From: a virus
Taxonomy: Duplodnaviria > Heunggongvirae > Uroviricota > Caudoviricetes
Virus record (IMG/VR): IMGVR_UViG_2778261545_000004
Length of the DNA stretch: 40,808 bases
Reading direction: 5' to 3' (one strand)
Shown here: positions 1-40,808 of the stretch, piece by piece
Position numbering within the stretch: position 1 is the first letter of the stretch
Layout of the letters: every line of letters starts with the position of its first letter
Notes under the pieces: generated by a model
Told to the model about the DNA's origin: nothing
Database searches by the model: none
Seen by the model: the letters and a program-made list of their open reading frames with translations, nothing else
Translations under genes and position numbers: made by a program

Positions 1-465
1 TCACTTTGATTCAATTTTGAAACTTTTTTTAACCACTAAAATCATGCAGCTAATCACTTCTGCAATGAGGTTAAGAGATAGCACGATAGCAAAAAGTTCT
101 AAAGCAGTAAATAGCTTGCCTTTAGAAGGGATAAATTCGTGCTGAGGATAATTTACTAGTGGTATGTCATAATTACGTAAATAGGGAAGGAAGATTGTTA
201 CTGCCAGACACATGACCAGTAATTTCAAATCTAATTCTAAACTATCTAAATAGTCCGTAAAGTCTGTGCTTTTCTCGCCCTTATTAATGACAGCCAAAAT
301 TCCGAAGATAACGGAGATACCTGCGGCAATACCTCCAAGTATTGAACCTATTACTCCAGCAGAAGCCTGCTCAAGTAAGGTATAAATGGTTTTATCAGTC
401 GATGCTAATGCTAAGCACAAAAAGAAGGTAGCTATAGCTTTAATCCAGACAGTTAGATTTTGCAT
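1..465 (-). CDS. Small integral membrane protein, four predicted TM helices (second gene of int-proximal cargo operon)
   Basis: 154 aa ORF with four hydrophobic stretches; ATG at 463-465 lies inside the 3' end of the upstream gene (26-nt overlap, translational coupling); AT-rich. Confidence 0.55.
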   Translation of the reverse strand: MQNLTVWIKAIATFFLCLALASTDKTIYTLLEQASAGVIGSILGGIAAGISVIFGILAVINKGEKSTDFTDYLDSLELDLKLLVMCLAVTIFLPYLRNYDIPLVNYPQHEFIPSKGKLFTALELFAIVLSLNLIAEVISCMILVVKKSFKIESK

Positions 466-1336
466 TTTTGAACGTATACCTGTTTTGATGTAATGCTATG
501 ATCTCTTTAATATCATTTGCTGAGTAGCCATCAAGTTCAATTTCTGATATCTCACCTTCGATCAGCACGATTTTGGCTGTCTGATTACTGGATACCGTAG
601 TAGATTTTGACTTGAGTGTCTTACGTCCTTTAATCAACCATGACCCGCCACCATCTTTGACCCAGTCAACAAGAGTCTCAGCCCAATGAGAACCTTTGAG
701 TTTCAAATTGCCATCTTTGTTTTCAAAAATAGTGGTCACAGTATTTGCATTGGTATCTTTTTCAAGCTTCCGTAAATCATTGGTTAACGCTTGCTTACTG
801 CTTCCGAAGATATTCGGAGTAATCAGCGTAAAGCTGACTTTGTCGATAAATTGAAGCCTATGGTATTCTGACCAAAAATCTTCCATTTCAAGACAAGGCT
901 CTATAAATATTCTAAGTCCTAACTGAGCCAAATAGTCGTTATTGGCTAGATCTTCAAACGCTTTAGCAACTTGTTGCGCATCCTTGAAAACAGCGGTTTT
1001 CCTCTCAACCAGTAACACCTGCTCTACTTTGTCCCAAATCCATACGATAGGTGGATAGTTGTCTACATCGTACTCTCGAAAGTCTTTATCATGTCCTTTA
1101 ATCTTTTGCAGCTTTGATATGACTCCAGCCATAACACCATCAGTAGGTTTTATGCTCAATTTCAGGGTGTAACTAGTTTTCTTATGAACGGAAGGTGTTG
1201 ATGACGTCATGTGTAAATTTTTTGCAGCGATAACCATAGCATTTTCAAAATGAGAGATATCTTTCTGAACAGTTCCTTTCGAAAAGAGGTCTGGATCGCG
1301 CGGTCTCATTAACACACGTAAGGCATACAACTGCAT
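440..1336 (-). CDS. Hypothetical soluble protein, 298 aa (first gene of int-proximal cargo operon)
   Basis: Long ORF with AGGAG 7 nt upstream of ATG; AT-rich relative to phage core; no family recognised by eye. Confidence 0.6.
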   Translation of the reverse strand: MQLYALRVLMRPRDPDLFSKGTVQKDISHFENAMVIAAKNLHMTSSTPSVHKKTSYTLKLSIKPTDGVMAGVISKLQKIKGHDKDFREYDVDNYPPIVWIWDKVEQVLLVERKTAVFKDAQQVAKAFEDLANNDYLAQLGLRIFIEPCLEMEDFWSEYHRLQFIDKVSFTLITPNIFGSSKQALTNDLRKLEKDTNANTVTTIFENKDGNLKLKGSHWAETLVDWVKDGGGSWLIKGRKTLKSKSTTVSSNQTAKIVLIEGEISEIELDGYSANDIKEIIALHQNRYTFKNAKSNCLD

Positions 1337-1365
1337 AAGAAAACTCCTGTAAACTATTTGGTTTC

Positions 1366-1393
1366 ATTATTCCATAAAACCAAGCACTTTCAA
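1366..1393 (-). promoter_or_regulatory. Candidate sigma70 promoter for the cargo operon (-35 TTGAAA, 16-bp spacer, -10 AATAAT on minus strand)
   Basis: Hexamers read directly on the reverse strand, about 30-55 nt upstream of the 440-1336 start. Confidence 0.35.
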
Positions 1394-1414
1394 GAGCTTA
1401 ATTTTCTTTCAATT

Positions 1415-1430
1415 CTGTATGCATATACAG
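1415..1430. promoter_or_regulatory. LexA (SOS) box-like palindrome CTGTATGCATATACAG
   Basis: Fits CTGT-N8-ACAG with AT-rich spacer; sits between int stop and the cargo operon promoter. Confidence 0.35.
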
Positions 1431-1451
1431 TATCATTCAATTTTGTAAAAT

Positions 1452-2579
1452 TCAAACCTTGATTTTTGCCCATTCCTTACCACGATCATCATGGTATTTA
1501 GCTGTCTGGTTAGGCGATTTATGTCCCAGAAGTTTTTGGGTGTCGACGCCCTGAGCTTCGTAAAGTCGCTCAGATAAAGATCTTTGTTCATGGAATGTGG
1601 CGGGCGAACCTTCACCCCAGTCAATGCCTGCTAAATCCCTCGCTTTACTGAAATTCATCGTCAATGTATTGGCTTTTACTTGCGCGCCACGTTCAGCCTG
1701 TGAAGTAGTACGAAAAAAATGTACAAGGTATGGGCTGACTGCATAGTCACGGCAGCGGGCTACTACATCGCGTAAACTCCAGTTAATTGCATTGAGGCGA
1801 AGGGAAAGCGGGATGGCGATTTTGCTCCCGGTTTTTTCTTGGATGACGTGAAGATGATCATCCCAAATATCGCTAAATTTCATACGTGAGATATCACCTA
1901 ACCGTTGGCCGGTAACCAGTGCTAACAGCATGGCATTCCCCATATAACGATGGCGGGCATCTGCGATATCAAAGATTTTTTGCCATTCTTCAAGACTTAA
2001 CCGTTGTCGGGTAATTTTTCTTCTGGGTTGTTTGGTTGCCAGTGCTGGATTATAGCCCGGAGGGACTTCCCCATAGTGTTGTGCCTCCTTGAATACATCA
2101 ATTAGAACGGAGCGGACTACTTGCGCCATCCTCGGTTGCCCGGCAGTGATATACTCGTCAAGTAATTGTGCTATATCCCTTACATCAACTGATGAAATTA
2201 ATTTCATTCCTGCTCGTTCCCTGAGCAAGGATACTGGTTTGGCTTTCTGTTTATAGGTGTTTAGCTTTATATCGCCACTTTCCAGTCTGTCATCCTGGAT
2301 TGCTTGATAGCGATCTAACCAGGTTGACGTTGTGATTGCTTTTCCTTTGCTGGTTGCGATCCTGTCACTGATAGCCAGAATCTGCCGGGTTCTTTGCTCA
2401 GCCAGGCGTGAATTTGCCTCAGTGGCAATAGCAATGGCTTCAGCTTCGTTTGTGCCTAAAGAATGAAACTTCCCGGTCACTGGATGTTTATATCGCCAAT
2501 AGACTTTATTTACTTTTCTACTATAAAGCGGATACAAGTTCGGGACTGAAACATTATTTTTACGTGGTCTGGCTGCCAT
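1452..2579 (-). CDS. int: Tyrosine-type phage integrase
   Basis: 375 aa; typical integrase N-terminal arm and C-terminal catalytic region; overlapped by xis at its 5' end. Confidence 0.9.
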   Translation of the reverse strand: MAARPRKNNVSVPNLYPLYSRKVNKVYWRYKHPVTGKFHSLGTNEAEAIAIATEANSRLAEQRTRQILAISDRIATSKGKAITTSTWLDRYQAIQDDRLESGDIKLNTYKQKAKPVSLLRERAGMKLISSVDVRDIAQLLDEYITAGQPRMAQVVRSVLIDVFKEAQHYGEVPPGYNPALATKQPRRKITRQRLSLEEWQKIFDIADARHRYMGNAMLLALVTGQRLGDISRMKFSDIWDDHLHVIQEKTGSKIAIPLSLRLNAINWSLRDVVARCRDYAVSPYLVHFFRTTSQAERGAQVKANTLTMNFSKARDLAGIDWGEGSPATFHEQRSLSERLYEAQGVDTQKLLGHKSPNQTAKYHDDRGKEWAKIKV

Positions 2580-2805
2580 TACTTAAAATCCTTTGTAGAA
2601 TAATAGAATCATTTTTCTTGATGACAGGAGTAATTAATTCCCCAACTAACTCTGCGTCCTCACGCACTCGCCATAGTCGACCTTGTTTCATTGCCGGTGG
2701 ACAAAATAAATTCTGCTTAGCATAACGACGCAATGTGGACACGCTTGGAGGATTACTTCTGTATTTTTCCGCAGCCCATTCCTCAAGTGTCAGCATTTGA
2801 AGCAT
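2560..2805 (-). CDS. xis: Excisionase
   Basis: Small basic protein (MLQMLTLEEWAAEKY...) overlapping the int start; start chosen at ATG 2805 with GAGG upstream (ORF track starts at 2820). Confidence 0.75.
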   Translation of the reverse strand: MLQMLTLEEWAAEKYRSNPPSVSTLRRYAKQNLFCPPAMKQGRLWRVREDAELVGELITPVIKKNDSIILQRILSNGSQTT

Positions 2806-2848
2806 TTTTGATAACCTCATTTCTTTTGCTACAAAACTATTTCACTAG

Positions 2849-3397
2849 TTAATTTCGCTGTCTGGATTGTTTATGCATCTTATGCAGCTCTTTAAAGCGT
2901 TCCATAAACATCCCGTAGGCATGGCCCGGTGCCAGTGGAATCACGTTGAACATCTCTGTTGCCGGGATGCCTTCCAGTACAGGCCAGAAAGAGCCATCAT
3001 CAAGCCCGAGATCGCGGCGTTCGGTTGCCAGCATGATGAGATCGGCATATTTCACGGGCGTACTCATAACCGGGGGTAACCCGTATTTCTCACGGATTAC
3101 GGCGTCTATTTTTTCTTCCATCTGTTTATAGTCAGGAAGAAGGCGTTTCAGTGGAGCGGGGATGTCCTGGCAATACACTTCTGTTGCATCATGCATTAAC
3201 GCTTCAAAAGCAAATTCCTGCGGTACCAGTTGGCTGCAAAGAACCGCATGTTGGGCGACGCTGTAGAAGTGTGAAAGATGTCCTGCAAAGCGACAGATAT
3301 TTGAAAGGGAAAACGCGATATCGTTAATAACGATATCGTCTTTATTTATCCTGTCATAATAAAAATGCTTCCCAGAAAAAGTTTTAATAAATGACAT
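2849..3397 (-). CDS. HD-domain phosphohydrolase (YfdR-like 5'-deoxynucleotidase)
   Basis: 182 aa from ATG 3397 (GGAG upstream); H..HD metal-binding signature (FAGHLSHF...HDATE); ORF-track N-terminal extension rejected. Confidence 0.7.
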   Translation of the reverse strand: MSFIKTFSGKHFYYDRINKDDIVINDIAFSLSNICRFAGHLSHFYSVAQHAVLCSQLVPQEFAFEALMHDATEVYCQDIPAPLKRLLPDYKQMEEKIDAVIREKYGLPPVMSTPVKYADLIMLATERRDLGLDDGSFWPVLEGIPATEMFNVIPLAPGHAYGMFMERFKELHKMHKQSRQRN

Positions 3398-3491
3398 TTT
3401 GTTCTCCACGTTATTTGCGCTGCACCGCACTGAATTCTGGTAAAAGGAAGCCCTCACCATCCGGCGATTATTGAGTTAATTACGTTTCCAT

Positions 3492-3513
3492 AAATGCCCC
3501 CGCAGGGGCATTT
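3492..3513 (-). terminator. Stem-loop downstream of the YfdQ-like gene (AAATGCCCC-CGCA-GGGGCATTT)
   Basis: Perfect 9-bp inverted repeat read directly; weak U-tract, so a weak terminator or processing site. Confidence 0.3.
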
Positions 3514-3525
3514 GCAGTAATCAAA

Positions 3526-4350
3526 TCAGGCGGTGAAAGTACCAATAAAGGTTTCTACTTTGCTGTCTTTGAATTTCTCAACAAGCAGATCGCGAAATTC
3601 GTTAGCCATTTCTTCCTGCACCGCCTCCAGCTGAATAATGCGCAGAACAAGTACAGGACGATCGCCAGTGATAATGCTGAGGCGTAATTTAAAAGAACGT
3701 TCTTTCAGACCTTCAAACGGAACGCATTTAAATTCAAATGCCACTGGCATAATGTCTTTGGTCTTCGCTTCGACAGACTCCATCAGGGAGCGTTTGCCGC
3801 TGAAGTCATTGTCTTCAAAATCAGCAGTCTGGTTCGCTTCAATTGTGATTTTACGGATCGCCGCAGCCGCTTTGGTTGCCTGAATGGCGTCACCATTAGC
3901 ATCAAAGCCCACAAGGTTGTCGGCCCAGTCTTCAATCCATTCTGCCAGTGATTTCTGGGAGTTACGCTCGCCGTGAACAGACAACAGAGCAGAGAACGGT
4001 GCTGTCTTTTTCAGTTTGAGAGTGGCGGTGTTATCTGCGTGGCCTGGTTCATCAATAGTACCCAGGTTAAGCACACTGACGGCACGCATATTATCAGCAT
4101 CGATAAAGCAGCGGGTGCCTTCATCTGCAAGATCTTTAGAATAACGGGTAAAGTCATCAATGCTGGCAGTGGAAAGCGCACCACGGAAACGGAAGCGATT
4201 TAAATTAAATTTTTCCAGGTCATGAATGCGGAAATTCTCAGGCAATGCCACAGCATCGGCACCAATCTTACTGATAATTTCATTAACACCCTGAGCAGAA
4301 ATAAGGGCATGGATTTGATTAATTGCGGTTGCGTCTAAGTTCTGAGACAT
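3526..4350 (-). CDS. YfdQ-family prophage protein (function unknown)
   Basis: 274 aa; same length and gene order as the yfdP-yfdQ-yfdR block of E. coli prophage remnants (from memory, not searched). Confidence 0.6.
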
Positions 4351-4415
4351 AATAAGTCCTCACTATATAAAGATATTCAGTGATGAGATAAATAATCAGT
4401 TAATTAAAAACGATA

Positions 4416-4778
4416 TTAACGACCTGCTGCGCGGAGTTTTCCGTCAGGTTCACCGGCAAGAGTCAGTAACTGTCCCTGGTCTTCCTGCAGAATAGTCAGG
4501 CGACCACCGCGATTGACATACATCGGCGTTTCGGTGGTGTCTTCTTCGGAAATTTTCCCGCGGTTAGTCGGGCGAACATATGAGAGTTTGTGTTTGATTT
4601 TCACACGGTTCTCATCAAATGGTTCGATTTCCAGGTTGAGTGAGACCTTACCTTTGGTTTTCGTGTTCATCACACCGGAAGCGACTTCACTGAGAACTGC
4701 GCCGATTTTGGTTTCAAATACGCCGCCGTCCAGCTCCCCGATAAATGCCTGCACATCAGTACTGCGTTCGCTAGCCAT
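4416..4778 (-). CDS. YfdP-like small prophage protein
   Basis: 120 aa from ATG 4776-4778 with GAGGAG 7 nt upstream; the ORF-track extension to 5096 is rejected. Confidence 0.5.
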   Translation of the reverse strand: MASERSTDVQAFIGELDGGVFETKIGAVLSEVASGVMNTKTKGKVSLNLEIEPFDENRVKIKHKLSYVRPTNRGKISEEDTTETPMYVNRGGRLTILQEDQGQLLTLAGEPDGKLRAAGR

Positions 4779-4789
4779 TTTGCTGCTCC

Positions 4790-5110
4790 TCATCATATCG
4801 ACCCTGCAAGGCCGATTAGTTTCTCCACAAAACAGAGAAGAACACCTGCGGTGGCAGCCGCCCGGATGGATTGGGTTATGAGCCCGTCGTCCGGTGATGC
4901 TCTTCTCTGTTTTGTAAAAAGGACGGTACCAGCCGGAAGCAAGGGTACAAACTGGTACCGCCAGGACTACACACAGCATAAAGTTGTGGTGCCGGGTGCC
5001 TCCCGGTGCCTGGCGAAGGTTGCACACCAGGCGGGTGGGTATCCACAGAAGGTCGACTGTCAGCCTCAACCTTAACCCGCGTGCGCTGAGCCGCATTCAC
5101 CACAACGCTA
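4790..5110. other. GC-rich non-coding block with nested perfect inverted repeats (candidate structured RNA or DNA element)
   Basis: 14-bp perfect inverted repeat CAAAACAGAGAAGA / TCTTCTCTGTTTTG (4827-4840 and 4901-4914), 9-bp inverted repeat CGGTACCAG / CTGGTACCG (4924-4932 and 4952-4960); ORFs open in several frames but none protein-like. Confidence 0.3.
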
Positions 5111-5179
5111 AGGATTCTCTCTGGTTGAAAATACTTAGCTGTTATGTGCCTGCTTTTAGCCACATCAGGCGAGGTGGAC

Positions 5180-5231
5180 CTGGTTATTCCCCAACAACAA
5201 GGATTCGGTTAATCTGGTTATCCCCAACAAC
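5180..5231 (+). repeat. Direct repeat pair CTGGTTAT(T)CCCCAACAAC upstream of the 5247 moron
   Basis: Copies at 5180-5198 and 5214-5231, 34 bp apart, 15-65 nt upstream of the ATG. Confidence 0.6.
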
Positions 5232-5246
5232 GCAAAAGGAAAAGAA

Positions 5247-5681
5247 ATGTCCGGTAATATCTATACGCTGTACAAATCCCACTGTGAAAATGTTGGAAAG
5301 TATCGGGGCATTGAAATCAGTGGGGTAGTGTCATCAGTCGAAATAAGCAAAGTTGAATCAAGGGCAACATTACTTACTCTTTTGGACCTTGTCTTACATG
5401 AGCACCGGAAGAAATTCGGCACTCCCTATAATCAGTTGAATGGGAAAAAGGCTCTGGTTCACCTTATTCTGATGAAGCATCACTGGATGCCAAAACAGAT
5501 TAATGAGATGAAATTTGATGAACTTCTTCTTTCAATTCAGGATGAACTCACACTTGATAAAATAAGCGTAACCGCCCAGAAATTTTTAGATTATCGAGAC
5601 TGGAGATCACAAATTCATCACTTTGATGATTTTGACGAAAATGAATGGGATCCTAATTTGTCTGCACAATATCTAAAGTAA
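5247..5681 (+). CDS. Hypothetical protein, 144 aa (opposite-strand moron in the early-left region)
   Basis: AAGGAAAAG RBS, AT-rich, transcribed against the leftward early operon; no family recognised. Confidence 0.55.
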   Translation: MSGNIYTLYKSHCENVGKYRGIEISGVVSSVEISKVESRATLLTLLDLVLHEHRKKFGTPYNQLNGKKALVHLILMKHHWMPKQINEMKFDELLLSIQDELTLDKISVTAQKFLDYRDWRSQIHHFDDFDENEWDPNLSAQYLK

Positions 5682-5859
5682 CATCCTGTGATAAAACCGT
5701 GATTTCCTGATCCAGTTTTTTTAAGGAGTCTATTGTTTCCTGTCGATAAGACAGCACTTCACGAAGCTGGTTTATAGCTGCCAGCTTCTTTGTCATCCAC
5801 TCATAAATTTCCTCATCTGTGTAGCCAGGCGCGACGATTTTGGGTTCTGTTTTGTGCAT
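5653..5859 (-). CDS. Small hypothetical protein, first gene of the leftward early operon
   Basis: 68 aa from the ATG preceded by AGGAG with 7-nt spacer; convergent 29-nt overlap with the 5247-5681 gene. Confidence 0.4.
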   Translation of the reverse strand: MHKTEPKIVAPGYTDEEIYEWMTKKLAAINQLREVLSYRQETIDSLKKLDQEITVLSQDVTLDIVQTN

Positions 5860-5918
5860 TTCACATCTCCTCAAGTTATCAGTTACTTGTTGATGGGGAC
5901 CAGATTGTTAAAGAGCTA

Positions 5919-5945
5919 AGCGTCCTGTAGGGCGCTTTTTTGTTG
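5919..5945 (+). terminator. Rho-independent terminator-like hairpin with T6 tract
   Basis: AGCGTCC-TGTA-GGGCGCT followed by TTTTTTGTTG; more stable on plus strand (G-U pair). Confidence 0.4.
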
Positions 5946-6107
5946 CTAACGAATCATCCTGGACTTCATATGCCCCAGGCGGCTACTTCGTGGGCGTCCT
6001 GCCTGTTCGTTTTTGACATTTACTGACTGCTTACGACACATGCACCGTGTTGCAACCAGATTTTGTTGTAATCCTGTAGTTGGTCTGGAACAAAAGATAA
6101 AATTAAA

Positions 6108-6143
6108 TTGCGAGATATGCAAGTGATATTTGCGAGATATGCA
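6108..6143. promoter_or_regulatory. OL-like operators: two copies of TTGCGAGATATGCAA
   Basis: Identical 15-mers at 6108-6122 and 6129-6143, centres 21 bp apart, between the repressor 3' end and the leftward genes. Confidence 0.45.
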
Positions 6144-6152
6144 AATTTATAG

Positions 6153-6178
6153 GTAATAAAAAGCCACCTTTCGGTGGC
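6153..6178 (-). terminator. Rho-independent terminator downstream of the repressor gene
   Basis: On minus strand GCCACC-GAAA-GGTGGC followed by UUUUUAUU, immediately after the stop at 6199. Confidence 0.6.
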
Positions 6179-6198
6179 CGATGGATGGGATATTGAGG

Positions 6199-6891
6199 TT
6201 AATTATGTCTCTTAAGGGTTTGCGACTGACTGATTAAGACCTTTCCAAAGACCATGAATCGGTGTTCGTTTTCGCTAGTAATTCCCCATTCACGGTAAAT
6301 CTGGTTATCAGAAATCACCAGCAGTTTGTCAGGAATCATTTGAAGTCTTTTAACGTATATTTTGTCATCAAAACCAAAGACATATATACCATCACCATCA
6401 AACTGATTGATGCTGACATCAACGAAGATGAGATCTCCTGGCTCAATGGTTGGACACATACTGTCCCCACGAACGTTGATAACTTTGATGTGATTGGCTG
6501 GTCGTCCGCCGAACATTGATACAGCATTATCAGTTCTGTATTCGATGGCATGAATCACATCAATGACATCACCGCCCTGGATAAGGCCATTTCCCGCACT
6601 GGCACTGATATCCAGCATTTCAATACGGAACACATCCTTCACCTGCGCAACATCCTCATTATTACTGTTTTTATATACAGTATTACTTTTGTGGGCAGAG
6701 GTAAAGAGATCAGCAATATCAACACCTAAGCTCTTGGCAATATTACTCAGTGTTTGTTCGGTAAATTGTTTTTGCTTACCCGTTTCTAAGCGCGAGATGT
6801 TCGCCGCATCTACTCCTATCGCTTCAGCGAGATCGGCGATTTTCATGTTCTTCGCTTGGCGAAGTTGTCTGACTCGGTTTCCTATGTTCAT
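6199..6891 (-). CDS. CI-like prophage repressor (HTH domain plus S24 LexA-like autopeptidase domain)
   Basis: 230 aa; N-terminal HTH, C-terminal peptidase region with the conserved Ser (GDSMCP) and Lys (VKRL); divergent from a Cro-like gene. Confidence 0.9.
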   Translation of the reverse strand: MNIGNRVRQLRQAKNMKIADLAEAIGVDAANISRLETGKQKQFTEQTLSNIAKSLGVDIADLFTSAHKSNTVYKNSNNEDVAQVKDVFRIEMLDISASAGNGLIQGGDVIDVIHAIEYRTDNAVSMFGGRPANHIKVINVRGDSMCPTIEPGDLIFVDVSINQFDGDGIYVFGFDDKIYVKRLQMIPDKLLVISDNQIYREWGITSENEHRFMVFGKVLISQSQTLKRHN

Positions 6892-6911
6892 GCGTTTATT
6901 ACATTTCTTTA

Positions 6912-6974
6912 TTGCGTGATAAGCAAATCAACTTGCGCAAAATAATTGCGTGAAATAACATGCATAACGCGCAA
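6912..6974. promoter_or_regulatory. OR-like operator region between repressor and cro
   Basis: TTGCGTGATAAGCAA (6912-6926) and ATGCATAACGCGCAA (6960-6974) share the TTGC-N7-GCAA architecture of the OL copies. Confidence 0.45.
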
Positions 6975-6988
6975 TATTTGGAGGGCGT

Positions 6989-7249
6989 ATGCAATCACCA
7001 TTACGAAATGTGCGTAAGGCGCATGGTTTCACTTTGCAGCATGTTGCTGCGGGTGTTCAAATCAATCCAGCGACGTTGAGTCGTATTGAGAGGCTGGAGC
7101 AGATTCCATCTATCGAGCTTGCAGAACGTTTAGCCAATTTTTTTAAGGGTGAAGTCAGCGAAATGCAGATTCTTTATCCGGCACGTTTTCAATCTAGCCA
7201 AAACCAGAATGGGTTTAAACCACAGGAACAGGAGGTGAACCGTGGGTAA
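6989..7249 (+). CDS. Cro-like HTH transcriptional regulator
   Basis: 86 aa, HTH (GFTLQHVAAGVQINPATLSRIER), divergent from the repressor; GGAGG upstream. Confidence 0.8.
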   Translation: MQSPLRNVRKAHGFTLQHVAAGVQINPATLSRIERLEQIPSIELAERLANFFKGEVSEMQILYPARFQSSQNQNGFKPQEQEVNRG

Positions 7250-7793
7250 GCATCACTGGAAAGTAGAAAAACAGCCTGAGTGGTACGTGAAAGCTGTCAG
7301 AAAAACTATCGCAAAGTTGCCGGGTGGTTACGCTGAAGCAGCTGACTGGCTGGATGTAACAGAGAACGCATTATTTAACCGCCTTCGTGCCGATGGCGAT
7401 CAGATTTTCCCGCTGGGATGGGCAATGGTTTTGCAACGTGCTGGTGGAACTCACTTCATTGCTGACGCTGTGGCGCAGTCTGCAAATGGCGTCTTTGTGT
7501 CTCTTCCTGATGTCGAGGATGTGGACAACGCCGATATCAACCAACGCCTGCTGGAGGTCATTGAACAGATCGGCAGTTATTCAAAACAGATTCGTTCAGC
7601 AATTGAAGACGGTGTAGTGGAACCGCATGAGAAGACAGCAATTAACGACGAGCTGTACCTCTCAATTTCGAAGCTGCAGGAGCATGCAGCACTGGTCTAC
7701 AAAATCTTTTGCGTTTCAGAAAGTAGTGACGCCCGCGAGTGTGCAGCTCCGGGCGCCGTGGCGTGTCGTGACTGTGGAGAAACTAACGCATGA
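7242..7793 (+). CDS. Early regulatory protein (CII-like / YmfL-like)
   Basis: 183 aa, GTG start with AGGAGGTGA upstream, overlaps cro stop; position immediately after cro. Confidence 0.55.
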
Positions 7794-8128
7794 ACAGTTT
7801 AACAACACACTACCGTCGCTCGCAACTGATTGCGCTTCCTGTACCGGGTGGAAAAGCGAAGGTGGAGTATTGCTATGCAGTAAATGTACCAGGTGACAGG
7901 GAAATTGTAACCCACAGCTTTGCTGAGTGGGCTGTGGGTGATTTCAACCGGCAGAAGGAGACAGTCCTTTGCGACAAGTTAACCGCTGGTTCAAAGATCA
8001 CTACGGAGTGCCCGTCAGAGTCATTCGTTGGGAGCCGGAAACACAACGAGTTATCTACCTCCGCGAAGGCTATGAGCATGAGTGCTTCAGCCCGCTCGAA
8101 CAGTTTCGTCGTAAATTCAGGGAAATAG
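7790..8128 (+). CDS. Hypothetical ORF (frame uncertain; see finding on frame switch)
   Basis: ATGA stop-start overlap with the upstream gene; N-terminal half looks protein-like, C-terminal half is Ser/Thr-rich and looks out of frame. Confidence 0.3.
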
Positions 8129-8148
8129 AGGTCGGTCATGAGCACTAA
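7969..8148 (+). CDS. Alternative small ORF in the neighbouring frame (TTG start), 59 aa
   Basis: AAGGAG 9 nt upstream of TTG; translation [32 protein letters not shown]... is protein-like; below the ORF-track length cutoff. Confidence 0.3.
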
Positions 8149-9079
8149 ATTAACCGGCTATGTATGGGATGGTTGCGCTGCATCAGGCATGAAATTATCC
8201 AGCGTGGCAATTATGGCCCGCCTGGCTGATTTCAGTAATGACGAAGGTGTGTGTTGGCCATCAATTGAAACCATTGCCCGTCAGATTGGCGCGGGGATGA
8301 GTACCGTCAGGACGGCTATCGCACGGCTGGAAGCAGAAGGCTGGTTAACGCGTAAGGCGCGTCGCCAGGGTAACCGCAATGCGTCGAATGTTTATCAGCT
8401 TAACGTTGCGAAGCTTCAGGCAGCGGCATTTTCTCAACTGTCAGATTCTGACCCGTCAAAATCTGACGCATCAAAATCTGACCCGTCAAAATTTGATGCG
8501 TCGAAATCTGGCAAAAAAGCGGGTTTTCACCCGTCAGAATCTGGCGGGGATCCGTCAGTAAAATCAAAACATGATCCGTCAGATAAAAAACCTTCTCGTC
8601 CGGACGCTTCGCAACCGGACACGCAGACGGATGAACAGGATTTTTTAACTCGCCATCCTGATGCGGTTGTATTCAGCCCTAAAAAGCGCCATTGGGGAAC
8701 GCAGGATGATTTGACCTGCGCACAGTGGCTCTGGAAAAAAATCATCGCCCTGTACGAGCAAGCCGCCGAATGTGACGGCGAGGTGGTTCGTCCCAAAGAA
8801 CCGAACTGGACAGCCTGGGCAAACGAAATTCGCCTGATGTGTGTGCAGGATGGTCGTACTCACAAACAAATCTGCGAGATGTACAGCCGCGTCAGCCGCG
8901 ATCCGTTCTGGTGCCGTAACGTGCTCAGCCCGTCGAAGTTGCGGGAAAAATGGGATGAGCTTTCCCTGCGCTTATCACCGTCCGTCAGCACGTACACCGA
9001 AAAACGCGAAGACCCGTACTTCAAATCCAGTTACGACAACGTGGACTACAGCCAGATCCCGGCAGGATTCAGGGGGTGA
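8138..9079 (+). CDS. Replication initiator protein (O-like: N-terminal HTH domain, low-complexity linker, C-terminal domain)
   Basis: 313 aa; GAGG RBS; iteron array lies inside the linker-coding region as in lambda O. Confidence 0.7.
   Translation: MSTKLTGYVWDGCAASGMKLSSVAIMARLADFSNDEGVCWPSIETIARQIGAGMSTVRTAIARLEAEGWLTRKARRQGNRNASNVYQLNVAKLQAAAFSQLSDSDPSKSDASKSDPSKFDASKSGKKAGFHPSESGGDPSVKSKHDPSDKKPSRPDASQPDTQTDEQDFLTRHPDAVVFSPKKRHWGTQDDLTCAQWLWKKIIALYEQAAECDGEVVRPKEPNWTAWANEIRLMCVQDGRTHKQICEMYSRVSRDPFWCRNVLSPSKLREKWDELSLRLSPSVSTYTEKREDPYFKSSYDNVDYSQIPAGFRG
8447..8590 (+). repeat. Iteron array (probable replication origin) inside the O-like gene
   Basis: At least five copies of CCGTCA(A/G)(A/T)A(A/T)-type repeats, including two longer TCTGACCCGTCAAAAT units. 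Confidence 0.5.
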
Positions 9080-9081
9080 TC

Positions 9082-9570
9082 ATGAGTCTTTTGAATGAAG
9101 TTCAGAAATTCATTGAAGCCCATCCGGGATGTACTTCCGGAGACATTGCGGATGCTTTTGCAGGTTACTCACGGCAGCGCGTTCTGCAGTCAGCAAGCAA
9201 GTTACGTCAGAGTGGGCGTGTGGCTCACCGTTGTGAAGGAGATACACGCAGACATTTCCCGCGCCTGACTGAGAGAGCGCAGGAACCGGAACCACAACCA
9301 GTTCGAGAAACCAGACCTGTGCGCAATTTCTATGTCGGCACTAACGATCCACGGGTGATTTTGTGCCTGACCCGCCAGGCTGAAGAACTGGAGTCCAGGG
9401 GCTTATACCGTCGTGCTGCAACCGTGTGGATGGCGGCATTCCGTGAAAGCCACTCCCAGCCAGAACGAAACAATTTTCTGGCGCGTCGTGAGCGGTGCTT
9501 ACGGAAAAGCAGCAAGCGCGCTGCATCGGGTGAAGAGTGGTATCTGTCAGGGAATTACGTGGGGGCTTAA
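9082..9570 (+). CDS. Putative transcriptional regulator (winged-helix N-terminus, PerC-like C-terminus)
   Basis: AGGGGG RBS 5 nt before ATG 9082; C-terminal AEELESRGLYRRAATVWMAAF resembles PerC-family proteins (from memory). Confidence 0.45.
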   Translation: MSLLNEVQKFIEAHPGCTSGDIADAFAGYSRQRVLQSASKLRQSGRVAHRCEGDTRRHFPRLTERAQEPEPQPVRETRPVRNFYVGTNDPRVILCLTRQAEELESRGLYRRAATVWMAAFRESHSQPERNNFLARRERCLRKSSKRAASGEEWYLSGNYVGA

Positions 9571-10223
9571 TGAGTAATAAATATTGCCAGGCGCTGGTGG
9601 AACTGCGGAACAAACCAGCCCATGAACTGAAGGAAGTGGGCGATCAGTGGCGCACGCCGGACAACATTTTCTGGGGAATTAACACCCTGTTTGGCCCGTT
9701 TGTTCTGGATCTGTTTACTGACGGTGATAACGCCAAATGTGCCGCGTATTACACGGCGGAAGATAACGCGCTGGCGCATGACTGGTCAGAACGTCTTGCG
9801 GAGCTTAAAGGTGCTGCCTTTGGTAATCCCCCATACAGCCGCGCCAGTCAGCATGAGGGACAATACATCACCGGCATGCGTTACATCATGAAACATGCCA
9901 GTGCCATGCGTGATAAGGGCGGGCGCTATGTTTTCCTGATCAAAGCTGCCACCAGCGAAGTGTGGTGGCCGGAAGATGCGGACCATATTGCTTTTATTCG
10001 CGGGCGTATTGGTTTTGAACTGCCTGCCTGGTTTATCCCGAAGGATGAGAAGCAGGTGCCGACAGGCGCTTTCTTCGCTGGTGCTATTGCTGTTTTCGAC
10101 AAGACCTGGAAGGGACCGGCAATCAGCTACATCGGGCGCGATGAACTTGAGGCATGTGGTGAAGCCTTTCTGGTGCAGGTTCGCCAGCAGGCGGAAAAAC
10201 TGGTCAGGGAGATGGCGGCATGA
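9570..10223 (+). CDS. Phage DNA N6-adenine methyltransferase (Dam-like), orphan
   Basis: NPPY catalytic motif (FGNPPYS); GGGGG RBS; start ATG 9570 overlaps the upstream stop; no cognate restriction gene adjacent. Confidence 0.8.
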   Translation: MSNKYCQALVELRNKPAHELKEVGDQWRTPDNIFWGINTLFGPFVLDLFTDGDNAKCAAYYTAEDNALAHDWSERLAELKGAAFGNPPYSRASQHEGQYITGMRYIMKHASAMRDKGGRYVFLIKAATSEVWWPEDADHIAFIRGRIGFELPAWFIPKDEKQVPTGAFFAGAIAVFDKTWKGPAISYIGRDELEACGEAFLVQVRQQAEKLVREMAA

Positions 10224-10546
10224 CGACGTTAACTCAATGCCAGCAGCAGGTGCTGGATATGCTGATTTCTTACCAGAAAGAGCGTGGCTTTCCGCCAACC
10301 AATCAGGAGGTGGCAACCATGCTGGGATACCGTTCAGTGAATGCAGCGGTAGAGCATCTTCGTGCACTGGAGAAAAAAGGCGTCATCACGATAAAGCGTG
10401 GCGTGGCCCGGGGGATAACGCTTCATACCGCGGTGAAGGACGACGACAGCGAGGCGGTCGGGATTATCCGCGCACTGCTTGCCAGTGAGGAAAACGCCAG
10501 GCTGCGTGCAGCCCACTGGTTACATGAGAGAGGCCTGAAAGTATGA
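10220..10546 (+). CDS. LexA N-terminal DNA-binding-domain homologue lacking the autopeptidase domain
   Basis: 108 aa; LTQCQQQVLDMLISYQKERGFPPTNQEVATMLGYRSVNAAVEHLRALEKKGVI closely matches the LexA winged-HTH; no S24 domain. Confidence 0.7.
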   Translation: MTTLTQCQQQVLDMLISYQKERGFPPTNQEVATMLGYRSVNAAVEHLRALEKKGVITIKRGVARGITLHTAVKDDDSEAVGIIRALLASEENARLRAAHWLHERGLKV

Positions 10547-10932
10547 AGCTGATCTTGCCTTTCCCGCCCAGCGTGAACACGTACTGGCGACACCCCAACA
10601 AAGGGGCGTTTGCTGGTAAGAGTCTGATAAGCGCGGTGGGGCGAAAATTCCAGAGCGCGGCGTGCGCAGCAATAGTTGAGCAGTTACGTCGTCTGCCGAA
10701 ACCAACGTCGGCACCTGCTTCAGTGGAGATCGTGTTGTTTCCTCCGGATAACCGGATCCGCGATCTGGACAACTATAACAAGGCGCTGTTTGACGCCCTG
10801 ACCCACGCGGGTGTGTGGGAAGACGACAGTCAGGTGAAAAGAATGCTGGTGGAGTGGGGACCGGTTATCCCGGGAGGGAAGGTCGAGATCACTATCAGTA
10901 AGTACGAGAAAACGGCGGGTGCAGCCGCCTGA
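10543..10932 (+). CDS. rusA: Holliday junction resolvase RusA
   Basis: 129 aa, RusA-like N-terminus (LPFPPSVNTYWRH) and acidic catalytic region (DLDNYNKALFDAL). Confidence 0.85.
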   Translation: MKLILPFPPSVNTYWRHPNKGAFAGKSLISAVGRKFQSAACAAIVEQLRRLPKPTSAPASVEIVLFPPDNRIRDLDNYNKALFDALTHAGVWEDDSQVKRMLVEWGPVIPGGKVEITISKYEKTAGAAA

Positions 10933-10951
10933 TTAAGAGGAGAAACGAAGT

Positions 10952-11761
10952 ATGAATAATCTGATGGTCATTGATGGTATTGAAGTTCGTCGTGATGCTT
11001 ATGGGCGTTACAGCCTGAACGATCTGCACAGGGCAGCCGGGGGAGAACAAAAAAACCGCCCGAAATACTGGCTCTCCAATAAGCAAACCTGTGAATTGAT
11101 TGAACAACTTTTCACCGAGGGTGGAATTCCGCCTCTGGAACAAAATCAACCAGTTAGCGTCATTAATGGCGGAAATAACCAGGGGACGTATGTCTGCAAA
11201 GAACTGGTGTATGCCTATGCAATGTGGATCAGCCCGTCATTCCATCTGAAGGTGATCCGTACTTTCGATATGGTAACCAGCGTACCGGAAAAATTATCCG
11301 GGCAGGCTGCTGACAAGATGCAGGCTGGAGTGATTCTGCTGGACTTTATGCGCAGGGAGTTAAACCTGTCTAACTCTTCAGTGCTTGGGGCCTGTCAGAA
11401 ACTCCAGGAGGCTGTTGGCTTACCGAATCTGGCACCGCGCTATGCCATTGATGCTCCTGCTGACGCGCCTGATGGCTCAAGTCGCCCGACACTGTCGCTG
11501 AGTGCACTGCTGAAACAGTATGGTATCCGCCTTACGGCTAATCAGGCATATCACCAGATGGCGAAGCTGGGGATCGTCGAGCAGCGCGAACGATACAGCC
11601 GTACCGCGATTAACAACATCAAAAAATTCTGGTCGCTGACGGCGAAAGGCTGCATGTTCGGCAAGAACATCACCAGTCCCGCAAATCCGCGCGAGACGCA
11701 GCCGCATTTCTTCGAATCCCGATTCCCTGAGCTGTTAAAGTTGCTCGATACCGTTCATTGA
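10952..11761 (+). CDS. KilA-N domain protein (antirepressor-like)
   Basis: 269 aa, N-terminal KilA-N signature (YSLNDLHRAAGG...WLSNKQTCELI...YAMWISPSFHLKV); strong AGAGGAG RBS. Confidence 0.75.
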   Translation: MNNLMVIDGIEVRRDAYGRYSLNDLHRAAGGEQKNRPKYWLSNKQTCELIEQLFTEGGIPPLEQNQPVSVINGGNNQGTYVCKELVYAYAMWISPSFHLKVIRTFDMVTSVPEKLSGQAADKMQAGVILLDFMRRELNLSNSSVLGACQKLQEAVGLPNLAPRYAIDAPADAPDGSSRPTLSLSALLKQYGIRLTANQAYHQMAKLGIVEQRERYSRTAINNIKKFWSLTAKGCMFGKNITSPANPRETQPHFFESRFPELLKLLDTVH

Positions 11762-11762
11762 G

Positions 11763-12758
11763 GTGACCGTGAGAGCACTACTGACCCCTGAAATAGCCCC
11801 GCGTATGGGGATCGTATTGTTCAGACCAGGTTCAGAGCTGATGCCCCTGTTTATGCAGGGGCGTGTACTGCTGGAGCCTGAGCCGGAACGTTATTCATCT
11901 TTCGCCAGTGGTGCCGTTCCCGCGGCATCACAACCGCTGGCGGATGATCCTGCTGTTCGGGCCGTGTTCCGCAATGAGGCAGTGATCCGTCGTGCTGGTG
12001 GCGTAGAATGTCTTGAAAGCTGGTTACTTCGTGAAAAAGGCTGCCAGTGGCCTCATTCCGACTGGCACAGCGAGAACATGACCACAATGCGACACGCGCC
12101 GGGCGCAATCCGTCTGTGCTGGCACTGTGATAACCAGCTGCGCGATCAGTTCACGGAACGGCTGGAATCAATGGCAACGGATAACTGTGCCCGCTGGGTG
12201 TTGTCTGTTGTGCGTCGGGATCTCGGTTTTGATGATAGTCACGTTGTGACAATGCCGGAACTGTGCTGGTGGCTGATTCGTAATGACCTGGCGGATGCCT
12301 TACCGGAAAGTGCAGCCCGTAAGGCACTGAGATTACCAAAGCCTGTTGTGCCGTCTGTCACCCGGGAAAGTGACCTTGTGCCTTCGGTTCCTGCCACCAG
12401 CATCATCCAGGATAAGGCAAAAAAGGTGCTGGCGCTGAAAGTGGATCCGGAGTCGCCGGAGTCTTTTATGTTACGCCCAAAACGTCGCCGCTGGGTTAAT
12501 GAAAAGTACACGCGCTGGGTTAAGACACAGCCGTGTGCATGTTGTGGAAAGCCCGCTGATGATCCCCACCACCTGATAGGCCACGGTCAGGGGGGAATGG
12601 GTACAAAAGCGCATGACCTCTTTGTGTTGCCTTTGTGCAGAAAGCATCACGACGAGCTGCATGCGGATACCGTGGCATTTGAAGAGAAGTATGGCTCCCA
12701 GCTGGAGCTGATATTTCGTTTTATCGATCGTGCGCTGGAAATAGGCGTGCTGGCCTGA
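11763..12758 (+). CDS. DUF968-like prophage protein with Cys/His-rich C-terminal motif (putative nuclease)
   Basis: 331 aa; C-terminal PCACCGKPADDPHHLIGHG...CRKHHDELH; start codon uncertain (GTG). Confidence 0.55.
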   Translation: MTVRALLTPEIAPRMGIVLFRPGSELMPLFMQGRVLLEPEPERYSSFASGAVPAASQPLADDPAVRAVFRNEAVIRRAGGVECLESWLLREKGCQWPHSDWHSENMTTMRHAPGAIRLCWHCDNQLRDQFTERLESMATDNCARWVLSVVRRDLGFDDSHVVTMPELCWWLIRNDLADALPESAARKALRLPKPVVPSVTRESDLVPSVPATSIIQDKAKKVLALKVDPESPESFMLRPKRRRWVNEKYTRWVKTQPCACCGKPADDPHHLIGHGQGGMGTKAHDLFVLPLCRKHHDELHADTVAFEEKYGSQLELIFRFIDRALEIGVLA

Positions 12759-12775
12759 TTTTGTGGAGAAATTTG

Positions 12776-13141
12776 ATGCGTGATATTCAGATCATCCTTG
12801 AACGTTGGGGGGCATGGGCAGCTAGTGATAGCTCAGGAGTGGACTATTCGCCTATAGCTGCTGGGTTTAAGGGACTTCTTCCCTATACCAGTAAGGCACG
12901 CCAAGCTTGTTCAGATAATGATGCGCTAATTATTGAAAGTTGCTTGGAGCAACTAAAAAAAAGAAAACCTTATGAGCATTCTCTACTGGTTGCGCATTAT
13001 TTGTACGGGTTTTCAAAGCGGAAGATTGCCAAAGTACAAGGAAAGGATGAGAAATTAATCCGTATAGAAATATTGTTAGCAGAGGGATTCATTGATGGTT
13101 GCCTTTCTACTCTCGATATTCATTTAGATATGGAGTTATAA
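12776..13141 (+). CDS. Late-gene antiterminator Q (QuuD-like)
   Basis: 121 aa from ATG 12776 (GGAG upstream); MRDIQIILERWGAWAA N-terminus typical of this Q family. Confidence 0.8.
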   Translation: MRDIQIILERWGAWAASDSSGVDYSPIAAGFKGLLPYTSKARQACSDNDALIIESCLEQLKKRKPYEHSLLVAHYLYGFSKRKIAKVQGKDEKLIRIEILLAEGFIDGCLSTLDIHLDMEL

Positions 13142-13150
13142 TAAAAATAA

Positions 13151-13197
13151 CCCCGTAAACTTTATGTTTACGGGGGAAGGTTATTTCTTTTTTTTAT
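13151..13197. terminator. Bidirectional hairpin terminator between Q and the convergent TIR-like gene
   Basis: CCCCGTAAAC-TTTAT-GTTTACGGGG with T-rich tracts on both sides. Confidence 0.6.
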
Positions 13198-13996
13198 TAC
13201 TTTCAGATAATCGTCGGTTTAATGTGTATTTTATTTGGTTCCTAATCATTTTTTCAGGAATGTCATATTTGTCTAAGAATGATATTATTTCATCCTCGTC
13301 AAGCAATCCATTCTTTATAATTTCATCTATCTGTTTTTGTAGATACCAAACATCCTTCTGTTCTACAGGAGTTAAATTCATATGGCTATTTATGGAGTTG
13401 ATAGTAGCATCACGTTCAAGAACTCTAATCCTTTGATTTAATGAACGAGTGTTTTGTAATATTTCAGATAAAAGATCTTGTTCAGTACGTGGTTTTACTT
13501 CTTCAGTTGGAGGGTATTGATCTAAAGCTCGTTTAAAATTGTTTTCAAATTGCTCCCAGTATGTATTAAAAACTTGCTTTAGAATACGGTCATCTAAAGA
13601 TTTATCGACAAGACAATTGTTTATTGTCCTTACTAATTCCCAAACACTCTCTTTATTTGGCGTTGTGTGATTGAATTGAGCAAGTGGATCTTTTAAATCT
13701 TCTGGTTTTAAGTCAATCAAGAATGTACAAACTTTATTTGTTGAAAGTCCTTTTGCTAGTGCTCCTGTTTCAAACAAAATCCATGGTTTATTTTTATTTT
13801 CTTGTGTCAAACATACAATTCCGACAGATACATCTTTTAATTTATCATTAATTTCAGAGAACCATATAGCGCCACGATCAATATCTCTGGTTGAAATCCA
13901 TGGCTGCGAAGCTTGGATAACACACTTCAGCCAGTCGCTAATAAGTTCTGCAACAGCTTGACTTCTTTGCCCAGACCAACTTATGAACACTTTCAT
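13181..13996 (-). CDS. TIR-like domain protein with C-terminal helical domain (moron)
   Basis: 271 aa from MKVFISWSG (TGGAG 6 nt upstream); motifs DIDRG, VGIVCLT, PWILFETG match TIR consensus by eye; AT-rich; reverse orientation between Q and lysis genes. Confidence 0.55.
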   Translation of the reverse strand: MKVFISWSGQRSQAVAELISDWLKCVIQASQPWISTRDIDRGAIWFSEINDKLKDVSVGIVCLTQENKNKPWILFETGALAKGLSTNKVCTFLIDLKPEDLKDPLAQFNHTTPNKESVWELVRTINNCLVDKSLDDRILKQVFNTYWEQFENNFKRALDQYPPTEEVKPRTEQDLLSEILQNTRSLNQRIRVLERDATINSINSHMNLTPVEQKDVWYLQKQIDEIIKNGLLDEDEIISFLDKYDIPEKMIRNQIKYTLNRRLSESNKKKK

Positions 13997-14120
13997 TATG
14001 TACTCCATGTAATCACTCAAAAGGAACTGAAATTTACATTAAAAATTAAATAAAATCACTCACGCGGTCCGCAGAAACCATTGTAATCTGTTATGAGTGG
14101 TTACTTCGCCACACAACTTA

Positions 14121-14150
14121 AACCCGCCGTCGAGCGGGTTTTGTCGTTTC
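14121..14150 (+). terminator. tR'-like rho-independent terminator upstream of the lysis cassette
   Basis: AACCCGC-CGTCGA-GCGGGTT followed by TTGTCGTTTC; expected target of Q antitermination. Confidence 0.5.
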
Positions 14151-14293
14151 TGGTCCTAGGGATTAATTGCTTCTGCCCTATCCCGCAGTTATCCATTGGC
14201 TCGGCTTCTTTTACGTTTCCGCTTCTGATTTGCGGTTCGTGGTACACCCTCAATTTGCACCTCCTTTATCGGCGAGGTGAGAGATAACTACAA

Positions 14294-14620
14294 ATGCCTC
14301 ATAACCCAAATACCTGGCTGGAGTTGTTCCAGAGCTGGTGGCGTGGAGACACACCACTGGGCGCAGTAATTATGTCGATCGTTATGGCTGGCTTGCGCAT
14401 TGCCTATTTTGGCGGTGGTGGTGGCTGGAAGCGAAAAACGCTCGAGATTTTTCTCTGTGGCGCTCTGACACTGACTTTTGCATCCGCTCTTGAGTATGTC
14501 GGATGGCCTAAATCTCTTTCTGTTGCCATTGGTGGCGGCGTTGGGCTGATCGGGGTCGATGCTATTCGTGGTGCGGCAATGAGAGTAATCGGTAACAAGT
14601 TTGGTAGCTCGAAGGAGTAA
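14294..14620 (+). CDS. Holin (lambda S-like, class I)
   Basis: 108 aa, three hydrophobic segments, charged C-terminus; pattern resembles lambda S (YxGG...C..I.W). Confidence 0.7.
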   Translation: MPHNPNTWLELFQSWWRGDTPLGAVIMSIVMAGLRIAYFGGGGGWKRKTLEIFLCGALTLTFASALEYVGWPKSLSVAIGGGVGLIGVDAIRGAAMRVIGNKFGSSKE

Positions 14621-14623
14621 TTT

Positions 14624-15100
14624 ATGCAGGAACTAAATCCTCAGCGTAAAGCTTTCCTTGATATGGTGGCCTGGTCAGAAGGAACGGATAACGGGCGACA
14701 ACCGACACGTAACCACGGTTATGACGTTATTGTTGGCGGCGAACTGTTTACTGATTACTCCGATCACCCTCGCAAACTTGTCACGTTAAACCCCAAACTC
14801 AAATCAACAGCAGCCGGACGTTACCAGCTTCTTTCCCGTTGGTGGGATGCTTACCGTAAGCAACTTGGACTGAAAGACTTCTCTCCGAAAAGCCAGGATG
14901 CTGTTGCGCTGCAGCAGATTAAGGAGCGTGGCGCTTTACCGATGATTGATCGCGGTGATATTCGTCAGGCAATCGACCGTTGCAGCAATATCTGGGCGTC
15001 GTTACCTGGTGCAGGTTATGGTCAGTATGAACATAAAATAGGCGACCTGATTGCCCGATTTAAAGAGGCTGGTGGGGAAGTAAATGAAGCTGAGATATAA
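14624..15100 (+). CDS. R: Endolysin, lambda R-type lytic transglycosylase
   Basis: 158 aa, near-identical to lambda R as recalled (QRKAFLDMVAWSEGTDNGRQ...GYDVIVGGELFTDYSDHP); AAGGAG RBS. Confidence 0.9.
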   Translation: MQELNPQRKAFLDMVAWSEGTDNGRQPTRNHGYDVIVGGELFTDYSDHPRKLVTLNPKLKSTAAGRYQLLSRWWDAYRKQLGLKDFSPKSQDAVALQQIKERGALPMIDRGDIRQAIDRCSNIWASLPGAGYGQYEHKIGDLIARFKEAGGEVNEAEI

Positions 15101-15476
15101 GCTGGTTATTGTTGCCTTCTTTGTTACCGTCATTGGTTCCTTCATCTGGTCTACCGGGCATTACTACAGCAAATATCAGCACGAAAAGGAGCGTGCTGAT
15201 GAGGCTGTACGAAATGCTGAATCAGCAACTGCCATTACCCGTAACGTTCTGCAATCACTGCAAATCATCAATACAGTTATAGAGGCTAACCAGCATGCAA
15301 AACAGCAGATCGCACTGGAGTCACAGAGAACCCAGGAAGATATCAAAGTGGCTGTTGCGGATGATGATTGTGCTTCACGTCATGTGCCTGCTGCCGCTGC
15401 TGACCGGTTGCGGAAGTACGCGAACAGTTTACGTGCCGGTTCCGGCGGTACCGCTGCCAACAAGCCTGACCACTGA
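15084..15476 (+). CDS. Rz: i-spanin (Rz-like)
   Basis: N-terminal TM helix then coiled-coil region; overlaps endolysin stop. Confidence 0.65.
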   Translation: MKLRYKLVIVAFFVTVIGSFIWSTGHYYSKYQHEKERADEAVRNAESATAITRNVLQSLQIINTVIEANQHAKQQIALESQRTQEDIKVAVADDDCASRHVPAAAADRLRKYANSLRAGSGGTAANKPDH

Positions 15477-15618
15477 AACGCCCCAGCCAGTCATTCCCGA
15501 CCCGCTGACCTATGGGGCCAGTCTGGATCTGAATGTGAGCCTGCTTTCGGCGCTGGGCCAGTGCAACATCGACAAGGCCAGTATCAGGAAGATAGAAACG
15601 TCACGCAACTCACAGTAG
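15361..15618 (+). CDS. Rz1: o-spanin lipoprotein (Rz1-like), overlapped architecture
   Basis: Alternate frame inside and beyond Rz; lipobox LLTGC, Pro-rich mature part; start uncertain (15295 or 15361). Confidence 0.5.
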   Translation: MMIVLHVMCLLPLLTGCGSTRTVYVPVPAVPLPTSLTTETPQPVIPDPLTYGASLDLNVSLLSALGQCNIDKASIRKIETSRNSQ

Positions 15619-15657
15619 CCATTACAAAGCTCATCTGCGGGTGGGCTTTGTAATGGC

Positions 15658-15957
15658 TTATTCGTAGTTGTCACCAGGGAAGTATTCCTGAAACTTTGAT
15701 TTTGGGAGCTGGGTTTTCGCGAAGTTCGCAAGCCTTCCTCTTGTAAGCATGTAGTCACACCCACCTTCTTGTTTGAGAAGGTCACTAGCTAATGTCCGAT
15801 ACACAACGTCACTTCGCAAAATTTCAATGGTGGAATTCCTGATGAGAAATGTTTCACACATCGGGCATCTAATTAACCAAGCGGTATCACGGTTCTGCCA
15901 GGTCGCATCTGAATTGCAAGCCGGGCAGCATTTCTGATCTTCTTGTCCTATGACCAT
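15658..15957 (-). CDS. Hypothetical Cys-rich protein (zinc-ribbon-like), moron between spanins and HNH
   Basis: 99 aa from second ATG (GAGAG 7 nt upstream); CCPAC...CPMCE motifs; reverse orientation in the late region. Confidence 0.45.
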   Translation of the reverse strand: MVIGQEDQKCCPACNSDATWQNRDTAWLIRCPMCETFLIRNSTIEILRSDVVYRTLASDLLKQEGGCDYMLTRGRLANFAKTQLPKSKFQEYFPGDNYE

Positions 15958-16036
15958 TGTCATGCTCTCGCATAGTGAAGGAATTTTCAGATTAACTCAT
16001 TTTCAGACGCATCGTAATGGCTTAAGGAAACAATTA

Positions 16037-16387
16037 ATGCCACCACGTACACCAAAAGCCTGCCGCGTTCGCGGTTGCCGCAATACCACTACTGACCCGT
16101 CAGGCTATTGCGAAAGCCACAAAAGCGAAGGCTGGAAGCAATACAAACCAGGCCTGTCACGTCATCAGCGCGGTTACGGTTCGAAGTGGGATACCATCCG
16201 TGAACGTGTGCTGAAGCGTGACAAAGGCCTGTGTCAGTTATGTCTGCGTGCCGGTGTGGTGCGTGAGGCGAAAACCGTTGACCACATTATCCCTAAGGCG
16301 CATGGCGGCACTGACGCTGACAGTAATCTGCAGAGCCTGTGCTGGCCATGTCATAAGGCGAAAACGGCCCGTGAACGGTTGAAGTAA
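16037..16387 (+). CDS. HNH endonuclease (terminase-associated)
   Basis: 116 aa from ATG 16037 (AAGGAAA RBS); HNH motif (DHIIPKAHGG...N...CWPCH); immediately upstream of terS. Confidence 0.85.
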   Translation: MPPRTPKACRVRGCRNTTTDPSGYCESHKSEGWKQYKPGLSRHQRGYGSKWDTIRERVLKRDKGLCQLCLRAGVVREAKTVDHIIPKAHGGTDADSNLQSLCWPCHKAKTARERLK

Positions 16388-16413
16388 GAACCAGTTCCCA
16401 CAGCCAGAGGGGA

Positions 16414-16474
16414 GGGGCGGGTCAAATCCCTGTGACCTGACGTCTTCCGGACTGCCCGCCCCATCGTTTTTTTA
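16414..16474. other. GC-rich inverted repeat plus T-tract between HNH and terS (candidate cos/packaging site or terminator)
   Basis: GGGGCGGG (16414-16421) and CCCGCCCC (16455-16462) followed by ATCGTTTTTTTA. Confidence 0.3.
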
Positions 16475-16512
16475 TACCCGCGAAAAATGAAATTTAACCA
16501 GGAGTGCCGCAT

Positions 16513-17007
16513 ATGGCTGGAACGGCGGGGCGTTCCGGGCGTCGCCCCAAGCCAACGGCGCGCAAGGCGCTGGCCGGAAACCCCGGCAAGCGAGCCCTGA
16601 ATAAAGATGAACCTGTTTTTACGCCCATCAAAGGTGTTGAGCCACCGGAGTGGTTCGCTGAAGAAGATCTCCCTCTCGCCACGATCATGTGGCAACTGAC
16701 AGCCAAAGAACTCTGCGGTCAGGGCCTGCTGTGCGTGACTGACCTCGCGGTGCTTGAGCGGTGGTGCGTGGCCTACGAGTTCTGGCGACGTGCCGTGAAA
16801 AATATTGCCATACAGGGCAACACCATCACCGGTGCAATGGGCGGCAGGGTCAAAAATCCGGAGCTGACCGCCAAAAAAGAACAGGAGTCCGAGATGAGCA
16901 GCACGGGGGCAATGCTCGGACTCGACCCCAGCAGCCGCCAGCGTCTGATTGGCCTGGCGGGGCAGAAGAAAGCCACTAACCCGTTTCTGAAAATCATCGA
17001 GTCATGA
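16513..17007 (+). CDS. Terminase small subunit
   Basis: 165 aa from ATG 16513 (AGGAG 8 nt upstream); basic N-terminus; directly precedes terL. Confidence 0.8.
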
Positions 17008-18737
17008 GCCGGAAATCTTACCCCAACGTAAATGCTGCCAATCAGTATGCCCGTGATGTTGTGCGCGGAAAGATTGTGGCCTGCCAGTTTGTGATTCAGG
17101 CCTGCCAGCGCCATCTTGATGACCTGATGGCGGAAAAAAGTAAGTCGTTTCGTTACCGCTTCGACAAGGACCTGGCTGAACGGGCCGCGAAATTTATTCA
17201 GCTGTTGCCACACACCAAGGGGGAGTGGGCATTCAAGAGGATGCCCATCACGCTGGAACCGTGGCAGCTCTTTGTGATCTGCTGTGCGTTTGGCTGGGTC
17301 AATAAAGGCTCCCGGCTGCGCCGCTTCAGGGAGGTGTATACCGAAATCCCCCGTAAGAACGGCAAATCGGCAATCTCTGCCGGTGTTGCCCTGTATTGTT
17401 TTGCCTGTGATAACGAGTTTGGCGCGGAAGTGTATTCCGGTGCCACGACAGAGAAACAGGCGTGGGAAGTCTTTCGCCCGGCGCGACTGATGTGTAAACG
17501 CACACCCATGCTGACGGAAGCGTTCGGGATTGAGGTTAACGCCTCAAACATGAACCGTCCGGAGGATGGCGCGCGGTTTGAACCGCTGATCGGTAACCCC
17601 GGTGATGGTTCATCACCCCACTGTGCCGTGGTGGATGAATATCACGAGCACGCCACCGATGCGCTTTATACCACGATGCTTACCGGGATGGGCGCGCGAC
17701 GTCAGCCACTGATGTGGGCCATCACCACCGCCGGGTACAACATTGAGGGGCCGTGCTACGACAAGCGGCGGGAAGTTATCGAGATGCTCAACGGTTCGGT
17801 ACCCAACGATGAACTGTTCGGGATCATCTATACCGTTGACGAAGGCGATGACTGGACCGACCCGCAGGTGCTGGAAAAAGCTAACCCGAATATTGGCGTG
17901 TCGGTTTATCGCGAATTTTTGTTAAGTCAGCAGCAGCGTGCGAAAAATAACGCCCGTCTGGCAAACGTCTTTAAAACAAAACACCTCAATATCTGGGTGT
18001 CGGCGCGTTCGGCGTATTTCAACCTGGTGAGCTGGCAGAGCTGCGAGGATAAATCACTGACCCTTGAGCAGTTTGAGGGGCAACCGTGCATTCTGGCCTT
18101 TGACCTGGCGCGTAAGCTGGATATGAACAGCATGGCGCGACTTTATACCCGCGAGATTGACGGTAAAACGCATTACTACAGTGTGGCTCCGCGCTTCTGG
18201 GTACCGTATGACACGGTGTACAGCGTCGAGAAAAATGAAGATCGCCGGACAGCCGAACGCTTTCAGAAATGGGTGGAAATGGGCGTTCTGACCGTTACCG
18301 ATGGTGCGGAGGTGGATTATCGCTACATCCTCGAGGAGGCCAAAGCGGCGAACAAAATCAGCCCGGTCAGTGAGTCACCCATCGACCCCTTCGGGGCGAC
18401 CGGGTTGTCACATGACCTTGCTGATGAAGACCTGAATCCCGTCACTATCATTCAGAACTACACCAACATGTCCGACCCGATGAAAGAGCTGGAAGCGGCA
18501 ATTGAATCGGGGCGCTTTCATCATGATGGCAATCCCATCATGACCTGGTGTATCGGCAATGTGGTCGGCAAAACCATTCCGGGTAACGATGATGTGGTGA
18601 AACCCGTCAAAGAGCAGGCGGAAAACAAAATTGACGGTGCAGTTGCGCTGATTATGGCGGTTGGCAGAGCCATACTGTACGAGAAAGAAGACACGCTGTC
18701 TGACCACATTGAGTCCTATGGGATCCGCTCGCTTTAA
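17004..18737 (+). CDS. Terminase large subunit
   Basis: 577 aa; Walker A-like region (EIPRKNGKS), C-terminal nuclease region; overlaps terS stop. Confidence 0.9.
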
Positions 18738-18748
18738 CTGAGGTAATT

Positions 18749-18931
18749 ATGATCATGCTGATTCTCGCGCCTCTGGTGGGCGTGCTGGGGGCGCTTTTGC
18801 TGGCGTATGGTGCCTGGCTGATTTATCCCCCGGCGGGGTTTGTTGTTGCCGGGGCGTTGTGCCTGTTCTGGTCGTGGCTGGTAGCGCGATATCTCGACCG
18901 TACACAGCTGTCTGTTGGTGGAGGTAAATAG
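18749..18931 (+). CDS. Small hydrophobic protein (two predicted TM segments)
   Basis: 60 aa, GAGGT RBS, stop overlaps portal start. Confidence 0.4.
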
Positions 18932-20172
18932 TGTTCTTTTCGGGATTATTTCAACGAAAAAGTGACGCACCGGTGACCACGCCAGCAGAGCTGGCGGATG
19001 CCATCGGGTTGTCCTACGACACCTATACCGGAAAGCAGATCAGCAGTCAGCGGGCCATGCGACTGACGGCGGTTTTTTCCTGCGTCAGAGTGCTGGCAGA
19101 GTCGGTCGGGATGTTGCCCTGCAATCTGTATCACCTGAACGGCAGCCTGAAGCAGAGAGCCACCGGCGAACGTCTGCATAAACTGATCTCCACGCATCCC
19201 AATGGCTATATGACGCCGCAGGAGTTCTGGGAGCTGGTGGTCACCTGTCTGTGCCTGCGGGGAAACTTTTACGCCTACAAAGTGAAAGCATTTGGCGAAG
19301 TGGCTGAACTGCTGCCCGTCGATCCCGGCTGTGTGGTACCGAAGCTTAACAGTAGCTGGGAGCCGATCTATCAGGTCACATTCCCGGATGGCTCCACGGA
19401 TGTACTGAGCCAGGAAGATATCTGGCATGTGCGCACGCTGACGCTGGACGGACTGGTGGGGCTGAATCCCATCGCCTATGCCCGCGAGGCAATATCGCTG
19501 GCGGCAGCGACCGAAGAGCACGGGGCCAGACTGTTCAGCAATGGCGCGGTGACGTCGGGTGTGTTGCGTACAGAGCAGACGCTGTCAGATCAGGCTTATG
19601 AGCGCCTGAAGAAAGATTTTGAGGAGCGTCACACCGGGCTTGGCAATGCTCACCGCCCGATGATCCTTGAGATGGGGCTGGACTGGAAGTCGATGGCGCT
19701 GAACGCCGAGGACAGCCAGTTCCTGGAAACCCGCAAGTTTCAGCTTGAAGAAATCTGTCGTCTGTTCCGGGTGCCATTGCACATGGTGCAGAACACCGAT
19801 CGCGCCACCTTCAACAATATCGAAGAGCTGGGGCTGGGATTTATCAACTATTCACTGGTGCCGTATCTGACCCGCATTGAGCAGCGGATCAACACCGGAC
19901 TGGTACGAAAAAGTAAGCAGGGCGTTTATTACGCCAAATTTAACGCCGGGGCCTTACTGCGCGGGGATATGAAGTCCCGTTTTGAAGCCTACGCTACCGG
20001 GATCAACTGGGGAATTTACTCTCCCAATGACTGCCGCGACCTGGAAGATATGAATCCGCGTCCCGGTGGTGATGTCTATCTCACACCGATGAACATGACC
20101 ACGAAACCCTCCGATGGCAGTAAAGCCGGTAAGCAGAAGGATAACACCAATGCAGACGAAACAACGTCTTGA
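18931..20172 (+). CDS. Portal protein (HK97 family)
   Basis: 413 aa, GTG start with GGAGG upstream; position between terL and prohead protease. Confidence 0.85.
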   Translation: MFFSGLFQRKSDAPVTTPAELADAIGLSYDTYTGKQISSQRAMRLTAVFSCVRVLAESVGMLPCNLYHLNGSLKQRATGERLHKLISTHPNGYMTPQEFWELVVTCLCLRGNFYAYKVKAFGEVAELLPVDPGCVVPKLNSSWEPIYQVTFPDGSTDVLSQEDIWHVRTLTLDGLVGLNPIAYAREAISLAAATEEHGARLFSNGAVTSGVLRTEQTLSDQAYERLKKDFEERHTGLGNAHRPMILEMGLDWKSMALNAEDSQFLETRKFQLEEICRLFRVPLHMVQNTDRATFNNIEELGLGFINYSLVPYLTRIEQRINTGLVRKSKQGVYYAKFNAGALLRGDMKSRFEAYATGINWGIYSPNDCRDLEDMNPRPGGDVYLTPMNMTTKPSDGSKAGKQKDNTNADETTS

Positions 20173-20800
20173 TGTACCGCTGAGTCTGAAATCTGTCAGT
20201 GACTCCGGTGAGTTTGAAGGGTATGGCTCCGTCTTTGGTGTAAAGGACAGCCACGATGATGTGGTGATGTCAGGGGCATTTGCCGCTTCCCTGCGGGCGT
20301 GGAGTGACAGAAAAGCGTTACCTGCGCTGCTCTGGCAGCACCGCATGGATGAACCCATCGGTGTTTACACCGAAATGAAGGAAGACGATGTCGGGCTTTA
20401 CGTCAGGGGACGGTTGCTTATTGATGATGATCCCCTCGCAAAACGCGCACATGCACACATGAAGGCCGGTTCGTTAACCGGCCTTTCTATTGGGTACGTC
20501 CTGAAAGACTGGGAATACGACCGGACGAAAGAAGCCTTTCTGCTGAAAGAAATCGACCTCTGGGAAGTCAGTCTGGTGACGTTCCCGTCTAACGACGAGG
20601 CGCGGATCAGCGACGTCAAGAACGCGCTGGCCCGCGGGGAAATCCCCGAACAGAAAAAAATCGAAAGAGTCCTGCGTGATGTCGGACTCTCCCGTACCCA
20701 GGCCAAAGCATTCATGGCCGGGGGCTATGGCGCACTGTCCCTGCGCGACGCTGAGGATGTGAGCTCTGCACTGAATGCACTGAAAAATCTGAACTTCTAA
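20150..20800 (+). CDS. Prohead maturation protease (HK97 family)
   Basis: 216 aa from ATG 20150 (AAGGA upstream); between portal and capsid. Confidence 0.8.
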   Translation: MQTKQRLDVPLSLKSVSDSGEFEGYGSVFGVKDSHDDVVMSGAFAASLRAWSDRKALPALLWQHRMDEPIGVYTEMKEDDVGLYVRGRLLIDDDPLAKRAHAHMKAGSLTGLSIGYVLKDWEYDRTKEAFLLKEIDLWEVSLVTFPSNDEARISDVKNALARGEIPEQKKIERVLRDVGLSRTQAKAFMAGGYGALSLRDAEDVSSALNALKNLNF

Positions 20801-20814
20801 TCAGGAGAAATACG

Positions 20815-22020
20815 ATGGCGGTAGATATTAAAGATGTCGAACAGGTCGCGCAGGAGCTGCAGCAGAAGTTTGACGACTTCAAAGCAAAGAACGACAAGCG
20901 CGTGGATGCGATTGAGCAGGAAAAAGGCAAGCTTGCCGGCCAGGTGGAAACCCTGAACGGGAAACTCAGCGAGCTGGAAAACCTCAAAAGCGATCTTGAA
21001 AAAGAGCTGCTTGAGCTGAAACGTCCGGCAGGTGGTGCGCAAAATAAACTGGCCACCGAGCATAAAGAAGCGTTTGTGGGCTTCCTGCGTAAAGGCCGTG
21101 AAGATGGTCTGCGCGATCTGGAGCGCAAGGCATTGCAGGTGGGCACCGATGAAGACGGCGGCTATGCCGTGCCGGAAGCACTGGATCGCAACATTCTCAC
21201 CCTGCTGAAAGATGAAGTGGTGATGCGCCAGGAAGCCACGGTGATCACCGTTGGTGGTTCCGACTACAAAAAACTGGTGAATCTGGGCGGCACGGCTTCC
21301 GGATGGGTTGGCGAGACTGACGCGCGCTCCCAGACTGCCACCTCAAAACTGGGCCTGATTGAACCTTTCATGGGGGAAATCTACGGTAACCCGCAGGCCA
21401 CCCAGAAAATGCTGGATGATGCCTTTTTCAACGTGGAAGCATGGATCAACAGCGAGCTGGCAACCGAATTTGCCGAACAGGAAGATATTGCCTTTACCAC
21501 CGGCGATGGTACCAAGAAGCCGAAAGGGTTCCTGGCGTATGAATCCACTGATGAAACCGATAAGGTCCGGGCGTTCGGCAAACTTCAGCATATTGTATCC
21601 GGCGAAGCGACGGCGGTGACCGCAGACGCCATTATCAAACTGATTTACACGCTGCGTAAGGCACACCGCACCGGCGCGAAGTTCATGATGAACAACAACA
21701 GCCTGTTTGCCATCCGTCTGCTTAAAGACAGCGAGGGTAACTATCTGTGGCGTCCGGGGCTGGAACTGGGGCAGCCGTCCTCTCTGGCGGGTTACGGTAT
21801 CGCTGAAAACGAACAGATGCCGGATATCGCCGCTGATGCGAAAGCCATTGCATTTGGTAACTTCAAACGGGGTTACACCATCGTTGACCGTATCGGCACC
21901 CGCATTCTGCGTGACCCGTACACCAATAAACCGTTTGTCGGTTTTTATACCACCAAGCGCACCGGCGGGATGCTGGTCGATTCGCAGGCCATCAAACTGC
22001 TGAAGATTGCAGCGGCGTAA
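20815..22020 (+). CDS. Major capsid protein (HK97 fold) with N-terminal coiled-coil delta domain
   Basis: 401 aa; N-terminal ~100 aa coiled coil then capsid domain; GGAGAAATACG RBS region. Confidence 0.9.
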   Translation: MAVDIKDVEQVAQELQQKFDDFKAKNDKRVDAIEQEKGKLAGQVETLNGKLSELENLKSDLEKELLELKRPAGGAQNKLATEHKEAFVGFLRKGREDGLRDLERKALQVGTDEDGGYAVPEALDRNILTLLKDEVVMRQEATVITVGGSDYKKLVNLGGTASGWVGETDARSQTATSKLGLIEPFMGEIYGNPQATQKMLDDAFFNVEAWINSELATEFAEQEDIAFTTGDGTKKPKGFLAYESTDETDKVRAFGKLQHIVSGEATAVTADAIIKLIYTLRKAHRTGAKFMMNNNSLFAIRLLKDSEGNYLWRPGLELGQPSSLAGYGIAENEQMPDIAADAKAIAFGNFKRGYTIVDRIGTRILRDPYTNKPFVGFYTTKRTGGMLVDSQAIKLLKIAAA

Positions 22021-22069
22021 TCACTCAGGGGCGCGGAACCGCGCCCCCTGTTCTGACGGGTGAAGAATC

Positions 22070-22270
22070 ATGATCCTGAAACAAGATCTGAAATGGTCAC
22101 CGGACGGTATGCGTGTTGAGGTCATTCGGGCCGGTGAGTATGACGACGGGGCGCTTCCTGCCCGGGTGCAGGAGATTGCACTTCAGGCCGGGTTAGCAGA
22201 GCGCGGAATCAGTGCAAAAAGCAGTAAAGCGGCAAAAGAGAAAAAAGCCACGACCAGTAAAGAGGGCTGA
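22070..22270 (+). CDS. Small hypothetical protein
   Basis: 66 aa ORF between capsid and connector genes, same strand. Confidence 0.4.
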   Translation: MILKQDLKWSPDGMRVEVIRAGEYDDGALPARVQEIALQAGLAERGISAKSSKAAKEKKATTSKEG

Positions 22271-22272
22271 GT

Positions 22273-22596
22273 ATGCTTCTGACAATGGAAGAGATTAAAG
22301 CCCAACTCCGGCTGGATGAGGATTTCGATGCTGATGACCGCCATCTGCAACTGCTGGCCTGTGCGGCGCAAAAGCGGACGGAAACGTATCTGAACCGGAA
22401 GCTCTATGCACCGGATGAAACCATTCCGGACAGCGATCCGGACGGACTGCACCTGCCGGATGATATTCGCCTGGGGATGCTGATGCTTATCAGCCATTTT
22501 TACGAAAACCGCTCGTCGGTTACGGAAGTGGAGAAACTCGACATGCCGCAGAGTTTTGGCTGGCTTGTTGGCCCGTACAGGTACTTTCCGCAATGA
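22273..22596 (+). CDS. Head-tail connector protein (gp6-like)
   Basis: 107 aa, position and acidic N-terminus typical of this family. Confidence 0.7.
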   Translation: MLLTMEEIKAQLRLDEDFDADDRHLQLLACAAQKRTETYLNRKLYAPDETIPDSDPDGLHLPDDIRLGMLMLISHFYENRSSVTEVEKLDMPQSFGWLVGPYRYFPQ

Positions 22597-23003
22597 AAAT
22601 TCGTCAGGCGCAGACCAGCGCAACCTACATTCTGCCGGACCCCGGCGAACTGAATAAACGCGTCCTGATCCGCCAGCGGGTGGATATGCCCGCGGATAAC
22701 TTTGGCGTGGAGCCTCAATACCCGGTTATGTTCCGGACATGGGCGAGGGTTATCCAGACCAGTGCCACCACCTGGCAGGAAACCGCGCAGACCGGAGACG
22801 CCATCACCCATTACATCACCATTCGCTACCGCCGGGGGATCACTGCTGATTATGAGGTGGTCTGTGATGACAGTGTGTACCGGGTGAAACGTCAGCGCGA
22901 TCTGAACGGGGCGCGGCGCTTTCTGCTGCTGGAGTGTACGGAGCTGGGCGAATGTAGGCAGAGTCACGGAGGCAACAATGACGACTTCCTTTTTGCACGT
23001 TGA
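22593..23003 (+). CDS. Head closure / head-tail adaptor protein
   Basis: 136 aa, overlapping starts and stops with neighbours. Confidence 0.6.
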   Translation: MKIRQAQTSATYILPDPGELNKRVLIRQRVDMPADNFGVEPQYPVMFRTWARVIQTSATTWQETAQTGDAITHYITIRYRRGITADYEVVCDDSVYRVKRQRDLNGARRFLLLECTELGECRQSHGGNNDDFLFAR

Positions 23004-23484
23004 TTTTCAGCAGCCCGCGGAGATGCGCTTTAACCGCGCCCGTGTCCGGCGGGCGTTTGTCACGATTGGTCAGCGTCATATGCGTGATGCCCGTCGGCTG
23101 GTGATGCGCCGTGCGCGGTCGGCACCGGGTGAAAACCCCGGTTATCAGACCGGACGCCTGGCTCGTTCGATTGGTTACATGGTACCCAGAGCCAGTAAAA
23201 AGCGAGCCGGTTTTATGACACGCATTGCCCCTAACCAGCACAACGGGAAGGGGAACCGGATGATCTCTGGTGACTTCTATCCGGCGTTTCTGTTTTTTGG
23301 TGTCCGGGGAGGAGCAAGACGTCGTCGTAGTCATCATCGTGGTGCATCCGGTGGCAGCGGCTGGCGACTGGCTCCACGTAATAACTTCATGGTGGAAACG
23401 CTTGAAAAGAACCGCAGCTGGACACGCTATTTTCTGGCGCGGGAATTGCGTAAATCACTGAAGCCGGAGCGACGACACAGATGA
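22978..23484 (+). CDS. Tail-completion protein (HK97 gp10-like)
   Basis: 168 aa, GGAGG RBS, gene order. Confidence 0.55.
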   Translation: MTTSFLHVDFQQPAEMRFNRARVRRAFVTIGQRHMRDARRLVMRRARSAPGENPGYQTGRLARSIGYMVPRASKKRAGFMTRIAPNQHNGKGNRMISGDFYPAFLFFGVRGGARRRRSHHRGASGGSGWRLAPRNNFMVETLEKNRSWTRYFLARELRKSLKPERRHR

Positions 23485-24041
23485 AACTGACGCCTGTTAT
23501 TGCTGCACTGCGTGCCCGCTGTCAGTATTTTGAAAACCGGGTTGCAGGCGCGGCCCAGTTCAAAAATCTGCCGGAGGTCGGAAAGCTGAAACTCCCGGCG
23601 GCATATGTGGTACCGGGGGATGATTCTCCGGGAGAAAACAAAAGCCAGACCGACTACTGGCAGGAGCTGAAAGAGGGCTTCTCCGTGGTTGTCATACTGA
23701 GTAACGGGCGTGATGAGCGCGGTCAGTTTGCCTCGTATGATGTGGTGGACGATGTCCGGCAGATGCTCTTTAAGGCCCTGCTGGGCTGGAACCCGGAAGC
23801 GTGCGGTAACCCGATTACCTATGACGGCGGCACGCTGCTGGATCTGAATCGTCATGAGCTGATTTATCAGTTCGATTTTTCGGTCATCAGCGAGCTTACC
23901 GAAGACGATACCCGCCAGCAGGATGACCTGAACAGTCTGGATGAACTGCAAACGCTGGCGATTGATGTTGATTATCTCGAGCCCGGTAACGGGCCTGACG
24001 GCGATATCGAACATCACACCGAAATACCCCTTCCTTCCTGA
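23481..24041 (+). CDS. Mu gp37-like tail protein
   Basis: 186 aa immediately upstream of the sheath module. Confidence 0.5.
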   Translation: MKLTPVIAALRARCQYFENRVAGAAQFKNLPEVGKLKLPAAYVVPGDDSPGENKSQTDYWQELKEGFSVVVILSNGRDERGQFASYDVVDDVRQMLFKALLGWNPEACGNPITYDGGTLLDLNRHELIYQFDFSVISELTEDDTRQQDDLNSLDELQTLAIDVDYLEPGNGPDGDIEHHTEIPLPS

Positions 24042-24049
24042 GGATCATC

Positions 24050-24220
24050 ATGTTTGTGAAACCTGTTAAAGGGCGGTCAGTGCCTGACCCTGCCCGCGGC
24101 GACCTTTTGCCCGCCGAAGGGCGAAATGTTGACGAGAACAACTACTGGCTGCGCCGTGAAGCAGCGGGTGATATCCGGCGCGTGAATAAAAAGGTGAATA
24201 CCGATGACGATAAGCTTTAA
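24050..24220 (+). CDS. Small conserved protein preceding the sheath gene (DUF2635-like)
   Basis: 56 aa MFVKPVKGRSVPDPARGDLLPAEGRNVDENNYW..., GAGGAT RBS; below ORF-track cutoff. Confidence 0.5.
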   Translation: MFVKPVKGRSVPDPARGDLLPAEGRNVDENNYWLRREAAGDIRRVNKKVNTDDDKL

Positions 24221-25700
24221 CACCATTCCGTCGAATACGCTGGTTCCGTTGTTTTATGCGGAAATGGATAACCAGGCTGCGAATACTGCACAGGACAGCG
24301 GAGCGTCGCTGCTGATTGGTCATGCCAATAACGGTGCAGAGATTGTTGCCAACAGTCTGGTGCTGATGCCGTCGGCAGACTATGCACGCCAGATTTGTGG
24401 TGCGGGAAGTCAGCTGGCGCGTATGGTTGAGGCTTATCGCCAGACCGACCCGTTTGGCGAGTTGTATGTGATTGCCGTTCCTGAATCCACGGGCGCGGCG
24501 GCAACGGTTACGCTGACGGTGACAGGGGCGGCAACCGAAACCGGCACGGTGAATGTTTATGTGGGACGTACCCGCGTGCAGGCACCGGTGACCAATGGCG
24601 ATAACGTCGCGACGATTGCCAGCAGTATCCAGGATGCCATCAATGCCGTTCCGACCCTGCCGTTTACGGCCTCATCTTCGGCAGGCGTGGTCACACTGAC
24701 CGCGCGTCATAAGGGGCTTTGCGGGAATGAAATTCCTGTCAGCCTCAATTACTACGGCTTTGGTGGGGGCGAAGTGCTGCCAGCGGGCGTACAGATTGCT
24801 GTGGCGACGGGTACCGCCGGAACGGGCGCTCCGGTTCTCACCGGTGCGGTGGCTGCAATGGCGGATGAGCCGTTTGATTATATCGGTCTGCCGTTCAACG
24901 ACACGGCCTCCGTTAACACGCTGGTGACCGAGATGAACGATACCAGCGGTCGCTGGAGCTATGCGCGTCAGCTGTATGGTCATGTGTATACGGCAAAGAC
25001 CGGCACGCTGTCAGAACTGGTGACCGCAGGTGACCAGTTTAACCAGCAGCACATTACCCTGGCGGGATACGAAAAAGAAACCCAGACACCTGCCGACGAG
25101 CTGGCGGCAAGCCGTACCGCCCGCGCAGCGGTGTTTATCCGCAACGATCCGGCACGTCCCACGCAGACCGGTGAGCTGGTGGGTATGCTGCCTGCGCCGA
25201 AGGGGAAACGGTTCACGATGACAGAACAACAGACCCTGCTGTCTCATGGCGTGGCAACGGCGTATGTCGAAAGTGGGGTACTGCGCATTCAGCGTGATGT
25301 CACCACGTACAGGAAAAACGCTTACGGGGTTGCGGATAACAGCTACCTCGACAGCGAGACGCTGCATACCAGTGCGTATGTACTGCGCAAACTGAAATCC
25401 GTCATTACCAGTAAGTACGGGCGTCACAAGCTTGCCAGCGACGGTACCCGCTTTGGTCCCGGTCAGGCGATTGTCACCCCGGCGGTGATCAAAGGGGAAC
25501 TGCTGGCAACCTACCGTCAGCTTGAGCGTGCGGGGATCGTGGAAAACTACGAACTGTTTAAGCAGTACCTGGTTGTGGAGCGTGATGCCAGCGATCCGAA
25601 CCGCCTGAACACGCTGTTCCCGCCTGACTATGTTAACCAGTTGCGTGTTTTTGCCGTGGTTAACCAGTTCCGTCTTCAGTATTCAGAGGAGTCCGCATAA
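24204..25700 (+). CDS. Contractile tail sheath protein (Mu L-like)
   Basis: 498 aa; size and position upstream of the tube gene. Confidence 0.85.
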   Translation: MTISFNTIPSNTLVPLFYAEMDNQAANTAQDSGASLLIGHANNGAEIVANSLVLMPSADYARQICGAGSQLARMVEAYRQTDPFGELYVIAVPESTGAAATVTLTVTGAATETGTVNVYVGRTRVQAPVTNGDNVATIASSIQDAINAVPTLPFTASSSAGVVTLTARHKGLCGNEIPVSLNYYGFGGGEVLPAGVQIAVATGTAGTGAPVLTGAVAAMADEPFDYIGLPFNDTASVNTLVTEMNDTSGRWSYARQLYGHVYTAKTGTLSELVTAGDQFNQQHITLAGYEKETQTPADELAASRTARAAVFIRNDPARPTQTGELVGMLPAPKGKRFTMTEQQTLLSHGVATAYVESGVLRIQRDVTTYRKNAYGVADNSYLDSETLHTSAYVLRKLKSVITSKYGRHKLASDGTRFGPGQAIVTPAVIKGELLATYRQLERAGIVENYELFKQYLVVERDASDPNRLNTLFPPDYVNQLRVFAVVNQFRLQYSEESA

Positions 25701-26056
25701 TGGCCCGTATCGGGGGAACCTGTTATTTCAAAATTGACGGTCAGCAGCTATCGCTGACCGGCGGCATTGAGGTGCCCATGAACAAAACGGTTAACGATGA
25801 CATCATCGGTCTGGACGGTTCAGTGGACCGCAAGGAAACTCACCGTGCGCCTTATGTCAAAGGGACCTTCAAGGTGCCGAAGAGTTTTCCGGTGAGCAAA
25901 ATCACCTCGTCTGATGAGATGACCATCACTGCCGAGCTGGCGAACGGTCAGGTCTATGTATTGTCGTCAGCCTGGCTGCACGGCGAAGCGAACCATAATG
26001 CCGAAGAAGGCACAGTCGATCTTGAGTTCCACGGTGAAGAAGGGGATTACCAGTAA
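25700..26056 (+). CDS. Tail tube protein (Mu M-like)
   Basis: 118 aa directly after the sheath. Confidence 0.8.
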   Translation: MARIGGTCYFKIDGQQLSLTGGIEVPMNKTVNDDIIGLDGSVDRKETHRAPYVKGTFKVPKSFPVSKITSSDEMTITAELANGQVYVLSSAWLHGEANHNAEEGTVDLEFHGEEGDYQ

Positions 26057-26325
26057 TGAAAGAGCTTGAGTTAAAGAAACCGATTATTGCTCATGGCGAG
26101 ACACTCTCCGTACTGGAGTTTGATGAACCCACCGGGAAGGATGTCCGCGAGCTGGGGTATCCCTACCAGATGAATCAGGATGAGTCCGTCAGACTTCTGG
26201 CGCATGTGGTGTCGAAATACATTGTGCGGCTGGCGAAAGTGCCGCAAAGCTCTGTCGACCAGATGTCTCCGGCAGACCTGAATGCAGCGGCGTGGCTTGT
26301 GGCCGGTTTTTTCCTCCAGGCCTGA
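26056..26325 (+). CDS. Tail assembly chaperone (short form)
   Basis: 89 aa immediately upstream of the tape measure gene. Confidence 0.7.
   Translation: MKELELKKPIIAHGETLSVLEFDEPTGKDVRELGYPYQMNQDESVRLLAHVVSKYIVRLAKVPQSSVDQMSPADLNAAAWLVAGFFLQA
26307..26313 (+). promoter_or_regulatory. -1 programmed ribosomal frameshift slippery heptamer T_TTT_TTC
   Basis: Heptamer in correct phase (codons GGT TTT TTC) 10 nt before the chaperone stop; -1 frame stays open to 26474. Confidence 0.6.
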
Positions 26326-26474
26326 CGGCTGAATACCTCACTGATCGCTTCTTTGACTGCGCCAGTTACTGGCGCATTAATCCCTTCGAATTGCTGAATA
26401 TGCCGATCAGTGAAATTCCCTTGCTGGTCAGTCAGGCAAACAGGATAGAGCAGGAGAAACGCACACATGGCTGA
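26307..26474 (+). CDS. Frameshift extension of the tail assembly chaperone (long form C-terminus)
   Basis: -1 frame after the slippery site reads FFPPGLTAEYLTDRFF... for 55 codons and overlaps the tape measure start. Confidence 0.55.
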   Translation, partial: FFPPGLTAEYLTDRFFDCASYWRINPFELLNMPISEIPLLVSQANRIEQEKRTHG

Positions 26475-28299
26475 ATTTGAGCTTAAGGCGTTGATCACCG
26501 GTGTCGACAGGCTTTCTCCCGCGCTGTCGAAAATGCAAAAGAAAATCCGGGGATTTAAACGCCAGGCGGAAGAAGCGTCACAGGGTGGGCTGGCGCTTGG
26601 TGGCGGACTGGCAGCGGGTCTGACGCTTTCCCTGAAATCTTATGCCGATCAGGAAAACGCCGCCACCGGGCTGAAAGTCGCCATGATGGATGCGAACGGC
26701 GAGGTTGGAAAGAGCTTTCAGGACATCAATAAACTGGCTATTGGCCTGGGTAACCAGCTACCCGGTACAACGGCTGATTTCCAAAACATGATGCAGATGC
26801 TGGTACGTCAGGGGATCCCGGCAGAAAACATTCTGGGTGGTGTGGGTAAAGCGACAGCTTATCTTGCGGTACAACTGAAAAAAACACCGGAAGCGGCTGC
26901 TGAGTTTGCTGCAAAGATGCAGGATGCTACCGGAACGGCGTCAGAAGACATGATGGGGCTGTTCGACACTATCCAGAAGGCGTTTTATCTGGGCGTTGAC
27001 GATACCAACATGTTGTCCTTCTTCACTAAAACCAGTTCTGTTCTGAAGATGGTGAACAAGGACGGTCTTCAGGCTGCACAGAGCCTTGCCCCCATCAGCG
27101 TCATGATGGATCAGATGGGGATGAACGGGGAGTCGGCAGGTAACGCCCTGCGAAAAGTTATCCAGTCCGGATTAAGCGTTAAGAAAATCAGGGACGTCAA
27201 TAAAATCATGGCCCGCCAGAAACTCGGGGTACAGCTCGATTTTACTGACGGCAAAGGAAGTTTTGGCGGTCTTGATAACATGTTCAGGCAACTGGCAAAG
27301 CTGCGAAAACTGACCGACGTTAAGCGAACAGGTGTACTTAAGGCAATATTTGGTGATGATGCCGAAACCCTTCAGGTGGTCAATGCACTAATCGATAAAG
27401 GAAAGGATGGCTACGATCAGATCCAGCAGAAGATGAATAAACAGGCCAGCCTGAATAAACGTGTTCAGGCTCAGCTTGGTACGCTGTCCAACCTGTGGGA
27501 GGCAATGACAGGGACCGCAACTAACGGCCTTGCGGCTATTGGCGGCGCATTTTCTGGTGACGCTAAAAATATCACGCAATGGCTGGGGGAGTTGGGGGAG
27601 AAATTCACGAAGTTTGCGGATGAAAATCCCCGGATTATTCGCGGCGTCGTCGGGCTTGCTGCCGGTCTTGCGATTCTGAAACTGGGATTGATGGGCGTTG
27701 GCGGTGCCATCAGTATTGTCAGCAGGATCATGTCGATGACGCCGATTGGCATGATTGCGACGGCGATAGCCCTGGCTGCGGGATTAATTATCACTAACTG
27801 GGATGTTGTCGGACCTTATTTTAAGAAACTATGGGAAACCATTGGTCCTTATTTTGAGGCTGGCTGGGAACTCCTTAAGAAAGTTTTTGCCTGGTCGCCG
27901 CTGGGGATGGTGATCAATAACTGGGGACCGGTTGTTAAGTGGTTTCAGGATATGTGGGATAAGCTGAAGCCGATTATTGAATGGTTTACCGACAGTTCCG
28001 GTGACACGGTCGATGCCATTAACTCGGCGCAGTGGGGCGCGGGTGCTTATGATGCTTATGGGACGGGAATACCGGCACGGGGATACACTCCTTATCCGGC
28101 GGTGGATCCGGCTCAGGTAAACAACGCCTCCGATGCCACAGGCTCGAATCCCTTCATGATTAATAAAGCTACCGCGCCAAAAGTTGATGGTGAGATCAAG
28201 GTATCATTTATAAATATGCCACCAGATATGCGGGTTACGGAAACACGCTCCAGTGGCATTGATATAAATCACGATGTCGGCTATACCCGATTTTGGTAG
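26467..28299 (+). CDS. Tail tape measure protein
   Basis: 610 aa, helical Ala/Gly-rich, central hydrophobic segments. Confidence 0.9.
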   Translation: MAEFELKALITGVDRLSPALSKMQKKIRGFKRQAEEASQGGLALGGGLAAGLTLSLKSYADQENAATGLKVAMMDANGEVGKSFQDINKLAIGLGNQLPGTTADFQNMMQMLVRQGIPAENILGGVGKATAYLAVQLKKTPEAAAEFAAKMQDATGTASEDMMGLFDTIQKAFYLGVDDTNMLSFFTKTSSVLKMVNKDGLQAAQSLAPISVMMDQMGMNGESAGNALRKVIQSGLSVKKIRDVNKIMARQKLGVQLDFTDGKGSFGGLDNMFRQLAKLRKLTDVKRTGVLKAIFGDDAETLQVVNALIDKGKDGYDQIQQKMNKQASLNKRVQAQLGTLSNLWEAMTGTATNGLAAIGGAFSGDAKNITQWLGELGEKFTKFADENPRIIRGVVGLAAGLAILKLGLMGVGGAISIVSRIMSMTPIGMIATAIALAAGLIITNWDVVGPYFKKLWETIGPYFEAGWELLKKVFAWSPLGMVINNWGPVVKWFQDMWDKLKPIIEWFTDSSGDTVDAINSAQWGAGAYDAYGTGIPARGYTPYPAVDPAQVNNASDATGSNPFMINKATAPKVDGEIKVSFINMPPDMRVTETRSSGIDINHDVGYTRFW

Positions 28300-28327
28300 C
28301 CAGGATTCCCCTCACAGGTATTGCTGG

Positions 28328-28355
28328 TTGTAAGTCATAAATAGAGTGATAGAAT
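28328..28355 (+). promoter_or_regulatory. Candidate sigma70 promoter of the tail-embedded moron (-35 TTGTAA, 16 bp, -10 TAGAAT)
   Basis: Hexamers read directly, about 35 nt upstream of ATG 28391. Confidence 0.4.
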
Positions 28356-28390
28356 TAATGCACATTTAGAAAAATGTTAATAGGCGAAAA

Positions 28391-28921
28391 ATGAAAGGCT
28401 ATATCACAGCAAGTGTAATTCTTGGAGCAGCGGCTGTTTTTTCATCTCTCATAATCTCTGGCAACATCTCCTTTAAAGATGAACATATTATTCAGTTATC
28501 TGGAGGAGCCATAAAACTTGGTGATGTTTATAAAGAAAATAAATTGATAAGTGCAAAGATTATTTTTCCAGATAATCAGGGTGAACAGATTCTTGTTGTC
28601 GACGGCAATCCTGAAAACTTTAAGGAGGATTTTCAGGAGAAATTAAATAAAGTAATAAAAACTTTAAATGCGTCAAAGAAAAAAGATGAAGAGAAAGTTA
28701 GCCTGGATAATTTAAGTGTTATTGAAGAGTCTAAACTAGAGCTCGTTTCTGCGGTGCGTTACTCTGCTCAGTATGTTCCTATGTTTACTCTGACGCTGGA
28801 CAAAAAAGAAATTACCATGCCTAAAAATACGGTAATATTTCCATTTGCCAGCGATGAAACAGCTAAGTATTTAAATGAACAACAGCAAAAGTATAAAGAT
28901 TCGTTGTTTCTGACTCGCTAA
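28391..28921 (+). CDS. Hypothetical membrane-anchored or exported protein (moron inside the tail operon)
   Basis: 176 aa, N-terminal hydrophobic signal/anchor, Lys/Glu-rich, strongly AT-rich; own promoter and terminator. Confidence 0.6.
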   Translation: MKGYITASVILGAAAVFSSLIISGNISFKDEHIIQLSGGAIKLGDVYKENKLISAKIIFPDNQGEQILVVDGNPENFKEDFQEKLNKVIKTLNASKKKDEEKVSLDNLSVIEESKLELVSAVRYSAQYVPMFTLTLDKKEITMPKNTVIFPFASDETAKYLNEQQQKYKDSLFLTR

Positions 28922-28941
28922 TTAATAAAATTCATTACAAG

Positions 28942-28972
28942 GCCACCTTCTAATAGGTGGCTTTTTTATTTT
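28942..28972 (+). terminator. Rho-independent terminator after the moron
   Basis: GCCACC-TTCTAATA-GGTGGC followed by TTTTTTATTTT. Confidence 0.65.
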
Positions 28973-28982
28973 CGGAGTGTAT

Positions 28983-30311
28983 ATGACGTGGAAAGACAGG
29001 CTTCAGGATGCGTCATTTCGAGGTGTGCCGTTTAAGGTTGAAGAAGAAAGTGCGGGAACCGGCCGTCGTGTGGAAACACACGAATATCCGAACCGCGACA
29101 AACCCTATACCGAAGATCTGGGAAAAGTCACTTTCCGCCCGTCCATCACGGCTTATGTGGTGGGAGATGACTGCTTTGACCAGCGCGATCGCCTGATTGA
29201 CGCGCTGAATAAACCCGGTCCCGGCACGCTTGTCCACCCGACATACGGTGAGTTGAAAGTCTGTGTTGACGGGGAAGTTCGGGTCAGCACATCGAAGAGT
29301 GAAGGGCGTATTGTCCGCTTTGACCTGAAGTTTGTCGAAGCGGGAGATCTCTCTTACCCCACATCAGGCGTGGCGACGGCGCAGACGCTGATGTCATCCT
29401 GTTCTGCACTGGATGACTGCATCAGTGACAGCTTCAGCGGTTTCAGTATCGATGGCGTGGCGGATTTTGTGCAGAACGACGTTATCGGTAATGCCAGCAC
29501 AATGCTTGGGTATGTTTCTGATGCGATGAAAGTGGTGGATTCTGCCGTATCGGATGCCGCCAGGCTGTTGCAGGGTGATATCTCGGTACTTCTGCCGCCG
29601 CCATCGTCAGGCAAAAATTTCGTTGAGCAGGTGCAGAAAATGTGGCGTACCGGGAAACGCCTTTATGGTAACGCCAGCGACCTGGTCACCATGATCAAAA
29701 CGCTTTCCGGTGTCAGCCTCGGCAGCGATCTGCAACCGCGCGGCGTCTGGAAAACGGACAGTAAAACCACCGCCACGGCGACGCAGCAGCGTAACGTGGT
29801 TGCCAGCACCCTTCGTACGACCGCAATCAGCGAAGCGGCGTATGCCGTCATCCGATTGCCTGCGCCAACAACTTCCGCGGTGATGCAGAATGCCACAGTG
29901 GGGCAGGCAACAACACCCGCGCAGAGCACTGGCTGGCCTTCCGTCACGCATCCGGTACTGAACAATGCACCGGCGGTGAAAAACACGGTTGACCTGCCGA
30001 CGTGGGAAGAACTGACTGACATTCGCGACACACTGAATACGGCAATTGATAAGGAGTTGTCCCGTACAACCAGCGATGCGCTGTTTCTGGCGCTGCGCCG
30101 GGTGAAAGCAGATCTGAATGCGGATATCAACACGCGCCTTGAACAGTCTGCACGGATCATTCAGCGCACACCGGATGAGGTTTTACCCGCGCTGGTGCTG
30201 GCGGCGACCTGGTTTGATAACGCGGCGCGTGACGCGGACATTATCCGGCGTAATGCCATTACGCATCCCGGCTTTGTGCCGGTGATCCCTCTGAAGGTGC
30301 CAGTGCAATGA
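28983..30311 (+). CDS. DNA circulation protein (Mu N-like)
   Basis: 443 aa from ATG 28983 (GGAG 5 nt upstream); position after tape measure. Confidence 0.75.
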   Translation: MTWKDRLQDASFRGVPFKVEEESAGTGRRVETHEYPNRDKPYTEDLGKVTFRPSITAYVVGDDCFDQRDRLIDALNKPGPGTLVHPTYGELKVCVDGEVRVSTSKSEGRIVRFDLKFVEAGDLSYPTSGVATAQTLMSSCSALDDCISDSFSGFSIDGVADFVQNDVIGNASTMLGYVSDAMKVVDSAVSDAARLLQGDISVLLPPPSSGKNFVEQVQKMWRTGKRLYGNASDLVTMIKTLSGVSLGSDLQPRGVWKTDSKTTATATQQRNVVASTLRTTAISEAAYAVIRLPAPTTSAVMQNATVGQATTPAQSTGWPSVTHPVLNNAPAVKNTVDLPTWEELTDIRDTLNTAIDKELSRTTSDALFLALRRVKADLNADINTRLEQSARIIQRTPDEVLPALVLAATWFDNAARDADIIRRNAITHPGFVPVIPLKVPVQ

Positions 30312-31387
30312 ACGACAATGTCACGCTACGGGTAAATGGCCGGGAGTGGAATGGCTGGACATCGGTGCGCATCGGTGCCGGTATTGAACGGCTGGCGCGG
30401 GATTTCAGCGTGGAGATCACCCGCCAGTGGCCGGGTGATGAGGGTATTACCACGCTTCAGCCGCGCATTAAAAACGGTTCAAAAGTGGAGGTGCTGATTG
30501 GTGATGAGCTGGTGATCACCGGCTGGGTGGAGGCGACGCCCGTTCGTTACGATGCCCGTTCGGTCAGCACCGGTATTGCCGGACGTAGTCTGACGGCTGA
30601 CCTGATTGACTGTGCAGCCGAACCGACACAGTTTAACGGACGATCACTGGTACAGATTGCGCAGGCGCTTGCTGCGCCCTTCGGCATTGAGGTGGTGAAC
30701 AGCGGTGCGCCGTCGGGTGTTATTCCTGATGTCCAGCCCGATCACGGTGAAACGGTGATCGAGGTGATTAACAAAATACTCGGTCAGCAGCAGGCGCTGG
30801 CTTATGACGACCCGCACGGCAGGCTGGTGATTGGCGGTATTGGCTCAACGCGGGCACATACCGCGCTGGTACTCGGGGAAAACATCCTTTCCTGCGATAC
30901 GGAGAAGAGTATCCGGGAGCGATTTTCTGTTTACCAGGTGGCGGGGCAGCGTGCCGGAAACGACGATGATTTCGGTGAGGCCACCACCACCGCGCTGCGG
31001 GCCCGCACAGAGGACGCATTTATTGCCCGTTACCGTCCGATGTATATCAGGCAGACAGGGCAGGCTACGGGGGCAGGTTGTATTGCCCGTGCGGACTTTG
31101 AGGCCCGACAACGGGCGGCGCGGACGGATGAAACCACCTATGTGGTGCAGGGCTGGCGACAGGGTAACGGTACGCTGTGGCAGCCCAACCAGCGGGTGAT
31201 TGTCTTTGATCCGGTCTGTGGTTTCGACAATACCGAACTGCTTGTTTCGGAAGTCACGTTTACTCAGGACCAGAACGGCACCCTGACGGAAATCCGTGTC
31301 GGCCCGCCTGATGCTTATCTGCCTGAACCCGAAGCCCCCGGCGCGCGGAAAAAGAAAAAAGCCAGAGTACAGGAGGACCCGTTCTGA
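30308..31387 (+). CDS. Tail/baseplate hub protein (Mu P-like)
   Basis: 359 aa, overlapping start. Confidence 0.75.
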   Translation: MNDNVTLRVNGREWNGWTSVRIGAGIERLARDFSVEITRQWPGDEGITTLQPRIKNGSKVEVLIGDELVITGWVEATPVRYDARSVSTGIAGRSLTADLIDCAAEPTQFNGRSLVQIAQALAAPFGIEVVNSGAPSGVIPDVQPDHGETVIEVINKILGQQQALAYDDPHGRLVIGGIGSTRAHTALVLGENILSCDTEKSIRERFSVYQVAGQRAGNDDDFGEATTTALRARTEDAFIARYRPMYIRQTGQATGAGCIARADFEARQRAARTDETTYVVQGWRQGNGTLWQPNQRVIVFDPVCGFDNTELLVSEVTFTQDQNGTLTEIRVGPPDAYLPEPEAPGARKKKKARVQEDPF

Positions 31388-31935
31388 TGAGGACGATTGA
31401 AGCCATGCAGCGACAACTCCTCGGCCTGATTGGGCGGGCCGTGGTGAAAAGCATCAGTGCCGCCACGAAATGTCAGACCGTGGATGTGTCCCTGATTGCC
31501 GGTGAACCCAAAGCCGGGGTTGAACATCTTGAACCCTACGGTTTTACCGCAAGGGCAAACAGCGGTGCGGAAGCGGTGGTGTTGTTTCCGGATGGCGACC
31601 GTTCTCATGCGGTGGTTGTTACGGTGTCGGACCGTCGCTACCGCCTGAAAGGGCTGCAGACGGGCGAGGTGGCTGTCTATGACGATCAGGGGCAGTCCGT
31701 GACGCTGACCCGGGAGGGGATCGTGGTGGACGGTGCAGGTAAAACGATCACGTTTCGCAATGCACCTGAAGCACGTTTTGAAATGGACCTGGAAGTGACC
31801 GGACAGGTGAAAGACCTGTGCGACTCCGGCGGCACCACCATGTCAGCGATGCGGCTTGCCTATAACGGGCATAGTCACAGAGAGAACGGTCAGGGCAGTA
31901 ACACCGACAAACCGGATAAAGCGATGGAGGCATGA
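31387..31935 (+). CDS. Baseplate assembly protein V-like (spike)
   Basis: 182 aa, gene order. Confidence 0.75.
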   Translation: MRTIEAMQRQLLGLIGRAVVKSISAATKCQTVDVSLIAGEPKAGVEHLEPYGFTARANSGAEAVVLFPDGDRSHAVVVTVSDRRYRLKGLQTGEVAVYDDQGQSVTLTREGIVVDGAGKTITFRNAPEARFEMDLEVTGQVKDLCDSGGTTMSAMRLAYNGHSHRENGQGSNTDKPDKAMEA

Positions 31936-32360
31936 TGGAACTGTGGCTGACGGTGAACGGTAAACGCACCTGCGCCAGCGCACCGCTGGATCCGCTGACC
32001 CGCGCCGTGGTGATTTCCCTGTTTACCTGGCGGCGGGCGGAGCCTGATGACAACGCCGACGTCCCGATGGGATGGTGGGGGGATACCTGGCCTGCGGTAC
32101 AGAATGACCGTTACGGCTCCCGACTGTGGCTGCTTCAGCGCAGCAAACTGACCAATCAGCTGGTGCAGACGGTAAGGGGGTATATCCGCGAATGCCTGCA
32201 ATGGATGATTGATGATGGCGTGGTGTCCCGTATTGATCTGGATATCCGCCGCACCGGGATTAATGAACTGGGTAACAGTATCACTCTCTGGCGTCGTGAC
32301 GGACCGGTAATGATTTCTTTTGATGATCTGTGGAGTGCGATAACGCATGGCGGACAGTGA
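31932..32360 (+). CDS. Baseplate protein (Mu gp46 / W-like)
   Basis: 142 aa, gene order. Confidence 0.7.
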   Translation: MMELWLTVNGKRTCASAPLDPLTRAVVISLFTWRRAEPDDNADVPMGWWGDTWPAVQNDRYGSRLWLLQRSKLTNQLVQTVRGYIRECLQWMIDDGVVSRIDLDIRRTGINELGNSITLWRRDGPVMISFDDLWSAITHGGQ

Positions 32361-33405
32361 ATTTCAGCGCCCGACGCTGGCAGAAAATATCAGTATGCTC
32401 CGTAACGATTTATTCGCCAGGCTGGACGTCAGCGACACGCTCCGGCGCATGGATGAAGACGTGCGGGCAAAGGTGTATGCGGCGGCGCTGCATACGGTTT
32501 ACGGTTACATCGATTATCTGGCAATGAACATGCTGCCTGACCTGTGCGATGAGTCCTGGCTGGCGCGACATGCTGCGATGAAACGGTGTCCGCGCAAGGG
32601 GGCCACGGCTGCCAGCGGGTATATGCGCTGGGAAGGTGTCAGCGATGGCCTGAAGGTGACTGCCGGGAGCGTGATTCAGCGCGATGACCTGGTTCAGTAC
32701 ACGGCAACTGCTGATGCAACCAGCTCCGGTGGTGTCCTGCGCGTGCCGATCACTTGCTCAAGTGCAGGCGCGGTCGGTAACGCTGACGACGGTACGGCAT
32801 TAATCCTGGTCACGCCGGTGAATGGTCTGCCGTCTTCCGGTGTTGCAGATACTCTGACTGGCGGATTCGATACTGAAGATCTGGAAACGTGGCGCGCCCG
32901 CGTCATTGAGCGGTATTACTGGACGCCGCAGGGCGGGGCTGACGGGGACTATGTCGTCTGGGCTAAAGAAGTGCCCGGCATTACCCGCGCATGGACATAC
33001 CGTCACTGGATGGGAACGGGAACTGTCGGTGTGATGATTGCCAGCAGTGACCTGATTAATCCCATTCCGGAAGAATCAACGGAAACGGCGGCAAGACAAC
33101 ATATCGGGCCACTGGCCCCGGTGGCAGGCTCTGATTTGTATGTGTTCAGGCCGGTGGCACATACGGTGGATTTTCATATCCGCGTGACGCCGGACACACC
33201 GGAAATACGGGCTGCCATCACCGCGGAGTTGCGTTCGTTCCTGCTGCGTGATGGTTATCCGCAGGGAGAACTGAAGGTATCGCGTATCAGTGAGGCGATT
33301 TCCGGTGCGAACGGGGAATACAGCCATCAGTTGCTTACACCGGCAGACAATATCTCCATTGCAAAAAATGAACTGGCGGTACTGGGGACGATTTCATGGA
33401 CGTGA
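32347..33405 (+). CDS. Baseplate J-like protein (Mu gp47)
   Basis: 352 aa, gene order. Confidence 0.8.
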
Positions 33406-33980
33406 CAAACGATGATTACATCCGTCTGTTGTCGGCACTGTTGCCCCCCGGTCCGGCGTGGTCAGCCAGCGATCCGGCGATTGCCGGTGCGGCACCGTCA
33501 TTAACCCGCGTTCATCAGCGTGCGGATGCCCTGATGCGGGAGCTGGATCCGCGCACCACCACTGAACTGATAAACCGCTGGGAGAGTCTGTGCGGTCTGC
33601 CGGATGAATGTATTCCCGCAGGGACACAGACCCTTCGCCAGCGTCAGCAACGGCTGGATGCGAAGGTTAACCTGGCGGGCGGCATCAACGAGAATTTTTA
33701 TCTTGCACAGCTTGCTGCCCTGGGCAGACCAGACGCTACCATCACGCGATACGACAAAAGCACGTTCACCTGCTCATCGGCCTGTACTGACGCGGTGAAT
33801 GCGCCGGAATGGCGGTATTACTGGCAGGTCAACATGCCAGCCGCCACAAACACCACCTGGATGACATGTGGCGATCCCTGTGATTCCGCGCTGCGTATCT
33901 GGGGCGACACCGTTGTCGAATGTGTGCTTAACAAACTCTGCCCGTCGCATACCTACGTAATTTTTAAATATCCGGAGTAA
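33396..33980 (+). CDS. Tail protein (Mu gp48 / P2 I-like)
   Basis: 194 aa preceding the tail fibre gene. Confidence 0.7.
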
Positions 33981-33983
33981 TCC

Positions 33984-34811
33984 ATGCATCGTATAGACAC
34001 GAAAACCGCGCAGAAGGATAAGTTCGGCGCGGGTAAGAACGGTTTTACCCGTGGTAACCCCCAGACTGGCACACCTGCCACCGATCTGGATGATGACTAC
34101 TTTGATATGTTGCAGGAAGAACTCTGCAGCGTGGTGGAGGCATCCGGTGCCAGCCTGGAGAAGGGGCGAAACGACCAGTTGCTTACCGCGCTTCGTGCTC
34201 TGCTGTTAAGCCGCAAGAATCCGTTTGGTGATATCAAATCGGATGGCACGGTGAAAACGGCTCTCGAAAACCTTGGTTTGGGAGAAGGCTCAGCATTACC
34301 CGTTGGTGTGCCTGTTCCGTGGCCTTCAGCCACTCCGCCAACAGGCTGGCTGAAATGCAATGGTGCGGCTTTTTCTGCTGAAGAATACCCGGAACTGACA
34401 AAGGCTTACCCGACCAATAAATTGCCTGATTTACGCGGTGAATTTATTCGTGGCTGGGATGATGGACGTGGAGTGGATGCGGGGCGAGCCTTGCTAAGTC
34501 TTCAGAATGACTCTTTTGAAGCTCACAGGCATGAGTCCTTTTTTTACGCGGGTATTTCACGCAATGAAACACCATTAAAAAATCTTCCAAGTTCAGACGA
34601 GATGCTGACTTTAAGTTCCACAACTAATGCCTTGTCCCCGGACAGTATTGATGCCACCAATTCGTTAATTGGTAATGATGATTACAACTGTCTGATTGAA
34701 GGAAATAAAAATAACAAACGAACGGCAACGGGGTTGAGTACCAGTATTGTCGGTGCAGCAGAGACACGCCCACGTAATATTTCATTTAATTACATTGTGA
34801 GGGCTGCATGA
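33984..34811 (+). CDS. Tail fibre protein (constant N-terminus fused to currently expressed variable C-terminus)
   Basis: 275 aa; conserved N-terminus [21 protein letters not shown]; recombination site lies at codon ~93. Confidence 0.8.
34261..34286. promoter_or_regulatory. DNA invertase crossover site (hix/gix-like), left
   Basis: CTCTCGAAAACC-TT-GGTTTGGGAGAA; 20 of 26 positions match the right site in inverted orientation. Confidence 0.5.
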
Positions 34812-35413
34812 TGTATAACGCCATCTTAAATAATAAATTTATTGCCACAAAGGCAGGAGAGATTACCGTTTATAACTATGACAGTGAGACACGGGAGTAT
34901 ATTTCTGCATCAACTGAATATCTTGCTGTGGGTGTCGGTATCCCTGCATATTCCTGTTTAGATGCTCCTGACACACATAAGGTTGGTTATGCAATCTGCC
35001 GTTCGGCAGATTTAAACTCATGGGAATATGTGCCAGACCATCGCGGTGAAGTTGTCTATAACACCGAAACGGGAGAATCAAAAGAAATCACAGCTCCGGG
35101 TGATTACCCTGAAAATACAACCACTATCGTCCCGTTAACGCCATACGATAAATGGGATGGTGAGAAATGGGTGACAGATACTGAGGCACAGCATAGTGCC
35201 GCAGTAGACGCGGCAGAAGCACAGCGCCAGTCGCTGATTGATGCTGCAATGGCTTCCATCAGTCTGATTCAACTGAAATTACAGGCCGGGCGGAAGCTGA
35301 CGCAGGCAGAAACAACCCGATTTAACGCCGTGCTGGATTACATTGACGCGGTGACGGTAACAGATACCAGCACCACGCCGGATGTCATCTGGCCTGAACT
35401 GCCGGAGGCGTAG
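34808..35413 (+). CDS. Tail fibre assembly chaperone (Tfa), currently expressed orientation
   Basis: 201 aa, conserved C-terminus ([12 protein letters not shown]); ATGA overlap with fibre stop. Confidence 0.8.
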
Positions 35414-35813
35414 GCCATTCAATATCGGGTGCTGTTGAAGTATCAACACGCATCAGCAGCACACGGTATTTCTTCCATTCGGTGAGAGTTGAAGTTTCTT
35501 CATCAGTTGCGATATCAGCATCAACAGCATCCTGACGCCAGGATATTTCACTGTCAGCTTTTTCCCGTAATTGGGATTTTTTAACTTCAGCAATAGCTAT
35601 TAATTCCTTTTTGGTCGGCTGAGGAATATCTATCAGTGCTGGTTTTCCATTCAGTGTTCCAATCTGTTTTCCTGGTGGAATATCCGTAAATAACTTTTTA
35701 TGTTCTTCCTCACTGACTATTACACCATCATCAGGCCACAGACCTGATGCCTCAAATTTTTCTTTCTCCGATATGGGGAAAAAGCCATTTGCTTTAGCGC
35801 TCCATACGTACAT
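35385..35813 (-). CDS. Alternative tail fibre assembly chaperone (inverted cassette)
   Basis: 142 aa, conserved C-terminus ([10 protein letters not shown]); convergent 29-nt overlap with tfa. Confidence 0.75.
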
Positions 35814-35814
35814 A

Positions 35815-36109
35815 TCAATACCCCACCGCTATAATGTCCACATTAAATCCCCCGGGACCTGCCTGCCAGATGCTGGCCCCTGTTAATGATTTTGTTTGAT
35901 GAACAACCGCCACATTTGCTGGCGATTGTGTTTCAGTTGTTACAGTACCGATATCATTCCAGTTAATTGAGATGGAATAGTTCGTTGTTGTAAACGACCG
36001 GGGGAAAGTTATGTGTCTTACATTGGTGCCGACAGGAAATCCAAGATAAACACGCTGAATTATCATTCCTCCAGGTAACATAACCCAGTTAGCACCTTCT
36101 CCAAAACCA
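35815..36109 (-). other. Promoterless alternative tail-fibre C-terminal cassette (expressed only after inversion)
   Basis: Reverse-strand coding segment beginning at the right crossover site; inversion would fuse it in frame to the fibre N-terminus. Confidence 0.6.
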
Positions 36110-36122
36110 ACGTTTATGAAAA
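36097..36122. promoter_or_regulatory. DNA invertase crossover site (hix/gix-like), right
   Basis: TTCTCCAAAACC-AA-CGTTTATGAAAA resembles the Hin hixL sequence as recalled (TTCTTGAAAACCAAGGTTTTTGATAA). Confidence 0.55.
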
Positions 36123-36176
36123 TGCAGAAATAACGAGCAAATGGCATCATTCCTGCTTTTGTCAGAGGGATCCACT

Positions 36177-36368
36177 ATGCTTATTGGCTATGTACGCGTA
36201 TCAATAAATGACCAGAACACAGATCTACAACGTAATGCGTTGAACTGTGCAGGATGCGAGCTGATTTTTGAAGACAAGATAAGCGGTACAAAGTCCGAGA
36301 GCCTAGGGCTGACAGTGCTGTTCTTGATGCAAATTAAAGGATTTAATAGTGAGTTGCGGCCTTACTAA
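36177..36368 (+). pseudogene. pin: Truncated serine DNA invertase (Pin/Gin/Hin family), N-terminal ~41 codons only
   Basis: MLIGYVRVSINDQNTDLQRNALNCAGCELIFEDKISGTKSE matches the invertase N-terminus including the catalytic Ser region, then diverges and stops; full-length is ~185 aa. Confidence 0.7.
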
Positions 36369-36401
36369 TGTAAGGCCGCTATAATCATTTTATTAATTGC
36401 A

Positions 36402-38291
36402 TTAATCGTATTTTGGCCATACTTTCAATGCAATTTCCCCCAACTTTTTACCTCGCTCCAGTATTTCACTCTCATCCCATTTATCCTTAAGTATAAGTGG
36501 TATGTTCAGTCGTAGATTGGTGTGGACGATGAGAGCATCACGTTTTTTCAGAAATACAGCATTCTGAACGGAACGGTTTACGCTAAGGTTAAGCAAAGTT
36601 AGATTTCCCAACGTAGCTATCGCTTGTTGCCGTTTCCTTACCAGTAGCTGTTCAGGGGTAAGATCGGTTCCAGACAGAACAATTTGGTTCATTACCGTAG
36701 CATCTGAATTTGTCACCATATGACCATTTTCGAGAGGCCAACAGGAATACCAACTTTGAGGCATAAGATGATCGATATCGAGATTAGAAAGATTTGGAAC
36801 ATCAGGCTTTTCTGTCTTTACTTGGCGACAAAGTTCTCTTTCAAGTTCCGTTAACATTGAGCGCATTTTCGGTGCGTCGAGCCTGCCAGGATAAAGTGGA
36901 GCATTGATGCAAGCGTTGAGAAATTCTGAGTCCCCAGGCCAACGTGAGGCTTCGCCATTTAAGCTATTGAGGATATTACGTAACTCAATACTGGAAATTT
37001 CCGTTTTAGACAAGTGTCGCAATACATTCATAAATACATTGTTGTAATTCTTTGGCGTCAGGCCACATACGGATCTTCGTACTACGTAGGAGACAAGATC
37101 ATTATACATGGCTGCTTTCTCATCATCGGCGATGTTAGCTATCGAAATGAACAAAGCAAGCGGATAGAGTGTCGTCACATCATAGGCTGCGATGCGATGT
37201 CCAAAGTGTGAGATGGGGGTTGTGCCAAAACCACCAACCAATTCTTTATATTGTGATGCATATTGTTTGAGGCGCTTTACTTGCAGATCTGCTCGTTGTG
37301 AAGGCAAGTCCTTACTTACATAATCACGATACTCATTGTAAAGGCGAGACAGATCAATTTCACGCTGCCTTTCTGATTGCAATGTCGCATGTACAAGCCA
37401 CTCCATGCGTGGTTTATTAATACGTCCACGGCGTTGCTTTTCCGACCAGTATTTATCTTCAAAGATCTTCCACTCATTTTCATATAATTCAATAGTATTA
37501 ATATTTTCATGCTCAGCGCACATAAAGATATAGTTGCGAATAAGATCCGTTGCATGAAGTTCCGCTCCTCGCCCATTTAATGTTTCAAAAATTATTTGGG
37601 CATCATCTTCAGCTTCGAGAAATATGCTTACCAGTTTCAGATCCGTCAAGACAGCCTCAATTAGTGCTACAGCATTTTCTTGTGGTGAGCGGTTTTCTAT
37701 TTTAATCCATTTTATAAAGGCTTCAGTAAAAAACCATAATGCCTCTAGTGACGGCGGGTGGTTGAAATGTTTACGTAACGTACCATGTTGCGTGAAGCTA
37801 TCAGAAAATACATTACGGAGATCGTCAATATTATCAACATTAAGACTTTGAATAAAATGAGTTTGATCTCGAAAAGTTGGCCACAGTTTGAAGCATTCTA
37901 CCTTTTTATTTCTCATCGTTGCTTCGTTTGTATTTTTCAAGCAAGTCAATACTAACCCTTCCAGTTCAGAAAGGCCTGTAGCACGCAATGATAATCGAAT
38001 GGATGCCAGAATATATTGAAGAGTGGTTAAACGTTGCTGGCCGTCAATAATATGTATGGTATCTACACCTAACAAGCTGTTTTTGAGTTGAGGTTCCAGC
38101 ACCACCGCGCCGAGGAAATGAGGGGTTGGTTTTGTTCCCGAAAGTCGGCTCTGTGCTTTTTCGAAGATATCCTCCAGCAAAGCTGACCATTGGTTTCGTT
38201 GCGTCCATACGTAGGCACGTTGATAGAATGGAACACGATATTGTCGTTGATTTTGGAAAATTTGCTGGATGGTTAGCGTTTCGGATTTCAT
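36402..38291 (-). CDS. GmrSD-family type IV (modification-dependent) restriction endonuclease, fused DUF262-DUF1524
   Basis: 629 aa; N-terminal VPFYQRAYVW and IIDGQQRLTTL (DUF262), C-terminal DIDHLMPQSW ... GNLTLLNLSVNRS (His-Me finger); AT-rich. Confidence 0.8.
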   Translation of the reverse strand: MKSETLTIQQIFQNQRQYRVPFYQRAYVWTQRNQWSALLEDIFEKAQSRLSGTKPTPHFLGAVVLEPQLKNSLLGVDTIHIIDGQQRLTTLQYILASIRLSLRATGLSELEGLVLTCLKNTNEATMRNKKVECFKLWPTFRDQTHFIQSLNVDNIDDLRNVFSDSFTQHGTLRKHFNHPPSLEALWFFTEAFIKWIKIENRSPQENAVALIEAVLTDLKLVSIFLEAEDDAQIIFETLNGRGAELHATDLIRNYIFMCAEHENINTIELYENEWKIFEDKYWSEKQRRGRINKPRMEWLVHATLQSERQREIDLSRLYNEYRDYVSKDLPSQRADLQVKRLKQYASQYKELVGGFGTTPISHFGHRIAAYDVTTLYPLALFISIANIADDEKAAMYNDLVSYVVRRSVCGLTPKNYNNVFMNVLRHLSKTEISSIELRNILNSLNGEASRWPGDSEFLNACINAPLYPGRLDAPKMRSMLTELERELCRQVKTEKPDVPNLSNLDIDHLMPQSWYSCWPLENGHMVTNSDATVMNQIVLSGTDLTPEQLLVRKRQQAIATLGNLTLLNLSVNRSVQNAVFLKKRDALIVHTNLRLNIPLILKDKWDESEILERGKKLGEIALKVWPKYD

Positions 38292-38547
38292 TGTTTACCT
38301 ATAAATAACATTAAGTGACATTCTACAAGAGTAAGAAATTCATCTGAGTCAGAACAATCATTTTTATGTAGTTATGATACAGTGTATTTGTTACTGGTGA
38401 AGTAAAAATAAGAAACCCCGCTTTTGAATGCTGACGCGCTACGGTTTCATTGGATATTTTTTGTCTCTCCTCCATCCCGTTGGTGTTCTGTTTAGACTGA
38501 TAACTTGCTGTTTTAATTGATATTAGTTTCTTGCGCCGTCCAATCAT

Positions 38548-38579
38548 GGTTGGTGGGTTGGTGGGTTGGTGGGTTGGTG
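38548..38579. repeat. Tandem octamer repeat (GGTTGGTG) x4
   Basis: Read directly; G-tract spacing compatible with a G-quadruplex; about 260 bp upstream of the GmrSD start. Confidence 0.8.
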
Positions 38580-38646
38580 GGAGTTAAATCCACATTGGTA
38601 TGAATAACATAGAATATGAATTAGTGTTTCAGAATTGCTTCAGCCA

Positions 38647-38976
38647 TCACTTTTTAATACGTTCAATTTGAATGTTTATTTCCGAAACAATTTTTTCAGG
38701 TTTCAGTCCCTCGTTAGATTGCACAAAATCTCTAATTTGCATCATTCGATGTGCACAAATTTGTAATTCGCTATAAACACTTAGCTCGTCAGATTCATTT
38801 TGAGATTGTTCACCTGTTTAAAATTCTACATAAGTATGTGGCGGATTGTGATAAACACGAGAAATCGGGGTTGGCCACCATTCCTCACCGGTCACTACGT
38901 CCGCATCGAATAGTACAGTTTTGTCAATTTCCATTAATTTCTGGATAAGAACAGAAGTTTTCAAGCGAACCTCCAT
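38647..38976 (-). pseudogene. ORF interrupted by one in-frame TAA (possible pseudogene)
   Basis: 52 codons, TAA at 38818-38820, then 56 more protein-like codons in the same frame; no clear RBS. Confidence 0.2.
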
Positions 38977-39120
38977 TTTGCCATAAAGTGGTTATCAAAA
39001 CGCTACGTAAACTATACAAAATCAGCGAGTTATGGTGAAGGTAAAAAAACAAGTTTAGATGTTCGTTAAGTATAAAATTGTTTTAATTCAATTGGATATA
39101 ATAATTTTCTAAATCTAATG

Positions 39121-39282
39121 TTACGCCATATGGGCTGGACTGAAGCCGCAGACCTGATTGTTAAAGGTATGGAAGGCGCAATCAACGCCAAGACTGTAAC
39201 CTATGACTTCGAACGTCTGATGGAAGGCGCTAAACTGCTGAAATGTTCAGAATTTGGTGATGCGATCATCAAGAACATGTAA
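39121..39282 (+). pseudogene. icd: Displaced 3' fragment of isocitrate dehydrogenase gene (icd), 53 codons
   Basis: Reads [53 protein letters not shown], matching the Icd C-terminus as recalled; in-frame TAA immediately upstream. Confidence 0.75.
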
Positions 39283-39305
39283 TCACTACATGTGTTTAAT
39301 ATTGC

Positions 39306-39337
39306 AACGGGCGTATAACACGCCCGTTGTTTTATTT
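39306..39337 (+). terminator. Rho-independent terminator (native icd terminator)
   Basis: AACGGGCG-TATAACA-CGCCCGTT followed by GTTTTATTT, 24 nt after the icd stop. Confidence 0.65.
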
Positions 39338-39384
39338 ATGTAGGTATTATTAATAGCATATCGAGCATATTTATATAAAACCCT

Positions 39385-39708
39385 TTACTTGAGCCCATAT
39401 GGGCATATTTTTATAATGCAACTATTATGCAAACATTTATTTGTTATTTTGCTTTCTCCTGGAGGACACTCTTGACTGCTTTTGAGTAGACTCCATAAAT
39501 CCTTGTTGAATGGTGCGATGTTATAAATAGTAATAGGATATTCTTTATCTTTAAGGATAATTCCAGATTTAACCGGTGTAAATATACTGCCAGGAGGGAG
39601 AAATATAGTAGATTGATACCAGATGATCATTTTCATATTACCCCATATGGCTGAAAAAGATATGCCGCATGAAGGTTGAATTATCGTGTCAATTACTATC
39701 CACTTCAT
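39385..39708 (-). CDS. iraM: Anti-adaptor protein IraM-like
   Basis: 107 aa, [23 protein letters not shown]... matches IraM as recalled; position next to the icd fragment as in E. coli K-12. Confidence 0.6.
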
Positions 39709-40143
39709 TTGTTATGTCTTATCCCACGGTATTTAATATAGTTCATTTGGATGTTCATTTCTTTATTTTGCATATGAGTATATTACCCCTTCAAAAAATA
39801 AATTAATTAAAACGATTACTTATATAAAACAAAATTTAAAGCAAGGAATCTCAATGGATGTTAAACAAAATGAGATTTAGTGAAAACAATAAATTATTCA
39901 CTTCGTTTTAGATTTGTTTAGCTATAATGTTATACATTCAAATGACTGAACATCCTGTAATTAAAACATAGCCTTTATGCTACTTTGTGCCAATTTGCTA
40001 AACATTATGGTTGCCTTTTTATATAACGATAATAATGAATATAAGCATGACATGAGAATAAGGTTTCAATTTTTGAGTTATATAGGAAAGGTTTAACCTG
40101 TTCCTGGCTAAAATACATATAACTGGATGATGACTAAACCAAA

Positions 40144-40196
40144 AAACATGTGCGTTAAGTATTGAAACGGGCGTATGGCACACCCGTTGTTTTTAT
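40144..40196 (+). repeat. Second diverged copy of the icd-terminator element
   Basis: AACATGTGCGTTAAGTATTGAAACGGGCGTATGGCACACCCGTTGTTTTT is ~85% identical to 39289-39337. Confidence 0.6.
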
Positions 40197-40403
40197 AAAT
40201 ATATTAACCGTTATAAAATAACGTATAGAAAGTCAAGTGATCACATTTCAAATATCAATTTGATAGTATTGGCATGGTGATTATTTATGGGTAGCAATAA
40301 AAGGACAGTATTTATCATCCATAGGGATAGTCTCTGTACTTTTATTCCCATTATGCTAATGCCTTACTGAATTATGAAGCATTTCTTAAGCATCCAACTT
40401 TAG

Positions 40404-40808
40404 CTAGATTAATGGTTTATTATTTTCTACATCTTCAATATATAAAAGCGTATTATCAATGGCGTAGTAACTGCGTTTGTTATGATTAACATCAGTAACC
40501 CACCGGAAAACGCCCGCGCCTGCTAGTGTTGAACAGTATTCCCGAAATGTAGATTTTCCGCAAATATGAAGCAATGCGGCCTCTTTTATTTTAGCAGGGT
40601 TCTTGGTCGTACTAACTTTTAACAGGTTCCTGGTTCCTCTTAATAACAAAACCGTGTCATCGTGAGTAATAATTCTGATGTTATCCGTAGCCAGATAATA
40701 AATGTAATGTGCAATACGGTGATGTTTTAATTCTGAATAAAACCAGGAGAAGTTTTGCTCTTTTCTCACTTGCTCAAACATCTTTTGAAAAACAACGACC
40801 TGATCCAT
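40404..40808 (-). CDS. ycgX: YcgX-like protein (DUF1398 family); start codon coincides with the window edge
   Basis: 134 aa ORF; size and position after iraM match E. coli K-12 order (from memory); N-terminus could extend beyond the window. Confidence 0.45.
   Translation of the reverse strand: MDQVVVFQKMFEQVRKEQNFSWFYSELKHHRIAHYIYYLATDNIRIITHDDTVLLLRGTRNLLKVSTTKNPAKIKEAALLHICGKSTFREYCSTLAGAGVFRWVTDVNHNKRSYYAIDNTLLYIEDVENNKPLI

Follow-up and report, generated by a model that had tools for sequence, protein, structure and literature searches.

A predicted, pseudoknotted RNA of the STnc100/PasD family at the entry to the early-left operon of a lambdoid phage

STnc100, a prophage small RNA of Salmonella and E. 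coli, and its relatives PasD1 and PasD2 are the closest described systems to the locus presented here. In EDL933, expression is documented for eleven STnc100 copies, with Northern-blot confirmation for one (PMC5331693), and the prophage small RNAs PasD1 and PasD2 of enteropathogenic E. coli share both ancestry and structure with STnc100, as reported by Zhu, Shabalina and Storz (bioRxiv 10.64898/2026.05.13.724894). PasD depends on Hfq and has been detected on Northern blots (PMC8550237), and PasD2 makes up 20% of CsrA chimera reads, the largest share of any CsrA-bound RNA (bioRxiv 10.64898/2026.08.12.744399). Hfq-dependent stability and heavy CsrA association, both from PasD, constitute the sole functional data for the superfamily.

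Here we analyze a 40,808-nt stretch of viral DNA (hereafter the window; Caudoviricetes, IMG/VR record IMGVR_UViG_2778261545_000004), in which a preliminary description had singled out positions 4790-5110 as a GC-rich, repeat-bearing block and proposed either a structured RNA or a protein-binding DNA element. The rise in GC content is borne out in 200-nt windows, at 0.55-0.575 across 4700-5199 versus 0.36-0.49 on either side. The block is a noncoding RNA locus on the minus strand and comprises several separate elements: read 5' to 3' on that strand, a 124-nt core is followed by a 20-nt linker, a terminator, a leader hairpin, a small hairpin and the ribosome-binding site (RBS) of yfdP (Table 1). 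Both the strand and the division into several elements rather than one had been missed, as had the fact that the most informative part is the pseudoknotted core at 4983-5106, not the two inverted repeats that had been named.

Table 1. Predicted features of the locus, in the direction of minus-strand transcription
Feature	Positions	Strand	Basis or remark
Upstream part of mobile module	5107-5177	-	Similarity to SfV, SfII and others ends at 5177
Core, five-helix junction closed by P1, with pseudoknot	4983-5106	-	Rfam STnc100 match, helix parse, covariation
P1 5' arm GUUGUGGUG	5098-5106	-	Pairs with 4983-4991 (CACCACAAC); U-A/C-G/U-G exchanges in RNAalifold
Pa hairpin UGCG-GCUCAG-CGCA	5082-5095	-	Loop motif CUNNGCG common to canonical STnc100
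Pb 5' arm GGGU	5075-5078	-	Pairs with Pb 3' arm ACCC (5033-5036)
Pseudoknot 5' strand AAGGUUG	5067-5073	-	Just past Pb 5' arm; partner CAACCUU in Pd loop
Variable insert	5037-5066	-	Hairpin in most relatives; Pb 3' arm next
Pd hairpin GCCUGGUG / CGCCAGGC	5008-5032	-	All four pairs covary
Pseudoknot 3' strand CAACCUU	5016-5022	-	Within Pd loop
Pf hairpin CCGGG-AGGCA-CCCGG	4992-5006	-	Nearly invariant family-wide; single A (5007) before
Single-stranded linker UUUAUGCUGUGUGUAGUCCU	4963-4982	-	Candidate seed or Hfq-proximal region
Intrinsic terminator, 11-bp stem GGCGGUACCAG / CUGGUACCGUC, 19-nt loop, C + UUUUU	4916-4962	-	Repeat, minimum-energy fold
Long leader hairpin, ~27 bp, branched tip	4827-4915	-	Inverted repeat, z = -6.07
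Small hairpin AUCGGCCU-UGCA-GGGUCGAU	4797-4816	-	Fold; just upstream of RBS
Shine-Dalgarno GAGGAG (4786-4791) and yfdP ATG (4776-4778)	4776-4791	-	Sequence, PGAP, PHROG 204

A search of Rfam, which the preliminary description had suggested, places the locus alongside STnc100 (RF02076): the model is matched over its full length (1-206) by 4914-5136 on the minus strand, with 43.1 bits and an E-value of 1.2e-7 on 1.4 kb or 3.4e-6 over the whole window, and the model's own terminator aligns onto 4962-4916. This is the only STnc100-type copy in the window, and the whole-window covariance-model scan found no second one on the PR side. The scan at the gathering threshold returned no match, the 43.1 bits lying below the curated cut-off of 47. 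The motifs GGUGAAU, CUNNGCG and ACCGGGAGGCACCCGGCACC are common to the core and to bona fide STnc100 copies, which score 51-126 bits. The GGUG/CACC closing stem, GGUGAAU and ACCGGGAGGCACCCGGCACC are all present at 5106-4983; the pseudoknot strands at 5073-5067 and 5022-5016 form a pairing supported family-wide; and an intrinsic terminator (4962-4916), looked for 30-60 nt past the core, is present. In place of the canonical first hairpin, CCCC(C)-UNNGCGGN-GGGG, the locus carries UGCG-GCUCAG-CGCA. We consider it very likely that the locus specifies a structured RNA of the STnc100/PasD family, of which the core, judged by its sequence, is a divergent, early-class relative.

The structure of the core was derived by comparison of 124 distinct relatives. 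Five helices (P1, Pa, Pb, Pd and Pf) meet in a junction whose linkers measure 0-3 nt, and a pseudoknot found here and absent from the Rfam STnc100 model links the strand after Pb to the Pd loop. The further GC stems claimed previously are found at 4983-4991/5098-5106 and 5028-5036/5075-5083. The stems covary in homologues, as the proposed structured RNA would lead one to expect, and across the 124 relatives this extends to all helices except Pa of the early class, which is invariant among 46 early-class sequences and hence shows no covariation of its own; in the canonical class the same loop motif is flanked by CCCC/GGGG or by variants of it, CCUUU/AAAGG among them. In a 44-row alignment (A3), the P1 pair types are 28 UA, 13 CG and 3 UG, and the middle pair of Pf is GC in 38 rows, UA in five and AU in one; RNAalifold finds this Pf pair exchanged between G-C and U-A in 13 of the 46 early-class sequences. 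The pseudoknot shows 5-6 pair types in each of its five columns of A3, and family members have 40 distinct strand pairs for it (Fisher p 1e-23 versus within-sequence shuffles, in anchored windows); in a first test with wide search windows, 23% of the shuffles had reached 7 bp. Among 57 distinct variants, 56 have a combined Pb and Pd stack better than those obtained when the interior is shuffled (p<0.05), and the covariation score is 0.707, versus 0.166 for shuffles and no more than 0.108 with the partners slid. While the helices covary, the nucleotides of loops and junction hardly change over a range that runs from Pantoea and Erwinia to E. coli. The AAU (5095-5097) directly after the 5' arm of P1 is invariant. 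The insert between the pseudoknot strand and the 3' arm of Pb is free to vary in both length (4-69 nt in relatives) and sequence, and in the minimum-energy fold of this copy it offers the pseudoknot 5' strand an alternative local pairing.

These substitutions also bear on whether the block acts as RNA or DNA. Because G-U pairs function only on the minus-strand RNA, they support the RNA level, and folding likewise finds minus-strand structure beyond chance: RNA from 4776-4925 folds at -62.5 kcal/mol (z = -6.07), a value equalled by none of 200 shuffles, and 4910-5110 gives z = -2.61 on the minus strand versus -1.24 on the plus strand. Compensatory and G-U changes, together with the covariance-model match, thus uphold the structured-RNA half of the preliminary proposal and leave its DNA half unsupported. 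That the inverted repeats, several in number and close to the immunity region, instead form an operator or a recombination or replication site is highly improbable, given that the five helices and the pseudoknot covary without conservation of stem sequence, that G-U pairs and strand asymmetry point to RNA, and that the phage operators are of a different motif.

We regard it as just as improbable that the block encodes protein, whether as an N-terminal extension of yfdP (SfIV_34, 226 aa) or as the plus-strand ORF SfIV_35. Both ORFs are open and annotated in phage SfIV, and ST64B is likewise open in frame upstream of its yfdP homologue; against this, a 1-nt indel distinguishes the window from ST64B within the conserved core, homologous cores range from 129 to 155 nt and differ by non-multiples of three, the stem substitutions are compensatory, and PGAP treats the region as a frameshifted pseudogene. 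As had been noted, ORFs are open in several frames and none is protein-like: the long open frames are owed to the high GC content, no overlapping ORF has a Pfam or PHROG family, and neither a conserved reading frame nor a protein family was found for the block. The start of yfdP at 4778, also called correctly beforehand, is marked by GAGGAG 7 nt upstream and is identical in NCBI PGAP, and PHROG 204 aligns with the 120-aa product from residue 1.

Past the core, the linker retains the motif UGCUGUGUG(U/A)AGUC in both ST64B and phiES15, where its flanks are divergent, and a search of the window for complementary targets yielded nothing besides the complement of the element itself and a single chance match. 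The 9-bp perfect repeat that had been reported at 4924-4932/4952-4960 is exact; it is the middle of the terminator stem and is followed by UUUUU, a reading that had escaped the preliminary description. The terminator has a heuristic score of -20.5 kcal/mol, and ST64B holds another stem (GUCGGCGUC/GACGCCGAC) in the same position, with the same CCUUUUUACA tail. A riboswitch-like competition between Pd and the terminator, through CGCCAGG/CCUGGCG pairing, was considered for this copy and rejected, as alignments with phiES15 and ST64B do not keep the pairing. DicF (RF00039) was likewise set aside, its match (15.7 bits, E 2.7) covering the terminator only and being at chance level, as was the C4/P4 CI immunity RNA (RF01695), which has no match in the window at E up to 0.05; a C4 match is present elsewhere in ST64B.

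The larger of the two reported repeats is real in its 14 perfect base pairs (4827-4840/4902-4915), albeit with a spacer of 61 nt rather than 60, and it is the base of a hairpin that is longer than claimed, with arms at 4827-4851 and 4891-4915 that measure 25 nt each, are 84% complementary and lie 39 nt apart. In ST64B (84% identity) this leader hairpin shows one compensatory G-C to A-U change along with wobble-compatible ones, and at 97% identity it occurs in many phages that lack the core. The small hairpin takes the form ACCGACCU.../...GGGUCGAU in relatives, or their sequence differs from here onward; because of this divergence, sequence comparison marks the region as a mosaic joint.

The upstream flank of the locus was scanned for a promoter. 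A weak -10-like GAGAAT (5114-5119) lies 7 nt before P1 with no convincing -35, and a consensus scan found no sigma-70 promoter in 5107-5250; the best match before this copy reaches 6 of 12 positions, with a start site at the start of P1, the position at which canonical copies have promoters of 8-10 of 12. Among the canonical copies, 18 of 56 have a sigma-70 promoter matching at least 8 of 12 with its start site at P1, and 28 of 56 have a terminator within 160 nt. PL/OL is located ~1 kb to the right of the element, with a convergent gene in between. The phage operators are found at 6105-6150 and 6905-6960; operators close to the element were discarded as a candidate, their motif not being shared with 5120-5250.

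On balance we favor, with some reserve, an account in which a family RNA acts in trans as a terminated small RNA, its terminator gates the early-left genes and a leader hairpin follows. The core would be transcribed from the right, either from its own weak promoter immediately before P1 or by read-through from PL (~6100-6150), and most polymerases would stop at the terminator, releasing a folded RNA of ~190-220 nt that includes a single-stranded linker and ends in a U tail. Such a combination is the usual build of Hfq-dependent small RNAs. The released RNA would act in trans, as is thought for its relatives PasD and STnc100, and the terminator would also limit transcription into yfdP, yfdQ and yfdR. 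Read-through transcripts would carry the long hairpin, a plausible RNase III-type substrate, which probably governs how the yfdP message is processed or how stable it is. The trans-acting, terminated mechanism, proposed by analogy, we place slightly below an even chance when taken by itself. Counted against the account as a whole are the sub-cut-off Rfam score, a Pa unlike the canonical one, the lack of a convincing promoter, the distance to PL/OL beyond a convergent gene and a linker whose search gave no complementary target in the window. Roberts, Allison and Verma are said to have described termination-mediated immunity for SfV in 2007.

A further consideration comes from the early subclass, to which, by its sequence, the window copy belongs together with the Qin dicF-dicB spacer of E. 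coli K-12 and the P1 ban operon. About 72% of complete genomes of E. coli have that spacer element; K-12 is one of them, and nothing is annotated in the spacer there. As many as 56 of 67 early-class copies lack a terminator and are placed 20-30 nt upstream of the RBS of dicB, tciA or kil. This arrangement, directly before an ORF, suggests a core that may act in cis, or by virtue of its folded shape, instead of as a released base-pairing RNA. The idea that the P1 stem of the core serves as the RNase III site for the 3' end of DicF was dropped, RNase III and RNase E making the 5' ends of DicF.

A cis-acting leader would alter the handling of polymerase or ribosomes downstream and thereby gate the early-left operon, possibly by read-through of 4962-4916 in the manner of HK022 put, by attenuation, or by control of the translation or stability of the next gene. 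It would suit a phage that has no N-like gene before its early-left genes, it would account for the terminator-less copies ahead of dicB, tciA or kil, and it finds a parallel in mEp460, a phage of the same immunity, whose PL is followed immediately by a diverged relative of the core, with the same terminator and hairpin coming next. We nonetheless hold it to be unlikely: the Qin-type core sits after the DicF terminator rather than before it, the canonical relatives are free-standing and their own terminators yield abundant RNAs of ~200 nt, which is the opposite of antitermination, and the alternative Pd/terminator pairing lacks conservation in phiES15 and ST64B. Nor does the locus resemble put in detail, since its architecture differs and local alignment scores no better than shuffles for putR and only marginally, at chance level, for putL; identity with the HK022 put RNAs was rejected on these alignments.

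Alternatively, the product may be a stable RNA that acts by its three-dimensional fold, binding or titrating a host factor or ligand, with CsrA, Hfq, an RNase or a defence nuclease acting on tRNA as candidates and with the expression context incidental. The tight five-way junction and pseudoknot, with near-invariant loops amid covarying helices, count in favor of this reading, and PasD2 is the top RNA on CsrA; some copies of the family, moreover, form tandem arrays of 2-4 or neighbor phage tRNA genes. On the other side, no neighboring gene is conserved, and the likeness to tRNA is topological only, without support from ARAGORN or Rfam. We deem this reading improbable as well, if less so than the cis leader. 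More tentatively than the trans-acting mechanism, though a little more readily than either of these, we entertain the broader notion that the family is a widespread class of phage RNA with a riboswitch- or ribozyme-like fold, acting by shape and not as ordinary base-pairing small RNAs, that would span canonical STnc100/PasD, the dicF-dicB spacer and the P1 ban leader. If so, the class would have three deployments: a free-standing gene, tandem arrays by tRNA genes, and a module before toxic early genes.

For this phage, the SfIV_34 extension and SfIV_35 are set aside as spurious protein annotations; in their place, the entry to the early-left operon has an RNA gene followed by a terminator and a leader hairpin, which bears on early-left control in a lambdoid phage without N protein. 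For the STnc100/PasD family the analysis adds a conserved five-helix core with a pseudoknot, missing from the current Rfam model, and a very common subclass below the Rfam cut-off, exemplified by the K-12 dicF-dicB spacer and the P1 ban operon. It also offers a defined, mutable structure in standard laboratory strains for asking what role an abundant prophage RNA plays.

Among known systems, the window copy shares with STnc100 the closing stem, helix order, invariant nucleotides, a terminator after the core and a prophage setting. It differs in Pa (UGCG-GCUNAG-CGCA versus CCCC...GGGG), in having no clear promoter of its own, and in heading the early-left arm, whereas canonical copies are described in the literature from the late region, close to Q, stx, esterase and holin genes. 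With PasD1 and PasD2 it is joined through the published kinship of STnc100, the window copy having been aligned to STnc100; PasD is itself a late-region RNA, found near Q and LpxR.

Phage lambda has a long RNase III hairpin in its N leader, between the early promoter and the first gene. The hairpin at 4827-4915 is similarly long and near-perfect and stands a few dozen nucleotides before the RBS of the first early-left gene, but the likeness is one of position and shape alone, and neither a nut site nor an N gene was found here. The put RNAs of HK022 are also structured, lie near the start of the early-left transcript upstream of a terminator and belong to a lambdoid phage without N; they consist, however, of two hairpins rather than a five-helix pseudoknotted junction, and the window has one copy of the junction with none on the PR side; relatives of this element terminate efficiently.

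The copies in the Qin-type dicF-dicB spacer and in the P1 tciA leader of the ban operon lack the terminator and run directly into the RBS of a cell-division inhibitor gene, the Qin copy being placed after the DicF terminator, and their P1 stem has 14 bp as opposed to 9 bp in the window copy. With these differences, the 25 nt that follow P1, GGUGAAUGCGGCUNAGCGCACGCGG, are identical, and both copies adopt the same predicted fold as the window copy, pseudoknot included.

Read on the minus strand, the GC-rich block belongs to the STnc100/PasD family of prophage small RNAs as a divergent, sub-threshold member, with a terminator and a leader hairpin attached. At curated thresholds no Rfam family matches in the window; a permissive scan returned a single strong sub-threshold match, to STnc100 (RF02076), spanning the full model at 4914-5136 (-) and scoring 43.1 bits where the cut-off is 47 (E 1.2e-7 in that scan, 3.4e-6 with the whole window searched). 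In this alignment the 9-bp inverted repeat of the preliminary description, exact at 4924-4932/4952-4960, corresponds to the stem of the 3' terminator in the model and is followed by UUUUU. The other features described there are likewise present: GC content reaches 55-57.5% over 4700-5199 vs. 36-49% beside it, several frames are open across the block in an ORF listing, and the large inverted repeat is real, with 25-nt arms (4827-4851/4891-4915) that are 84% complementary and include the perfect 14-bp part (4827-4840/4902-4915). The yfdP start proposed at 4778 lies behind GAGGAG and is the one chosen by PGAP, as taken from a genome 100% identical across window 4820-5145. Folding against shuffles supports the suggestion of a structured RNA: the minus-strand RNA of 4776-4925 has a folding energy of -62.5 kcal/mol (z = -6.07), and over 4910-5110 z is -2.61 for the minus vs. 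-1.24 for the plus strand, so that the predicted folding is not accounted for by base composition.

Features of the RNA locus, its surroundings and related arrays (window coordinates unless a sequence handle is given)
Feature	Position	Strand	Remark
Core	5106-4983	-	element 1, 5' to 3'
Linker UUUAUGCUGUGUGUAGUCCU	4982-4963	-	element 2
Terminator	4962-4916	-	element 3; 11-bp stem, 19-nt loop, C, U5
Long hairpin	4915-4827	-	element 4
Small hairpin	4816-4797	-	element 5
Ribosome binding site and ATG	4791-4786; 4778	-	element 6
yfdP	4416-4778	-	120 aa; left of block
yfdQ (DUF2303), then 5'-deoxynucleotidase gene			beyond yfdP
ECs1072-family gene	5247-5681	+	divergent; right of block after short non-coding stretch
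Small gene, PHROG 1744	5653-5874	-	between block and early-left promoter
OL/PL	6105-6150		just left of cI terminator; operator-like TTGCGAGATATGCAA twice
cI terminator	6162-6179
cI repressor gene	6199-6891	-
OR	6905-6960		between cI and cro; TTGCGTGATAAGCAA-type operator-like sites
Canonical STnc100 array loci (other sequences)	L218 894-2010; L214 6323-7018; L207 6316-6725 and 7739-7941
Canonical STnc100 array loci, continued	L246 690-1455; L134 5491-5933; L188 3539-4648

The 124-nt core has an architecture common to canonical and early classes among 124 copies. AAU follows the closing stem P1; the loop of hairpin Pa has the motif CUNNGCG; helix Pb surrounds a variable insert and is directly abutted by hairpin Pd, after which a single A leads to Pf (CCGGG-AGGCA-CCCGG), with no gap between Pf and the 3' strand of P1. 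A pseudoknot absent from the Rfam structure joins 5-9 nt after the Pb 5' arm to the Pd loop, in the window through AAGGUUG (5073-5067) and CAACCUU (5022-5016). RNAalifold on 46 early-class sequences recovered four helices, P1, Pa, Pb and Pf, of which all but Pa show compensatory changes. The pseudoknot strands occur in 40 distinct sequence versions with complementarity kept throughout (UGGUUAU/AUAACCA in phage P1, CAGUUAA/UUAACUG in Qin, GACUGAA/UUCAGUC and CUGGUGAU/GUCACCAG in others), the 5' strand lying 0-3 nt past Pb in 38/40 cases. Within-sequence shuffles provide the unbiased tests: the pseudoknot reaches p<0.05 in 24/40 (combined p 1e-23), and the Pb-Pd stack, with the Pb 5' arm and the Pd 3' arm located by sequence anchors, does better than shuffled interiors in 56/57 distinct variants. 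For all the structure statistics here, relatedness among the alignment rows means that none is an exact probability. A helix-segment alignment of 44 rows and 71 columns gives a covariation score of 0.707 vs. 0.166 for column shuffles (0/500 as high) and at most 0.108 for slid partners, and four to six pair types in all pseudoknot and Pd columns; its 100% pairing arises partly by construction, because the Pd 5' arm and pseudoknot segments were picked by complementarity. Together, these data demonstrate the core fold. At window 5038-5073 (-) the pseudoknot 5' strand can pair instead with 5055-5062 (AAGGUUGA/UCGACCUU) in an 8-bp local hairpin, which the minimum-energy fold of the window copy favours over the pseudoknot and which, by eye, seems not to be conserved in other subtypes.

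The core helices contain many G-U pairs, which on the opposite strand would turn into C-A mismatches; selection therefore acts on the RNA of the minus strand, and the alternative of a protein-binding DNA element is set aside. Nor is the block protein-coding: Pfam and PHROG hold no family for any ORF over it, while families are found for yfdP, the ECs1072 gene and a 73-aa gene, and PGAP treats the region as a frameshifted hypothetical pseudogene. In Salmonella phage ST64B, too, the frame ahead of the yfdP homologue is open; the window and ST64B differ by a 1-nt indel within the conserved core, and core lengths among relatives vary by non-multiples of three. Two annotated phage SfIV (L001) genes were rejected as spurious over this region: SfIV_34 (226 aa; L001 5717-6397) is yfdP with a 106-codon N-terminal extension (window 4779-5096, -), and SfIV_35 (L001 6285-6629; window 4984-5328, +) crosses the core on the opposite strand.

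The window is an SfIV/SfV-type lambdoid prophage of Shigella or E. coli origin; identity over 4700-5300 is 99.2% with SfIV and 98% with SfV. The cI operators have the form TTGCG-N5-6-GCAA, shared with phage mEp460, and the position of OL/PL therefore places the early-left promoter about 1 kb right of the block, with the small PHROG 1744 gene and a convergent plus-strand gene in between. The right-hand limit of the core module is 5177, the point at which similarity with SfV, SfII and others breaks off. A direct repeat CTGGTTATYCCCCAACAAC (5180-5198 and 5214-5232, +) between the RNA element and the ECs1072-family gene may be a regulator binding site in the divergent promoter region. Elsewhere in the window, 35434-35617 (-) aligns with the full length of Rfam IS009 (RF02111) at 54.9 bits, below the cut-off of 117 (E 6e-10). 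The ST64B right arm (L005 409-597, -) scores 79.7 bits for C4 antisense RNA and 64.3 bits for isrK, with no counterpart in the Rfam scan of the window.

Downstream of the core and linker lies a good terminator. At the same position past the same linker motif, the ST64B hairpin differs in its stem (GUCGGCGUC/GACGCCGAC) but keeps the CCUUUUUACA tail, as a conserved intrinsic terminator would be expected to look. The long hairpin is 84% identical to that of ST64B, with one clear compensatory change, G-C to A-U, and several others compatible with wobble pairing. Terminator, hairpin and yfdP form one module, found at 97% identity in many phages devoid of the window-type core, including mEp460, cdtI and Stx2c phages. 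In mEp460, PL is followed by a leader of ~300 nt, a diverged core relative and the same terminator and hairpin; this relative (L006 2352-2495), undetected by the Rfam scan, is framed by the same P1 (GUUGUGGUGAAUGCG ... CCGGAGAUCAGCACCGGUCACCACAAC) and has a Pf-like hairpin, CCGG-AGAUCAGCA-CCGG.

BLAST against phage genomes located the core in ST64B (87% identity), likewise between cI and a yfdP-like gene, in Cronobacter phage phiES15 (76%), where kil follows it, in the ban operon of phages P1 and SJ46 (2504-2623 in both L004 and L008) ~30 nt upstream of tciA, and in Qin-type prophages, with DicF and dicB as its immediate neighbours; the P1-like ban operon also contains three tRNA genes along with a dicF-like region. 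In viral contigs, 120 stretches were reported to match the invariant GGTGAATGCGGCTNAGCGCACGCGG; with a looser pattern and one genome per species a further 120 were reported, those from Enterobacterales being real copies. Pooled, these yield the 124 distinct copies. Canonical copies start AAUCCCCCUNNGCGGNGGGG and, where sampled, score 51-126 bits on the STnc100 model; early copies, the window's among them, start AAUGCGGCUNAGCGCACGCGG and score 33-43 bits. E. coli K-12 MG1655 carries an early-class core in its 174-nt dicF-dicB spacer (NC_000913.3 ~1649450-1649584; L252 251-385), with a 14-bp closing stem, the pseudoknot CAGUUAA/UUAACUG and 34.4 bits (E 1e-5) against STnc100. The spacer is unannotated in the RefSeq record, and the passages of a recent dicBF-regulation study reached by term search make no mention of structure in it. 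Of 5426 complete E. coli genomes, 3925 contain this spacer type (≥80% coverage) and 1825 the window type.

What the core does can be viewed in several ways. A cis-acting role on downstream genes deserves weight, because 56/67 early-class copies lack a terminator and have the ribosome binding site of dicB, tciA or kil 20-30 nt downstream. The core is unlikely to be an antiterminator of the put type: it has no similarity to putL or putR, the window has one copy only, the Qin core comes after the DicF terminator, and relatives show efficient termination. Action through the fold itself, as decoy, sponge or sensor, would fit several observations, namely the tight junction and invariant loops, the head-to-tail arrays of 2-4 canonical genes ~250-330 nt apart, and the placement beside tRNA genes, two loci lying directly downstream of them.

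As to expression, the sole promoter candidate of the window copy is a weak -10, GAGAAT (5119-5114), at a position matching canonical promoters, for which a promoter scan found no -35; the core would be transcribed from its own weak promoter or otherwise by read-through from PL. Whatever the transcript source, the terminator would also curtail transcription into yfdP-yfdQ-yfdR, and on read-through transcripts the long hairpin could plausibly serve as an RNase III-type processing or stability element, for which the lambda N leader offers an analogue.

Canonical relatives look in their sequence like free-standing genes: a sigma-70 promoter (at least 8/12) with its start site at the first base of P1 precedes 18 of the 56 copies, and a terminator follows within 160 nt in 28. 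In the literature these canonical copies are described as abundant RNAs of ~160-210 nt; in EDL933 eleven STnc100 copies are expressed, one Northern-confirmed (PMC5331693). PasD and STnc100 reportedly share ancestry and structure (bioRxiv 10.64898/2026.05.13.724894), PasD is Hfq-dependent (PMC8550237), and PasD2 makes up 20% of chimeric reads on CsrA (bioRxiv 10.64898/2026.08.12.744399). The window copy has the same build as canonical STnc100, with a core, a linker that is single-stranded and kept in ST64B and phiES15, a terminator and a U tail, and by this likeness to its abundant relatives its product is most likely an sRNA of ~190-220 nt released at 4916.

Follow-up and report, generated by a model that had tools for sequence, protein, structure and literature searches.

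A portable frame around an exchangeable ECs1072-family gene cassette in the early-left region of an SfIV/SfV-like Escherichia coli prophage

By sequence comparison, the 144-aa gene at positions 5247 to 5681 of the window (the whole stretch of DNA that was analysed, 40,808 nucleotides of Caudoviricetes DNA, IMG/VR record IMGVR_UViG_2778261545_000004) is the payload of one cassette allele of an SfIV/SfV-like E. coli prophage, where the cassette lies in the early-left region. The direct repeats upstream of the gene are very probably part of a portable frame and not gene-specific sites, since these repeats are found upstream of at least five mutually unrelated payload families, and since the far end of the cassette carries an inverted copy next to an opposite-strand boxA. 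The original prediction, in which the repeats may be regulator-binding sites or a 5' UTR element of this one gene, thus stands with regard to the repeats themselves, but was too narrow with regard to their role.

The payload gene and its product

5178 to 5947, exchangeable cassette delimited by BLAST breakpoints, consisting of left frame, payload, 68-aa gene and right frame
5236 to 5240, plus strand, Shine-Dalgarno sequence AAGGA, read from the sequence and ending 6 nt ahead of the payload ATG
5247 to 5681, plus strand, payload gene, a 144-aa open reading frame with an ATG start that encodes an ECs1072-family phage-associated protein
5653 to 5859, minus strand, 68-aa gene of the leftward operon (phrog_1744), a conserved partner of ECs1072 genes

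A 144-aa plus-strand gene with a strong ribosome binding site (RBS) and a 29-nt convergent overlap with the leftward operon had been predicted; the gene, with a good RBS, and the overlap were recovered here. The minus-strand open reading frame of 68 aa likely starts with the ATG at 5859 behind GAGGAG and ends at 5653, so that the overlap with the payload gene spans positions 5653 to 5681. In tblastn searches, the 68-aa gene was found to adjoin ECs1072 orthologues in the loci L405 (98%/82%), L404 (53%) and L041 (35%).

The 144-aa protein passed the curated cut-off of 70 bits for the ECs1072 family, NCBIfam NF033230 (157.8 bits, E = 1.7e-46), with residues 4-144 aligned to profile positions 2-142. 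It also matched phrog_5286 (E = 1.5e-90), and identical copies in RefSeq carry the ECs1072 family name. A Pfam search of the protein gave no match, and the PADLOC defence models matched neither this protein nor the 68-aa protein; PADLOC-type defence matches of other payloads were weak (E about 0.004-0.06). The AF2 model of the 144-aa protein is all-alpha (pLDDT 78.5, pTM 0.78), and a fold comparison of this model gave no match. Of the checks by homology and structure that had been suggested, the first thus provided a family and the second an all-helical model with no fold match.

The payload gene is AT-rich, with a GC content of 0.34-0.43 (5300-5699) as compared to 0.55-0.58 (4700-5199). Its designation as a moron in the original prediction is supported by this composition, by the replacement of the cassette in collinear phages and by a predicted plus-strand intrinsic terminator at the end of the cassette.

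The cassette and its frame

We compared the locus to those of the collinear phages SfII, SfV and mEp460_4F5, in which the cassette flanks are 96-99% identical and the cassette is replaced by unrelated DNA at the BLAST breakpoints 5177 and 5948. The comparison to PhiR29_1 gave inner breakpoints at 5231 and 5900. The cassette site is located between the pL leader and an STnc100-like RNA, and the cassette flanks match 2817 of 5426 complete genomes. Cassettes are evidently swapped through recombination events inside the frame or directly next to it, and some phages carry them in tandem.

The left frame consists of repeat 1, TAATCT, repeat 2 and the payload's own RBS, in this order, while the right frame consists of an inverted copy of repeat 2, an opposite-strand rrn-type boxA and a hairpin. 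An exact-pattern scan for repeat 2 recovered at least 120 IMG/VR contigs, in which the RBS and start codons found 8-20 nt beyond the repeat vary. The payloads in these loci cluster into coiled-coil/Zn-ribbon proteins (33 variants), ECs1072 proteins (8), a family with 2TM (25), another with 4TM (4), and an 87-aa protein. In nearly all loci, the right frame is located 520-905 nt downstream, and an independent scan anchored on the right frame recovered the left frame. The related-locus search with protein alignment yielded 100%-identical copies only, and the more distant ECs1072 orthologues were retrieved one by one. The orthologues at 72, 56 and 52% identity had retained the frame, as opposed to having lost the repeats with the gene intact. 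In L403, the frame is present in a RecE-type backbone without a neighbouring STnc100-like RNA.

The repeats

5180 to 5198, direct repeat 1, CTGGTTATTCCCCAACAAC, which may form a weak hairpin with 5199-5203 around a CCCC/GGGG loop
5210 to 5215, plus strand, TAATCT, near-invariant between the repeats, the sole -10-like hexamer (T1, A2, T6) and a putative promoter element only
5214 to 5231, direct repeat 2, CTGGTTATCCCCAACAAC, which together with 5211-5213 constitutes the left arm of the inverted repeat (AATCTGG...)
5886 to 5906, inverted copy of repeat 2 (minus strand AATCTGGTCCCCATCAACAAG), the right arm of the inverted repeat

The pair of near-identical direct repeats upstream of the gene, 34 nt apart from start to start, was confirmed: the copies (19 and 18 nt) differ by one inserted T, and the pattern has two matches in the window as compared to 0.00 expected from 100 shuffles. 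The third, inverted copy had been missed in the original prediction. The motif TCCCCAWCAAC has three matches in the window as compared to 0.08 expected, and three were reached in none of 100 shuffles.

A coding origin of the repeats was rejected. An open reading frame at 4984-5328 (annotated as SfIVp35) spans both repeats in one frame, but this frame is not conserved, since the loci show indels of plus or minus 1 nt between the upstream block and repeat 1. Rfam gave no match in the window at gathering thresholds; at E-value thresholds, nothing was found over the repeats, and the STnc100-like RNA (RF02076; 4914-5136, minus strand, full-length) was the sole match in the window, with a score of 43.1 bits (E = 1.2e-7) that is below the gathering score of 47 bits. 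Mimicry of the GcvB/AgvB type by the C/A-rich motif was likewise dismissed, as only an 8-bp seed was seen by eye, and AgvB is found at the pR' moron site instead.

boxA and the terminator at the right end

5905 to 5916, minus strand (the leftward pL strand), rrn-type boxA GCTCTTTAACAA, a 12/12 match to GCUCUUUAACAA
5918 to 5943, plus strand, predicted intrinsic terminator of the payload strand, with an 8-bp stem (hairpin 5918-5937) followed by TTTTTT

For the boxA consensus GCUCUUUAACAA, 0.16 matches are expected in the window at one mismatch or less. Together with its 3' flank, the cassette boxA (GCTCTTTAACAATCTGGA) is identical to the rrn boxA and flank of Yersinia, Serratia, Rahnella, Pectobacterium, Photorhabdus and Providencia. 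A scan of genome contigs with the boxA-plus-flank pattern recovered rrn operons almost exclusively, which was of use for the identity of boxA and added no further frames. The boxA is located about 170-190 nt downstream of the operators and the presumed pL, and the antisense RNA beyond it would cover 520-690 nt in payload families 1 and 3. It is conserved across all payload families, and no other part of the right frame is as well conserved; even where the hairpin lacks a T-run, it is retained 5' of boxA. Alleles that lack the frame lack this boxA as well. From its match, flank and conservation, we consider it slightly more likely than not that boxA works as a Nus/anti-Rho element, and the protection of untranslated RNA by boxA in CRISPR arrays is a precedent (PMC7665894).

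The right-frame hairpin is a predicted plus-strand intrinsic terminator in most frames. In this window, it has a predicted energy of -11.5 kcal/mol on the plus strand as compared to -7.5 kcal/mol on the minus strand, and the sequence of the stem contains a G.U pair on the plus strand that corresponds to a C x A mismatch on the minus strand. The early-left genes are all on the minus strand, and an S24/HTH repressor gene, its terminator and two TTGCGAGATATGCAA operators are located just to the right of the cassette. The pL promoter, the payload promoter and all RNA ends referred to in this study are inferred.

Pairing between the repeats

For 61 distinct left/right pairs, the predicted duplexes between repeat 2 and the right copy had a mean energy of -26.2 kcal/mol as minus-strand RNA and -22.7 kcal/mol as plus-strand RNA, and the long-range duplex is feasible on both strands. 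True partners had a small edge over mismatched ones (Mann-Whitney test; minus strand, p = 0.004; plus strand, p = 0.056), but the advantage of the minus strand is mainly a matter of composition, as it is seen with mismatched partners as well. In L258-type divergent frames, both arms have changed together (CCTAATG/CCTATTA). Duplex energies and wobble counts in the core (about 8 to 3 events only, tallied by eye) lean towards the minus strand, a leaning that is confounded by the G/U-rich composition. The 12-13-nt core is sequence-conserved rather than covarying, which fits recognition by a protein as well.

The repeat-1 hairpin was compared across 42 distinct frames. On the minus strand, 88% of cells were paired as compared to 37-67% in slid controls, double changes were seen in 5 of 10 pairs, and the central pair was G.U in 38 of the 42 frames, corresponding to A x C on the plus strand. 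The hairpin energies were -7.2 kcal/mol on the minus strand and -4.0 kcal/mol on the plus strand. The hairpin was no stabler than shuffled sequence (z = 0.18), and RNAalifold kept just 5 of its pairs. Repeats 1 and 2 change in concert in L270, L268, L255 and L254, which pairing with the right copy does not explain.

A possible role of the frame in the leftward transcript

The explanation that we prefer, which as a whole seems to us evenly poised between right and wrong, is that, owing to the frame, the pL operon can accommodate a gene in the reverse orientation. The payload would be transcribed rightwards, and the right-frame terminator would stop its RNA before OL/pL. After induction, the leftward pL transcript would meet boxA at its entry into the cassette and recruit NusB/S10 and other Nus factors, which would keep Rho from terminating this transcript across several hundred untranslated antisense bases. 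The sequence directly 3' of boxA (AAUCUGGAUAUCC...) would then pair with the complement of repeat 2 as it emerges at the far end. The antisense payload would thereby be enclosed in a loop, in the manner in which the boxA-Nus complex closes the RNase III processing stems that flank the 16S and 23S rRNA, and the complement of repeat 1 would form a small hairpin with a GGGG loop where the downstream pL RNA has its new 5' side. That the repeats act in the leftward transcript in this manner is a tentative proposal, clearly less likely to be right than wrong. It speaks against the preferred explanation that rrn-type boxA complexes are not known to read through intrinsic terminators, while an STnc100-like terminator is located further along the pL path, and that some alleles with plus-strand genes (SfII, 118970_sal3) do without boxA and the repeats.

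More speculatively, and with a correspondingly smaller chance of being correct, the frame could be a self-contained, strand-symmetric insulator by which any small gene could be inserted backwards into a phage early operon. The boxA-loaded Nus complex would carry the adjacent 5' strand of the stem until the complement of repeat 2 emerges, the payload antisense RNA would form a loop that RNase III probably cuts out, and the downstream operon would start with a protective hairpin from the complement of repeat 1.

Alternative roles of the repeats

5146 to 5177, conserved block GCCTGCTTTTAGCCACATCAGGCGAGGTGG, which precedes frame-type and other cassettes and may form two interleaved helices

The repeats could instead constitute the plus-strand 5' control region of the payload, although we consider this rather unlikely. 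The promoter would then be located in or near the upstream block, the C/A-rich mRNA leader would contain two AAC AAC AAG elements that serve as a translation enhancer or as Hfq/sRNA or standby sites, and repeat 2 would pair with the complementary copy before the terminator at the 3' end and close the mRNA into a protected panhandle. Such an arrangement is consistent with the position of repeat 2, always 8-20 nt from the payload RBS, with the location of the right copy just upstream of the plus-strand terminator, and with the plus-strand duplex energies (mean -22.7 kcal/mol). The frames without a T-run in the right hairpin nevertheless keep both the right copy and boxA, the internal hairpin at 5763-5788 (-15.6 kcal/mol) may end the mRNA ahead of the right copy, and the repeat-1 hairpin contains A x C mismatches on the plus strand in most frames.

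The helices of the upstream block were paired in 96.7% of cells, with compensatory changes in 3 pairs (slid controls, 18-44%). In frame-less alleles, TATCTT, TATCCT or TATTCT comes after this block, which reads as a sigma70-like TTCACC-16-TGgTATCTT, and then a hairpin whose 3' arm abuts the Shine-Dalgarno sequence, a position that is held by repeat 1 and AAGGA in the frame; this speaks for a plus-strand control region. So does the short distance to the next, divergent gene in L020, L314 and L403: because this interval is only about 120-130 nt, the payload promoter is probably located within it or just inside the divergent gene. The microarray signal that ECs1072 gave in O157 Sakai cultures without induction (PMC2241611) points in the same direction. 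Against this, no convincing -35/-10 pair was found: the -35/-10-like hexamers of the upstream block are degenerate in this window, a sigma70 consensus scan of 4400-7300 gave no plus-strand promoter-like site, and the sigmaE, sigma32 and sigma54 consensus sequences, tried by eye, gave nothing consistent. If TAATCT were the -10 element, the best-conserved part of the left arm, AATCTGG, would be left untranscribed.

That the repeats are DNA sites for a phage or host regulator of the moron promoter, as first proposed, with the inverted copy as a third site (e.g., for looping), is improbable. The core AATCTGGATATCC is conserved in sequence, does not covary and holds the palindrome GGATATCC, GCTATT and CTGG keep a constant spacing of 31 nt across three frame types that have diverged, TAATCT is located between the repeats, and both repeats change together in the four loci with concerted changes, all of which would suit binding by a protein. 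In the divergent frames (L403, L258 type), however, the inverted core is preserved but the direct-repeat relation has decayed, and the conservation of the right copy is partly explained by its identity to the rrn boxA flank. Operators of the repressor were rejected as the identity of the repeats, since the OL half-sites TTGCGAGATATGCAA are unrelated to them. The cassettes are also too small for a cognate regulator, and only a host protein could serve as the regulator, because the frame works in different backbones (L403).

Least probable is that the repeats are functionless and arose when an ancestral 5'-UTR hairpin/SD module was duplicated in tandem, the duplication having become fixed and been kept as a homology handle for cassette exchange: repeat 1 with AAGGA does resemble repeat 2 with its Shine-Dalgarno sequence, minus the start codon, the exchange breakpoints are inside or just outside the frame, and gene conversion between two copies at a distance of 34 nt would account for the concerted changes, but the repeats are near-invariant across payload families, hosts and backbones next to unrelated RBS and payload sequences, where neutral sequence would have decayed, and homology handles need neither an internal duplication nor an inverted partner.

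Implications

Accessory genes that are oriented backwards in phage operons entail long, untranslated, Rho-prone antisense RNA and transcript collisions. If our preferred explanation holds, a frame that solves both problems and provides homology for payload swaps would explain why, across thousands of E. coli genomes, many different small genes alternate at a single locus, and it would add a natural use of rrn-type boxA beyond rRNA, CRISPR arrays and suhB. If the insulator reading were true, a phage would have reused the RNA polymerase/chaperone mechanism of ribosomal RNA against antisense transcription, in a swappable cassette. The frame motifs also serve as a practical search handle, as searches with the exact motifs led to at least five uncharacterised small-protein families, for which the position of the cassette suggests putative roles in superinfection exclusion or defence.

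Comparison with known systems

Integron cassettes and TIR elements resemble the cassettes in that imperfect inverted repeats bound the genes and in that arrays of two occur in some phages, but the payloads here have their own RBS and predicted terminator. An integron or TIR transposon was rejected: the breakpoints (5177/5948 and 5231/5900) miss the repeat ends, and neither an integrase, transposase or recombinase in the cassette nor a target duplication was found. The flanks of the two arms also differ (GGTT/AATCTGG versus CCAGATT/GTTAAAG), and the left flank is variable.

As in the accessory and defence hotspots of P2/P4-type prophages (PMC9122126), many alternative small genes occupy a fixed position between conserved genes. 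Several payloads are membrane proteins, and one family has weak matches to a "2TM effector" (E about 0.01). Unlike in the P2/P4-type hotspots, a sequence-conserved frame surrounds each cassette, and the payloads include no recognised defence protein.

The lambda nut sites share with the cassette a boxA downstream of pL in a lambdoid early-left operon. The lambda boxA is CGCTCTTA, whereas the cassette boxA fits the rrn consensus; moreover, the hairpin precedes boxA, and the element travels with the cassette and not with the immunity region. No N-like gene was found between pL and the cassette, where the open reading frames are a 58-aa frame with a TTG start and no family matches, and the 68-aa gene. 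A lambda-type nut site was rejected on the hairpin 5' of boxA and the lack of an N-family match among these open reading frames.

Antitermination by rrn-type boxA is found in rRNA operons, in CRISPR arrays (PMC7665894) and at suhB (PMC5725501), and the cassette shares with it the 12/12 boxA with an identical 3' flank, the hairpin 5' of boxA (the rrn order boxB-boxA), the presumed long untranslated RNA downstream, and a post-boxA sequence with a distant complementary partner, as in the processing stems of the 16S and 23S rRNA. The cassette boxA differs in its location in a prophage early operon, at the entry of an antisense cassette, and in that its hairpin is at the same time a predicted terminator of the opposite strand.

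In the moron concept of Juhala and Hendrix, an extra gene with its own promoter and terminator is located between genes that are conserved among lambdoid phages. The cassette agrees with this in being present or replaced among collinear phages, in its deviant base composition, in its own predicted terminator and in its orientation opposite to the operon, and the published ECs1072 signal (PMC2241611) would suit expression in a lysogen. It differs from such morons in that it is no one-off insertion: one and the same frame recurs around at least five payload families, ends in inverted repeats and carries a signal for the opposite strand.

A replaceable segment in the early-left region

The window is an E. 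coli prophage that belongs to the SfIV/SfV/SfII/mEp460 group. Over positions 4780-6200, it shares 99% identity with the phages Kati, vB_EcoS-569R4 and SfIV, and several complete E. coli chromosomes match this region at 100%. BLAST comparisons with related phages identified 5178-5947 as a replaceable segment, here called the cassette. SfII, SfV and mEp460_4F5 match the window up to 5177 and from 5948 on, with unrelated DNA in between, while PhiR29_1 shares both repeats (5178-5231) as well as the end of the inverted copy, boxA and the terminator (5900-5947), and carries a different gene between them. We refer to the left part (repeat 1, TAATCT, repeat 2) and the right part (inverted copy, boxA, hairpin) as the frame, and to the enclosed gene as the payload. 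The features are as follows:

5180-5198: repeat 1
5214-5231: repeat 2
5247-5681, plus strand: payload gene, 144 aa, ECs1072 family
5653-5859, minus strand: 68-aa gene, PHROG 1744, start taken as ATG 5859 behind GAGGAG
5886-5906: inverted copy of repeat 2
6108-6144: operator-like 15-mer TTGCGAGATATGCAA, two exact near-palindromic copies, 22 nt apart, just downstream of the repressor-gene terminator
Right of the cassette: terminator of the repressor gene
6199-6891, minus strand, right of the cassette: S24/HTH repressor gene

Minus-strand early genes for YfdP-like, DUF2303/YfdQ-like and HD hydrolase proteins lie to the left of the cassette, and from this lambdoid gene architecture we infer that the minus strand is the pL (early-left) transcript. 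The TTGCGAGATATGCAA pair presumably represents OL operators overlapping pL, which we would place by eye at about 6095-6122. A stretch of about 65 nt just downstream of this putative promoter (5948-6014) shows 87-99% conservation in variable surroundings, both across immunity types and in Salmonella ST64B and 118970_sal3. The stretch has an unremarkable fold (-18.2 kcal/mol, z=-0.6) and may be a leader signal of an N-less early-left operon. In five IMG/VR loci (L025, L056, L081, L254, L296), two cassettes are found here in tandem, a frame-type cassette being followed by a second upstream block and another plus-strand gene.

The payload gene and its convergent partner

The original prediction described a 144-aa plus-strand gene with a strong ribosome-binding site, a convergent overlap with the leftward operon and two near-identical direct repeats upstream. 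All of this was recovered: the ORF is present at 5247-5681, AAGGA lies 6 nt ahead of its ATG, the overlap with the minus-strand gene is 29 nt, and the repeats, 34 nt apart from start to start, differ by one inserted T. The protein scores far over the cut-off of NCBIfam NF033230 ("ECs1072 family phage-associated protein"), a name that carries no function, and spans PHROG 5286 end to end, with no match in Pfam or PADLOC. A profile search of 1.84 billion representatives returned 76 clusters, of which the full-length members are stand-alone proteins of about 145-155 aa. The AlphaFold model, built from an input of only four sequences, is all-helical (pLDDT 78.5, pTM 0.78). The sole expression evidence found comes from a 2007 microarray study, in which ECs1072 is listed as one of the genes that change in O157 Sakai cultures without induction (PMC2241611).

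The 68-aa gene, which encodes a coiled-coil-like protein, is found next to ECs1072 genes even where identity is as low as 35%, and the 3' ends overlap in every case. The two genes are a conserved convergent pair, and they may form a two-gene module. A strong plus-strand hairpin at 5763-5788 (-15.6 kcal/mol, z=-4.6), followed by CTTCTTTGTC, is located inside the 68-aa gene, 82 nt past the ECs1072 stop, and could end the payload mRNA ahead of the right frame; among related loci, it is kept in L405 and not obviously in L404.

A portable frame around unrelated payloads

Scanning IMG/VR for exact matches to the repeat 2 pattern gave at least 120 contigs. Among the matches listed, repeat 1 is located upstream of repeat 2 in all contigs, the sequences diverge within a few bases 3' of repeat 2 into differing ribosome-binding sites and start codons, and the right-hand element (...GGATATCCAGA, then TTGTTAAAGAGC, then a hairpin) follows 520-905 nt farther downstream in almost all. 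A scan anchored on the right element alone retrieved the left element unasked, along with new left variants. The enclosed plus-strand genes belong to at least five unrelated families, none assignable to a known family:

Plus strand: coiled-coil and zinc-ribbon protein, about 170 aa
Plus strand: ECs1072
Plus strand: two-transmembrane protein, about 150 aa, with weak "2TM effector" matches only
Plus strand: four-transmembrane protein
Plus strand: 87-aa protein

The suggestion that the repeats serve the 144-aa gene as its own device is thus not borne out, since the same frame surrounds all of these payloads; the repeats are very probably part of the portable frame. Nor have they been lost from loci with an intact orthologue, as three ECs1072 orthologues (72%, 56% and 52% identity) each lie inside the frame. 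One of these loci, L403, has a RecE-type backbone that lacks the elements adjoining the cassette in the window, which indicates that the frame travels with the cassette. The repeat-less alleles of the hotspot (SfII, SfV, mEp460_4F5, ST64B and 118970_sal3) are also without boxA and the inverted core.

boxA and a predicted terminator in the right frame

The minus strand at 5905-5916 reads GCTCTTTAACAA and matches the boxA consensus at 12/12 positions. A scan of one genome per species for CTCTTTAACAATCTGG yielded at least 120 loci; the matches listed were mostly boxA sites of rRNA operons (TGCTCTTTAACAATCTGGAACAAGCTG...), from Yersinia, Serratia, Rahnella, Pectobacterium, Photorhabdus, Providencia, Aeromonas and Photobacterium, and one was the present prophage frame in E. 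coli. The phage element is thus identical to an rrn boxA, and the identity extends six bases into the 3' flank.

A hairpin is located 1-3 nt 5' of boxA. Most frames have in it a pair that is G.U when read on the plus strand and C x A on the minus strand, together with a plus-strand T run, and its energy is -11.5 kcal/mol on the plus strand versus -7.5 kcal/mol on the minus strand, features that jointly predict a plus-strand intrinsic terminator for the payload. In frames of the L009/L011 type, an unrelated hairpin without a T run occupies the same place, and what stays constant is the minus-strand order of hairpin, then boxA.

Sequence and pairing of the repeats

The repeat pattern occurs twice in the window (0.00 expected), and the third, inverted copy at 5886-5906 had been overlooked; the shared 11-mer occurs three times (0.08 expected). 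The left arm is (TT)AATCTGGATATCCCCAACAAC, and its counterpart on the right, read on the minus strand, is (CA)AATCTGGATATCC... The two have a nearly invariant core of 12-13 nt in common, outside of which the right arm drifts (CCACAAC, CCTAACC, CTTTAAC...). The arms have a real potential to pair: over 61 distinct pairs, the predicted duplexes average -26.2 kcal/mol as minus-strand RNA and -22.7 kcal/mol as plus-strand RNA. Selection for pairing is weakly supported, as true partners were only slightly better than mismatched ones (p=0.004 minus, 0.056 plus), and the minus-strand advantage, also seen in mismatched partners, is largely an effect of G/U composition. Single substitutions in the core were more often wobble-compatible on the minus strand (about 8 versus 3 events by eye, not significant), and both arms are altered together in divergent frames of the L258 type.

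Repeat 1 and the following AAGG can fold as a hairpin around a CCCC loop. Across 42 distinct frames, 88% of cells are paired on the minus strand versus 37-67% in slid controls, with two-sided changes in 5/10 pairs; the central pair is G.U in 38 of the 42 on this strand, which makes it an A x C mismatch on the other. At -7.2 kcal/mol, the hairpin is weak and not better than shuffles, and RNAalifold retains only five of its pairs. We tentatively place the action of the repeats in the leftward transcript, a reading that is itself less likely than not. The main rival, in which they act in the payload mRNA as a C/A-rich leader pairing with its own 3' end, draws on the plus-strand duplexes and is only slightly less likely.

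Repeats 1 and 2 change in concert in several lineages, with CCCCAATAGT (L270), CCACAAC (L268) or CCCCAACGA (L255) in both. The frames that diverge most (L403, L258 type) no longer show the direct-repeat relation, and the 31-nt GCTATT-to-CTGG spacing and the TAATCTGGATATCC core are retained. Binding of a protein to the repeats is improbable.

A 114-aa ORF with a TTG start (4984-5328, plus strand) spans both repeats and the adjoining STnc100-like region. It is annotated as SfIVp35 in phage SfIV, with a similar extension annotated in PhiR29_1, and was rejected as a gene because of frame-shifting indels between loci.

The upstream block and predicted neighbouring RNAs

In several backbones, cassettes of the frame type and of other types have the block at 5146-5177 (GCCTGCTTTTAGCCACATCAGGCGAGGTGG) in front of them. 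The block is kept even where the sequence farther upstream differs, and is present twice, ahead of each cassette, in the tandem phages. It can fold into two interleaved helices, for which two divergent sequences show three compensatory changes, and could be a promoter or a structured RNA. In frame-less alleles, it is followed by TATCTT, TATCCT or TATTCT, and with TATCTT it reads as a fair candidate sigma70 promoter (TTCACC-16-TGgTATCTT). In the window, the promoter-like hexamers are degenerate, and a promoter scan of 4400-7300 gave no plus-strand promoter-like site.

Next in the frame-less alleles comes a variable hairpin that abuts the payload Shine-Dalgarno sequence. Repeat 1 with AAGGA sits exactly at its position, which points to a duplicated 5'-UTR hairpin/Shine-Dalgarno module as the origin of the repeat pair. 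That the repeats are nothing but a functionless duplication is highly improbable.

On the minus strand, the region 4914-5136 is a full-length match to Rfam STnc100 (43.1 bits against a gathering score of 47, E=1.2e-7). This match comes immediately after the cassette on the pL path, and a minus-strand terminator hairpin forms its end. Elsewhere, STnc100 copies are expressed prophage sRNAs adjoining moron sites, for example 75 nt downstream of stx2. Within the STnc100-like gene of the window, 5095-5117 resembles the repeats in direct orientation (ATTCACCACAACGCTAAGGATTC, 14/18 versus repeat 1) and is a third, degenerate copy, so that the 5' part of the RNA is partly complementary to the plus-strand repeats. 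A very stable long minus-strand hairpin with 25-nt arms (4820-4922, -51.2 kcal/mol, z=-8.0) lies between the STnc100-like terminator and the YfdP-like gene, which starts at 4778, and is conserved in SfII, SfV and mEp460_4F5.

Discussion

The portable frame combines an rrn-identical boxA on the pL strand with a payload-strand terminator and complementary ends. The terminator would keep payload transcription from entering OL/pL, and boxA would load the Nus complex at the point where the pL transcript runs into an untranslated antisense stretch of several hundred bases, thereby protecting this transcript from Rho. Such a Nus/anti-Rho function has slightly better than even chances. boxA gives this protection to rRNA. 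It also does so for CRISPR arrays (PMC7665894). At the cassette exit, the strand beside boxA might pair with the complement of repeat 2, looping out the antisense payload as a possible RNase III substrate, and the complement of repeat 1 would be a hairpin heading the downstream RNA.

Earlier work has described morons, prophage hotspots of accessory genes (PMC9122126) and antitermination by boxA; we found no account of this frame in the searchable literature, which reaches few subscription journals. The frame is of moderate interest as it stands, and of higher interest if the rrn-like looping mechanism is confirmed. The proposed loop resembles rRNA processing stems, and the order of hairpin, then boxA, is the same as in rrn operons and the reverse of that in lambda nut.

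Follow-up and report, generated by a model that had tools for sequence, protein, structure and literature searches.

The window, i.e. the whole stretch of 40,808 nucleotides that was analysed, is an e14/SfII-type lambdoid prophage of E. coli. Between the CII-like regulator gene ymfL and an O-like replication gene lies an open reading frame of 112 amino acids, which corresponds to ymfM. Its product is identical to the K-12 protein b1148 ('cell division inhibitor YmfM', SfiC) at 109 of 112 positions (97%), the flanking genes are the same, and the family phrog_1170 is matched over the full length (E=3.8e-70). The gene is annotated as ymfM in K-12, SfII and vB_EcoM-720R4. The features of the locus, in window coordinates, are the following:

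7242-7793, plus strand: ymfL, CII-like regulator gene (NCBIfam NF041471 YmfL equivalog, E=4e-50; Pfam Phage_CP76; RefSeq annotation ymfL)
7627-7896, plus strand: ORF of 89 amino acids with CASC...CSKC, an out-of-frame reading of the end of ymfL and the start of ymfM (rejected as a gene)
7790-8128, plus strand: ymfM, 112 amino acids, homologue of K-12 b1148 (identity, phrog_1170, annotation)
7790-7968, plus strand: N-terminal domain of ymfM, about 60 amino acids, protein-constrained (pN/pS; stand-alone homologues of 63-78 amino acids)
7873-8145, minus strand: antisense ORF of 90 amino acids, in the codon-complement frame of DUF4222 (rejected as a gene)
7955-7960, plus strand: putative Shine-Dalgarno AAGGAG of the DUF4222 gene, within ymfM codons (sequence; similar motif at the same place in relatives)
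7969-8148, plus strand: DUF4222 gene, 59 amino acids, TTG start, RgdR-family small protein (Pfam PF13973, PGAP CDS WP_001250269.1, pN/pS, AlphaFold)
7969-8128, plus strand: ymfM tail, read in the +1 frame of DUF4222 (pN/pS 1.6, stop-free, predicted disordered)
8126-8128, plus strand: ymfM stop TAG, made of DUF4222 codon 53 (rare Ile ATA) and the next G
8138-9079, plus strand: O-like replication initiator gene with an HTH_36 domain (Pfam; annotation in related records)

All the neighbouring junctions in the early operon overlap by 1 to 11 nt. The TGA stop of ymfL and the ATG of ymfM share the ATGA at 7790-7793, and the last 11 nt of the DUF4222 gene, whose TAA stop occupies 8146-8148, overlap the replication gene. 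The latter contains internal iteron-like repeats (15-nt units at 8441-8515). Since 7790 is 2 mod 3 and 7969 is 1 mod 3, the passage from the ymfM frame to the DUF4222 frame corresponds to a -1 shift. Promoter, terminator and Rfam scans detected nothing relevant. The early genes of e14-type prophages are repressed in lysogens.

Two of the listed ORFs were discarded. The first-pass annotation had reported a third frame with a CxxC...CxxC motif; this motif is indeed present in the window (CASC...CSKC), but neither the motif nor the open frame is conserved in the type-A relatives. With at least one stop in every relative examined and no family match, the ORF 7627-7896 is considered spurious and due to chance. 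The antisense ORF of 90 amino acids is spurious as well: 3 of 41 relatives carry a stop, no family is matched, and its frame is trivially open because only TTA, CTA or TCA codons could close it. Two phage records nevertheless list this antisense ORF as a CDS.

The alignment of the 112-117-amino-acid homologues reveals that residues 1-60 of YmfM are well conserved, the remainder being poorly conserved and rich in Ser and Thr. Together with the substitution analysis, it bears out the initial impression that this ORF is protein-like in its N-terminal half and Ser/Thr-rich in its C-terminal half. In the ymfM frame, pN/pS of the N-terminal half is 0.48 for type A (computed on a codon alignment, as this type carries a one-codon indel), 0.35 for type B and 0.43 for type C; in the other two frames it is at least 0.93 (types B and C). 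These ratios indicate that purifying selection acts on the N-terminal 60 codons, approximately, of ymfM. The domain also exists as a stand-alone gene in Entomohabitans (78 amino acids, without DUF4222) and in Providencia-type phages (69 amino acids), so that the tail is dispensable for it in other lineages. No Pfam or NCBIfam family was matched by the 112-amino-acid frame, nor any Pfam family by six variants of the N-terminal half, and these Pfam searches displayed no similarity with the known division inhibitors Kil, DicB, SulA and CbtA. All PHROG matches of the ymfM ORF and of its N-terminal half are labelled 'unknown function'. The AlphaFold model of the 112 residues has a pLDDT of 50, with residues 67-112 predicted to be disordered.

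The DUF4222 gene in the second frame

The adjacent frame, from TTG 7969 to the stop at 8146-8148, had been described as protein-like. It encodes 59 amino acids that match Pfam PF13973 (DUF4222) end to end (E=8.6e-19, 67.3 bits for a cutoff of 27, profile positions 3-52 of 53). Judged from this match, the protein is a full-length member of DUF4222, a family whose domain is complete by itself with about 59-70 amino acids and in which 139 homologues are annotated as such. The PGAP CDS WP_001250269.1 sits at exactly 7969-8148 in an E. coli genome 100% identical to the window. The proposal of an unlisted TTG-initiated gene of 59 amino acids overlapping a spurious ORF is thus right for the gene and wrong for the ORF, which is ymfM. 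In the overlap, pN/pS of the DUF4222 frame is 0.20 for a saturated pS of 0.68 (235 diverged pairs), a pattern that identifies this frame as evolving like protein-coding sequence. The AlphaFold model is confident (pLDDT 81) and, with four strands and one helix, predicts a small beta-barrel. The DUF4222 proteins of the window and of K-12 are identical, all three differences between the two YmfM proteins being localized in the tail.

The motif AAGGAG noticed upstream of the TTG is present at 7955-7960, but the spacer is of 8 nt and not 9. At the same position, 8-11 nt upstream of the start, a similar motif (GGAGG, GAAGG or AGGGG) is found in nearly all of 37 related loci. Among 34 sequences the start codon is ATG in 29, GTG in three and TTG in two. 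A 6-bp hairpin at the DUF4222 start pairs the Shine-Dalgarno motif with the start region; the folding energy of the region is ordinary (z=-1.0, a region-wide score), and no complementary stretch was apparent by eye in the other loci.

The 37 relatives were retrieved with DUF4222 as query, so that their choice did not depend on the ymfM frame. About 30 enterobacterial species, with 36 loci, share the two-frame layout. In 36 of the 36 loci intact at their 5' end, an upstream ORF, represented by at least four diverged N-terminal types, reads through DUF4222. Among the 35 complete loci, 34 have the end of this ORF between +157 and +163; in the remaining one (L040) the ymfM stop is missing and the frame continues for about 840 nt more, to +1000. 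Going upstream from its own start, the DUF4222 frame meets a stop after 0-117 nt. On the other side, the next gene begins at +169 in the ymfM frame without exception, at least four unrelated gene types occupying this place, and the two halves of the layout recombine independently (at least four N-terminal types, at least four downstream genes). According to the substitution analysis, constraint changes frame at about 7969, from the ymfM frame before to the DUF4222 frame after. This comparative evidence confirms that the frame switch is real, far beyond chance. Homologues aligning along the whole of 7790-8128 do exist (46-65% identity), an observation which the first-pass annotation had held to speak against any change of frame; such an alignment is nevertheless misleading, because the tail aligns only through the conserved DUF4222 DNA beneath it.

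More distant DUF4222 groups were retrieved with single-protein queries, one of which (P0233) led to one locus only. Avoidance of stops in the +1 frame was also observed in two further diverged groups, G1 and G3; the G4 lineage tolerates a mid-gene stop in this frame, and openness is partial in the G2 loci. In the e14-type and Klebsiella/Enterobacter-type prophages, the +1 frame continues the upstream gene and constitutes the ymfM tail; Providencia-type loci have it as a separate ATGA-coupled ORF of 55 amino acids, about 50% hydrophobic.

The overlapping tail and the junction with the replication gene

Purifying selection at the amino-acid level on both overlapping frames was not found in the overlap, pN/pS of the ymfM frame being 1.6. 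Synonymous divergence is 0.68 in DUF4222 and 0.68 in the neighbouring gene (ratio 1.00), so that the tail imposes no detectable extra constraint. The tail frame contains no stop in any of 33 distinct sequences. By synonymous resampling, the probability for one sequence to be open ranges from 0.02 to 0.16 with a mean of 0.045 to 0.07, the codon usage being taken from the loci's own flanks as well as from the E. coli window, here and in the simulations of tail composition. For 8-10 sequences mutually diverged at a pS of at least 0.55-0.6, the joint probability is about 1e-9 or below.

The same avoidance is observed codon by codon. Val and Leu codons ending in TG are used at 0 of 103 positions where a stop would arise, versus 37 of 113 elsewhere, and xTA codons at 0 of 150 versus 15 of 155; stop-creating synonymous codons amount overall to 0 of 253 (the Fisher tests on these counts ignore phylogeny). 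In the ordinary genes of the window, used as control, the xTG frequencies are 48% versus 49%, with 0.047 +1-frame stops per codon. This last value is 0.048 in the O gene, 0.069 in the N-terminal half of ymfM and 0.000 in DUF4222; the gene rgdR, which has no ORF reading through it, contains seven stops in its +1 frame. Some site-specific skews in control genes also reach small p values, yet stop-creating codons are used there at 12-35% and not at 0%. Permutation of synonymous codons within the gene gives a probability of openness of 0.08-0.94, a conservative and uninformative null because the codon pool of DUF4222 is already purged of stop-creating codons.

In the e14-type group, Ser plus Thr make up 0.33 of the tail, compared with 0.23 for simulated open variants, and hydrophobic residues 0.21-0.23, compared with 0.33-0.34; these values lie near the 95th percentile, so that some weak selection on the product is conceivable. 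With the codon usage of the flanks this skew is weaker and still there in the e14-type group; it is absent or reversed in the other groups, and therefore we do not claim selection on the tail product. C-rich third codon positions, common to the neighbouring O gene, account for part of it. From these substitution and codon counts, the ymfM tail is best described as kept free of stops by selection and unconstrained in its amino-acid sequence.

The end of the tail is also fixed. DUF4222 codon 53 is ATA in 24 of 34 sequences, TTA in eight and CTA in one, i.e. a rare xTA codon in 33 of 34, across the replacement of Ile by Leu. The resulting TAG at 8126-8128 is followed by a spacer of 9 nt containing GAGG, then by the ATG of the replication gene at 8138, in the ymfM frame. 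An upstream stop conserved a few nt before a downstream start is the arrangement expected of a coupled junction, and the ymfM/O-like junction fits it as far as geometry can tell. The DUF4222 stop overlaps the O start too, so DUF4222 alone could provide coupling.

Alternative explanations

Two alternatives concern the status of the tail. It may be a functional part of YmfM, a disordered Ser/Thr-rich extension (linker, degron or interaction region) selected on composition. The open frame, the predicted disorder of residues 67-112 and the e14-type composition relative to the simulations would agree with this, but the equality of synonymous divergence between DUF4222 and its neighbour would not, nor would the existence of the N-terminal domain without a tail elsewhere. 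In addition, the skew partly follows the C-rich third positions shared with the O gene, and the separate, half-hydrophobic ORF of the Providencia-type loci means that no consistent property of the product is conserved. We regard a functional tail as improbable. Still less credit is due to the view that DUF4222 is the only gene, the 112-amino-acid ORF, or in any case the part of it beyond 7969, being an untranslated chance ORF. PGAP annotates DUF4222 alone and leaves 7794-7968 empty, the tail has no family match and a pN/pS of 1.6, and the within-gene permutation taken at face value makes openness unremarkable. This null is however conservative, for the reason given above, and in the N-terminal half purifying selection is confined to the ymfM frame; the same half is annotated as a stand-alone gene elsewhere. 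Stop-creating codons at 0 of 253, against 12-48% in control genes, and the rare xTA kept in 33 of 34 sequences to form the ymfM stop are equally difficult to reconcile with a chance ORF, as is the filamentation provoked by expression of the ymfM ORF (Ansari et al. 2020, bioRxiv 10.1101/2020.11.19.390815).

The two other alternatives would join both halves into one product. A programmed -1 ribosomal frameshift near 7942-7990 would fuse the N-terminal domain to DUF4222 in a protein of about 115-120 amino acids. Programmed -1 frameshift fusions are exemplified by lambda G/GT and dnaX. The relation between the frames is -1 as required, and a few database proteins (102-152 amino acids) carry the N-terminal half followed by DUF4222 in one ORF; these fusions change frame at differing positions and are each represented by 1-14 sequences, as would be expected of errors or sporadic indels. 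Moreover, a search of 35 loci for an X XXY YYZ heptamer in the ymfM frame, up to 60 nt away from the DUF4222 start, was negative in 33. In some loci a stop closes the DUF4222 frame as little as 0, 3 or 15 nt before this start; the gene possesses its own conserved Shine-Dalgarno motif and start codon, and folding of the local RNA is ordinary (z=-1.0). A frameshift is accordingly very unlikely. As for the single gene of about 115 amino acids broken by a 1-nt indel, which the first-pass annotation had envisaged and which would be a pseudogene or a sequencing error in the window, two half-length protein-like readings in adjacent frames do suggest it at first sight. The 36 loci from about 30 species, the own Shine-Dalgarno motif and start of DUF4222 and the upstream closure of its frame refute it. 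The identical sequence is present in independent complete genomes, and of 5426 complete E. coli genomes 2647 contain the region. The two-frame layout persists between genera whose synonymous divergence is saturated, its halves recombine independently (at least four N-terminal types, at least four downstream genes), and DUF4222 is a complete stand-alone family. The probability of a broken gene is practically nil.

Proposed model and relation to known systems

The alignments establish coding constraint in both frames, the avoidance of stops, the fixed ymfM stop, the geometry of the junctions and their conservation across species. On this basis both the ymfM and the DUF4222 frames appear to be translated, and the explanation that we consider probable is that of two overlapping translated genes with a tail that is open but free in sequence, the purpose of the open frame being, as we infer, a ribosome relay. 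Translation of ymfM would begin at the ATGA overlap with ymfL and yield the conserved domain of about 60 amino acids; DUF4222 would be initiated from its own Shine-Dalgarno motif and TTG inside ymfM. Ribosomes translating ymfM would pass the end of the conserved domain and read through 53 codons of DUF4222 in the +1 frame, which would produce a tail rich in Ser and Thr, probably disordered and not under selection for its sequence, before terminating at TAG 8126-8128, 9 nt before the in-frame ATG of the O-like gene. Selection would act on the openness of the frame and the position of the stop and not on the peptide. The geometry suggests a relay that would couple translation of the early-right operon (cro, ymfL, ymfM, O) across the embedded gene and that might also control the initiation of DUF4222. 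With much less assurance, the +1 frame over DUF4222 could be regarded as a 'sequence-free' overlapping frame translatable in three diverged prophage groups, where ribosome passage is what is selected, either as a relay to the replication initiator or as a throttle on DUF4222 initiation.

The closest known system is YmfM/SfiC of the K-12 prophage e14, which is the same gene with the same neighbours (ymfK-like repressor, cro-like gene, ymfL and O-like gene). Expression of the ymfM ORF from pBAD24 blocked Z-ring formation and caused filamentation, and YmfM is treated in the literature as a single protein of 112 amino acids (Ansari et al. 2020, bioRxiv 10.1101/2020.11.19.390815). In our analysis only the first 60 residues or so behave as a protein, whereas the rest is an out-of-frame reading of an intact DUF4222 gene. 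The cloned ORF, if its ends are those implied by the statement that 'the open reading frame was cloned', contains the Shine-Dalgarno motif, the start and 53 of the 59 codons of DUF4222, that is, the whole Pfam domain, and to judge by the coordinates the greater part of both genes would be lost in a ymfM deletion. The ymfM studies consulted relied on overexpression of the complete ORF, on deletion mutants or on library clones spanning the whole region, each of which affects both genes, and published ymfM work therefore cannot tell which protein blocks division. As a corollary, the division inhibition by SfiC may belong to the N-terminal domain alone or, less likely, to the DUF4222 protein, neither of which is the 112-amino-acid YmfM as such.

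The DUF4222 protein has a relative in RgdR (ECs1581), the one family member with a known function, encoded by prophage Sp7 / OI-51 of EHEC O157:H7 and reported to activate LEE1, repress motility and bind DNA non-specifically (Flockhart et al. 2012, PMC3378721; review PMC10877973). RgdR likewise matches PF13973 (E=2e-23) and is 41% identical to the window protein over 49 amino acids (E=3e-11). Both are small and prophage-encoded, and both genes are directly upstream of a replication gene that they overlap, a primase for RgdR and the O-like initiator in the window. RgdR differs by its 99 amino acids, with extra N- and C-terminal residues, and by its RGD motif, replaced by HYG at the aligned positions of the window protein; it lies within a P4-like element where no ORF reads through it, and the likeness of the two proteins rests on sequence. 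By analogy, the DUF4222 protein might act as a small regulatory or DNA-binding cofactor.

In lambda Rz/Rz1, one gene has its own start inside another in a different frame, both are translated from one mRNA, and both products are sequence-constrained, interacting proteins. DUF4222 resembles the inner gene of this pair by its own start and Shine-Dalgarno motif inside ymfM in another frame. Contrary to Rz/Rz1, the overlapped part of ymfM displays no amino-acid constraint, only stop avoidance and a fixed stop, and the inner gene extends 20 nt past the outer one. Termination-reinitiation coupling is known from tightly packed operons with ATGA or short-spacer junctions, which the overlaps of 1 to 11 nt at every early-operon junction and the ymfM stop placed 9 nt before the replication ATG recall; unlike in these operons, the proposed coupling ORF must cross a whole embedded gene in another frame.

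The RefSeq annotation of K-12 MG1655, the best annotated of bacterial genomes, does not include this intact and conserved RgdR-family gene inside ymfM/ymfN. Conversely, the 30 best-matching PGAP-annotated E. coli genomes among the matches listed are all annotated, under the match, with DUF4222, ymfL and the O-like gene, and none of the 30 with ymfM (sfiC). The overlap bears on the reading of the ymfM experiments, SfiC being an activity 40 years old. The locus offers a clear natural case of an overlapping frame selected for its openness and the position of its stop and not for its sequence, a kind of frame missed by overlap detectors based on dN/dS or on synonymous-site conservation and mis-resolved by gene callers based on ORF length. 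Finally, at least two kinds of mobile elements have a gene of the DUF4222/RgdR type immediately preceding a replication gene, which hints at a role at the onset of replication.

Two overlapping forward genes and their annotation

By its sequence the locus is part of an e14/SfII/SfIV-type prophage; several complete E. coli chromosomes match it at 100% identity, and of 5426 complete E. coli genomes 2647 carry similar sequence. The 112-aa ORF is identical to K-12 b1148 ("cell division inhibitor YmfM") at 109 of 112 residues and is on that basis ymfM. The 59-aa ORF has a match to Pfam DUF4222 that spans the entire domain (E=8.6e-19). The first-pass annotation had described these ORFs accurately, save that the spacer from AAGGAG to TTG is 8 nt and not 9.

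Features of the locus (window positions, plus strand unless stated) and of related loci (own numbering)
7242-7793: CII-like gene (ymfL)
7627-7896: CASC...CSKC ORF, 89 aa
7790-8128: ymfM ORF, ATG start, 112 aa
7873-8145, minus strand: antisense ORF, 90 aa
7955-7960: SD of DUF4222, AAGGAG, 5' of the TTG start
7969-8148: DUF4222 ORF, TTG start, 59 aa, one frame back from ymfM
8126-8128: ymfM stop TAG, followed by the spacer AGGTCGGTC and the replication-gene ATG at 8138
8138-9079: O-like replication gene
L004 (MG1655) 3502-3681 = NC_000913.3 1204001-1204180: K-12 DUF4222 ORF, spanning the ymfM/ymfN junction
L042 and L044, 1709-1996, minus strand: annotated antisense CDS, equivalent to window 7873-8145 (minus)
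L128-L147, about 1507-1675 of each: +1-frame ORF of group G3, about 55 aa, inside the DUF4222 gene
L171 (E. coli O157:H7 Sakai) 4305-4604: rgdR (ECs_1581), overlapping the DNA primase gene (4601-6733) of a P4-like element by 4 nt

Only the 112-aa ORF is called in K-12 RefSeq, phage SfII and phage vB_EcoM-720R4. The K-12 copy of DUF4222 is intact and encodes a protein identical to that of the window, without a RefSeq CDS. The sole call by PGAP is the 59-aa ORF, with nothing annotated over 7794-7968; these 175 nt (1013493-1013667 of NZ_CP104516.1, a 100% identical genome) correspond to the N-terminal half of ymfM (sfiC), which is conserved, and they lie inside an operon where every other junction overlaps. 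ymfM is absent from the features under the match in the 30 best-matching genomes listed. In Klebsiella phage ST101-KPC2phi6.3 and Escherichia phage vB_EcoS-733R5 neither forward gene is called and the antisense ORF is annotated as CDS, giving the locus a third annotation, and a wrong one. This ORF is trivially open because it lies in the codon-complement frame of DUF4222, where only TTA, CTA or TCA codons could close it.

Inside the O-like gene, a tandem array of five to six 15-nt units (TCAAAATCTGACCCG-like; 8441-8515 and 8519-8548) encodes a SDPSKSDASKSDPSKFDASKS stretch and fits the expectation for lambdoid origin iterons; an Rfam miRNA match on these repeats is spurious. Further downstream, among replication, Dam and RusA genes, a 108-aa ORF (10220-10546) is called "LexA family protein" in RefSeq and is small for a LexA-type repressor.

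Constraint on the two frames

Homologues of the 112-aa ORF are 112-117 aa long and extend down to 46% identity; their first half is well conserved, their second half poorly conserved and Ser/Thr-rich. The DUF4222 proteins display strong conservation over their whole length. Substitution rates were obtained from 37 loci, one genome per species, fetched with the DUF4222 alignment to avoid ascertainment by the ymfM frame. DUF4222 codons 2-52 show a pS of 0.68 and a pN/pS of 0.20 (235 diverged pairs), the ymfM-frame reading of the same DNA a pN/pS of 1.6, and the adjacent O gene a pS of 0.68 and a pN/pS of 0.12. The ratio of synonymous rates between DUF4222 and the O gene is 1.00, that is, not depressed, and the ymfM tail (7969-8128) is therefore without constraint at the amino-acid level. 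All three differences between the window and K-12 YmfM fall in this tail and are silent in DUF4222. Upstream of 7969, the pN/pS of the ymfM frame is 0.35, 0.43 and 0.48 in the N-half types B, C and A, respectively; the other two frames show values of at least 0.93 in types B and C, and carry at least one stop in every sequence of the three types.

The tail nevertheless stays open under selection. The ymfM frame contains no stop over the 52-54 overlapped codons in 33 of 33 distinct sequences. When DUF4222 is resampled synonymously, the probability of openness is 0.02-0.13 under window codon usage; under the codon usage of each locus's own flanks it averages 0.07 and reaches 0.16 at most. Eight to ten sequences differ mutually at pS>=0.55-0.6, near saturation; treating them as roughly independent, an approximation as regards lineages, the joint probability is about 1e-9 or below. 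Within DUF4222, Val/Leu xTG codons are used at 37 of 113 harmless sites versus 0 of 103 where TGA would form, and xTA codons at 15 of 155 harmless versus 0 of 150 stop-creating sites (Fisher tests on these counts ignore phylogeny). The same contrast is not seen in ordinary window genes (48% versus 49%). Stops per codon in the +1 frame are 0.047 in ordinary window genes, 0.048 in the O gene, 0.069 in the N-half and 0.000 in DUF4222, and rgdR, a DUF4222 gene without a read-through ORF, contains seven +1-frame stops in all.

The first-pass annotation had offered two readings, a 1-nt indel in a single gene or an unlisted TTG-initiated gene over a spurious ORF. The TTG gene is real, given its Pfam match, its PGAP call and the constraint in its own frame, and the ORF that it overlaps is not spurious, given the constraint on the N-half and the stop-free tail. 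The indel is rejected, as the same two-frame layout is found in 36 of 36 loci with an intact 5' end, an upstream ORF in the +1 frame reading through DUF4222 each time. The upstream halves form at least four diverged types (grouped partly by eye, and joined by weak PHROG cross-matches) and the downstream replication genes at least four unrelated types, so that the parts are exchanged as modules within a constant layout. A programmed frameshift is likewise rejected: DUF4222 has an SD of its own and a start codon (ATG in 29, GTG in 3 and TTG in 2 of 34), both conserved, a stop closes its frame 0-117 nt before the start, and a -1 slippery heptamer is missing from 33 of 35 loci. Database "fusion" proteins and 63-aa forms are rare and switch frame at scattered positions. 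One cluster of ymfM fragments, P0044 (68 aa, 40 member sequences), ends in LSLIHI, which we take to be the translation expected of the Nextera adapter CTGTCTCTTATACACATC; the ending indicates that adapter sequence contaminated assembled public reads, and that the fragment is no natural variant.

In type B loci (e.g. L010, L027), the DUF4222 SD (GGAGGG or GGAAGG, at -18 to -9 from the start) is formed by upstream-gene codons for Arg-Arg or Arg-Lys, with the rare AGG (CGG AGG). This suggests that codon choice in the type B N-half gene may be selected to preserve an internal ribosome-binding site.

The layout in the wider DUF4222 family

DUF4222 is represented by only 69 clusters at E<=0.001 among 1.84 billion representative proteins. 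More distant members were used to fetch further loci, which form several groups. Group G1 shows the read-through layout again (32 of 33 open, against a probability of about 0.13). In G3 (Providencia type), the homologue of the N-half stands as a gene by itself (about 69 aa, so annotated in phage PSTCR8lys), with its stop 9-11 nt into DUF4222. The +1 frame is open in 18 of 18 distinct G3 sequences (resampling probability about 0.02), as an ORF of about 55 aa whose ATG overlaps the stop of the N-half gene (ATGA). Its first half is hydrophobic (MKxxIISIAFIWISAVFVFVSYVM...), and it has no PHROG match. G4 has a mid-gene +1-frame stop forced by a Met-Ile pair, and G2 has no N-half neighbour and a +1 frame only partly open. 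In an Entomohabitans prophage without DUF4222, a 78-aa N-half gene directly precedes O. From these stand-alone genes (G3, Entomohabitans), the N-terminal domain is autonomous and the tail dispensable for it. Translation in the +1 frame across DUF4222 thus apparently recurs, fused or separate. The properties of the peptide vary widely, from Ser/Thr-rich in the e14 type to about 50% hydrophobic in G3, which argues that ribosome passage counts and not the product.

Conserved stop, a proposed ribosome relay and the products

DUF4222 codon 53 encodes Ile or Leu, and 33 of 34 sequences use a rare xTA for it (ATA 24, TTA 8, CTA 1); this xTA and the next base form the ymfM stop. The replication-gene ATG lies 9 nt 3' of that stop, in the ymfM frame, whichever the gene type. 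As the stop is of consequence only to ribosomes that reach it in this frame, its conservation is independent evidence that ribosomes do so. L040 (Citrobacter braakii ATCC 51113) is the sole locus without it, the frame continuing about 840 nt further, to +1000. In this locus (about 1850-3000) the ymfM-frame ORF runs about 380 codons further, apparently merging with the frame of the downstream gene, and the C-terminus of DUF4222 is divergent.

Junctions in the early-right operon overlap: cro-like/ymfL by 8 nt, ymfL/ymfM as ATGA, DUF4222/O by 11 nt and O/next gene by 4 nt. From this geometry we infer that the ymfM frame could act as a relay, carrying ribosomes across the embedded DUF4222 to terminate beside the replication-gene start; the same traffic may in addition affect initiation of DUF4222 at its internal start. 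Against the need for such a relay, the stop of DUF4222 itself likewise overlaps the start of O.

RgdR (ECs1581, EHEC), the only characterised DUF4222 member found, is confirmed as belonging to the family and is 41% identical to the window's protein. This small regulator, encoded by a prophage, activates LEE1, represses motility and shows non-specific DNA binding (PMC3378721; PMC10877973). Like the window's DUF4222 gene, rgdR lies directly upstream of a replication gene, there a primase and here O, a placement of DUF4222 genes thus seen in two unrelated kinds of mobile element. For the window's protein, AlphaFold predicts with confidence a small beta-barrel plus helix, with only weak structure matches (KOW/Tudor/SH3-like).

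Expression of the cloned ymfM ORF blocks Z-ring assembly without need for SulA, SlmA or MinC, and ymfM deletion lowers SOS filamentation in a sulA background (Ansari et al. 2020, 10.1101/2020.11.19.390815). The published clone, with ends as inferred, includes the SD, the start and 53 of 59 codons of DUF4222; by coordinates, the deletion would remove most of both genes, and the entire region was present in the original library clones. Each ORF was already in some database, the ymfM phenotype is published, and the read-through findings belong to known themes, as variants of overlapping phage genes and of translational coupling. A link of ymfM with DUF4222 or with an overlap was not found in the searchable literature. 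What appears to be new is that "ymfM" is a conserved domain plus the out-of-frame read-through of an RgdR-family gene, together with evidence that selection keeps this read-through open and its stop in position without constraining its sequence, and the consequence of the overlap for the identity of SfiC, the reported e14 division inhibitor equated with K-12 YmfM.

Follow-up and report, generated by a model that had tools for sequence, protein, structure and literature searches.

The early region of the prophage

The window, by which we mean the whole 40,808-nt stretch of tailed-phage (Caudoviricetes) DNA analyzed here, carries the following features in and around its replication genes:

7969..8148, + strand: DUF4222 gene, 5' of the initiator gene, and found in the same place in most related loci with a readable upstream region
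8138..9079, + strand: O-like replication initiator, 313 aa (PHROG 391, E 2e-135; HTH_36; comparison with lambda O)
8426..8590, no strand assigned: iteron-like direct repeats inside the initiator gene, 15-bp period, consensus about CCGTCAAAATCTGAC
9005..9079, + strand: codons of the C-terminal tail of the initiator (REDPYFKSSYDNVDYSQIPAGFRG), a tail type restricted to modules without lambda P
9082..9570, + strand: yfdN-family gene, 162 aa (ORF, Pfam, PHROGs, NCBIfam and AF2 model)
9570..10223, + strand: dam, a phage N6-adenine methyltransferase gene (family matches), next after yfdN, its start overlapping the yfdN stop

The yfdN reading frame runs from an ATG at 9082 to a TAA at 9568–9570, and comprises 162 codons plus the stop. 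An earlier, sequence-only reading of this DNA had given the protein 163 aa; the frame that it reported stands, and the extra residue is the stop codon, counted in. The PGAP annotation starts yfdN six nucleotides earlier, at GTG 9076, for a product of 164 aa, but two observations favor the ATG: the sequence AGGGGG is located 5 nt before it, and all distant homologues begin with MSL. The stop codon of the O-like gene and the start of yfdN are separated by a gap of just 2 nt, and the stop codon of yfdN overlaps the ATG of dam (TAATG, 9568–9572); the three genes thus form one packed translational unit.

The initiator and a probable origin

The initiator is built of several parts: an HTH_36 winged-helix N-domain (residues 1–99); a disordered linker (103–185), encoded by the iterons; a lambda-O-like helical C-domain (166–277), 39% identical to the C-domain of lambda O itself; and a disordered tail ending in VDYSQIPAGFRG. 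The iteron-like repeats at 8426–8590 are present in six to eight copies, and the linker that they encode is rich in PSKSD. By analogy with ori-lambda, which is placed in the same way within the lambda O gene, these repeats are probably the origin. When the PDB was searched for similar folds with the model of the initiator, winged-helix matches to the N-domain were found, and none to the lambda-O-like C-domain.

Within this phage lineage, the initiators have a mosaic make-up. Among 85 loci at least four types of N-domain occur and at least three types of C-domain (the window compared with L002, L004, L090 and L092, for example). The window possesses the lambda-O-like C-domain, type 1. The second type is found in mEp460, ST64B and cdtI, and is common to phiP27 L17, where DnaC and DnaB are encoded downstream. 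The third is found in phiNP and F1055.

Organization of YfdN

YfdN comprises a winged helix (residues 1–60), a disordered linker (63–84), a three-helix PerC domain (90–148) and a conserved tail, WYLSGNYVGA (153–162). The AF2 model, built on a shallow alignment of 16 sequences, has a mean pLDDT of 75.5, rising to 80–89 over residues 1–60, and its C-terminal tail is disordered. The predicted N-terminal domain consists of three helices (3–13, 19–25 and 31–44) and a beta hairpin (47–60) that would form the wing, and so has the makings of a winged-helix fold. Foldseek superimposes it on the winged helices of MepR, ArsR, BlaI and SmtB with rmsd values of 1.8–2.6 Å over 58–68 columns, at weak E-values (0.07–0.3), and on that of MarR at about 2 Å over about 60 residues, and the family profile matches MarR, SlyA and IclR chains, also weakly (E 0.001–0.04; 0.001–0.005 for MarR and SlyA). 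A search of PDB folds with the whole YfdN model returned winged-helix matches only, and none to the PerC domain.

Downstream of the linker, YfdN belongs to the PerC family. The profile search with PF06069 that the sequence-only reading had called for yields a match to residues 98–149 (profile positions 5–56 of 90; E 7.7e-9) that scores 36.1 bits, above the curated gathering cut-off of 22.6 bits. Together with the predicted fold of the N-terminus, this match confirms the earlier description of the protein as a winged helix joined to a PerC-like C-terminus. PHROG 1324, annotated ‘transcriptional activator’, covers nearly the entire protein (residues 1–161; E 1.7e-78), and YfdN has the architecture of that subfamily: winged helix, linker and PerC domain in about 150–165 aa. 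The two-domain layout is retained in relatives that are 25–48% identical, and distant relatives also retain the C-terminal motif L[AS]Gx[YF]xG.

What YfdN has in common with PerC of EPEC and with PchA/B/C of EHEC is the helical core of PF06069, including the motif AExLExxGLYRRAAxxW; what it adds is the N-terminal winged helix, the linker and the L[AS]Gx[YF]xG tail. PerC and Pch are small proteins of roughly 90–105 aa, and we know of no winged helix in either. The pch genes of group 1, for instance, are 315 bp in length (PMC5931665). Activation of ler is known for PerC and PchA/B/C; what YfdN shares with them is the PerC core.

The AraC negative regulators, or ANR family (Aar, for example), are relatives of a different kind. 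The NCBIfam model for this family (NF033650, ANR_neg_reg) matches the same stretch of YfdN as does PerC, with E 3e-5 and 23.6 bits, below the cut-off of 32, so that by this score YfdN falls short of membership. The predicted folds are nevertheless close: the PerC domain of YfdN superimposes on 60-aa phage proteins of the ANR family with rmsd values of 0.5–0.6 Å and TM-scores of 0.91–0.93, in spite of weak sequence similarity. Unlike YfdN, ANR proteins have a single domain.

A common prophage gene

yfdN is a common gene of E. coli prophages, known and already catalogued. The window protein is 100% identical to WP_001305611.1, a ‘PerC family transcriptional regulator’, and several E. coli chromosomes contain prophages that match positions 8100–9600 of the window with 100% DNA identity; there the gene is often named yfdN. 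Of 5426 complete E. coli genomes, 2732 contain the DNA spanning O and yfdN, which is also present in phages SfII, SfV, SfIV, mEp460, ST64B and Ayreon as well as in Stx2c phages; the protein family is distributed across the prophages of the Enterobacterales. When distant family members were compared with sequenced phages by tblastn, Klebsiella phage Kp4866-6 was the sole addition, and in the plasmid collection matches were confined to phage-like circles and to prophages mislabelled as plasmids. The prophage of the window is related to SfII, SfV and ST64B, and an identical E. coli copy is integrated next to icd.

The YfdN of E. coli K-12 (b2357, in the cryptic prophage CPS-53/KpLE1) belongs to the same family, the members of which are 96–100% identical across E. 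coli. Its neighbor is shared, too: yfdO is the 3' remnant of an initiator of the window's type, and the same arrangement is seen at L103 and L104. We find no substantive difference between the K-12 protein and that of the window, the copy in the window being part of a prophage that looks complete and has its initiator intact. yfdN has been referred to as ‘the K12 unique PerC homologue’, in a study in which its deletion was merely precautionary (PMC5931665). We found no functional study of yfdN in the literature, and YfdN is not known to activate a virulence regulon.

The lambda P slot, without a loader

The window ORFs that were scanned, with Pfam, PHROGs or NCBIfam, lie in the early region, the left arm and the right end, and not one of them matches lambda P, DnaC, DnaB or a primase. 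The structural genes were covered by way of a prophage that matches the window at 100% identity over 8100–9600 and has a different left arm; its PGAP annotation lists no such gene. Scans and annotation both agree with the sequence-only reading that no loader of the P or DnaC type follows the O-like gene.

It was right, too, that yfdN takes the place of one. In the close relative P0252, the initiator is 75% identical to that of the window, with the same N- and C-domains, and the gene order is O, Phage_lambda_P (PF06992), Dam; in P0312, the initiator is 59% identical and the order is again O, Phage_lambda_P, Dam. The corresponding order in the window is O, yfdN, Dam. Position—directly 3' of an initiator whose C-domain is lambda-O-like, and ahead of Dam—is all that YfdN shares with lambda P. 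The two proteins differ in size and fold, and no homology between them is detectable (hhalign probability 0.14%). Nor does YfdN match any family of helicase loaders—lambda P (PF06992), DnaC/IstB AAA+, DnaD/DnaB_2 or DciA—in Pfam, NCBIfam or PHROGs at E-values up to 1, and there is no loader among its fold matches. Since YfdN has no homology to P, and since relatives dispense with it, the notion that it fills the role of loader is not upheld; judged by these comparisons, yfdN is an optional accessory gene rather than a replacement loader.

Replication modules that have a single origin-binding initiator, an origin within the gene for that initiator, and no phage loader or helicase are reportedly those that Weigel and Seitz termed ‘initiator-solo’ in 2006. 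The window's module resembles them in each of these respects, and differs in that its initiator retains a C-domain of the lambda O type, but with a different C-terminal tail. That replication leans on host loading factors, as had been supposed at the outset, is the natural inference, and it fits phiNP, a phage with a related solo initiator and a working example of such modules, which plaques on E. coli K-12 (PMC6456863).

Loss and retention of yfdN

If YfdN were needed wherever its partner initiators occur, then those initiators should never be found without it, but they are. The initiator of phiNP has an N-domain 85% identical to that of the window and a GFRS tail, and yet O is followed directly by a methyltransferase gene, with no yfdN; no loader is annotated anywhere in this genome. 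The loci of Klebsiella phage 1 LV-2017 and P0262, whose initiators are 71–72% identical to the window's over their full length, likewise proceed from O directly to a methyltransferase. In phage cdtI (L005, 3501–3595), codons 27–157 of yfdN have been lost in frame; the remnant is 31 codons long (1–26 plus the last five) and retains the overlap with the start of dam. Asakura et al. reportedly described cdtI as a viable phage, in 2007.

Where yfdN is present, it stays put. Scans with single proteins gathered 88 loci with YfdN relatives, including two groups just 30–35% identical to YfdN of the window. In all 85 of those with upstream sequence, the gene before yfdN is an initiator; the genes 3' of yfdN vary while its own position remains fixed. 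Adjacency alone is weak evidence for a functional link, however, because the whole early operon (cI, cro, cII/YmfL, RusA, DUF968 and, mostly, DUF4222) is largely syntenic across these loci. Nor does YfdN co-vary with either the DNA-binding domain or the C-domain of the initiator, since YfdN proteins that are 97–100% identical adjoin initiators in which both are unrelated (the window compared with mEp460 or with Stx2c phages). We also considered that the winged helix of YfdN might read the iterons, and rejected the idea: initiator N-domains that are ∼86% identical to the window's are paired with YfdN proteins that are only ∼30% identical to the window's.

The sole constant of the initiators that precede yfdN is their tail, which is of the GFRG type ([IL]PxGFRG) at 85 of 85 loci. 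Because its codons vary synonymously, this tail appears to be selected as protein sequence. That it is kept solely as the Shine-Dalgarno sequence of yfdN we rejected, for synonymous variation occurs at every codon of the tail, and the motif persists where two or three extra codons intervene before the stop. The tail of YfdN, L[AS]Gx[YF]xG (9538–9567), resembles that of the initiator, [IL]PxGFRG (9047–9076); a single pattern close to the C-terminus, [IL][AP]xx[FY]xG, covers the two. The likeness may be due to chance, or it may signify docking on the same target.

The constancy of the GFRG tail leaves room for a role of YfdN that is linked to replication. It might, for example, be a non-essential accessory factor for initiators that lack P, one that boosts replication by linking the GFRG tail to host DnaB–DnaC, or by clearing H-NS from the origin. 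Its place in the P slot of P0252 and P0312 would then make sense, as would the resemblance between the two tails and the 2-nt gap after the O stop codon, which suggests translational coupling. But phiNP and Klebsiella phage 1 have no yfdN, and cdtI has lost most of it, despite tails of the same types; YfdN is similar to no loader; the same YfdN stands beside initiators with unrelated C-domains; and in an operon that is syntenic throughout the lineage, proximity proves little by itself. We think this role unlikely.

Initiator tails and the genes that follow them

To place these observations more widely, initiators with a lambda-O-like C-domain were surveyed in one genome per species, giving 80 loci (L102–L181) from 80 species. 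By the type of their C-terminal tail they fall into the following groups:

W-type (lambda-like; NTDWIYGVDL, HWNSPEAWENTL): 39 loci; followed by lambda P in 39/39, with a PerC-like gene after P in 2
GFRG-type (DYSQIPAGFRG, LPENSGFRS): 21 loci; lambda P in 0; 3 followed by DnaC-like genes, 7 by YfdN-like genes, and others by DUF977, DUF1627, MT-A70, ParB-like or methyltransferase genes
WxxIW-type (AWAGIWQQAAEQ): 16 loci; lambda P in 0; 3 followed by genes for short PerC-only proteins
Other tails, mixed: 4 loci; lambda P in 4/4; no further followers noted

The last ∼15 residues of the initiator thus predict whether lambda P follows: it does so at 39 of 39 loci with W-type tails, and at none of 37 with GFRG or WxxIW tails (Fisher p 1.5e-22, uncorrected for shared ancestry). 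Three of the GFRG-tailed relatives (L124, L132 and L133) have a DnaC-like gene of their own, which fits a DnaC-type route for initiators with this tail. Judging from the sequences, the disordered tail of the initiator is a candidate for a docking peptide—for P, in the case of lambda O, and for the host loader in modules that lack P.

PerC-like genes are commoner after initiators without P (10/37) than after those with it (2/43; Fisher p 0.01, again uncorrected for shared ancestry). Both of the latter are Edwardsiella prophages, in which the order is O, P, PerC-like, DUF968. Their enrichment after P-less initiators makes PerC-like genes neither a requirement of such initiators nor exclusive to them. 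The enrichment adds weight to the idea of a replication accessory factor, and the Edwardsiella cases, with PerC-like genes after P, take some of it away. A broader version of that idea is that YfdN and PerC-like proteins in general are replication-linked co-factors of P-less, O-type initiators that dock by way of [IL][AP]xx[FY]xG on a host target (DnaB–DnaC, or another part of the replisome), or that strip H-NS from the origin. This we regard as a long shot; if true, the PerC fold would serve in replication as well as in the regulation of virulence.

Other P-less modules carry different small winged-helix proteins in the slot after the initiator: DUF977 (PF06163) at L123, L126, L127 and L131, and DUF1627 (PF07789) at L117, L137 and L138. 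Small winged-helix proteins of several families seem to recur, then, directly 3' of replication genes. YfdN, with its predicted DNA-binding winged helix and its identical position, could be another of these, and might regulate phage genes only: at a promoter between the replication genes and Q, in the decision between lysis and lysogeny, or in superinfection. Against this, we found no candidate operator for the winged helix of YfdN, and the downstream genes vary while YfdN stays. The reading also overlaps the main explanation that we offer below, and as a separate one we give it little credence.

A probable accessory regulator in the early operon

The explanation that we favor, with a probability of about 0.6, is that YfdN is a two-domain accessory regulator of the early rightward operon. 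A scan of the + strand from 6800 to 10932 for promoter-like (sigma-70-like) sites reported none; since it did not report pR either, this is weak evidence. The early rightward genes are tightly packed around yfdN, which has no promoter-like site to itself and should therefore be repressed in the lysogen. It would be transcribed from pR, together with the replication genes, upon induction or infection. The winged helix would bring YfdN to DNA, and there the PerC domain would act as it does in characterized relatives, either by displacing H-NS, in the manner of Pch, or by blocking a transcription factor, in the manner of ANR proteins. The outcome would be the tuning of phage or host transcription in the course of lytic growth.

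Both modes have precedents. H-NS is displaced by Pch and silencing is relieved (PMC4764244), and a PerC-like protein of a PICI represses LEE1 and may work in the way of an ANR anti-activator (PMC11773190). By analogy, YfdN possibly acts as an anti-silencer or as an ANR-like anti-activator. Replication, meanwhile, would be driven by the initiator alone, bound to the iterons in its own gene. We propose that it recruits the host DnaB–DnaC complex directly, because it has a tail of the GFRG type in place of the tail that is associated with P.

The sequence-only reading had leaned, instead, toward lysogenic conversion. On that view, YfdN would be expressed in the lysogen, or upon low-level induction, and would switch on virulence or stress regulons of the host, as PerC and PchABC do for the LEE. 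It is, after all, in the PerC family; the group 1 pch genes of EHEC prophages are induced by the SOS response and activate ler (PMC5931665); and overexpression of yfdN altered glycogen content in a screen of the ASKA library (PMC2853380). Family membership is an uncertain guide, however, because PchD and PchE have little or no effect on ler (PMC5931665), and the PICI protein represses LEE1 rather than activating it (PMC11773190). About half of the complete E. coli genomes contain yfdN, moreover, and most of these are presumed unlikely to carry the LEE. Given also that the gene lies within the repressed pR operon, with no + strand promoter-like site between 6800 and 10932, and that YfdN is not known to activate any virulence regulon, the proposal finds no support here, and we consider it very improbable. 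An accessory regulator of the early operon, expressed in lytic growth, remains the reading that we prefer.

Other genes of the window

Immediately beyond dam lies a gene (10220–10546, + strand) for a 108-aa protein that amounts to a LexA DNA-binding domain (PF01726, E 2.8e-19) with no matched peptidase domain. It is kept 3' of dam in most related loci, and from its sequence the protein could interfere with the SOS response or with LexA operators.

Two further genes are probably defensive. Between Q and the lysis genes, on the opposite strand (13181–14020, –), lies one for a TIR-domain protein (Pfam TIR_2; PADLOC TIR-TM, E 1.7e-57). Near the tail-fiber end (36402–38291, –) is another, probably extra cargo, for a 629-aa methyl-directed restriction enzyme of Type IV and the GmrSD kind (Pfam GmrSD_N and GmrSD_C; PADLOC mREase_IV over its full length). 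A defense role for YfdN or for the initiator was considered as well and rejected, neither having a match in the PADLOC search.

Implications

yfdN itself is catalogued, and its context is more useful than the gene. That context is a widespread lambdoid lineage, including the Shigella serotype-converting phages and the Stx2c phages, that replicates with an O-type initiator and has no loader of its own. The short, disordered C-terminal tail of the initiator is what varies in step with the loss of P. It is a concrete candidate for the site at which P docks on lambda O, and for the means by which initiators that lack P may make use of DnaB–DnaC from the host.

Follow-up and report, generated by a model that had tools for sequence, protein, structure and literature searches.

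The 108-residue protein encoded at 10220..10546 (+ strand) is best read as an uncleavable surrogate LexA that may bind SOS boxes, a reading to which we assign a probability of about 0.4. Its gene, an ATG-start ORF, lies in a prophage sequence of 40,808 nucleotides, the whole of which was analyzed (hereafter the window), and encodes a LexA-type winged helix with a conserved tail and without the S24 domain (LexA-NTD protein). We propose that the protein is a small phage transcription factor made of the LexA winged helix, a flexible linker, and a two-helix tail which would stand in for the dimerisation and self-cleavage (S24) domain of LexA. It would be expressed from the early-right (P_R, 'nin') gene string with translational coupling between dam and rusA, and due to this position and coupling it would be made only once the cI-type repressor is gone, upon induction or infection. 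The dimer, held by the tail hairpin, by LexA-type contacts between the DNA-binding domains on DNA, or by both, would bind the canonical SOS boxes (CTGT-N8-ACAG). RecA* would be unable to remove it because it has neither a cleavage site nor a Ser/Lys dyad. As a surrogate, the protein would keep SOS promoters repressed, or repress them again, while the host LexA is destroyed. The promoters affected would be those of the host together with the strong boxes borne by the prophage, and the expected action is repression rather than activation, presumably to the benefit of the phage.

A LexA winged helix without the S24 domain

The N-terminal part of the protein belongs to the LexA DNA-binding family. 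Residues 1-65 cover the complete Pfam profile PF01726 LexA_DNA_bind (positions 1-65 of 65) with 69.1 bits and an E value of 2.8e-19, above the gathering cutoff of 23.7 bits, and the top PDB sequence match is 1lea, the DNA-binding domain of E. coli LexA (E 6e-16). The alignment with LexA, which the sequence-only reading had suggested as a check, gave 35 identities over the 68 positions of LexA 1-68 by BLASTP (51%, E 2e-21). The structure was modeled with AlphaFold (AF2) from a 14-sequence alignment with a mean pLDDT of 83.9, and a single-sequence AF2 model with a pLDDT of 69.9 was set aside. In the retained model, the winged helix consists of helices at residues 6-22, 28-35, and 40-52 and strands at residues 56-58 and 66-68, and the N-terminal domain fits DNA-bound LexA (3jso) with 0.9 Å over 68 residues. 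From these comparisons, residues 1-68 (10220..10423, + strand) were assigned to a LexA-type winged helix-turn-helix. The close resemblance to the N-terminal winged helix-turn-helix of LexA, pointed out in the sequence-only reading, is borne out by profile, identity, and modeled fold. The entire protein also matches PHROG 362 ('transcriptional repressor'), residues 1-108 covering profile positions 1-106 of 106 (E 6.1e-59).

The S24 autoprotease domain, which had already been noted as missing, is absent together with its cleavage site in the Pfam, TIGR00498, BLASTP, and tblastn comparisons. The Pfam search gave no match to Peptidase_S24 (PF00717) in the protein, and the full-length LexA model TIGR00498, an NCBIfam equivalog, was matched over positions 1-90 of 203 with 67 bits, below its curated cutoff of 110.95. 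A tblastn search with the LexA C-terminal domain found nothing adjoining the gene in any frame; the sole S24-like stretch detected in the window lies at 6292-6438 and belongs to the cI-type repressor. No Ala-Gly self-cleavage site follows residue 68 (HTAVKDDDSEAVGIIRALL...), and this part of the protein gave no alignment to the LexA hinge. Without the S24 domain and the cleavage site, RecA*-stimulated self-cleavage cannot inactivate the LexA-NTD protein.

An acidic flexible linker follows the winged helix (residues 69-74, HTAVKD running on into DD; 10424..10441, + strand). The pLDDT is below 50 at residues 71-75, and the linker length differs among homologues. Behind it, residues 75-103 (10442..10528, + strand) are predicted to form a helical hairpin (helices 75-87 and 93-103) with an AF2 pLDDT of about 88. 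The 35-residue two-helix tail is kept at 40-50% identity in prophages of Cronobacter, Klebsiella, Salmonella, Enterobacter, and other Enterobacterales, and the homologues at this level of identity all have Ala97 and Leu101. The monomer AF2 model and this conservation make the hairpin a candidate dimerisation module. Residues 70-108 (39 residues) have no relative in Pfam, and a profile search of the PDB with them returned noise only. The top PDB match of this segment, a 12-residue stretch of RecA, was rejected because its per-domain E values exceed 1000 and the hit was inflated by the concatenation of RecA chains.

LexA dimerises via its C-terminal S24 domain. The sequence-only reading had also considered that the protein titrates LexA dimers, and a poisoning of host LexA through mixed dimers might be imagined from the shared LexA ancestry. 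However, the domain holding the LexA dimer interface is absent here, and residues 70-108 show no detectable similarity to the LexA C-terminal domain. We consider mixed dimers very improbable, and the titration claim is not supported.

Recognition helix and binding specificity

The recognition helix, placed by the alignment with LexA, spans residues 40-52 (NAAVEHLRALEKK; SPNAAEEHLKAL in LexA; 10337..10375, + strand) and is preceded by Arg38-Ser39. LexA reads its operator with Ser39, Asn41, Ala42, Glu44, and Glu45 (Knegtel 1995, as cited in PMC13416735). Four of these five CTGT-reading residues are retained in the phage protein (Ser39, Asn41, Ala42, and Glu45), and Glu44 is changed to Val. The reading head has the character of gamma-proteobacterial LexA, with RSVNAAVEHL in the phage protein versus RSPNAAEEHL in LexA, and polymorphism in codons 39-49 is synonymous only. 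Members from E. coli, Salmonella, and Enterobacter share S-x-N-A-A-x-E-H-L, a near-exact match to LexA. Glu44 is retained nowhere in the phage family, and relatives have Ala at that place. Some distant members also lack Glu45; for example, the helix of the Klebsiella reference protein P0278 reads SSSNAVLLHL. Because Glu44 is lost and Glu45 is lost in some distant members, the binding specificity may differ from that of LexA, at least in some branches. Occupation of SOS boxes by the protein, first put forward from the sequence alone, is plausible and now better grounded, because the reading residues are largely kept and a subfamily of the protein appears to lie behind LexA-repressed promoters (see below).

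The same residues bear on a different function, in which the LexA-derived head has drifted to a non-SOS phage site and the protein, as a phage-private factor, activates or represses a phage promoter (late genes, morons, or nin neighbors). The closest studied precedent is gp6 of GIL01, a truncated LexA homologue whose site, distinct from the LexA boxes, overlaps the −35 element of the late promoter P3 and which activates P3 (PMC6182141). The gp6 protein of GIL01/Bam35, a tectivirus of Bacillus thuringiensis, is likewise a temperate-phage LexA DNA-binding domain without S24. The constant loss of Glu44, the variability of Glu45 in distant members, and the many gene-carrying loci without a strong SOS box nearby are all consistent with such a role. 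However, the late genes of this prophage sit behind a Q antiterminator which already serves them, its reading head is nearly the host's own, and members from E. coli, Salmonella, and Enterobacter keep the near-LexA motif. A search of the window for a private operator (CTGT/ACAG pairs in inverted, everted, or direct arrangement at spacings 0-20) gave nothing convincing besides two N8 boxes, no other half-site arrangement being enriched. gp6 also differs in being the winged helix alone, its C-terminus being the wing, whereas the LexA-NTD protein adds a linker and hairpin of about 40 residues, and gp6 is an activator in a Gram-positive host with a different SOS box. A gp6-type function is somewhat unlikely on this balance, and if it were nevertheless correct, the protein would be an ordinary accessory transcription factor.

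Operon position and SOS boxes of the window

The LexA-NTD gene lies between a phage Dam methyltransferase gene upstream (9570..10223, + strand; PF05869, E 1e-45; RefSeq annotation of an identical prophage) and a RusA resolvase gene downstream (10543..10932, + strand; PF05866 and synteny). The dam stop and the LexA-NTD start overlap as ATGA, indicating the same operon. The LexA-NTD stop overlaps the rusA start, again as ATGA, which makes the truncation genuine and excludes a frameshift. No terminator-like site was found on the + strand from 7025, within the cro-like gene, to the LexA-NTD gene, and directly upstream of the gene in this window there is no promoter-like site and no SOS box. The lack of an intervening terminator and of a promoter of its own places the gene in the early-right operon. 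Unlike LexA proper, the gene in this window does not have the autoregulation feature of a preceding SOS box.

The order of the nin region is retained (replication genes, methylase, LexA-NTD gene, RusA, DUF968, and Q), and RusA adjoins the LexA-NTD gene in most relatives examined, distant ones included. Most of the subfamilies examined share the LexA-NTD, RusA, DUF968 order, and the stop and start codons frequently overlap. This might suggest a DNA-binding accessory which targets or regulates its neighbors, RusA and the DUF968/HNH-like protein, and does not act in transcription. The nin region, however, is built as a conserved mosaic from accessory genes that are unrelated to one another, so that synteny alone is weak evidence, and RusA is absent beside the homologue in the Klebsiella loci. 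The strict purifying selection on the LexA-type reading helix argues instead for site-specific binding, and we regard the accessory function as quite improbable.

The window contains two SOS boxes which are candidate targets of the surrogate LexA. The first (TACTGTTTTTATATACAGTA; 6663..6682) lies inside the cI-type repressor gene at hinge codons about 69-77 and scores 26.4 bits with the position weight matrix (PWM). It is a perfect SOS box, and its reverse complement is the exact 20-mer of the umuD/sbmC operator (PMC3009722 Table 4). The second (TTCTGTATGCATATACAGTA; 1413..1432; PWM 20.6 bits) is flanked on one side by the int stop and on the other by a cargo operon of two genes beside int (440..1336 and 1..465, minus strand), and promoter-like sites occur near it. 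Both boxes match the best host operators in strength, and a shuffled window is expected to hold 0.01 sites scoring 20 bits or more and 0.08 sites scoring 17 bits or more. A slight excess of everted CTGT/ACAG pairs was seen at spacings 13-14. Candidate −35/−10 elements found by eye at the cI-embedded box are too weak to claim. An S24-only product from an internal start after this box was also considered and was rejected, the two nearby ATGs being out of frame.

The two boxes could themselves be the main targets of the protein. After induction, binding to the cI box would then prevent transcription of the repressor gene, so that the phage is committed to lysis, and the SOS-induced cargo would be silenced again. 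The box identical to the umuD/sbmC operator in the cI hinge codons and the second box preceding the cargo operon fit this function, and among the IMG/VR loci that have the cI-embedded box and enough flank, 33 of 36 carry the LexA-NTD gene, which speaks for the general surrogate reading as well. The other three have the box without the gene, however, and the cI-embedded box is present in only about a quarter of the gene-carrying loci. A consensus promoter scan of 6100-7100 gave zero sites, none at the box, but it missed P_R and P_RM as well and is therefore uninformative. Host LexA would occupy the prophage boxes anyway. About half of the 82 gene-carrying loci lack any strong SOS box at a distance of up to 10 kb, which also counts against the surrogate reading, and because of these loci and the three without the gene, the co-occurrence of box and gene could be plain linkage within the mosaic early region. 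A function directed mainly at the prophage's own boxes is unlikely in our view.

Relatives, known SOS regulators, and distribution

A sister subfamily in Klebsiella and Enterobacter is linked in the genome to SOS-controlled promoters and to DinI. Its members are 130-135 residues long and 58-97% identical to P0278 (5 distinct loci). In all five loci, a strong SOS box (20.7-26.7 bits) heads the gene string on the same strand, 0.45-0.62 kb before the LexA-NTD homologue, and it overlaps or abuts a −35/−10 pair in both loci whose sequence was read. Judging from these sites, the subfamily genes are placed behind canonical LexA-repressed promoters, a layout which mirrors that of the autoregulated lexA. 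The first gene past the box in three Klebsiella loci, part of the unit which also contains the LexA-NTD homologue, encodes a homologue of the SOS modulator DinI or occupies the DinI position.

RecA*-stimulated cleavage of E. coli LexA yields the fragment 1-84 (PDB 1lea, 3jso). The phage protein resembles this fragment in the winged-helix fold (0.9 Å), the 51% identity, and Ser39, Asn41, Ala42, and Glu45. Unlike the fragment, it is separately encoded and has Val in the place of Glu44, and where the fragment stops at Ala84 it has the conserved two-helix tail. With its Val-Ala-Ala C-terminus, the LexA fragment is a substrate of ClpXP; the phage protein lacks this end and terminates in ...GLKV. 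In its predicted effect, SOS-box binding which RecA* is unable to reverse, the surrogate would be similar to the non-cleavable LexA Ind- mutants (for example, G85D and S119A; PDB 1jhf, 1jhh). These mutants, however, are full-length dimers via S24, and the phage protein would need another dimerisation route. Prophage DinI homologues, PsiB of conjugative plasmids, and GIL01 gp7 target either RecA filaments or LexA itself. They are likewise encoded by mobile elements and damp or retime the host SOS response, but the LexA-NTD protein would probably act directly on the operators.

The LexA-NTD gene is present in 2233 of 5426 complete E. coli genomes (41%). Phage carriers include SfII, SfV, SfIV, cdtI, mEp460, and Stx2 phages (Stx2a, Stx2c, and Stx2k), and the gene is found in plaque-forming phages. 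The 83 copies comprise 58 nucleotide alleles which encode 14 proteins, with a dN/dS of about 0.05. The gene is under strong purifying selection and, as judged from these alleles, functional. The ORF resembles the first third of lexA and could be taken for a functionless, decaying fragment of a captured lexA. This is hardly credible, given the dN/dS, the conservation of the length and of the non-LexA tail across genera at 40% identity, and the occurrence in plaque-forming phages and in so many E. coli genomes. Pseudogene and frameshift readings were likewise ruled out by the dN/dS and by the absence of an adjacent S24 domain in tblastn.

We tentatively extend the surrogate reading to a phage-encoded module that exerts negative feedback on the response of the host to DNA damage, although we hold this extension to be less likely than not. 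The surrogate, which is encoded by roughly 40% of complete E. coli genomes and also by phages of the Stx, cdt, and Shigella serotype-converting kinds, might turn the SOS regulon off after induction or infection; in Klebsiella and Enterobacter it might itself be SOS-induced, beside the DinI homologue in Klebsiella. The regulon switched off would span error-prone polymerases, colicins, and SOS-induced cargo, as well as the LexA-controlled antirepressors of competitor prophages. If SOS operators are re-occupied in this way, the protein would be a direct, RecA-proof SOS brake in temperate phages of E. coli, Shigella, Klebsiella, and Salmonella, by a route distinct from that of the RecA- or LexA-targeting modulators DinI, PsiB, and GIL01 gp7. 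It could shape the duration of SOS mutagenesis and filamentation in induced cells and influence whether colicins, and other prophages in the same cell, are triggered when they depend on cleavage of LexA. It could also affect the timing of Shiga-toxin phages, the gene being present in Stx2a, Stx2c, and Stx2k phages. Since the gene is so common, it would then be an unnoticed confounder in SOS-reporter and antibiotic-tolerance studies of natural isolates.

The gene itself is already catalogued, being annotated as 'LexA family protein' (PHROG 362) in thousands of genomes, and literature searches found no published functional study of the enterobacterial protein. This existing annotation, the C-terminal hairpin, and the GIL01 gp6 precedent did not appear in the sequence-only reading. 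A scan with the subfamily alignment recovered mostly host lexA genes of Vibrionaceae, along with three true members.

A LexA DNA-binding domain with its own tail

The gene at 10220-10546 (+) encodes a 108-aa protein, LexA-NTD. Its residues 1-65 match the Pfam LexA_DNA_bind family (PF01726) from end to end with 69.1 bits (E 2.8e-19; cutoff 23.7 bits). The best solved relatives are all LexA, with the E. coli LexA DNA-binding domain (1lea) at the top (E 6e-16), and BLASTP aligned the protein to E. coli LexA residues 1-68 with 35/68 identities. The AlphaFold model, built with 14 homologues in the alignment, has a mean pLDDT of 83.9, and DNA-bound LexA (3jso) overlays its N-terminal domain with an rmsd of 0.9 Å over 68 residues. 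These results bear out the sequence-only reading, which had described a look-alike of the LexA N-terminal winged helix-turn-helix and proposed the alignment. It had also claimed that the S24 cleavage domain is absent, and this holds. Pfam gave no Peptidase_S24 match in the protein, the full-length LexA model TIGR00498 was not reached (67 bits vs. a cutoff of 110.95), and a tblastn search of the window with the LexA C-terminal domain found nothing adjoining the gene in any frame. The truncation is real because the stop codon overlaps the rusA start. Judged by its sequence, LexA-NTD belongs to the PF01726 domain family and to PHROG 362 ('transcriptional repressor'), and is not a LexA orthologue, failing on the S24 domain, the cleavage site, and the TIGR00498 cutoff. 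The functional interpretation in that reading is borne out in part; its further suggestion that the protein titrates LexA dimers is very improbable, because LexA dimerizes through the S24 domain, which is missing here.

In the model, the winged helix (residues 1-68) is followed by a disordered acidic linker (approximately residues 69-75; pLDDT <50 at 71-75) and a confident helical hairpin (helices 75-87 and 93-103; pLDDT about 88). The pTM of only 0.57 suggests that the winged helix and the hairpin are two modules placed independently. Full-length homologues with 40-57% identity turned up in an exhaustive HMMER search and a profile search; they come from Cronobacter, Salmonella, Klebsiella, Enterobacter, Atlantibacter, Kosakonia, Citrobacter, and Hafnia. 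These retain the LexA head plus a non-LexA C-terminal part with the consensus EAVxxIRALLAxEExARxRAxxWLxxRG, in which Ala97 and Leu101 are invariant. Searches of the PDB and Pfam gave no relative of the tail, and the family is therefore best described as a 'LexA head plus private two-helix tail'. The next-best structural matches of the model are winged-helix repressors with C-terminal helical dimerization modules (BlaI, MarR, and DtxR types).

Among 83 copies of the gene (the window and 82 fetched loci), 58 nucleotide alleles encode only 14 proteins. Purely synonymous changes account for 38 of the 49 polymorphic codons, including all variable codons within the recognition helix (39-49), and the mean dN/dS is about 0.05. 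The gene is no remnant; the selection and conservation data exclude a dead fragment for practical purposes.

Operon position and SOS boxes in the window

The window is an e14/SfII-type lambdoid prophage integrated beside icd (intE/xisE), and it shares 99.4% identity with Shigella phage SfII across the immunity region. After the cI-type S24 repressor gene (6199-6891, -), an unbroken plus-strand string runs through a cro-like gene (from 6990), cII/YmfL, orf112, an O-like replication protein, PerC-like, Dam (9570-10223), LexA-NTD, RusA, KilA-N, DUF968, and Q (12773-13141). No terminator-like site was found on the plus strand from 7025, within the cro-like gene, to the LexA-NTD gene, no promoter-like site lies directly upstream of it, and ATGA overlaps join it to both neighbors. 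LexA-NTD is therefore a delayed-early 'nin-region' gene, expressed once the cI-type repressor is lost. Its slot between the replication genes and DUF968 plus Q/antiterminator recurs in the divergent subfamilies examined, usually with RusA adjoining. Synteny is what speaks for LexA-NTD as an accessory of RusA/DUF968, a distinctly improbable role. A TIR-domain protein (13181-14020, -; PADLOC TIR-TM, E 1.7e-57) lies antisense between Q and the holin and is likely a prophage-borne anti-phage defense moron. Near the far prophage end, a 629-aa protein (36402-38291, -) aligns from end to end with a Type IV methyl-directed restriction enzyme (PADLOC mREase_IV, 1516 bits).

We scanned the window with an SOS-box PWM made from 27 E. 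coli operators, several of which agree with Table 4 of PMC3009722. Two boxes were found; the numbers expected from shuffled windows are 0.08 at a threshold of 17 bits and 0.01 at one of 20 bits. The candidate TACTGTTTTTATATACAGTA at 6663-6682 is a perfect SOS box and scores 26.4 bits, level with the best host operators; the reverse complement, TACTGTATATAAAAACAGTA on the cI sense strand, matches the umuD/sbmC operator 20-mer exactly. It lies within the hinge codons of the cI-type repressor (S-N-T-V-Y-K-N-S-N), about 22 codons before the Ala-Gly cleavage site. Such a predicted top-affinity LexA site inside a repressor gene might act as a roadblock, as an internal promoter, or in DNA looping. 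Together with its flanks, the exact box is present in 83 IMG/VR loci. Of the 36 that reach at least 6 kb rightward, 33 carry the LexA-NTD gene and three keep the box with the gene absent; only about one quarter of LexA-NTD loci have the box. This co-occurrence could reflect linkage within a mosaic early region and is no proof that box and gene depend on each other functionally.

The second candidate, TTCTGTATGCATATACAGTA at 1413-1432 (20.6 bits), is likewise strong. It follows closely on the integrase stop and is located upstream of two hypothetical genes at the prophage end by icd (440-1336, -, and 1-465, -) that have no Pfam or PADLOC match. Together they resemble a cargo operon induced by SOS. 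Other spacings of CTGT/ACAG half-sites showed no clear enrichment in the window, which leaves the canonical boxes as its only visible LexA-type operators. An action of LexA-NTD solely on these boxes of the phage itself is improbable. In the fetched prophage locus L006, a gene between Q and the holin encodes a 350-aa DNA methyltransferase, and its codons 3-9 (N-T-V-K-I-N-S) hold the strong SOS box TACTGTAAAAATAAACAGTG (14038-14057, 22.6 bits). About 20 other loci have the same box, at 3.9-6.4 kb downstream of LexA-NTD. Here, for a second time, an SOS box is part of a coding sequence, and it is read in the same frame as the first.

Relatives behind SOS boxes in Klebsiella and Enterobacter

In a 130-135-aa Klebsiella/Enterobacter subfamily (58-97% identical to the Klebsiella reference P0278), a strong SOS box of 20.7-26.7 bits lies 0.45-0.62 kb upstream of the gene in all five distinct loci examined. 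The predicted LexA-repressed promoters are at 7385 (L084/L085), 7560 (L090/L091), 5386 (L174), 5387 (L175), and 5551 (L176). The L084 promoter is TTGAAC-17-TATACT with the box overlapping the -10; that of L090 is TTGCAA-17-AATAAT followed directly by the box, right behind a terminator-like hairpin. The rightward string after the box contains a DinI homologue or orf82, LexA-NTD, orf67, (RusA), DUF968, and antiterminator Q, the last identified by Pfam only in the Enterobacter loci. In the Klebsiella loci the DinI homologue is the first gene past the box, and the gaps between the remaining genes are short. Since a canonical LexA-repressed promoter heads the string, this part of the nin region may be directly SOS-inducible, independent of the phage repressor. 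A LexA-head gene behind a LexA operator and beside an SOS modulator is, by its arrangement, what would be expected of an SOS feedback element, mirroring the autoregulation of lexA itself.

In this subfamily, P0278, P0137, and the L176 protein carry 25-30 extra, poorly conserved N-terminal residues with a recurring S-A-G motif before the winged helix. Five proteins of 160-220 aa (P0131, P0151, P0154, P0160, and P0164) have two LexA DNA-binding domains in tandem and lack S24; they may be 'single-chain dimers', another route to an uncleavable LexA-type binder.

Proposed action and distribution

We hypothesize, with a probability of about 40%, that LexA-NTD is an uncleavable LexA surrogate that binds SOS boxes as a dimer. 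The phage would produce it after repressor loss, and the dimer, possibly joined by the tail hairpin, would sit on CTGT-N8-ACAG boxes. SOS promoters would thereby be kept or newly repressed while host LexA is destroyed. The domain architecture, the lack of S24, the selection on the gene, its place in the operon, and the linkage to SOS boxes and DinI in relatives are established here; the binding specificity, the dimer, the sign of the regulation, and the gain for the phage are inferred. Isolated LexA heads reportedly bind the operator as cooperative pairs. ClpXP removes the natural LexA fragment 1-84 via its new Val-Ala-Ala end; LexA-NTD ends in ...GLKV, without such a signal. The gains for the phage are speculative: error-prone polymerases might be limited on replicating phage DNA, LexA-dependent colicins and competitor prophages might be stopped from firing, the phage's own SOS-controlled cargo might be silenced again, and more repressor synthesis might be blocked via the cI-embedded box.

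To our knowledge, the only studied phage-encoded truncated LexA homologue is gp6 of the Bacillus thuringiensis tectivirus GIL01. It binds a non-SOS site at the -35 of the late promoter P3 and activates P3 (PMC6182141). For E. coli LexA, PMC13416735, citing Knegtel 1995, lists Ser39, Asn41, Ala42, Glu44, and Glu45 as the DNA contacts. LexA-NTD keeps four of these five, with Glu44 replaced by Val (recognition helix RSVNAAVEHLRAL vs. RSPNAAEEHLKAL in LexA). In the relatives from Salmonella, Enterobacter, and Klebsiella sp. I138 this stretch is S-x-N-A-A-A-E-H-L. Both glutamates are gone in one Klebsiella branch (SSSNAVLLHL), and specificity may therefore differ within the family. The loss of Glu44 is universal and fits altered specificity, as would suit a private regulator of a phage promoter like gp6. 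However, this phage uses Q for its late genes, no alternative motif is visible in the window, and gp6 lacks the conserved extra hairpin, so that we consider such a role unlikely. LexA-NTD is of the same kind as gp6, a truncated phage LexA homologue, but also differs from it in a reading head almost identical to that of the host and, in one subfamily, in predicted SOS-box-driven expression beside DinI. The LexA surrogate remains our preferred reading.

Records label the protein 'LexA family protein', 'LexA DNA binding domain protein', 'LexA-like protein', or 'repressor, lexA family', and some mislabel it as 'RecA-mediated autopeptidases'. The gene has thus been catalogued before; our literature search found no paper testing its function. 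Its annotation is ordinary, yet it is very widespread, and the proposed mechanism is simple, testable, and potentially consequential. At 95% or higher nucleotide identity, 2233 of 5426 complete E. coli genomes contain the gene, in one to four copies. Isolated phages with the gene are SfII, SfIV, SfV (orf42), cdtI, mEp460, Ayreon, and Stx2a, Stx2c, and Stx2k phages; the mEp390 version has 46% identity.

Follow-up and report, generated by a model that had tools for sequence, protein, structure and literature searches.

A candidate stand-alone TIR-domain defence gene in the gap between antiterminator Q and the late promoter of a lambdoid Escherichia coli prophage

The window analysed here, a stretch of DNA of 40,808 nucleotides, derives from a lambdoid prophage of E. 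coli whose head is of HK97 type and whose tail is contractile, as judged from the annotation of a near-identical prophage. Between the gene for antiterminator Q and the lysis cassette it carries a gene for a TIR-domain protein on the reverse strand, within the following arrangement of genes and predicted features:

10952-11761, KilA-N gene
11763-12758, DUF968/HNH gene
12761-13141, plus strand, antiterminator Q gene (126 aa; Pfam Phage_antitermQ, PF06530, E = 9.6e-49)
13151-13175, minus strand, predicted intrinsic terminator of the TIR transcript (10-bp stem with six GC pairs, then UUAUUUUUAU)
13181-13996, minus strand, coding sequence of the TIR protein (271 aa, with the stop codon at 13181-13183; PGAP start and list of open reading frames)
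13184-13411, minus strand, hypervariable C-terminal helical module of the TIR protein (residues 196-271)
13412-13612, minus strand, conserved helical neck (residues 129-195)
13613-13996, minus strand, TIR domain (residues 1-128)
13769-13783, minus strand, codons of W72-I-L-F-E76, a W-x3-E motif with the putative catalytic glutamate, invariant in relatives
14004-14007, minus strand, Shine-Dalgarno sequence GGAG, 7 nt upstream of the ATG at 13996, read from the sequence
14027-14056, plus strand, probable late promoter pR', CTGAAA-18-TAAAAT (9 of 12 matches in a promoter scan; conserved -10)
14047-14150, plus strand, conserved block forming the right edge of the variable cargo (alignment A3)
14120-14141, plus strand, tR'-like intrinsic terminator (8-bp stem and T-run; conserved in related prophages)
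14294-14620, plus strand, lambda-family holin S gene, the first gene of the lysis cassette (Pfam Phage_holin_3_1, E = 9.8e-25)
14624-15100, GH24 lysozyme gene

The Q gene converges on the TIR gene and is likewise GC-poor. The GC content is 0.31-0.35 over positions 13000-14049, as against 0.52-0.58 upstream and about 0.50 downstream, which bears out the initial annotation in its description of the TIR gene as AT-rich. DNA of the TIR gene (at least 99% identity) is found in 25 of 5,426 complete E. coli genomes, and the strains that carry it came from dogs, poultry and humans. The exact Q allele (at least 99% identity) occurs in the same number of E. coli genomes, and the accessions listed for the two coincide.

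The open reading frame first assigned to the gene, at 13181-14020 on the minus strand, is indeed present and encodes 279 aa when read from a TTG. In other E. coli genomes, PGAP places the start of this gene at the ATG at 13996, which gives a 271-aa protein beginning MKVFISWSG. The window protein shows a single difference from WP_000862379.1 (R261Q), and the RefSeq label in all 25 E. coli genomes is 'TIR domain-containing protein'. Its PHROG family, 13899, is annotated 'unknown function'; an NCBIfam search with the protein gave no matching model, and a literature search on WP_000862379 and on the names TIR-TM and 2TM-1TM-TIR found nothing. Megablast against 50,697 phage records gave no match for the gene, after which tblastn against the phage records found coliphage mEp390 and P2_AC1. 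Two features had raised the idea of a truncated or frameshifted gene, namely an A8 run immediately ahead of the stop codon and a PADLOC match that reaches no further than position 246 of the 293 in the profile. This idea was rejected: the homologs are consistently about 265-275 aa long, and the single nucleotide by which the window differs in length from other E. coli copies maps to 13142, beyond the coding sequence.

The assignment of the N-terminal half to the TIR family had been made by eye, from the motifs MKVFISWSG (residues 1-9), DIDRG (38-42), VGIVCLT (58-64) and PWILFETG (71-78), all of which are present. Pfam TIR_2 (PF13676) matched the protein with 30.9 bits (E = 4.2e-7; profile positions 1-93 of 122), above the gathering cut-off of 28 bits, and homologs of the protein numbered 2085 in 90% clusters and 11,257 as representatives at 50%. 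Because the match exceeds the cut-off and the homologs run into thousands, the TIR call is not a chance result. An AlphaFold model (101 homologs, pLDDT 77) has an alternating strand and helix core of TIR type at residues 1-128, in keeping with the flavodoxin-like alternating beta/alpha fold of TIR domains; its weakest region is residues 75-83, around the catalytic helix, where pLDDT falls below 50. The top Foldseek matches of this model were SPARTA TIR-APAZ, SpbK, AbTir, TcpB and PdTIR (E = 4e-3 to 8e-3 for TcpB/BtpA and PdTIR), and the best structural neighbours include the effector-type TIR domains of SpbK, TIR-SAVED and TIR-STING. The profile and structure searches that the initial annotation had proposed as a check both recovered the TIR family, and the TIR identity of the protein is solid.

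We also compared the putative active site with those of known TIR domains. In an alignment of 71 relatives that are 28-46% identical to the query (A6), just ten columns are invariant, W72 and E76 among them. Searched against the PDB, the profile of this alignment matched RPPT-TIR (7xoz, E = 0.003), followed by RPP1, BtTir and AbTir, and placed W72 and E76 opposite the W and E of WCLDEL in RPPT-TIR and RPP1. Counted on the printed alignment, the glutamate opposite E76 is residue 158 of the RPP1 chain, known as the catalytic glutamate of that protein. So divergent a profile was needed, since the single protein gave only a weak plant TIR match in the PDB (E = 0.7) and the profile of the close family (A2) gave no TIR match at all. 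On the strength of this alignment W72-x3-E76 would be an intact NAD+-cleaving motif with E76 as its putative catalytic glutamate, the very residue of PWILFETG that had been singled out for that role at the outset.

Beyond the TIR domain the protein is predicted to be helical. Every secondary-structure element after residue 136 of the AlphaFold model is a helix, as had been anticipated for the C-terminal half, with long helices at residues 136-160 and 172-203. The 101 close homologs share on average 88% pairwise identity over residues 1-128 and 69% over residues 129-195, and the value drops abruptly near residue 195 to 25% over residues 196-271. Among 1.84 billion representatives, most of the 150 top matches align only with query residues 1 to about 195; the lengths of these matching proteins lie mostly between 245 and 300 aa and range from 107 to 390 aa, the lowest values belonging to fragments. 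A conserved module of 195 aa followed by a variable tail of about 75 aa is thus the general layout. The neck shows a heptad pattern, read from the sequence, in L176, I179, T183, L186, I190 and L193 (spacing 3-4-3-4-3); within the close family, L176, I179, L180 and T183 do not vary. This pattern suggests a coiled-coil oligomerisation element, and the neck probably holds subunits together. A separate AlphaFold model of residues 129-271 (pLDDT 84, pTM 0.40) gave no significant Foldseek match in the PDB, the best being COMMD9 and TrpR at E of about 1; a helix-turn-helix, suggested by the motif SG..SEDEI...L..YD.P, was accordingly not supported. As no fold relative of the C-terminal half could be recognised in the PDB, it is the variability of residues 196-271 that leads us to propose this tail as the specificity or sensor part of the protein.

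The position of the gene relative to the late control region was defined by comparison with related prophages. Similarity among these stops directly past the Q stop codon and resumes at about 14047, where an alignment of six loci with TIR, KAP NTPase or two-gene cargo (A3) sets the right edge of the variable segment. From this point runs a block of about 100 bp that contains a -10-like TAAAAT, ACGCGGTCCGCA, a -10-like TTGTAAT and the terminator at 14120-14141, whose fold taken by itself is modest (-13.1 kcal/mol, z = -1.8). The pR' -10 and the block downstream of it are kept in all prophages with this Q family, regardless of cargo. This conservation and the layout point to the block as the probable late promoter, pause/qut region and tR' of this Q. 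The stx genes, to whose slot the position of the TIR gene had been likened, lie downstream of tR'. The comparison is off by one element, as the TIR gene lies between Q and pR', upstream of the pR'/tR' block. Two consequences follow for cargo in this position: transcription from pR' cannot reach it, and it is locked between a regulator and the target site of that regulator, two elements that have to be inherited together.

Just past the Q gene lies the hairpin at 13151-13175, which folds with -16.6 kcal/mol (z = -4.4) and is followed on the minus strand by UUAUUUUUAUUAU. On the plus strand the U-run begins 12 nt past the stem. The bidirectional terminator described in the initial annotation is borne out in one direction, the hairpin being, as read from the sequence, a canonical terminator for the TIR transcript, whereas for the Q transcript it is weak or atypical. 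Each alternative cargo carries its own hairpin at this position. Prophages whose Q is 78-81% identical have other reverse-strand cargo in the same slot, or no gene; the cargo found was:

minus strand, KAP NTPase of 443 aa (PADLOC PDC-S20, E = 1e-175; weaker similarity to PifA and QatA)
minus strand, a 149-aa protein with a DUF6731 protein of about 313 aa
minus strand, a pair of 140 aa and 289 aa, the 289-aa protein matching PADLOC PDC-S42 (E = 8e-33)

A promoter scan upstream of the TIR gene found no sigma-70-like site with at least 9 of 12 matches, and none with at least 8 of 12 on the minus strand over 13990-14300, so that expression of the TIR gene in the lysogen is an assumption of what follows. 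A limited literature search found no described defence hotspot between Q and the holin gene.

We then asked what company the gene and its relatives keep. In the window, the TIR gene is flanked by Q on one side and by the late promoter and holin gene on the other. In 11 viral loci a relative has Q and DUF968 as neighbours, and prophages of Enterobacter and Klebsiella carry one solo beside Q. In the sequenced coliphage mEp390 the 59% identical gp47 (YP_007112464.1) occurs in the order Q, terminator, TIR gene (reverse) and holin gene. Elsewhere, a Shewanella relative adjoins an integrase and a Halomonas relative adjoins AbiJ, while the Vibrio cholerae superintegron holds two copies of a 1116-nt single-gene TIR cassette between 138-nt VCR-like repeats; a literature search found no tested integron TIR cassette. 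Relatives with 60-70% identity are spread over Shewanella, Halomonas, Pseudoalteromonas, Nitrospira and Bermanella (free-living or marine bacteria), integron cassettes and uncultivated phage contigs, and at 50% identity, with E of at most 1e-30, PHROG 13899 and its wider relatives form over 3,000 clusters. Across 80 viral loci, 5 genomic contexts and the single-gene integron cassettes there was no conserved neighbour of the TIR relatives. A gene that travels alone in such vehicles must work alone or with universal host components.

The one PADLOC match was to the TIR-TM model (E = 1.7e-57, 193.5 bits, profile positions 1-246). This model corresponds to gp02 of P2_AC1, which itself scores 393 bits, and AC1 gp03 and gp04 correspond to the 1TM-TIR and 2TM-TIR models. 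The initial annotation had missed this homology to the TIR protein of a published defence system. The cloned three-gene 2TM-1TM-TIR locus of P2_AC1 confers protection from lambda, LF82_P8 and P2-like phages (Rousset et al. 2022, PMC9122126); its TIR protein was tested together with the two membrane proteins, never by itself, and the membrane proteins were proposed to be messenger-activated effectors (PMC9122126). AC1 gp02 is the closest tested relative of the window protein (38% identity over residues 1-180, BLASTP E = 2e-42). Both proteins have an N-terminal TIR domain with the motifs FISWSG...PWIxFExGAL and a helical continuation, and both are encoded by hotspot cargo of temperate phages in E. 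coli. However, AC1 gp02 is longer (315 aa) with an unrelated C-terminus, its gene is preceded by two membrane-protein genes that the window lacks, and the host phage is P2-like rather than lambdoid, with a different slot. We considered whether membrane partner genes might have been overlooked. This was rejected, as a tblastn search over the full length of the window with AC1 gp03 and gp04 yielded nothing but matches at E > 6, and such genes were absent beside the relatives in 78 of the 80 viral loci, the two exceptions being identical to AC1. A 74%-identical AC1-type TIR gene also occurs without membrane partners. Since the partners were searched for and are absent, the window protein is a homolog of TIR-TM and not a 2TM-1TM-TIR system, and the initial view that the gene has no partner holds.

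Several other systems are set apart by their components. PADLOC matched no ThsB model, and no ThsA-type effector (SIR2-SLOG, Macro-TM or caspase-like) is adjacent, in accord with the view that this is not a canonical Thoeris locus; ThsB, moreover, is without the neck-and-tail extension of the window protein. Neither Pfam nor PADLOC gave a match for a SAVED, STING, cNMP-binding or CARF fusion, the nucleotide-sensing partners that mark the TIR effectors of CBASS, Pycsar and type III CRISPR. The locus is not Thoeris, CBASS or Pycsar. The TIR proteins of E. coli were surveyed systematically by Wang et al. (2024), who described 64 TIR clusters (PMC11350192). As 20 of the 32 candidates tested there gave no protection, a TIR domain alone is no guarantee of defence; proteins in that study were triggered by structural proteins of the phage, namely portal or tail fibre, and required TIR active-site residues (PMC11350192). 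TIR-V and TIR-IX have superimposable C-termini and divergent N-termini (PMC11350192). By these descriptions the window protein is probably neither, because its conservation pattern is the opposite, with a conserved N-terminus and a variable C-terminus.

In its manner of working the window protein most likely resembles SpbK of the Bacillus subtilis element ICEBs1, a protein of 266 aa that combines a TIR domain with a small helical sensor and is clustered and activated by the portal dodecamer (PMC12847820). PDB sequence and profile searches gave no sequence-level match to SpbK, the likeness being confined to the TIR fold, and the domain order of SpbK is reversed, with the sensor N-terminal and the TIR domain C-terminal. 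For these two reasons the window protein stands outside the SpbK family. In contrast to the window protein, SpbK also lacks anything like the conserved neck with its proposed coiled coil, and its host is Gram-positive.

The protein is already annotated and the kind of defence is known: abortive infection by TIR NADases, defence carried by prophages and hotspots for cargo are already established concepts. Within that frame we favour, as the probable function of the gene, a stand-alone TIR NADase that serves in abortive-infection defence against phages as cargo of the prophage. This reading draws on the occurrence of relatives in phages, integrons and free-living marine bacteria, and on a slot that holds other defence candidates. 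The mechanism we infer from precedents, SpbK and other TIR NADases; lysogen expression, NADase activity, trigger and outcome are all put forward on that basis. In the lysogen the TIR protein would be present and inactive, as TIR active sites need head-to-tail neighbours. On infection by a foreign phage, the variable tail would bind a multimeric component made by that phage, so that the TIR domains cluster head-to-tail and form composite active sites. NAD+ would then be hydrolysed, and the infected cell would no longer support phage growth.

A different use of the same chemistry would be to make a signal, with NAD+ converted into a messenger of cADPR or His-ADPR type for an effector encoded elsewhere, as by ThsB. 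That AC1 gp02 sits with two membrane proteins proposed as messenger-activated effectors (PMC9122126) is in its favour, as are Thoeris types I, II and IV, whose TIR domains produce signals, and SpbK, whose product is N1-cADPR (PMC12847820). We nevertheless regard signal production as a minor possibility: the loci compared share no neighbour that could be the effector, a solo gene spread across Enterobacteriaceae, Vibrio, Shewanella and Halomonas cannot rely on a matching effector in each host, and the protein has effector-type structural neighbours and no ThsB match in PADLOC. The gene could also serve its own phage, by lowering NAD+ or destroying immune nucleotides during lytic growth or by acting as an addiction toxin, and its tight linkage to one Q allele, its position abutting the late promoter region, the promoter scan, which found no lysogenic promoter, and the homolog in the viable phage mEp390 would all fit such a role. 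It is quite unlikely, however, for a gene whose strand is the reverse of that of all lytic transcripts, both early and late, and which has its own terminator, since a reverse-strand gene with its own terminator is the usual layout of cargo expressed in the lysogen. Nor does the gene have an antitoxin-like partner; the cited phage counters to TIR immunity are sponges, nucleases and NAD+ reconstitution rather than TIR proteins, and the family is also found outside phages, as integron cassettes.

Virulence factors are frequent among the morons of lambdoid prophages, and a protein that mimics host TIR signalling in the manner of TcpC, TlpA or BtpA might, once delivered by the lysogen into animal cells, dampen Toll-like receptor signalling. 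The window protein shares the TIR fold of this group, as the Foldseek matches to TcpB and PdTIR indicate, some of its members are borne on prophages or islands in pathogens, and the carrier strains here came from dogs, poultry and humans. Yet the TIR domain of TcpC, BtpA (TcpB) and TlpA is C-terminal, behind a targeting region, whereas that of the window protein begins at residue 1 and leaves no space for an N-terminal targeting or uptake region; the 60-70% identical relatives are in free-living or marine bacteria, integron cassettes and uncultivated phage contigs, and the alternative cargo of the slot resembles candidates for phage defence, not virulence genes. We give host mimicry very little credence. 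Of the two functions that the initial annotation had offered, the distribution of relatives and the slot cargo thus favour the stand-alone anti-phage effector and disfavour the TcpC/TlpA-like mimic. Many TIR domains signal without enzymatic activity, and the protein could be catalytically silent, either an interaction scaffold or a decaying remnant, which would be in line with the large fraction of E. coli TIR candidates that gave no defence on testing. The intact frame, the TIR identity maintained at 88% across genera and the invariance of W-x3-E in divergent relatives make silence highly improbable; the last two, we argue, reflect strong selection on the active site.

Stand-alone abortive-infection defence remains the reading we prefer, and it can be extended, more tentatively, to the whole family. 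PHROG 13899 and its wider relatives may possibly be immune receptors of one protein each, spread as solo genes with a swappable tail, and the gap between Q and pR' a defence hotspot. Were this so, a near-frozen 'engine' of TIR domain and coiled coil would be coupled to a helical tail of about 75 aa that chooses the phage, and the gene would travel as one unit among lambdoid prophages, phages of other kinds and integron cassettes. The Q-pR' gap would be a so far undescribed hotspot with cargo co-inherited with the Q/qut pair, and the membrane proteins of 2TM-1TM-TIR would be accessory, not essential. The comparison accordingly raises the question of whether the published 2TM-1TM-TIR system needs its membrane proteins. 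If the present function is confirmed, the repertoire of E. coli and the Enterobacteriaceae would gain a TIR defence of one gene, at once very compact and very widespread, with the frozen core and hypervariable tail offering a convenient system for the study of phage recognition by small TIR proteins. It would also make the Q-pR' gap of SfV-like and lambdoid prophages a place to seek new defence genes, a slot in which the KAP NTPase (PDC-S20), the PDC-S42-like protein and the DUF6731 pair are already candidates.

The slot between the antiterminator gene Q and the probable late promoter pR', which holds the TIR gene in the window, carries other cargo in E. coli prophages whose Q is related to that of the window. 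Every alternative cargo gene in the three comparison loci below lies on the reverse strand, and PADLOC returned no matches for the pair in L012.

L011, 2912-4243, reverse strand: KAP NTPase, PHROG 8614, PADLOC candidate PDC-S20
L012, 2915-4327, reverse strand: 149-aa protein and DUF6731 protein, PHROGs 8552 and 7651
L097, 2905-4459, reverse strand: 140-aa protein and 289-aa protein, the latter PDC-S42, PHROG 3243

The published 2TM-1TM-TIR defence system of phage P2_AC1, in which a TIR protein is accompanied by two membrane proteins, has been assayed solely as a cloned three-gene set (PMC9122126). The two membrane proteins were found beside the TIR gene only in loci identical to that of AC1 (P2_AC1: L015, 1803-3948); a TIR protein 74% identical to that of AC1 (locus L086) lacks both, as do about 35 further AC1-type TIR loci. 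On chromosome 2 of Vibrio cholerae CP053803 (locus L007, 5832-9187), the gene for the TIR homolog stands alone in a 1116-nt integron cassette, bounded by 138-nt VCR-like repeats. The cassette is present twice, two cassettes apart, and the two encoded proteins are 100% identical.

Upstream of the holin gene, the window contains a small reading frame that overlaps the conserved pR'/tR' leader.

14093-14287, forward strand: 64-aa ORF, hydrophobic-looking

PGAP annotates this ORF in none of the genomes inspected, and it is probably non-coding.

At least one other E. coli copy (L001) has one base more than the window in the A-run directly 3' of the Q stop codon, at window position 13142. This is the sole length difference within 13100-14100, where most of the matches listed from other E. 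coli copies span 1002 bases rather than 1001, and it falls outside the Q and TIR coding sequences.
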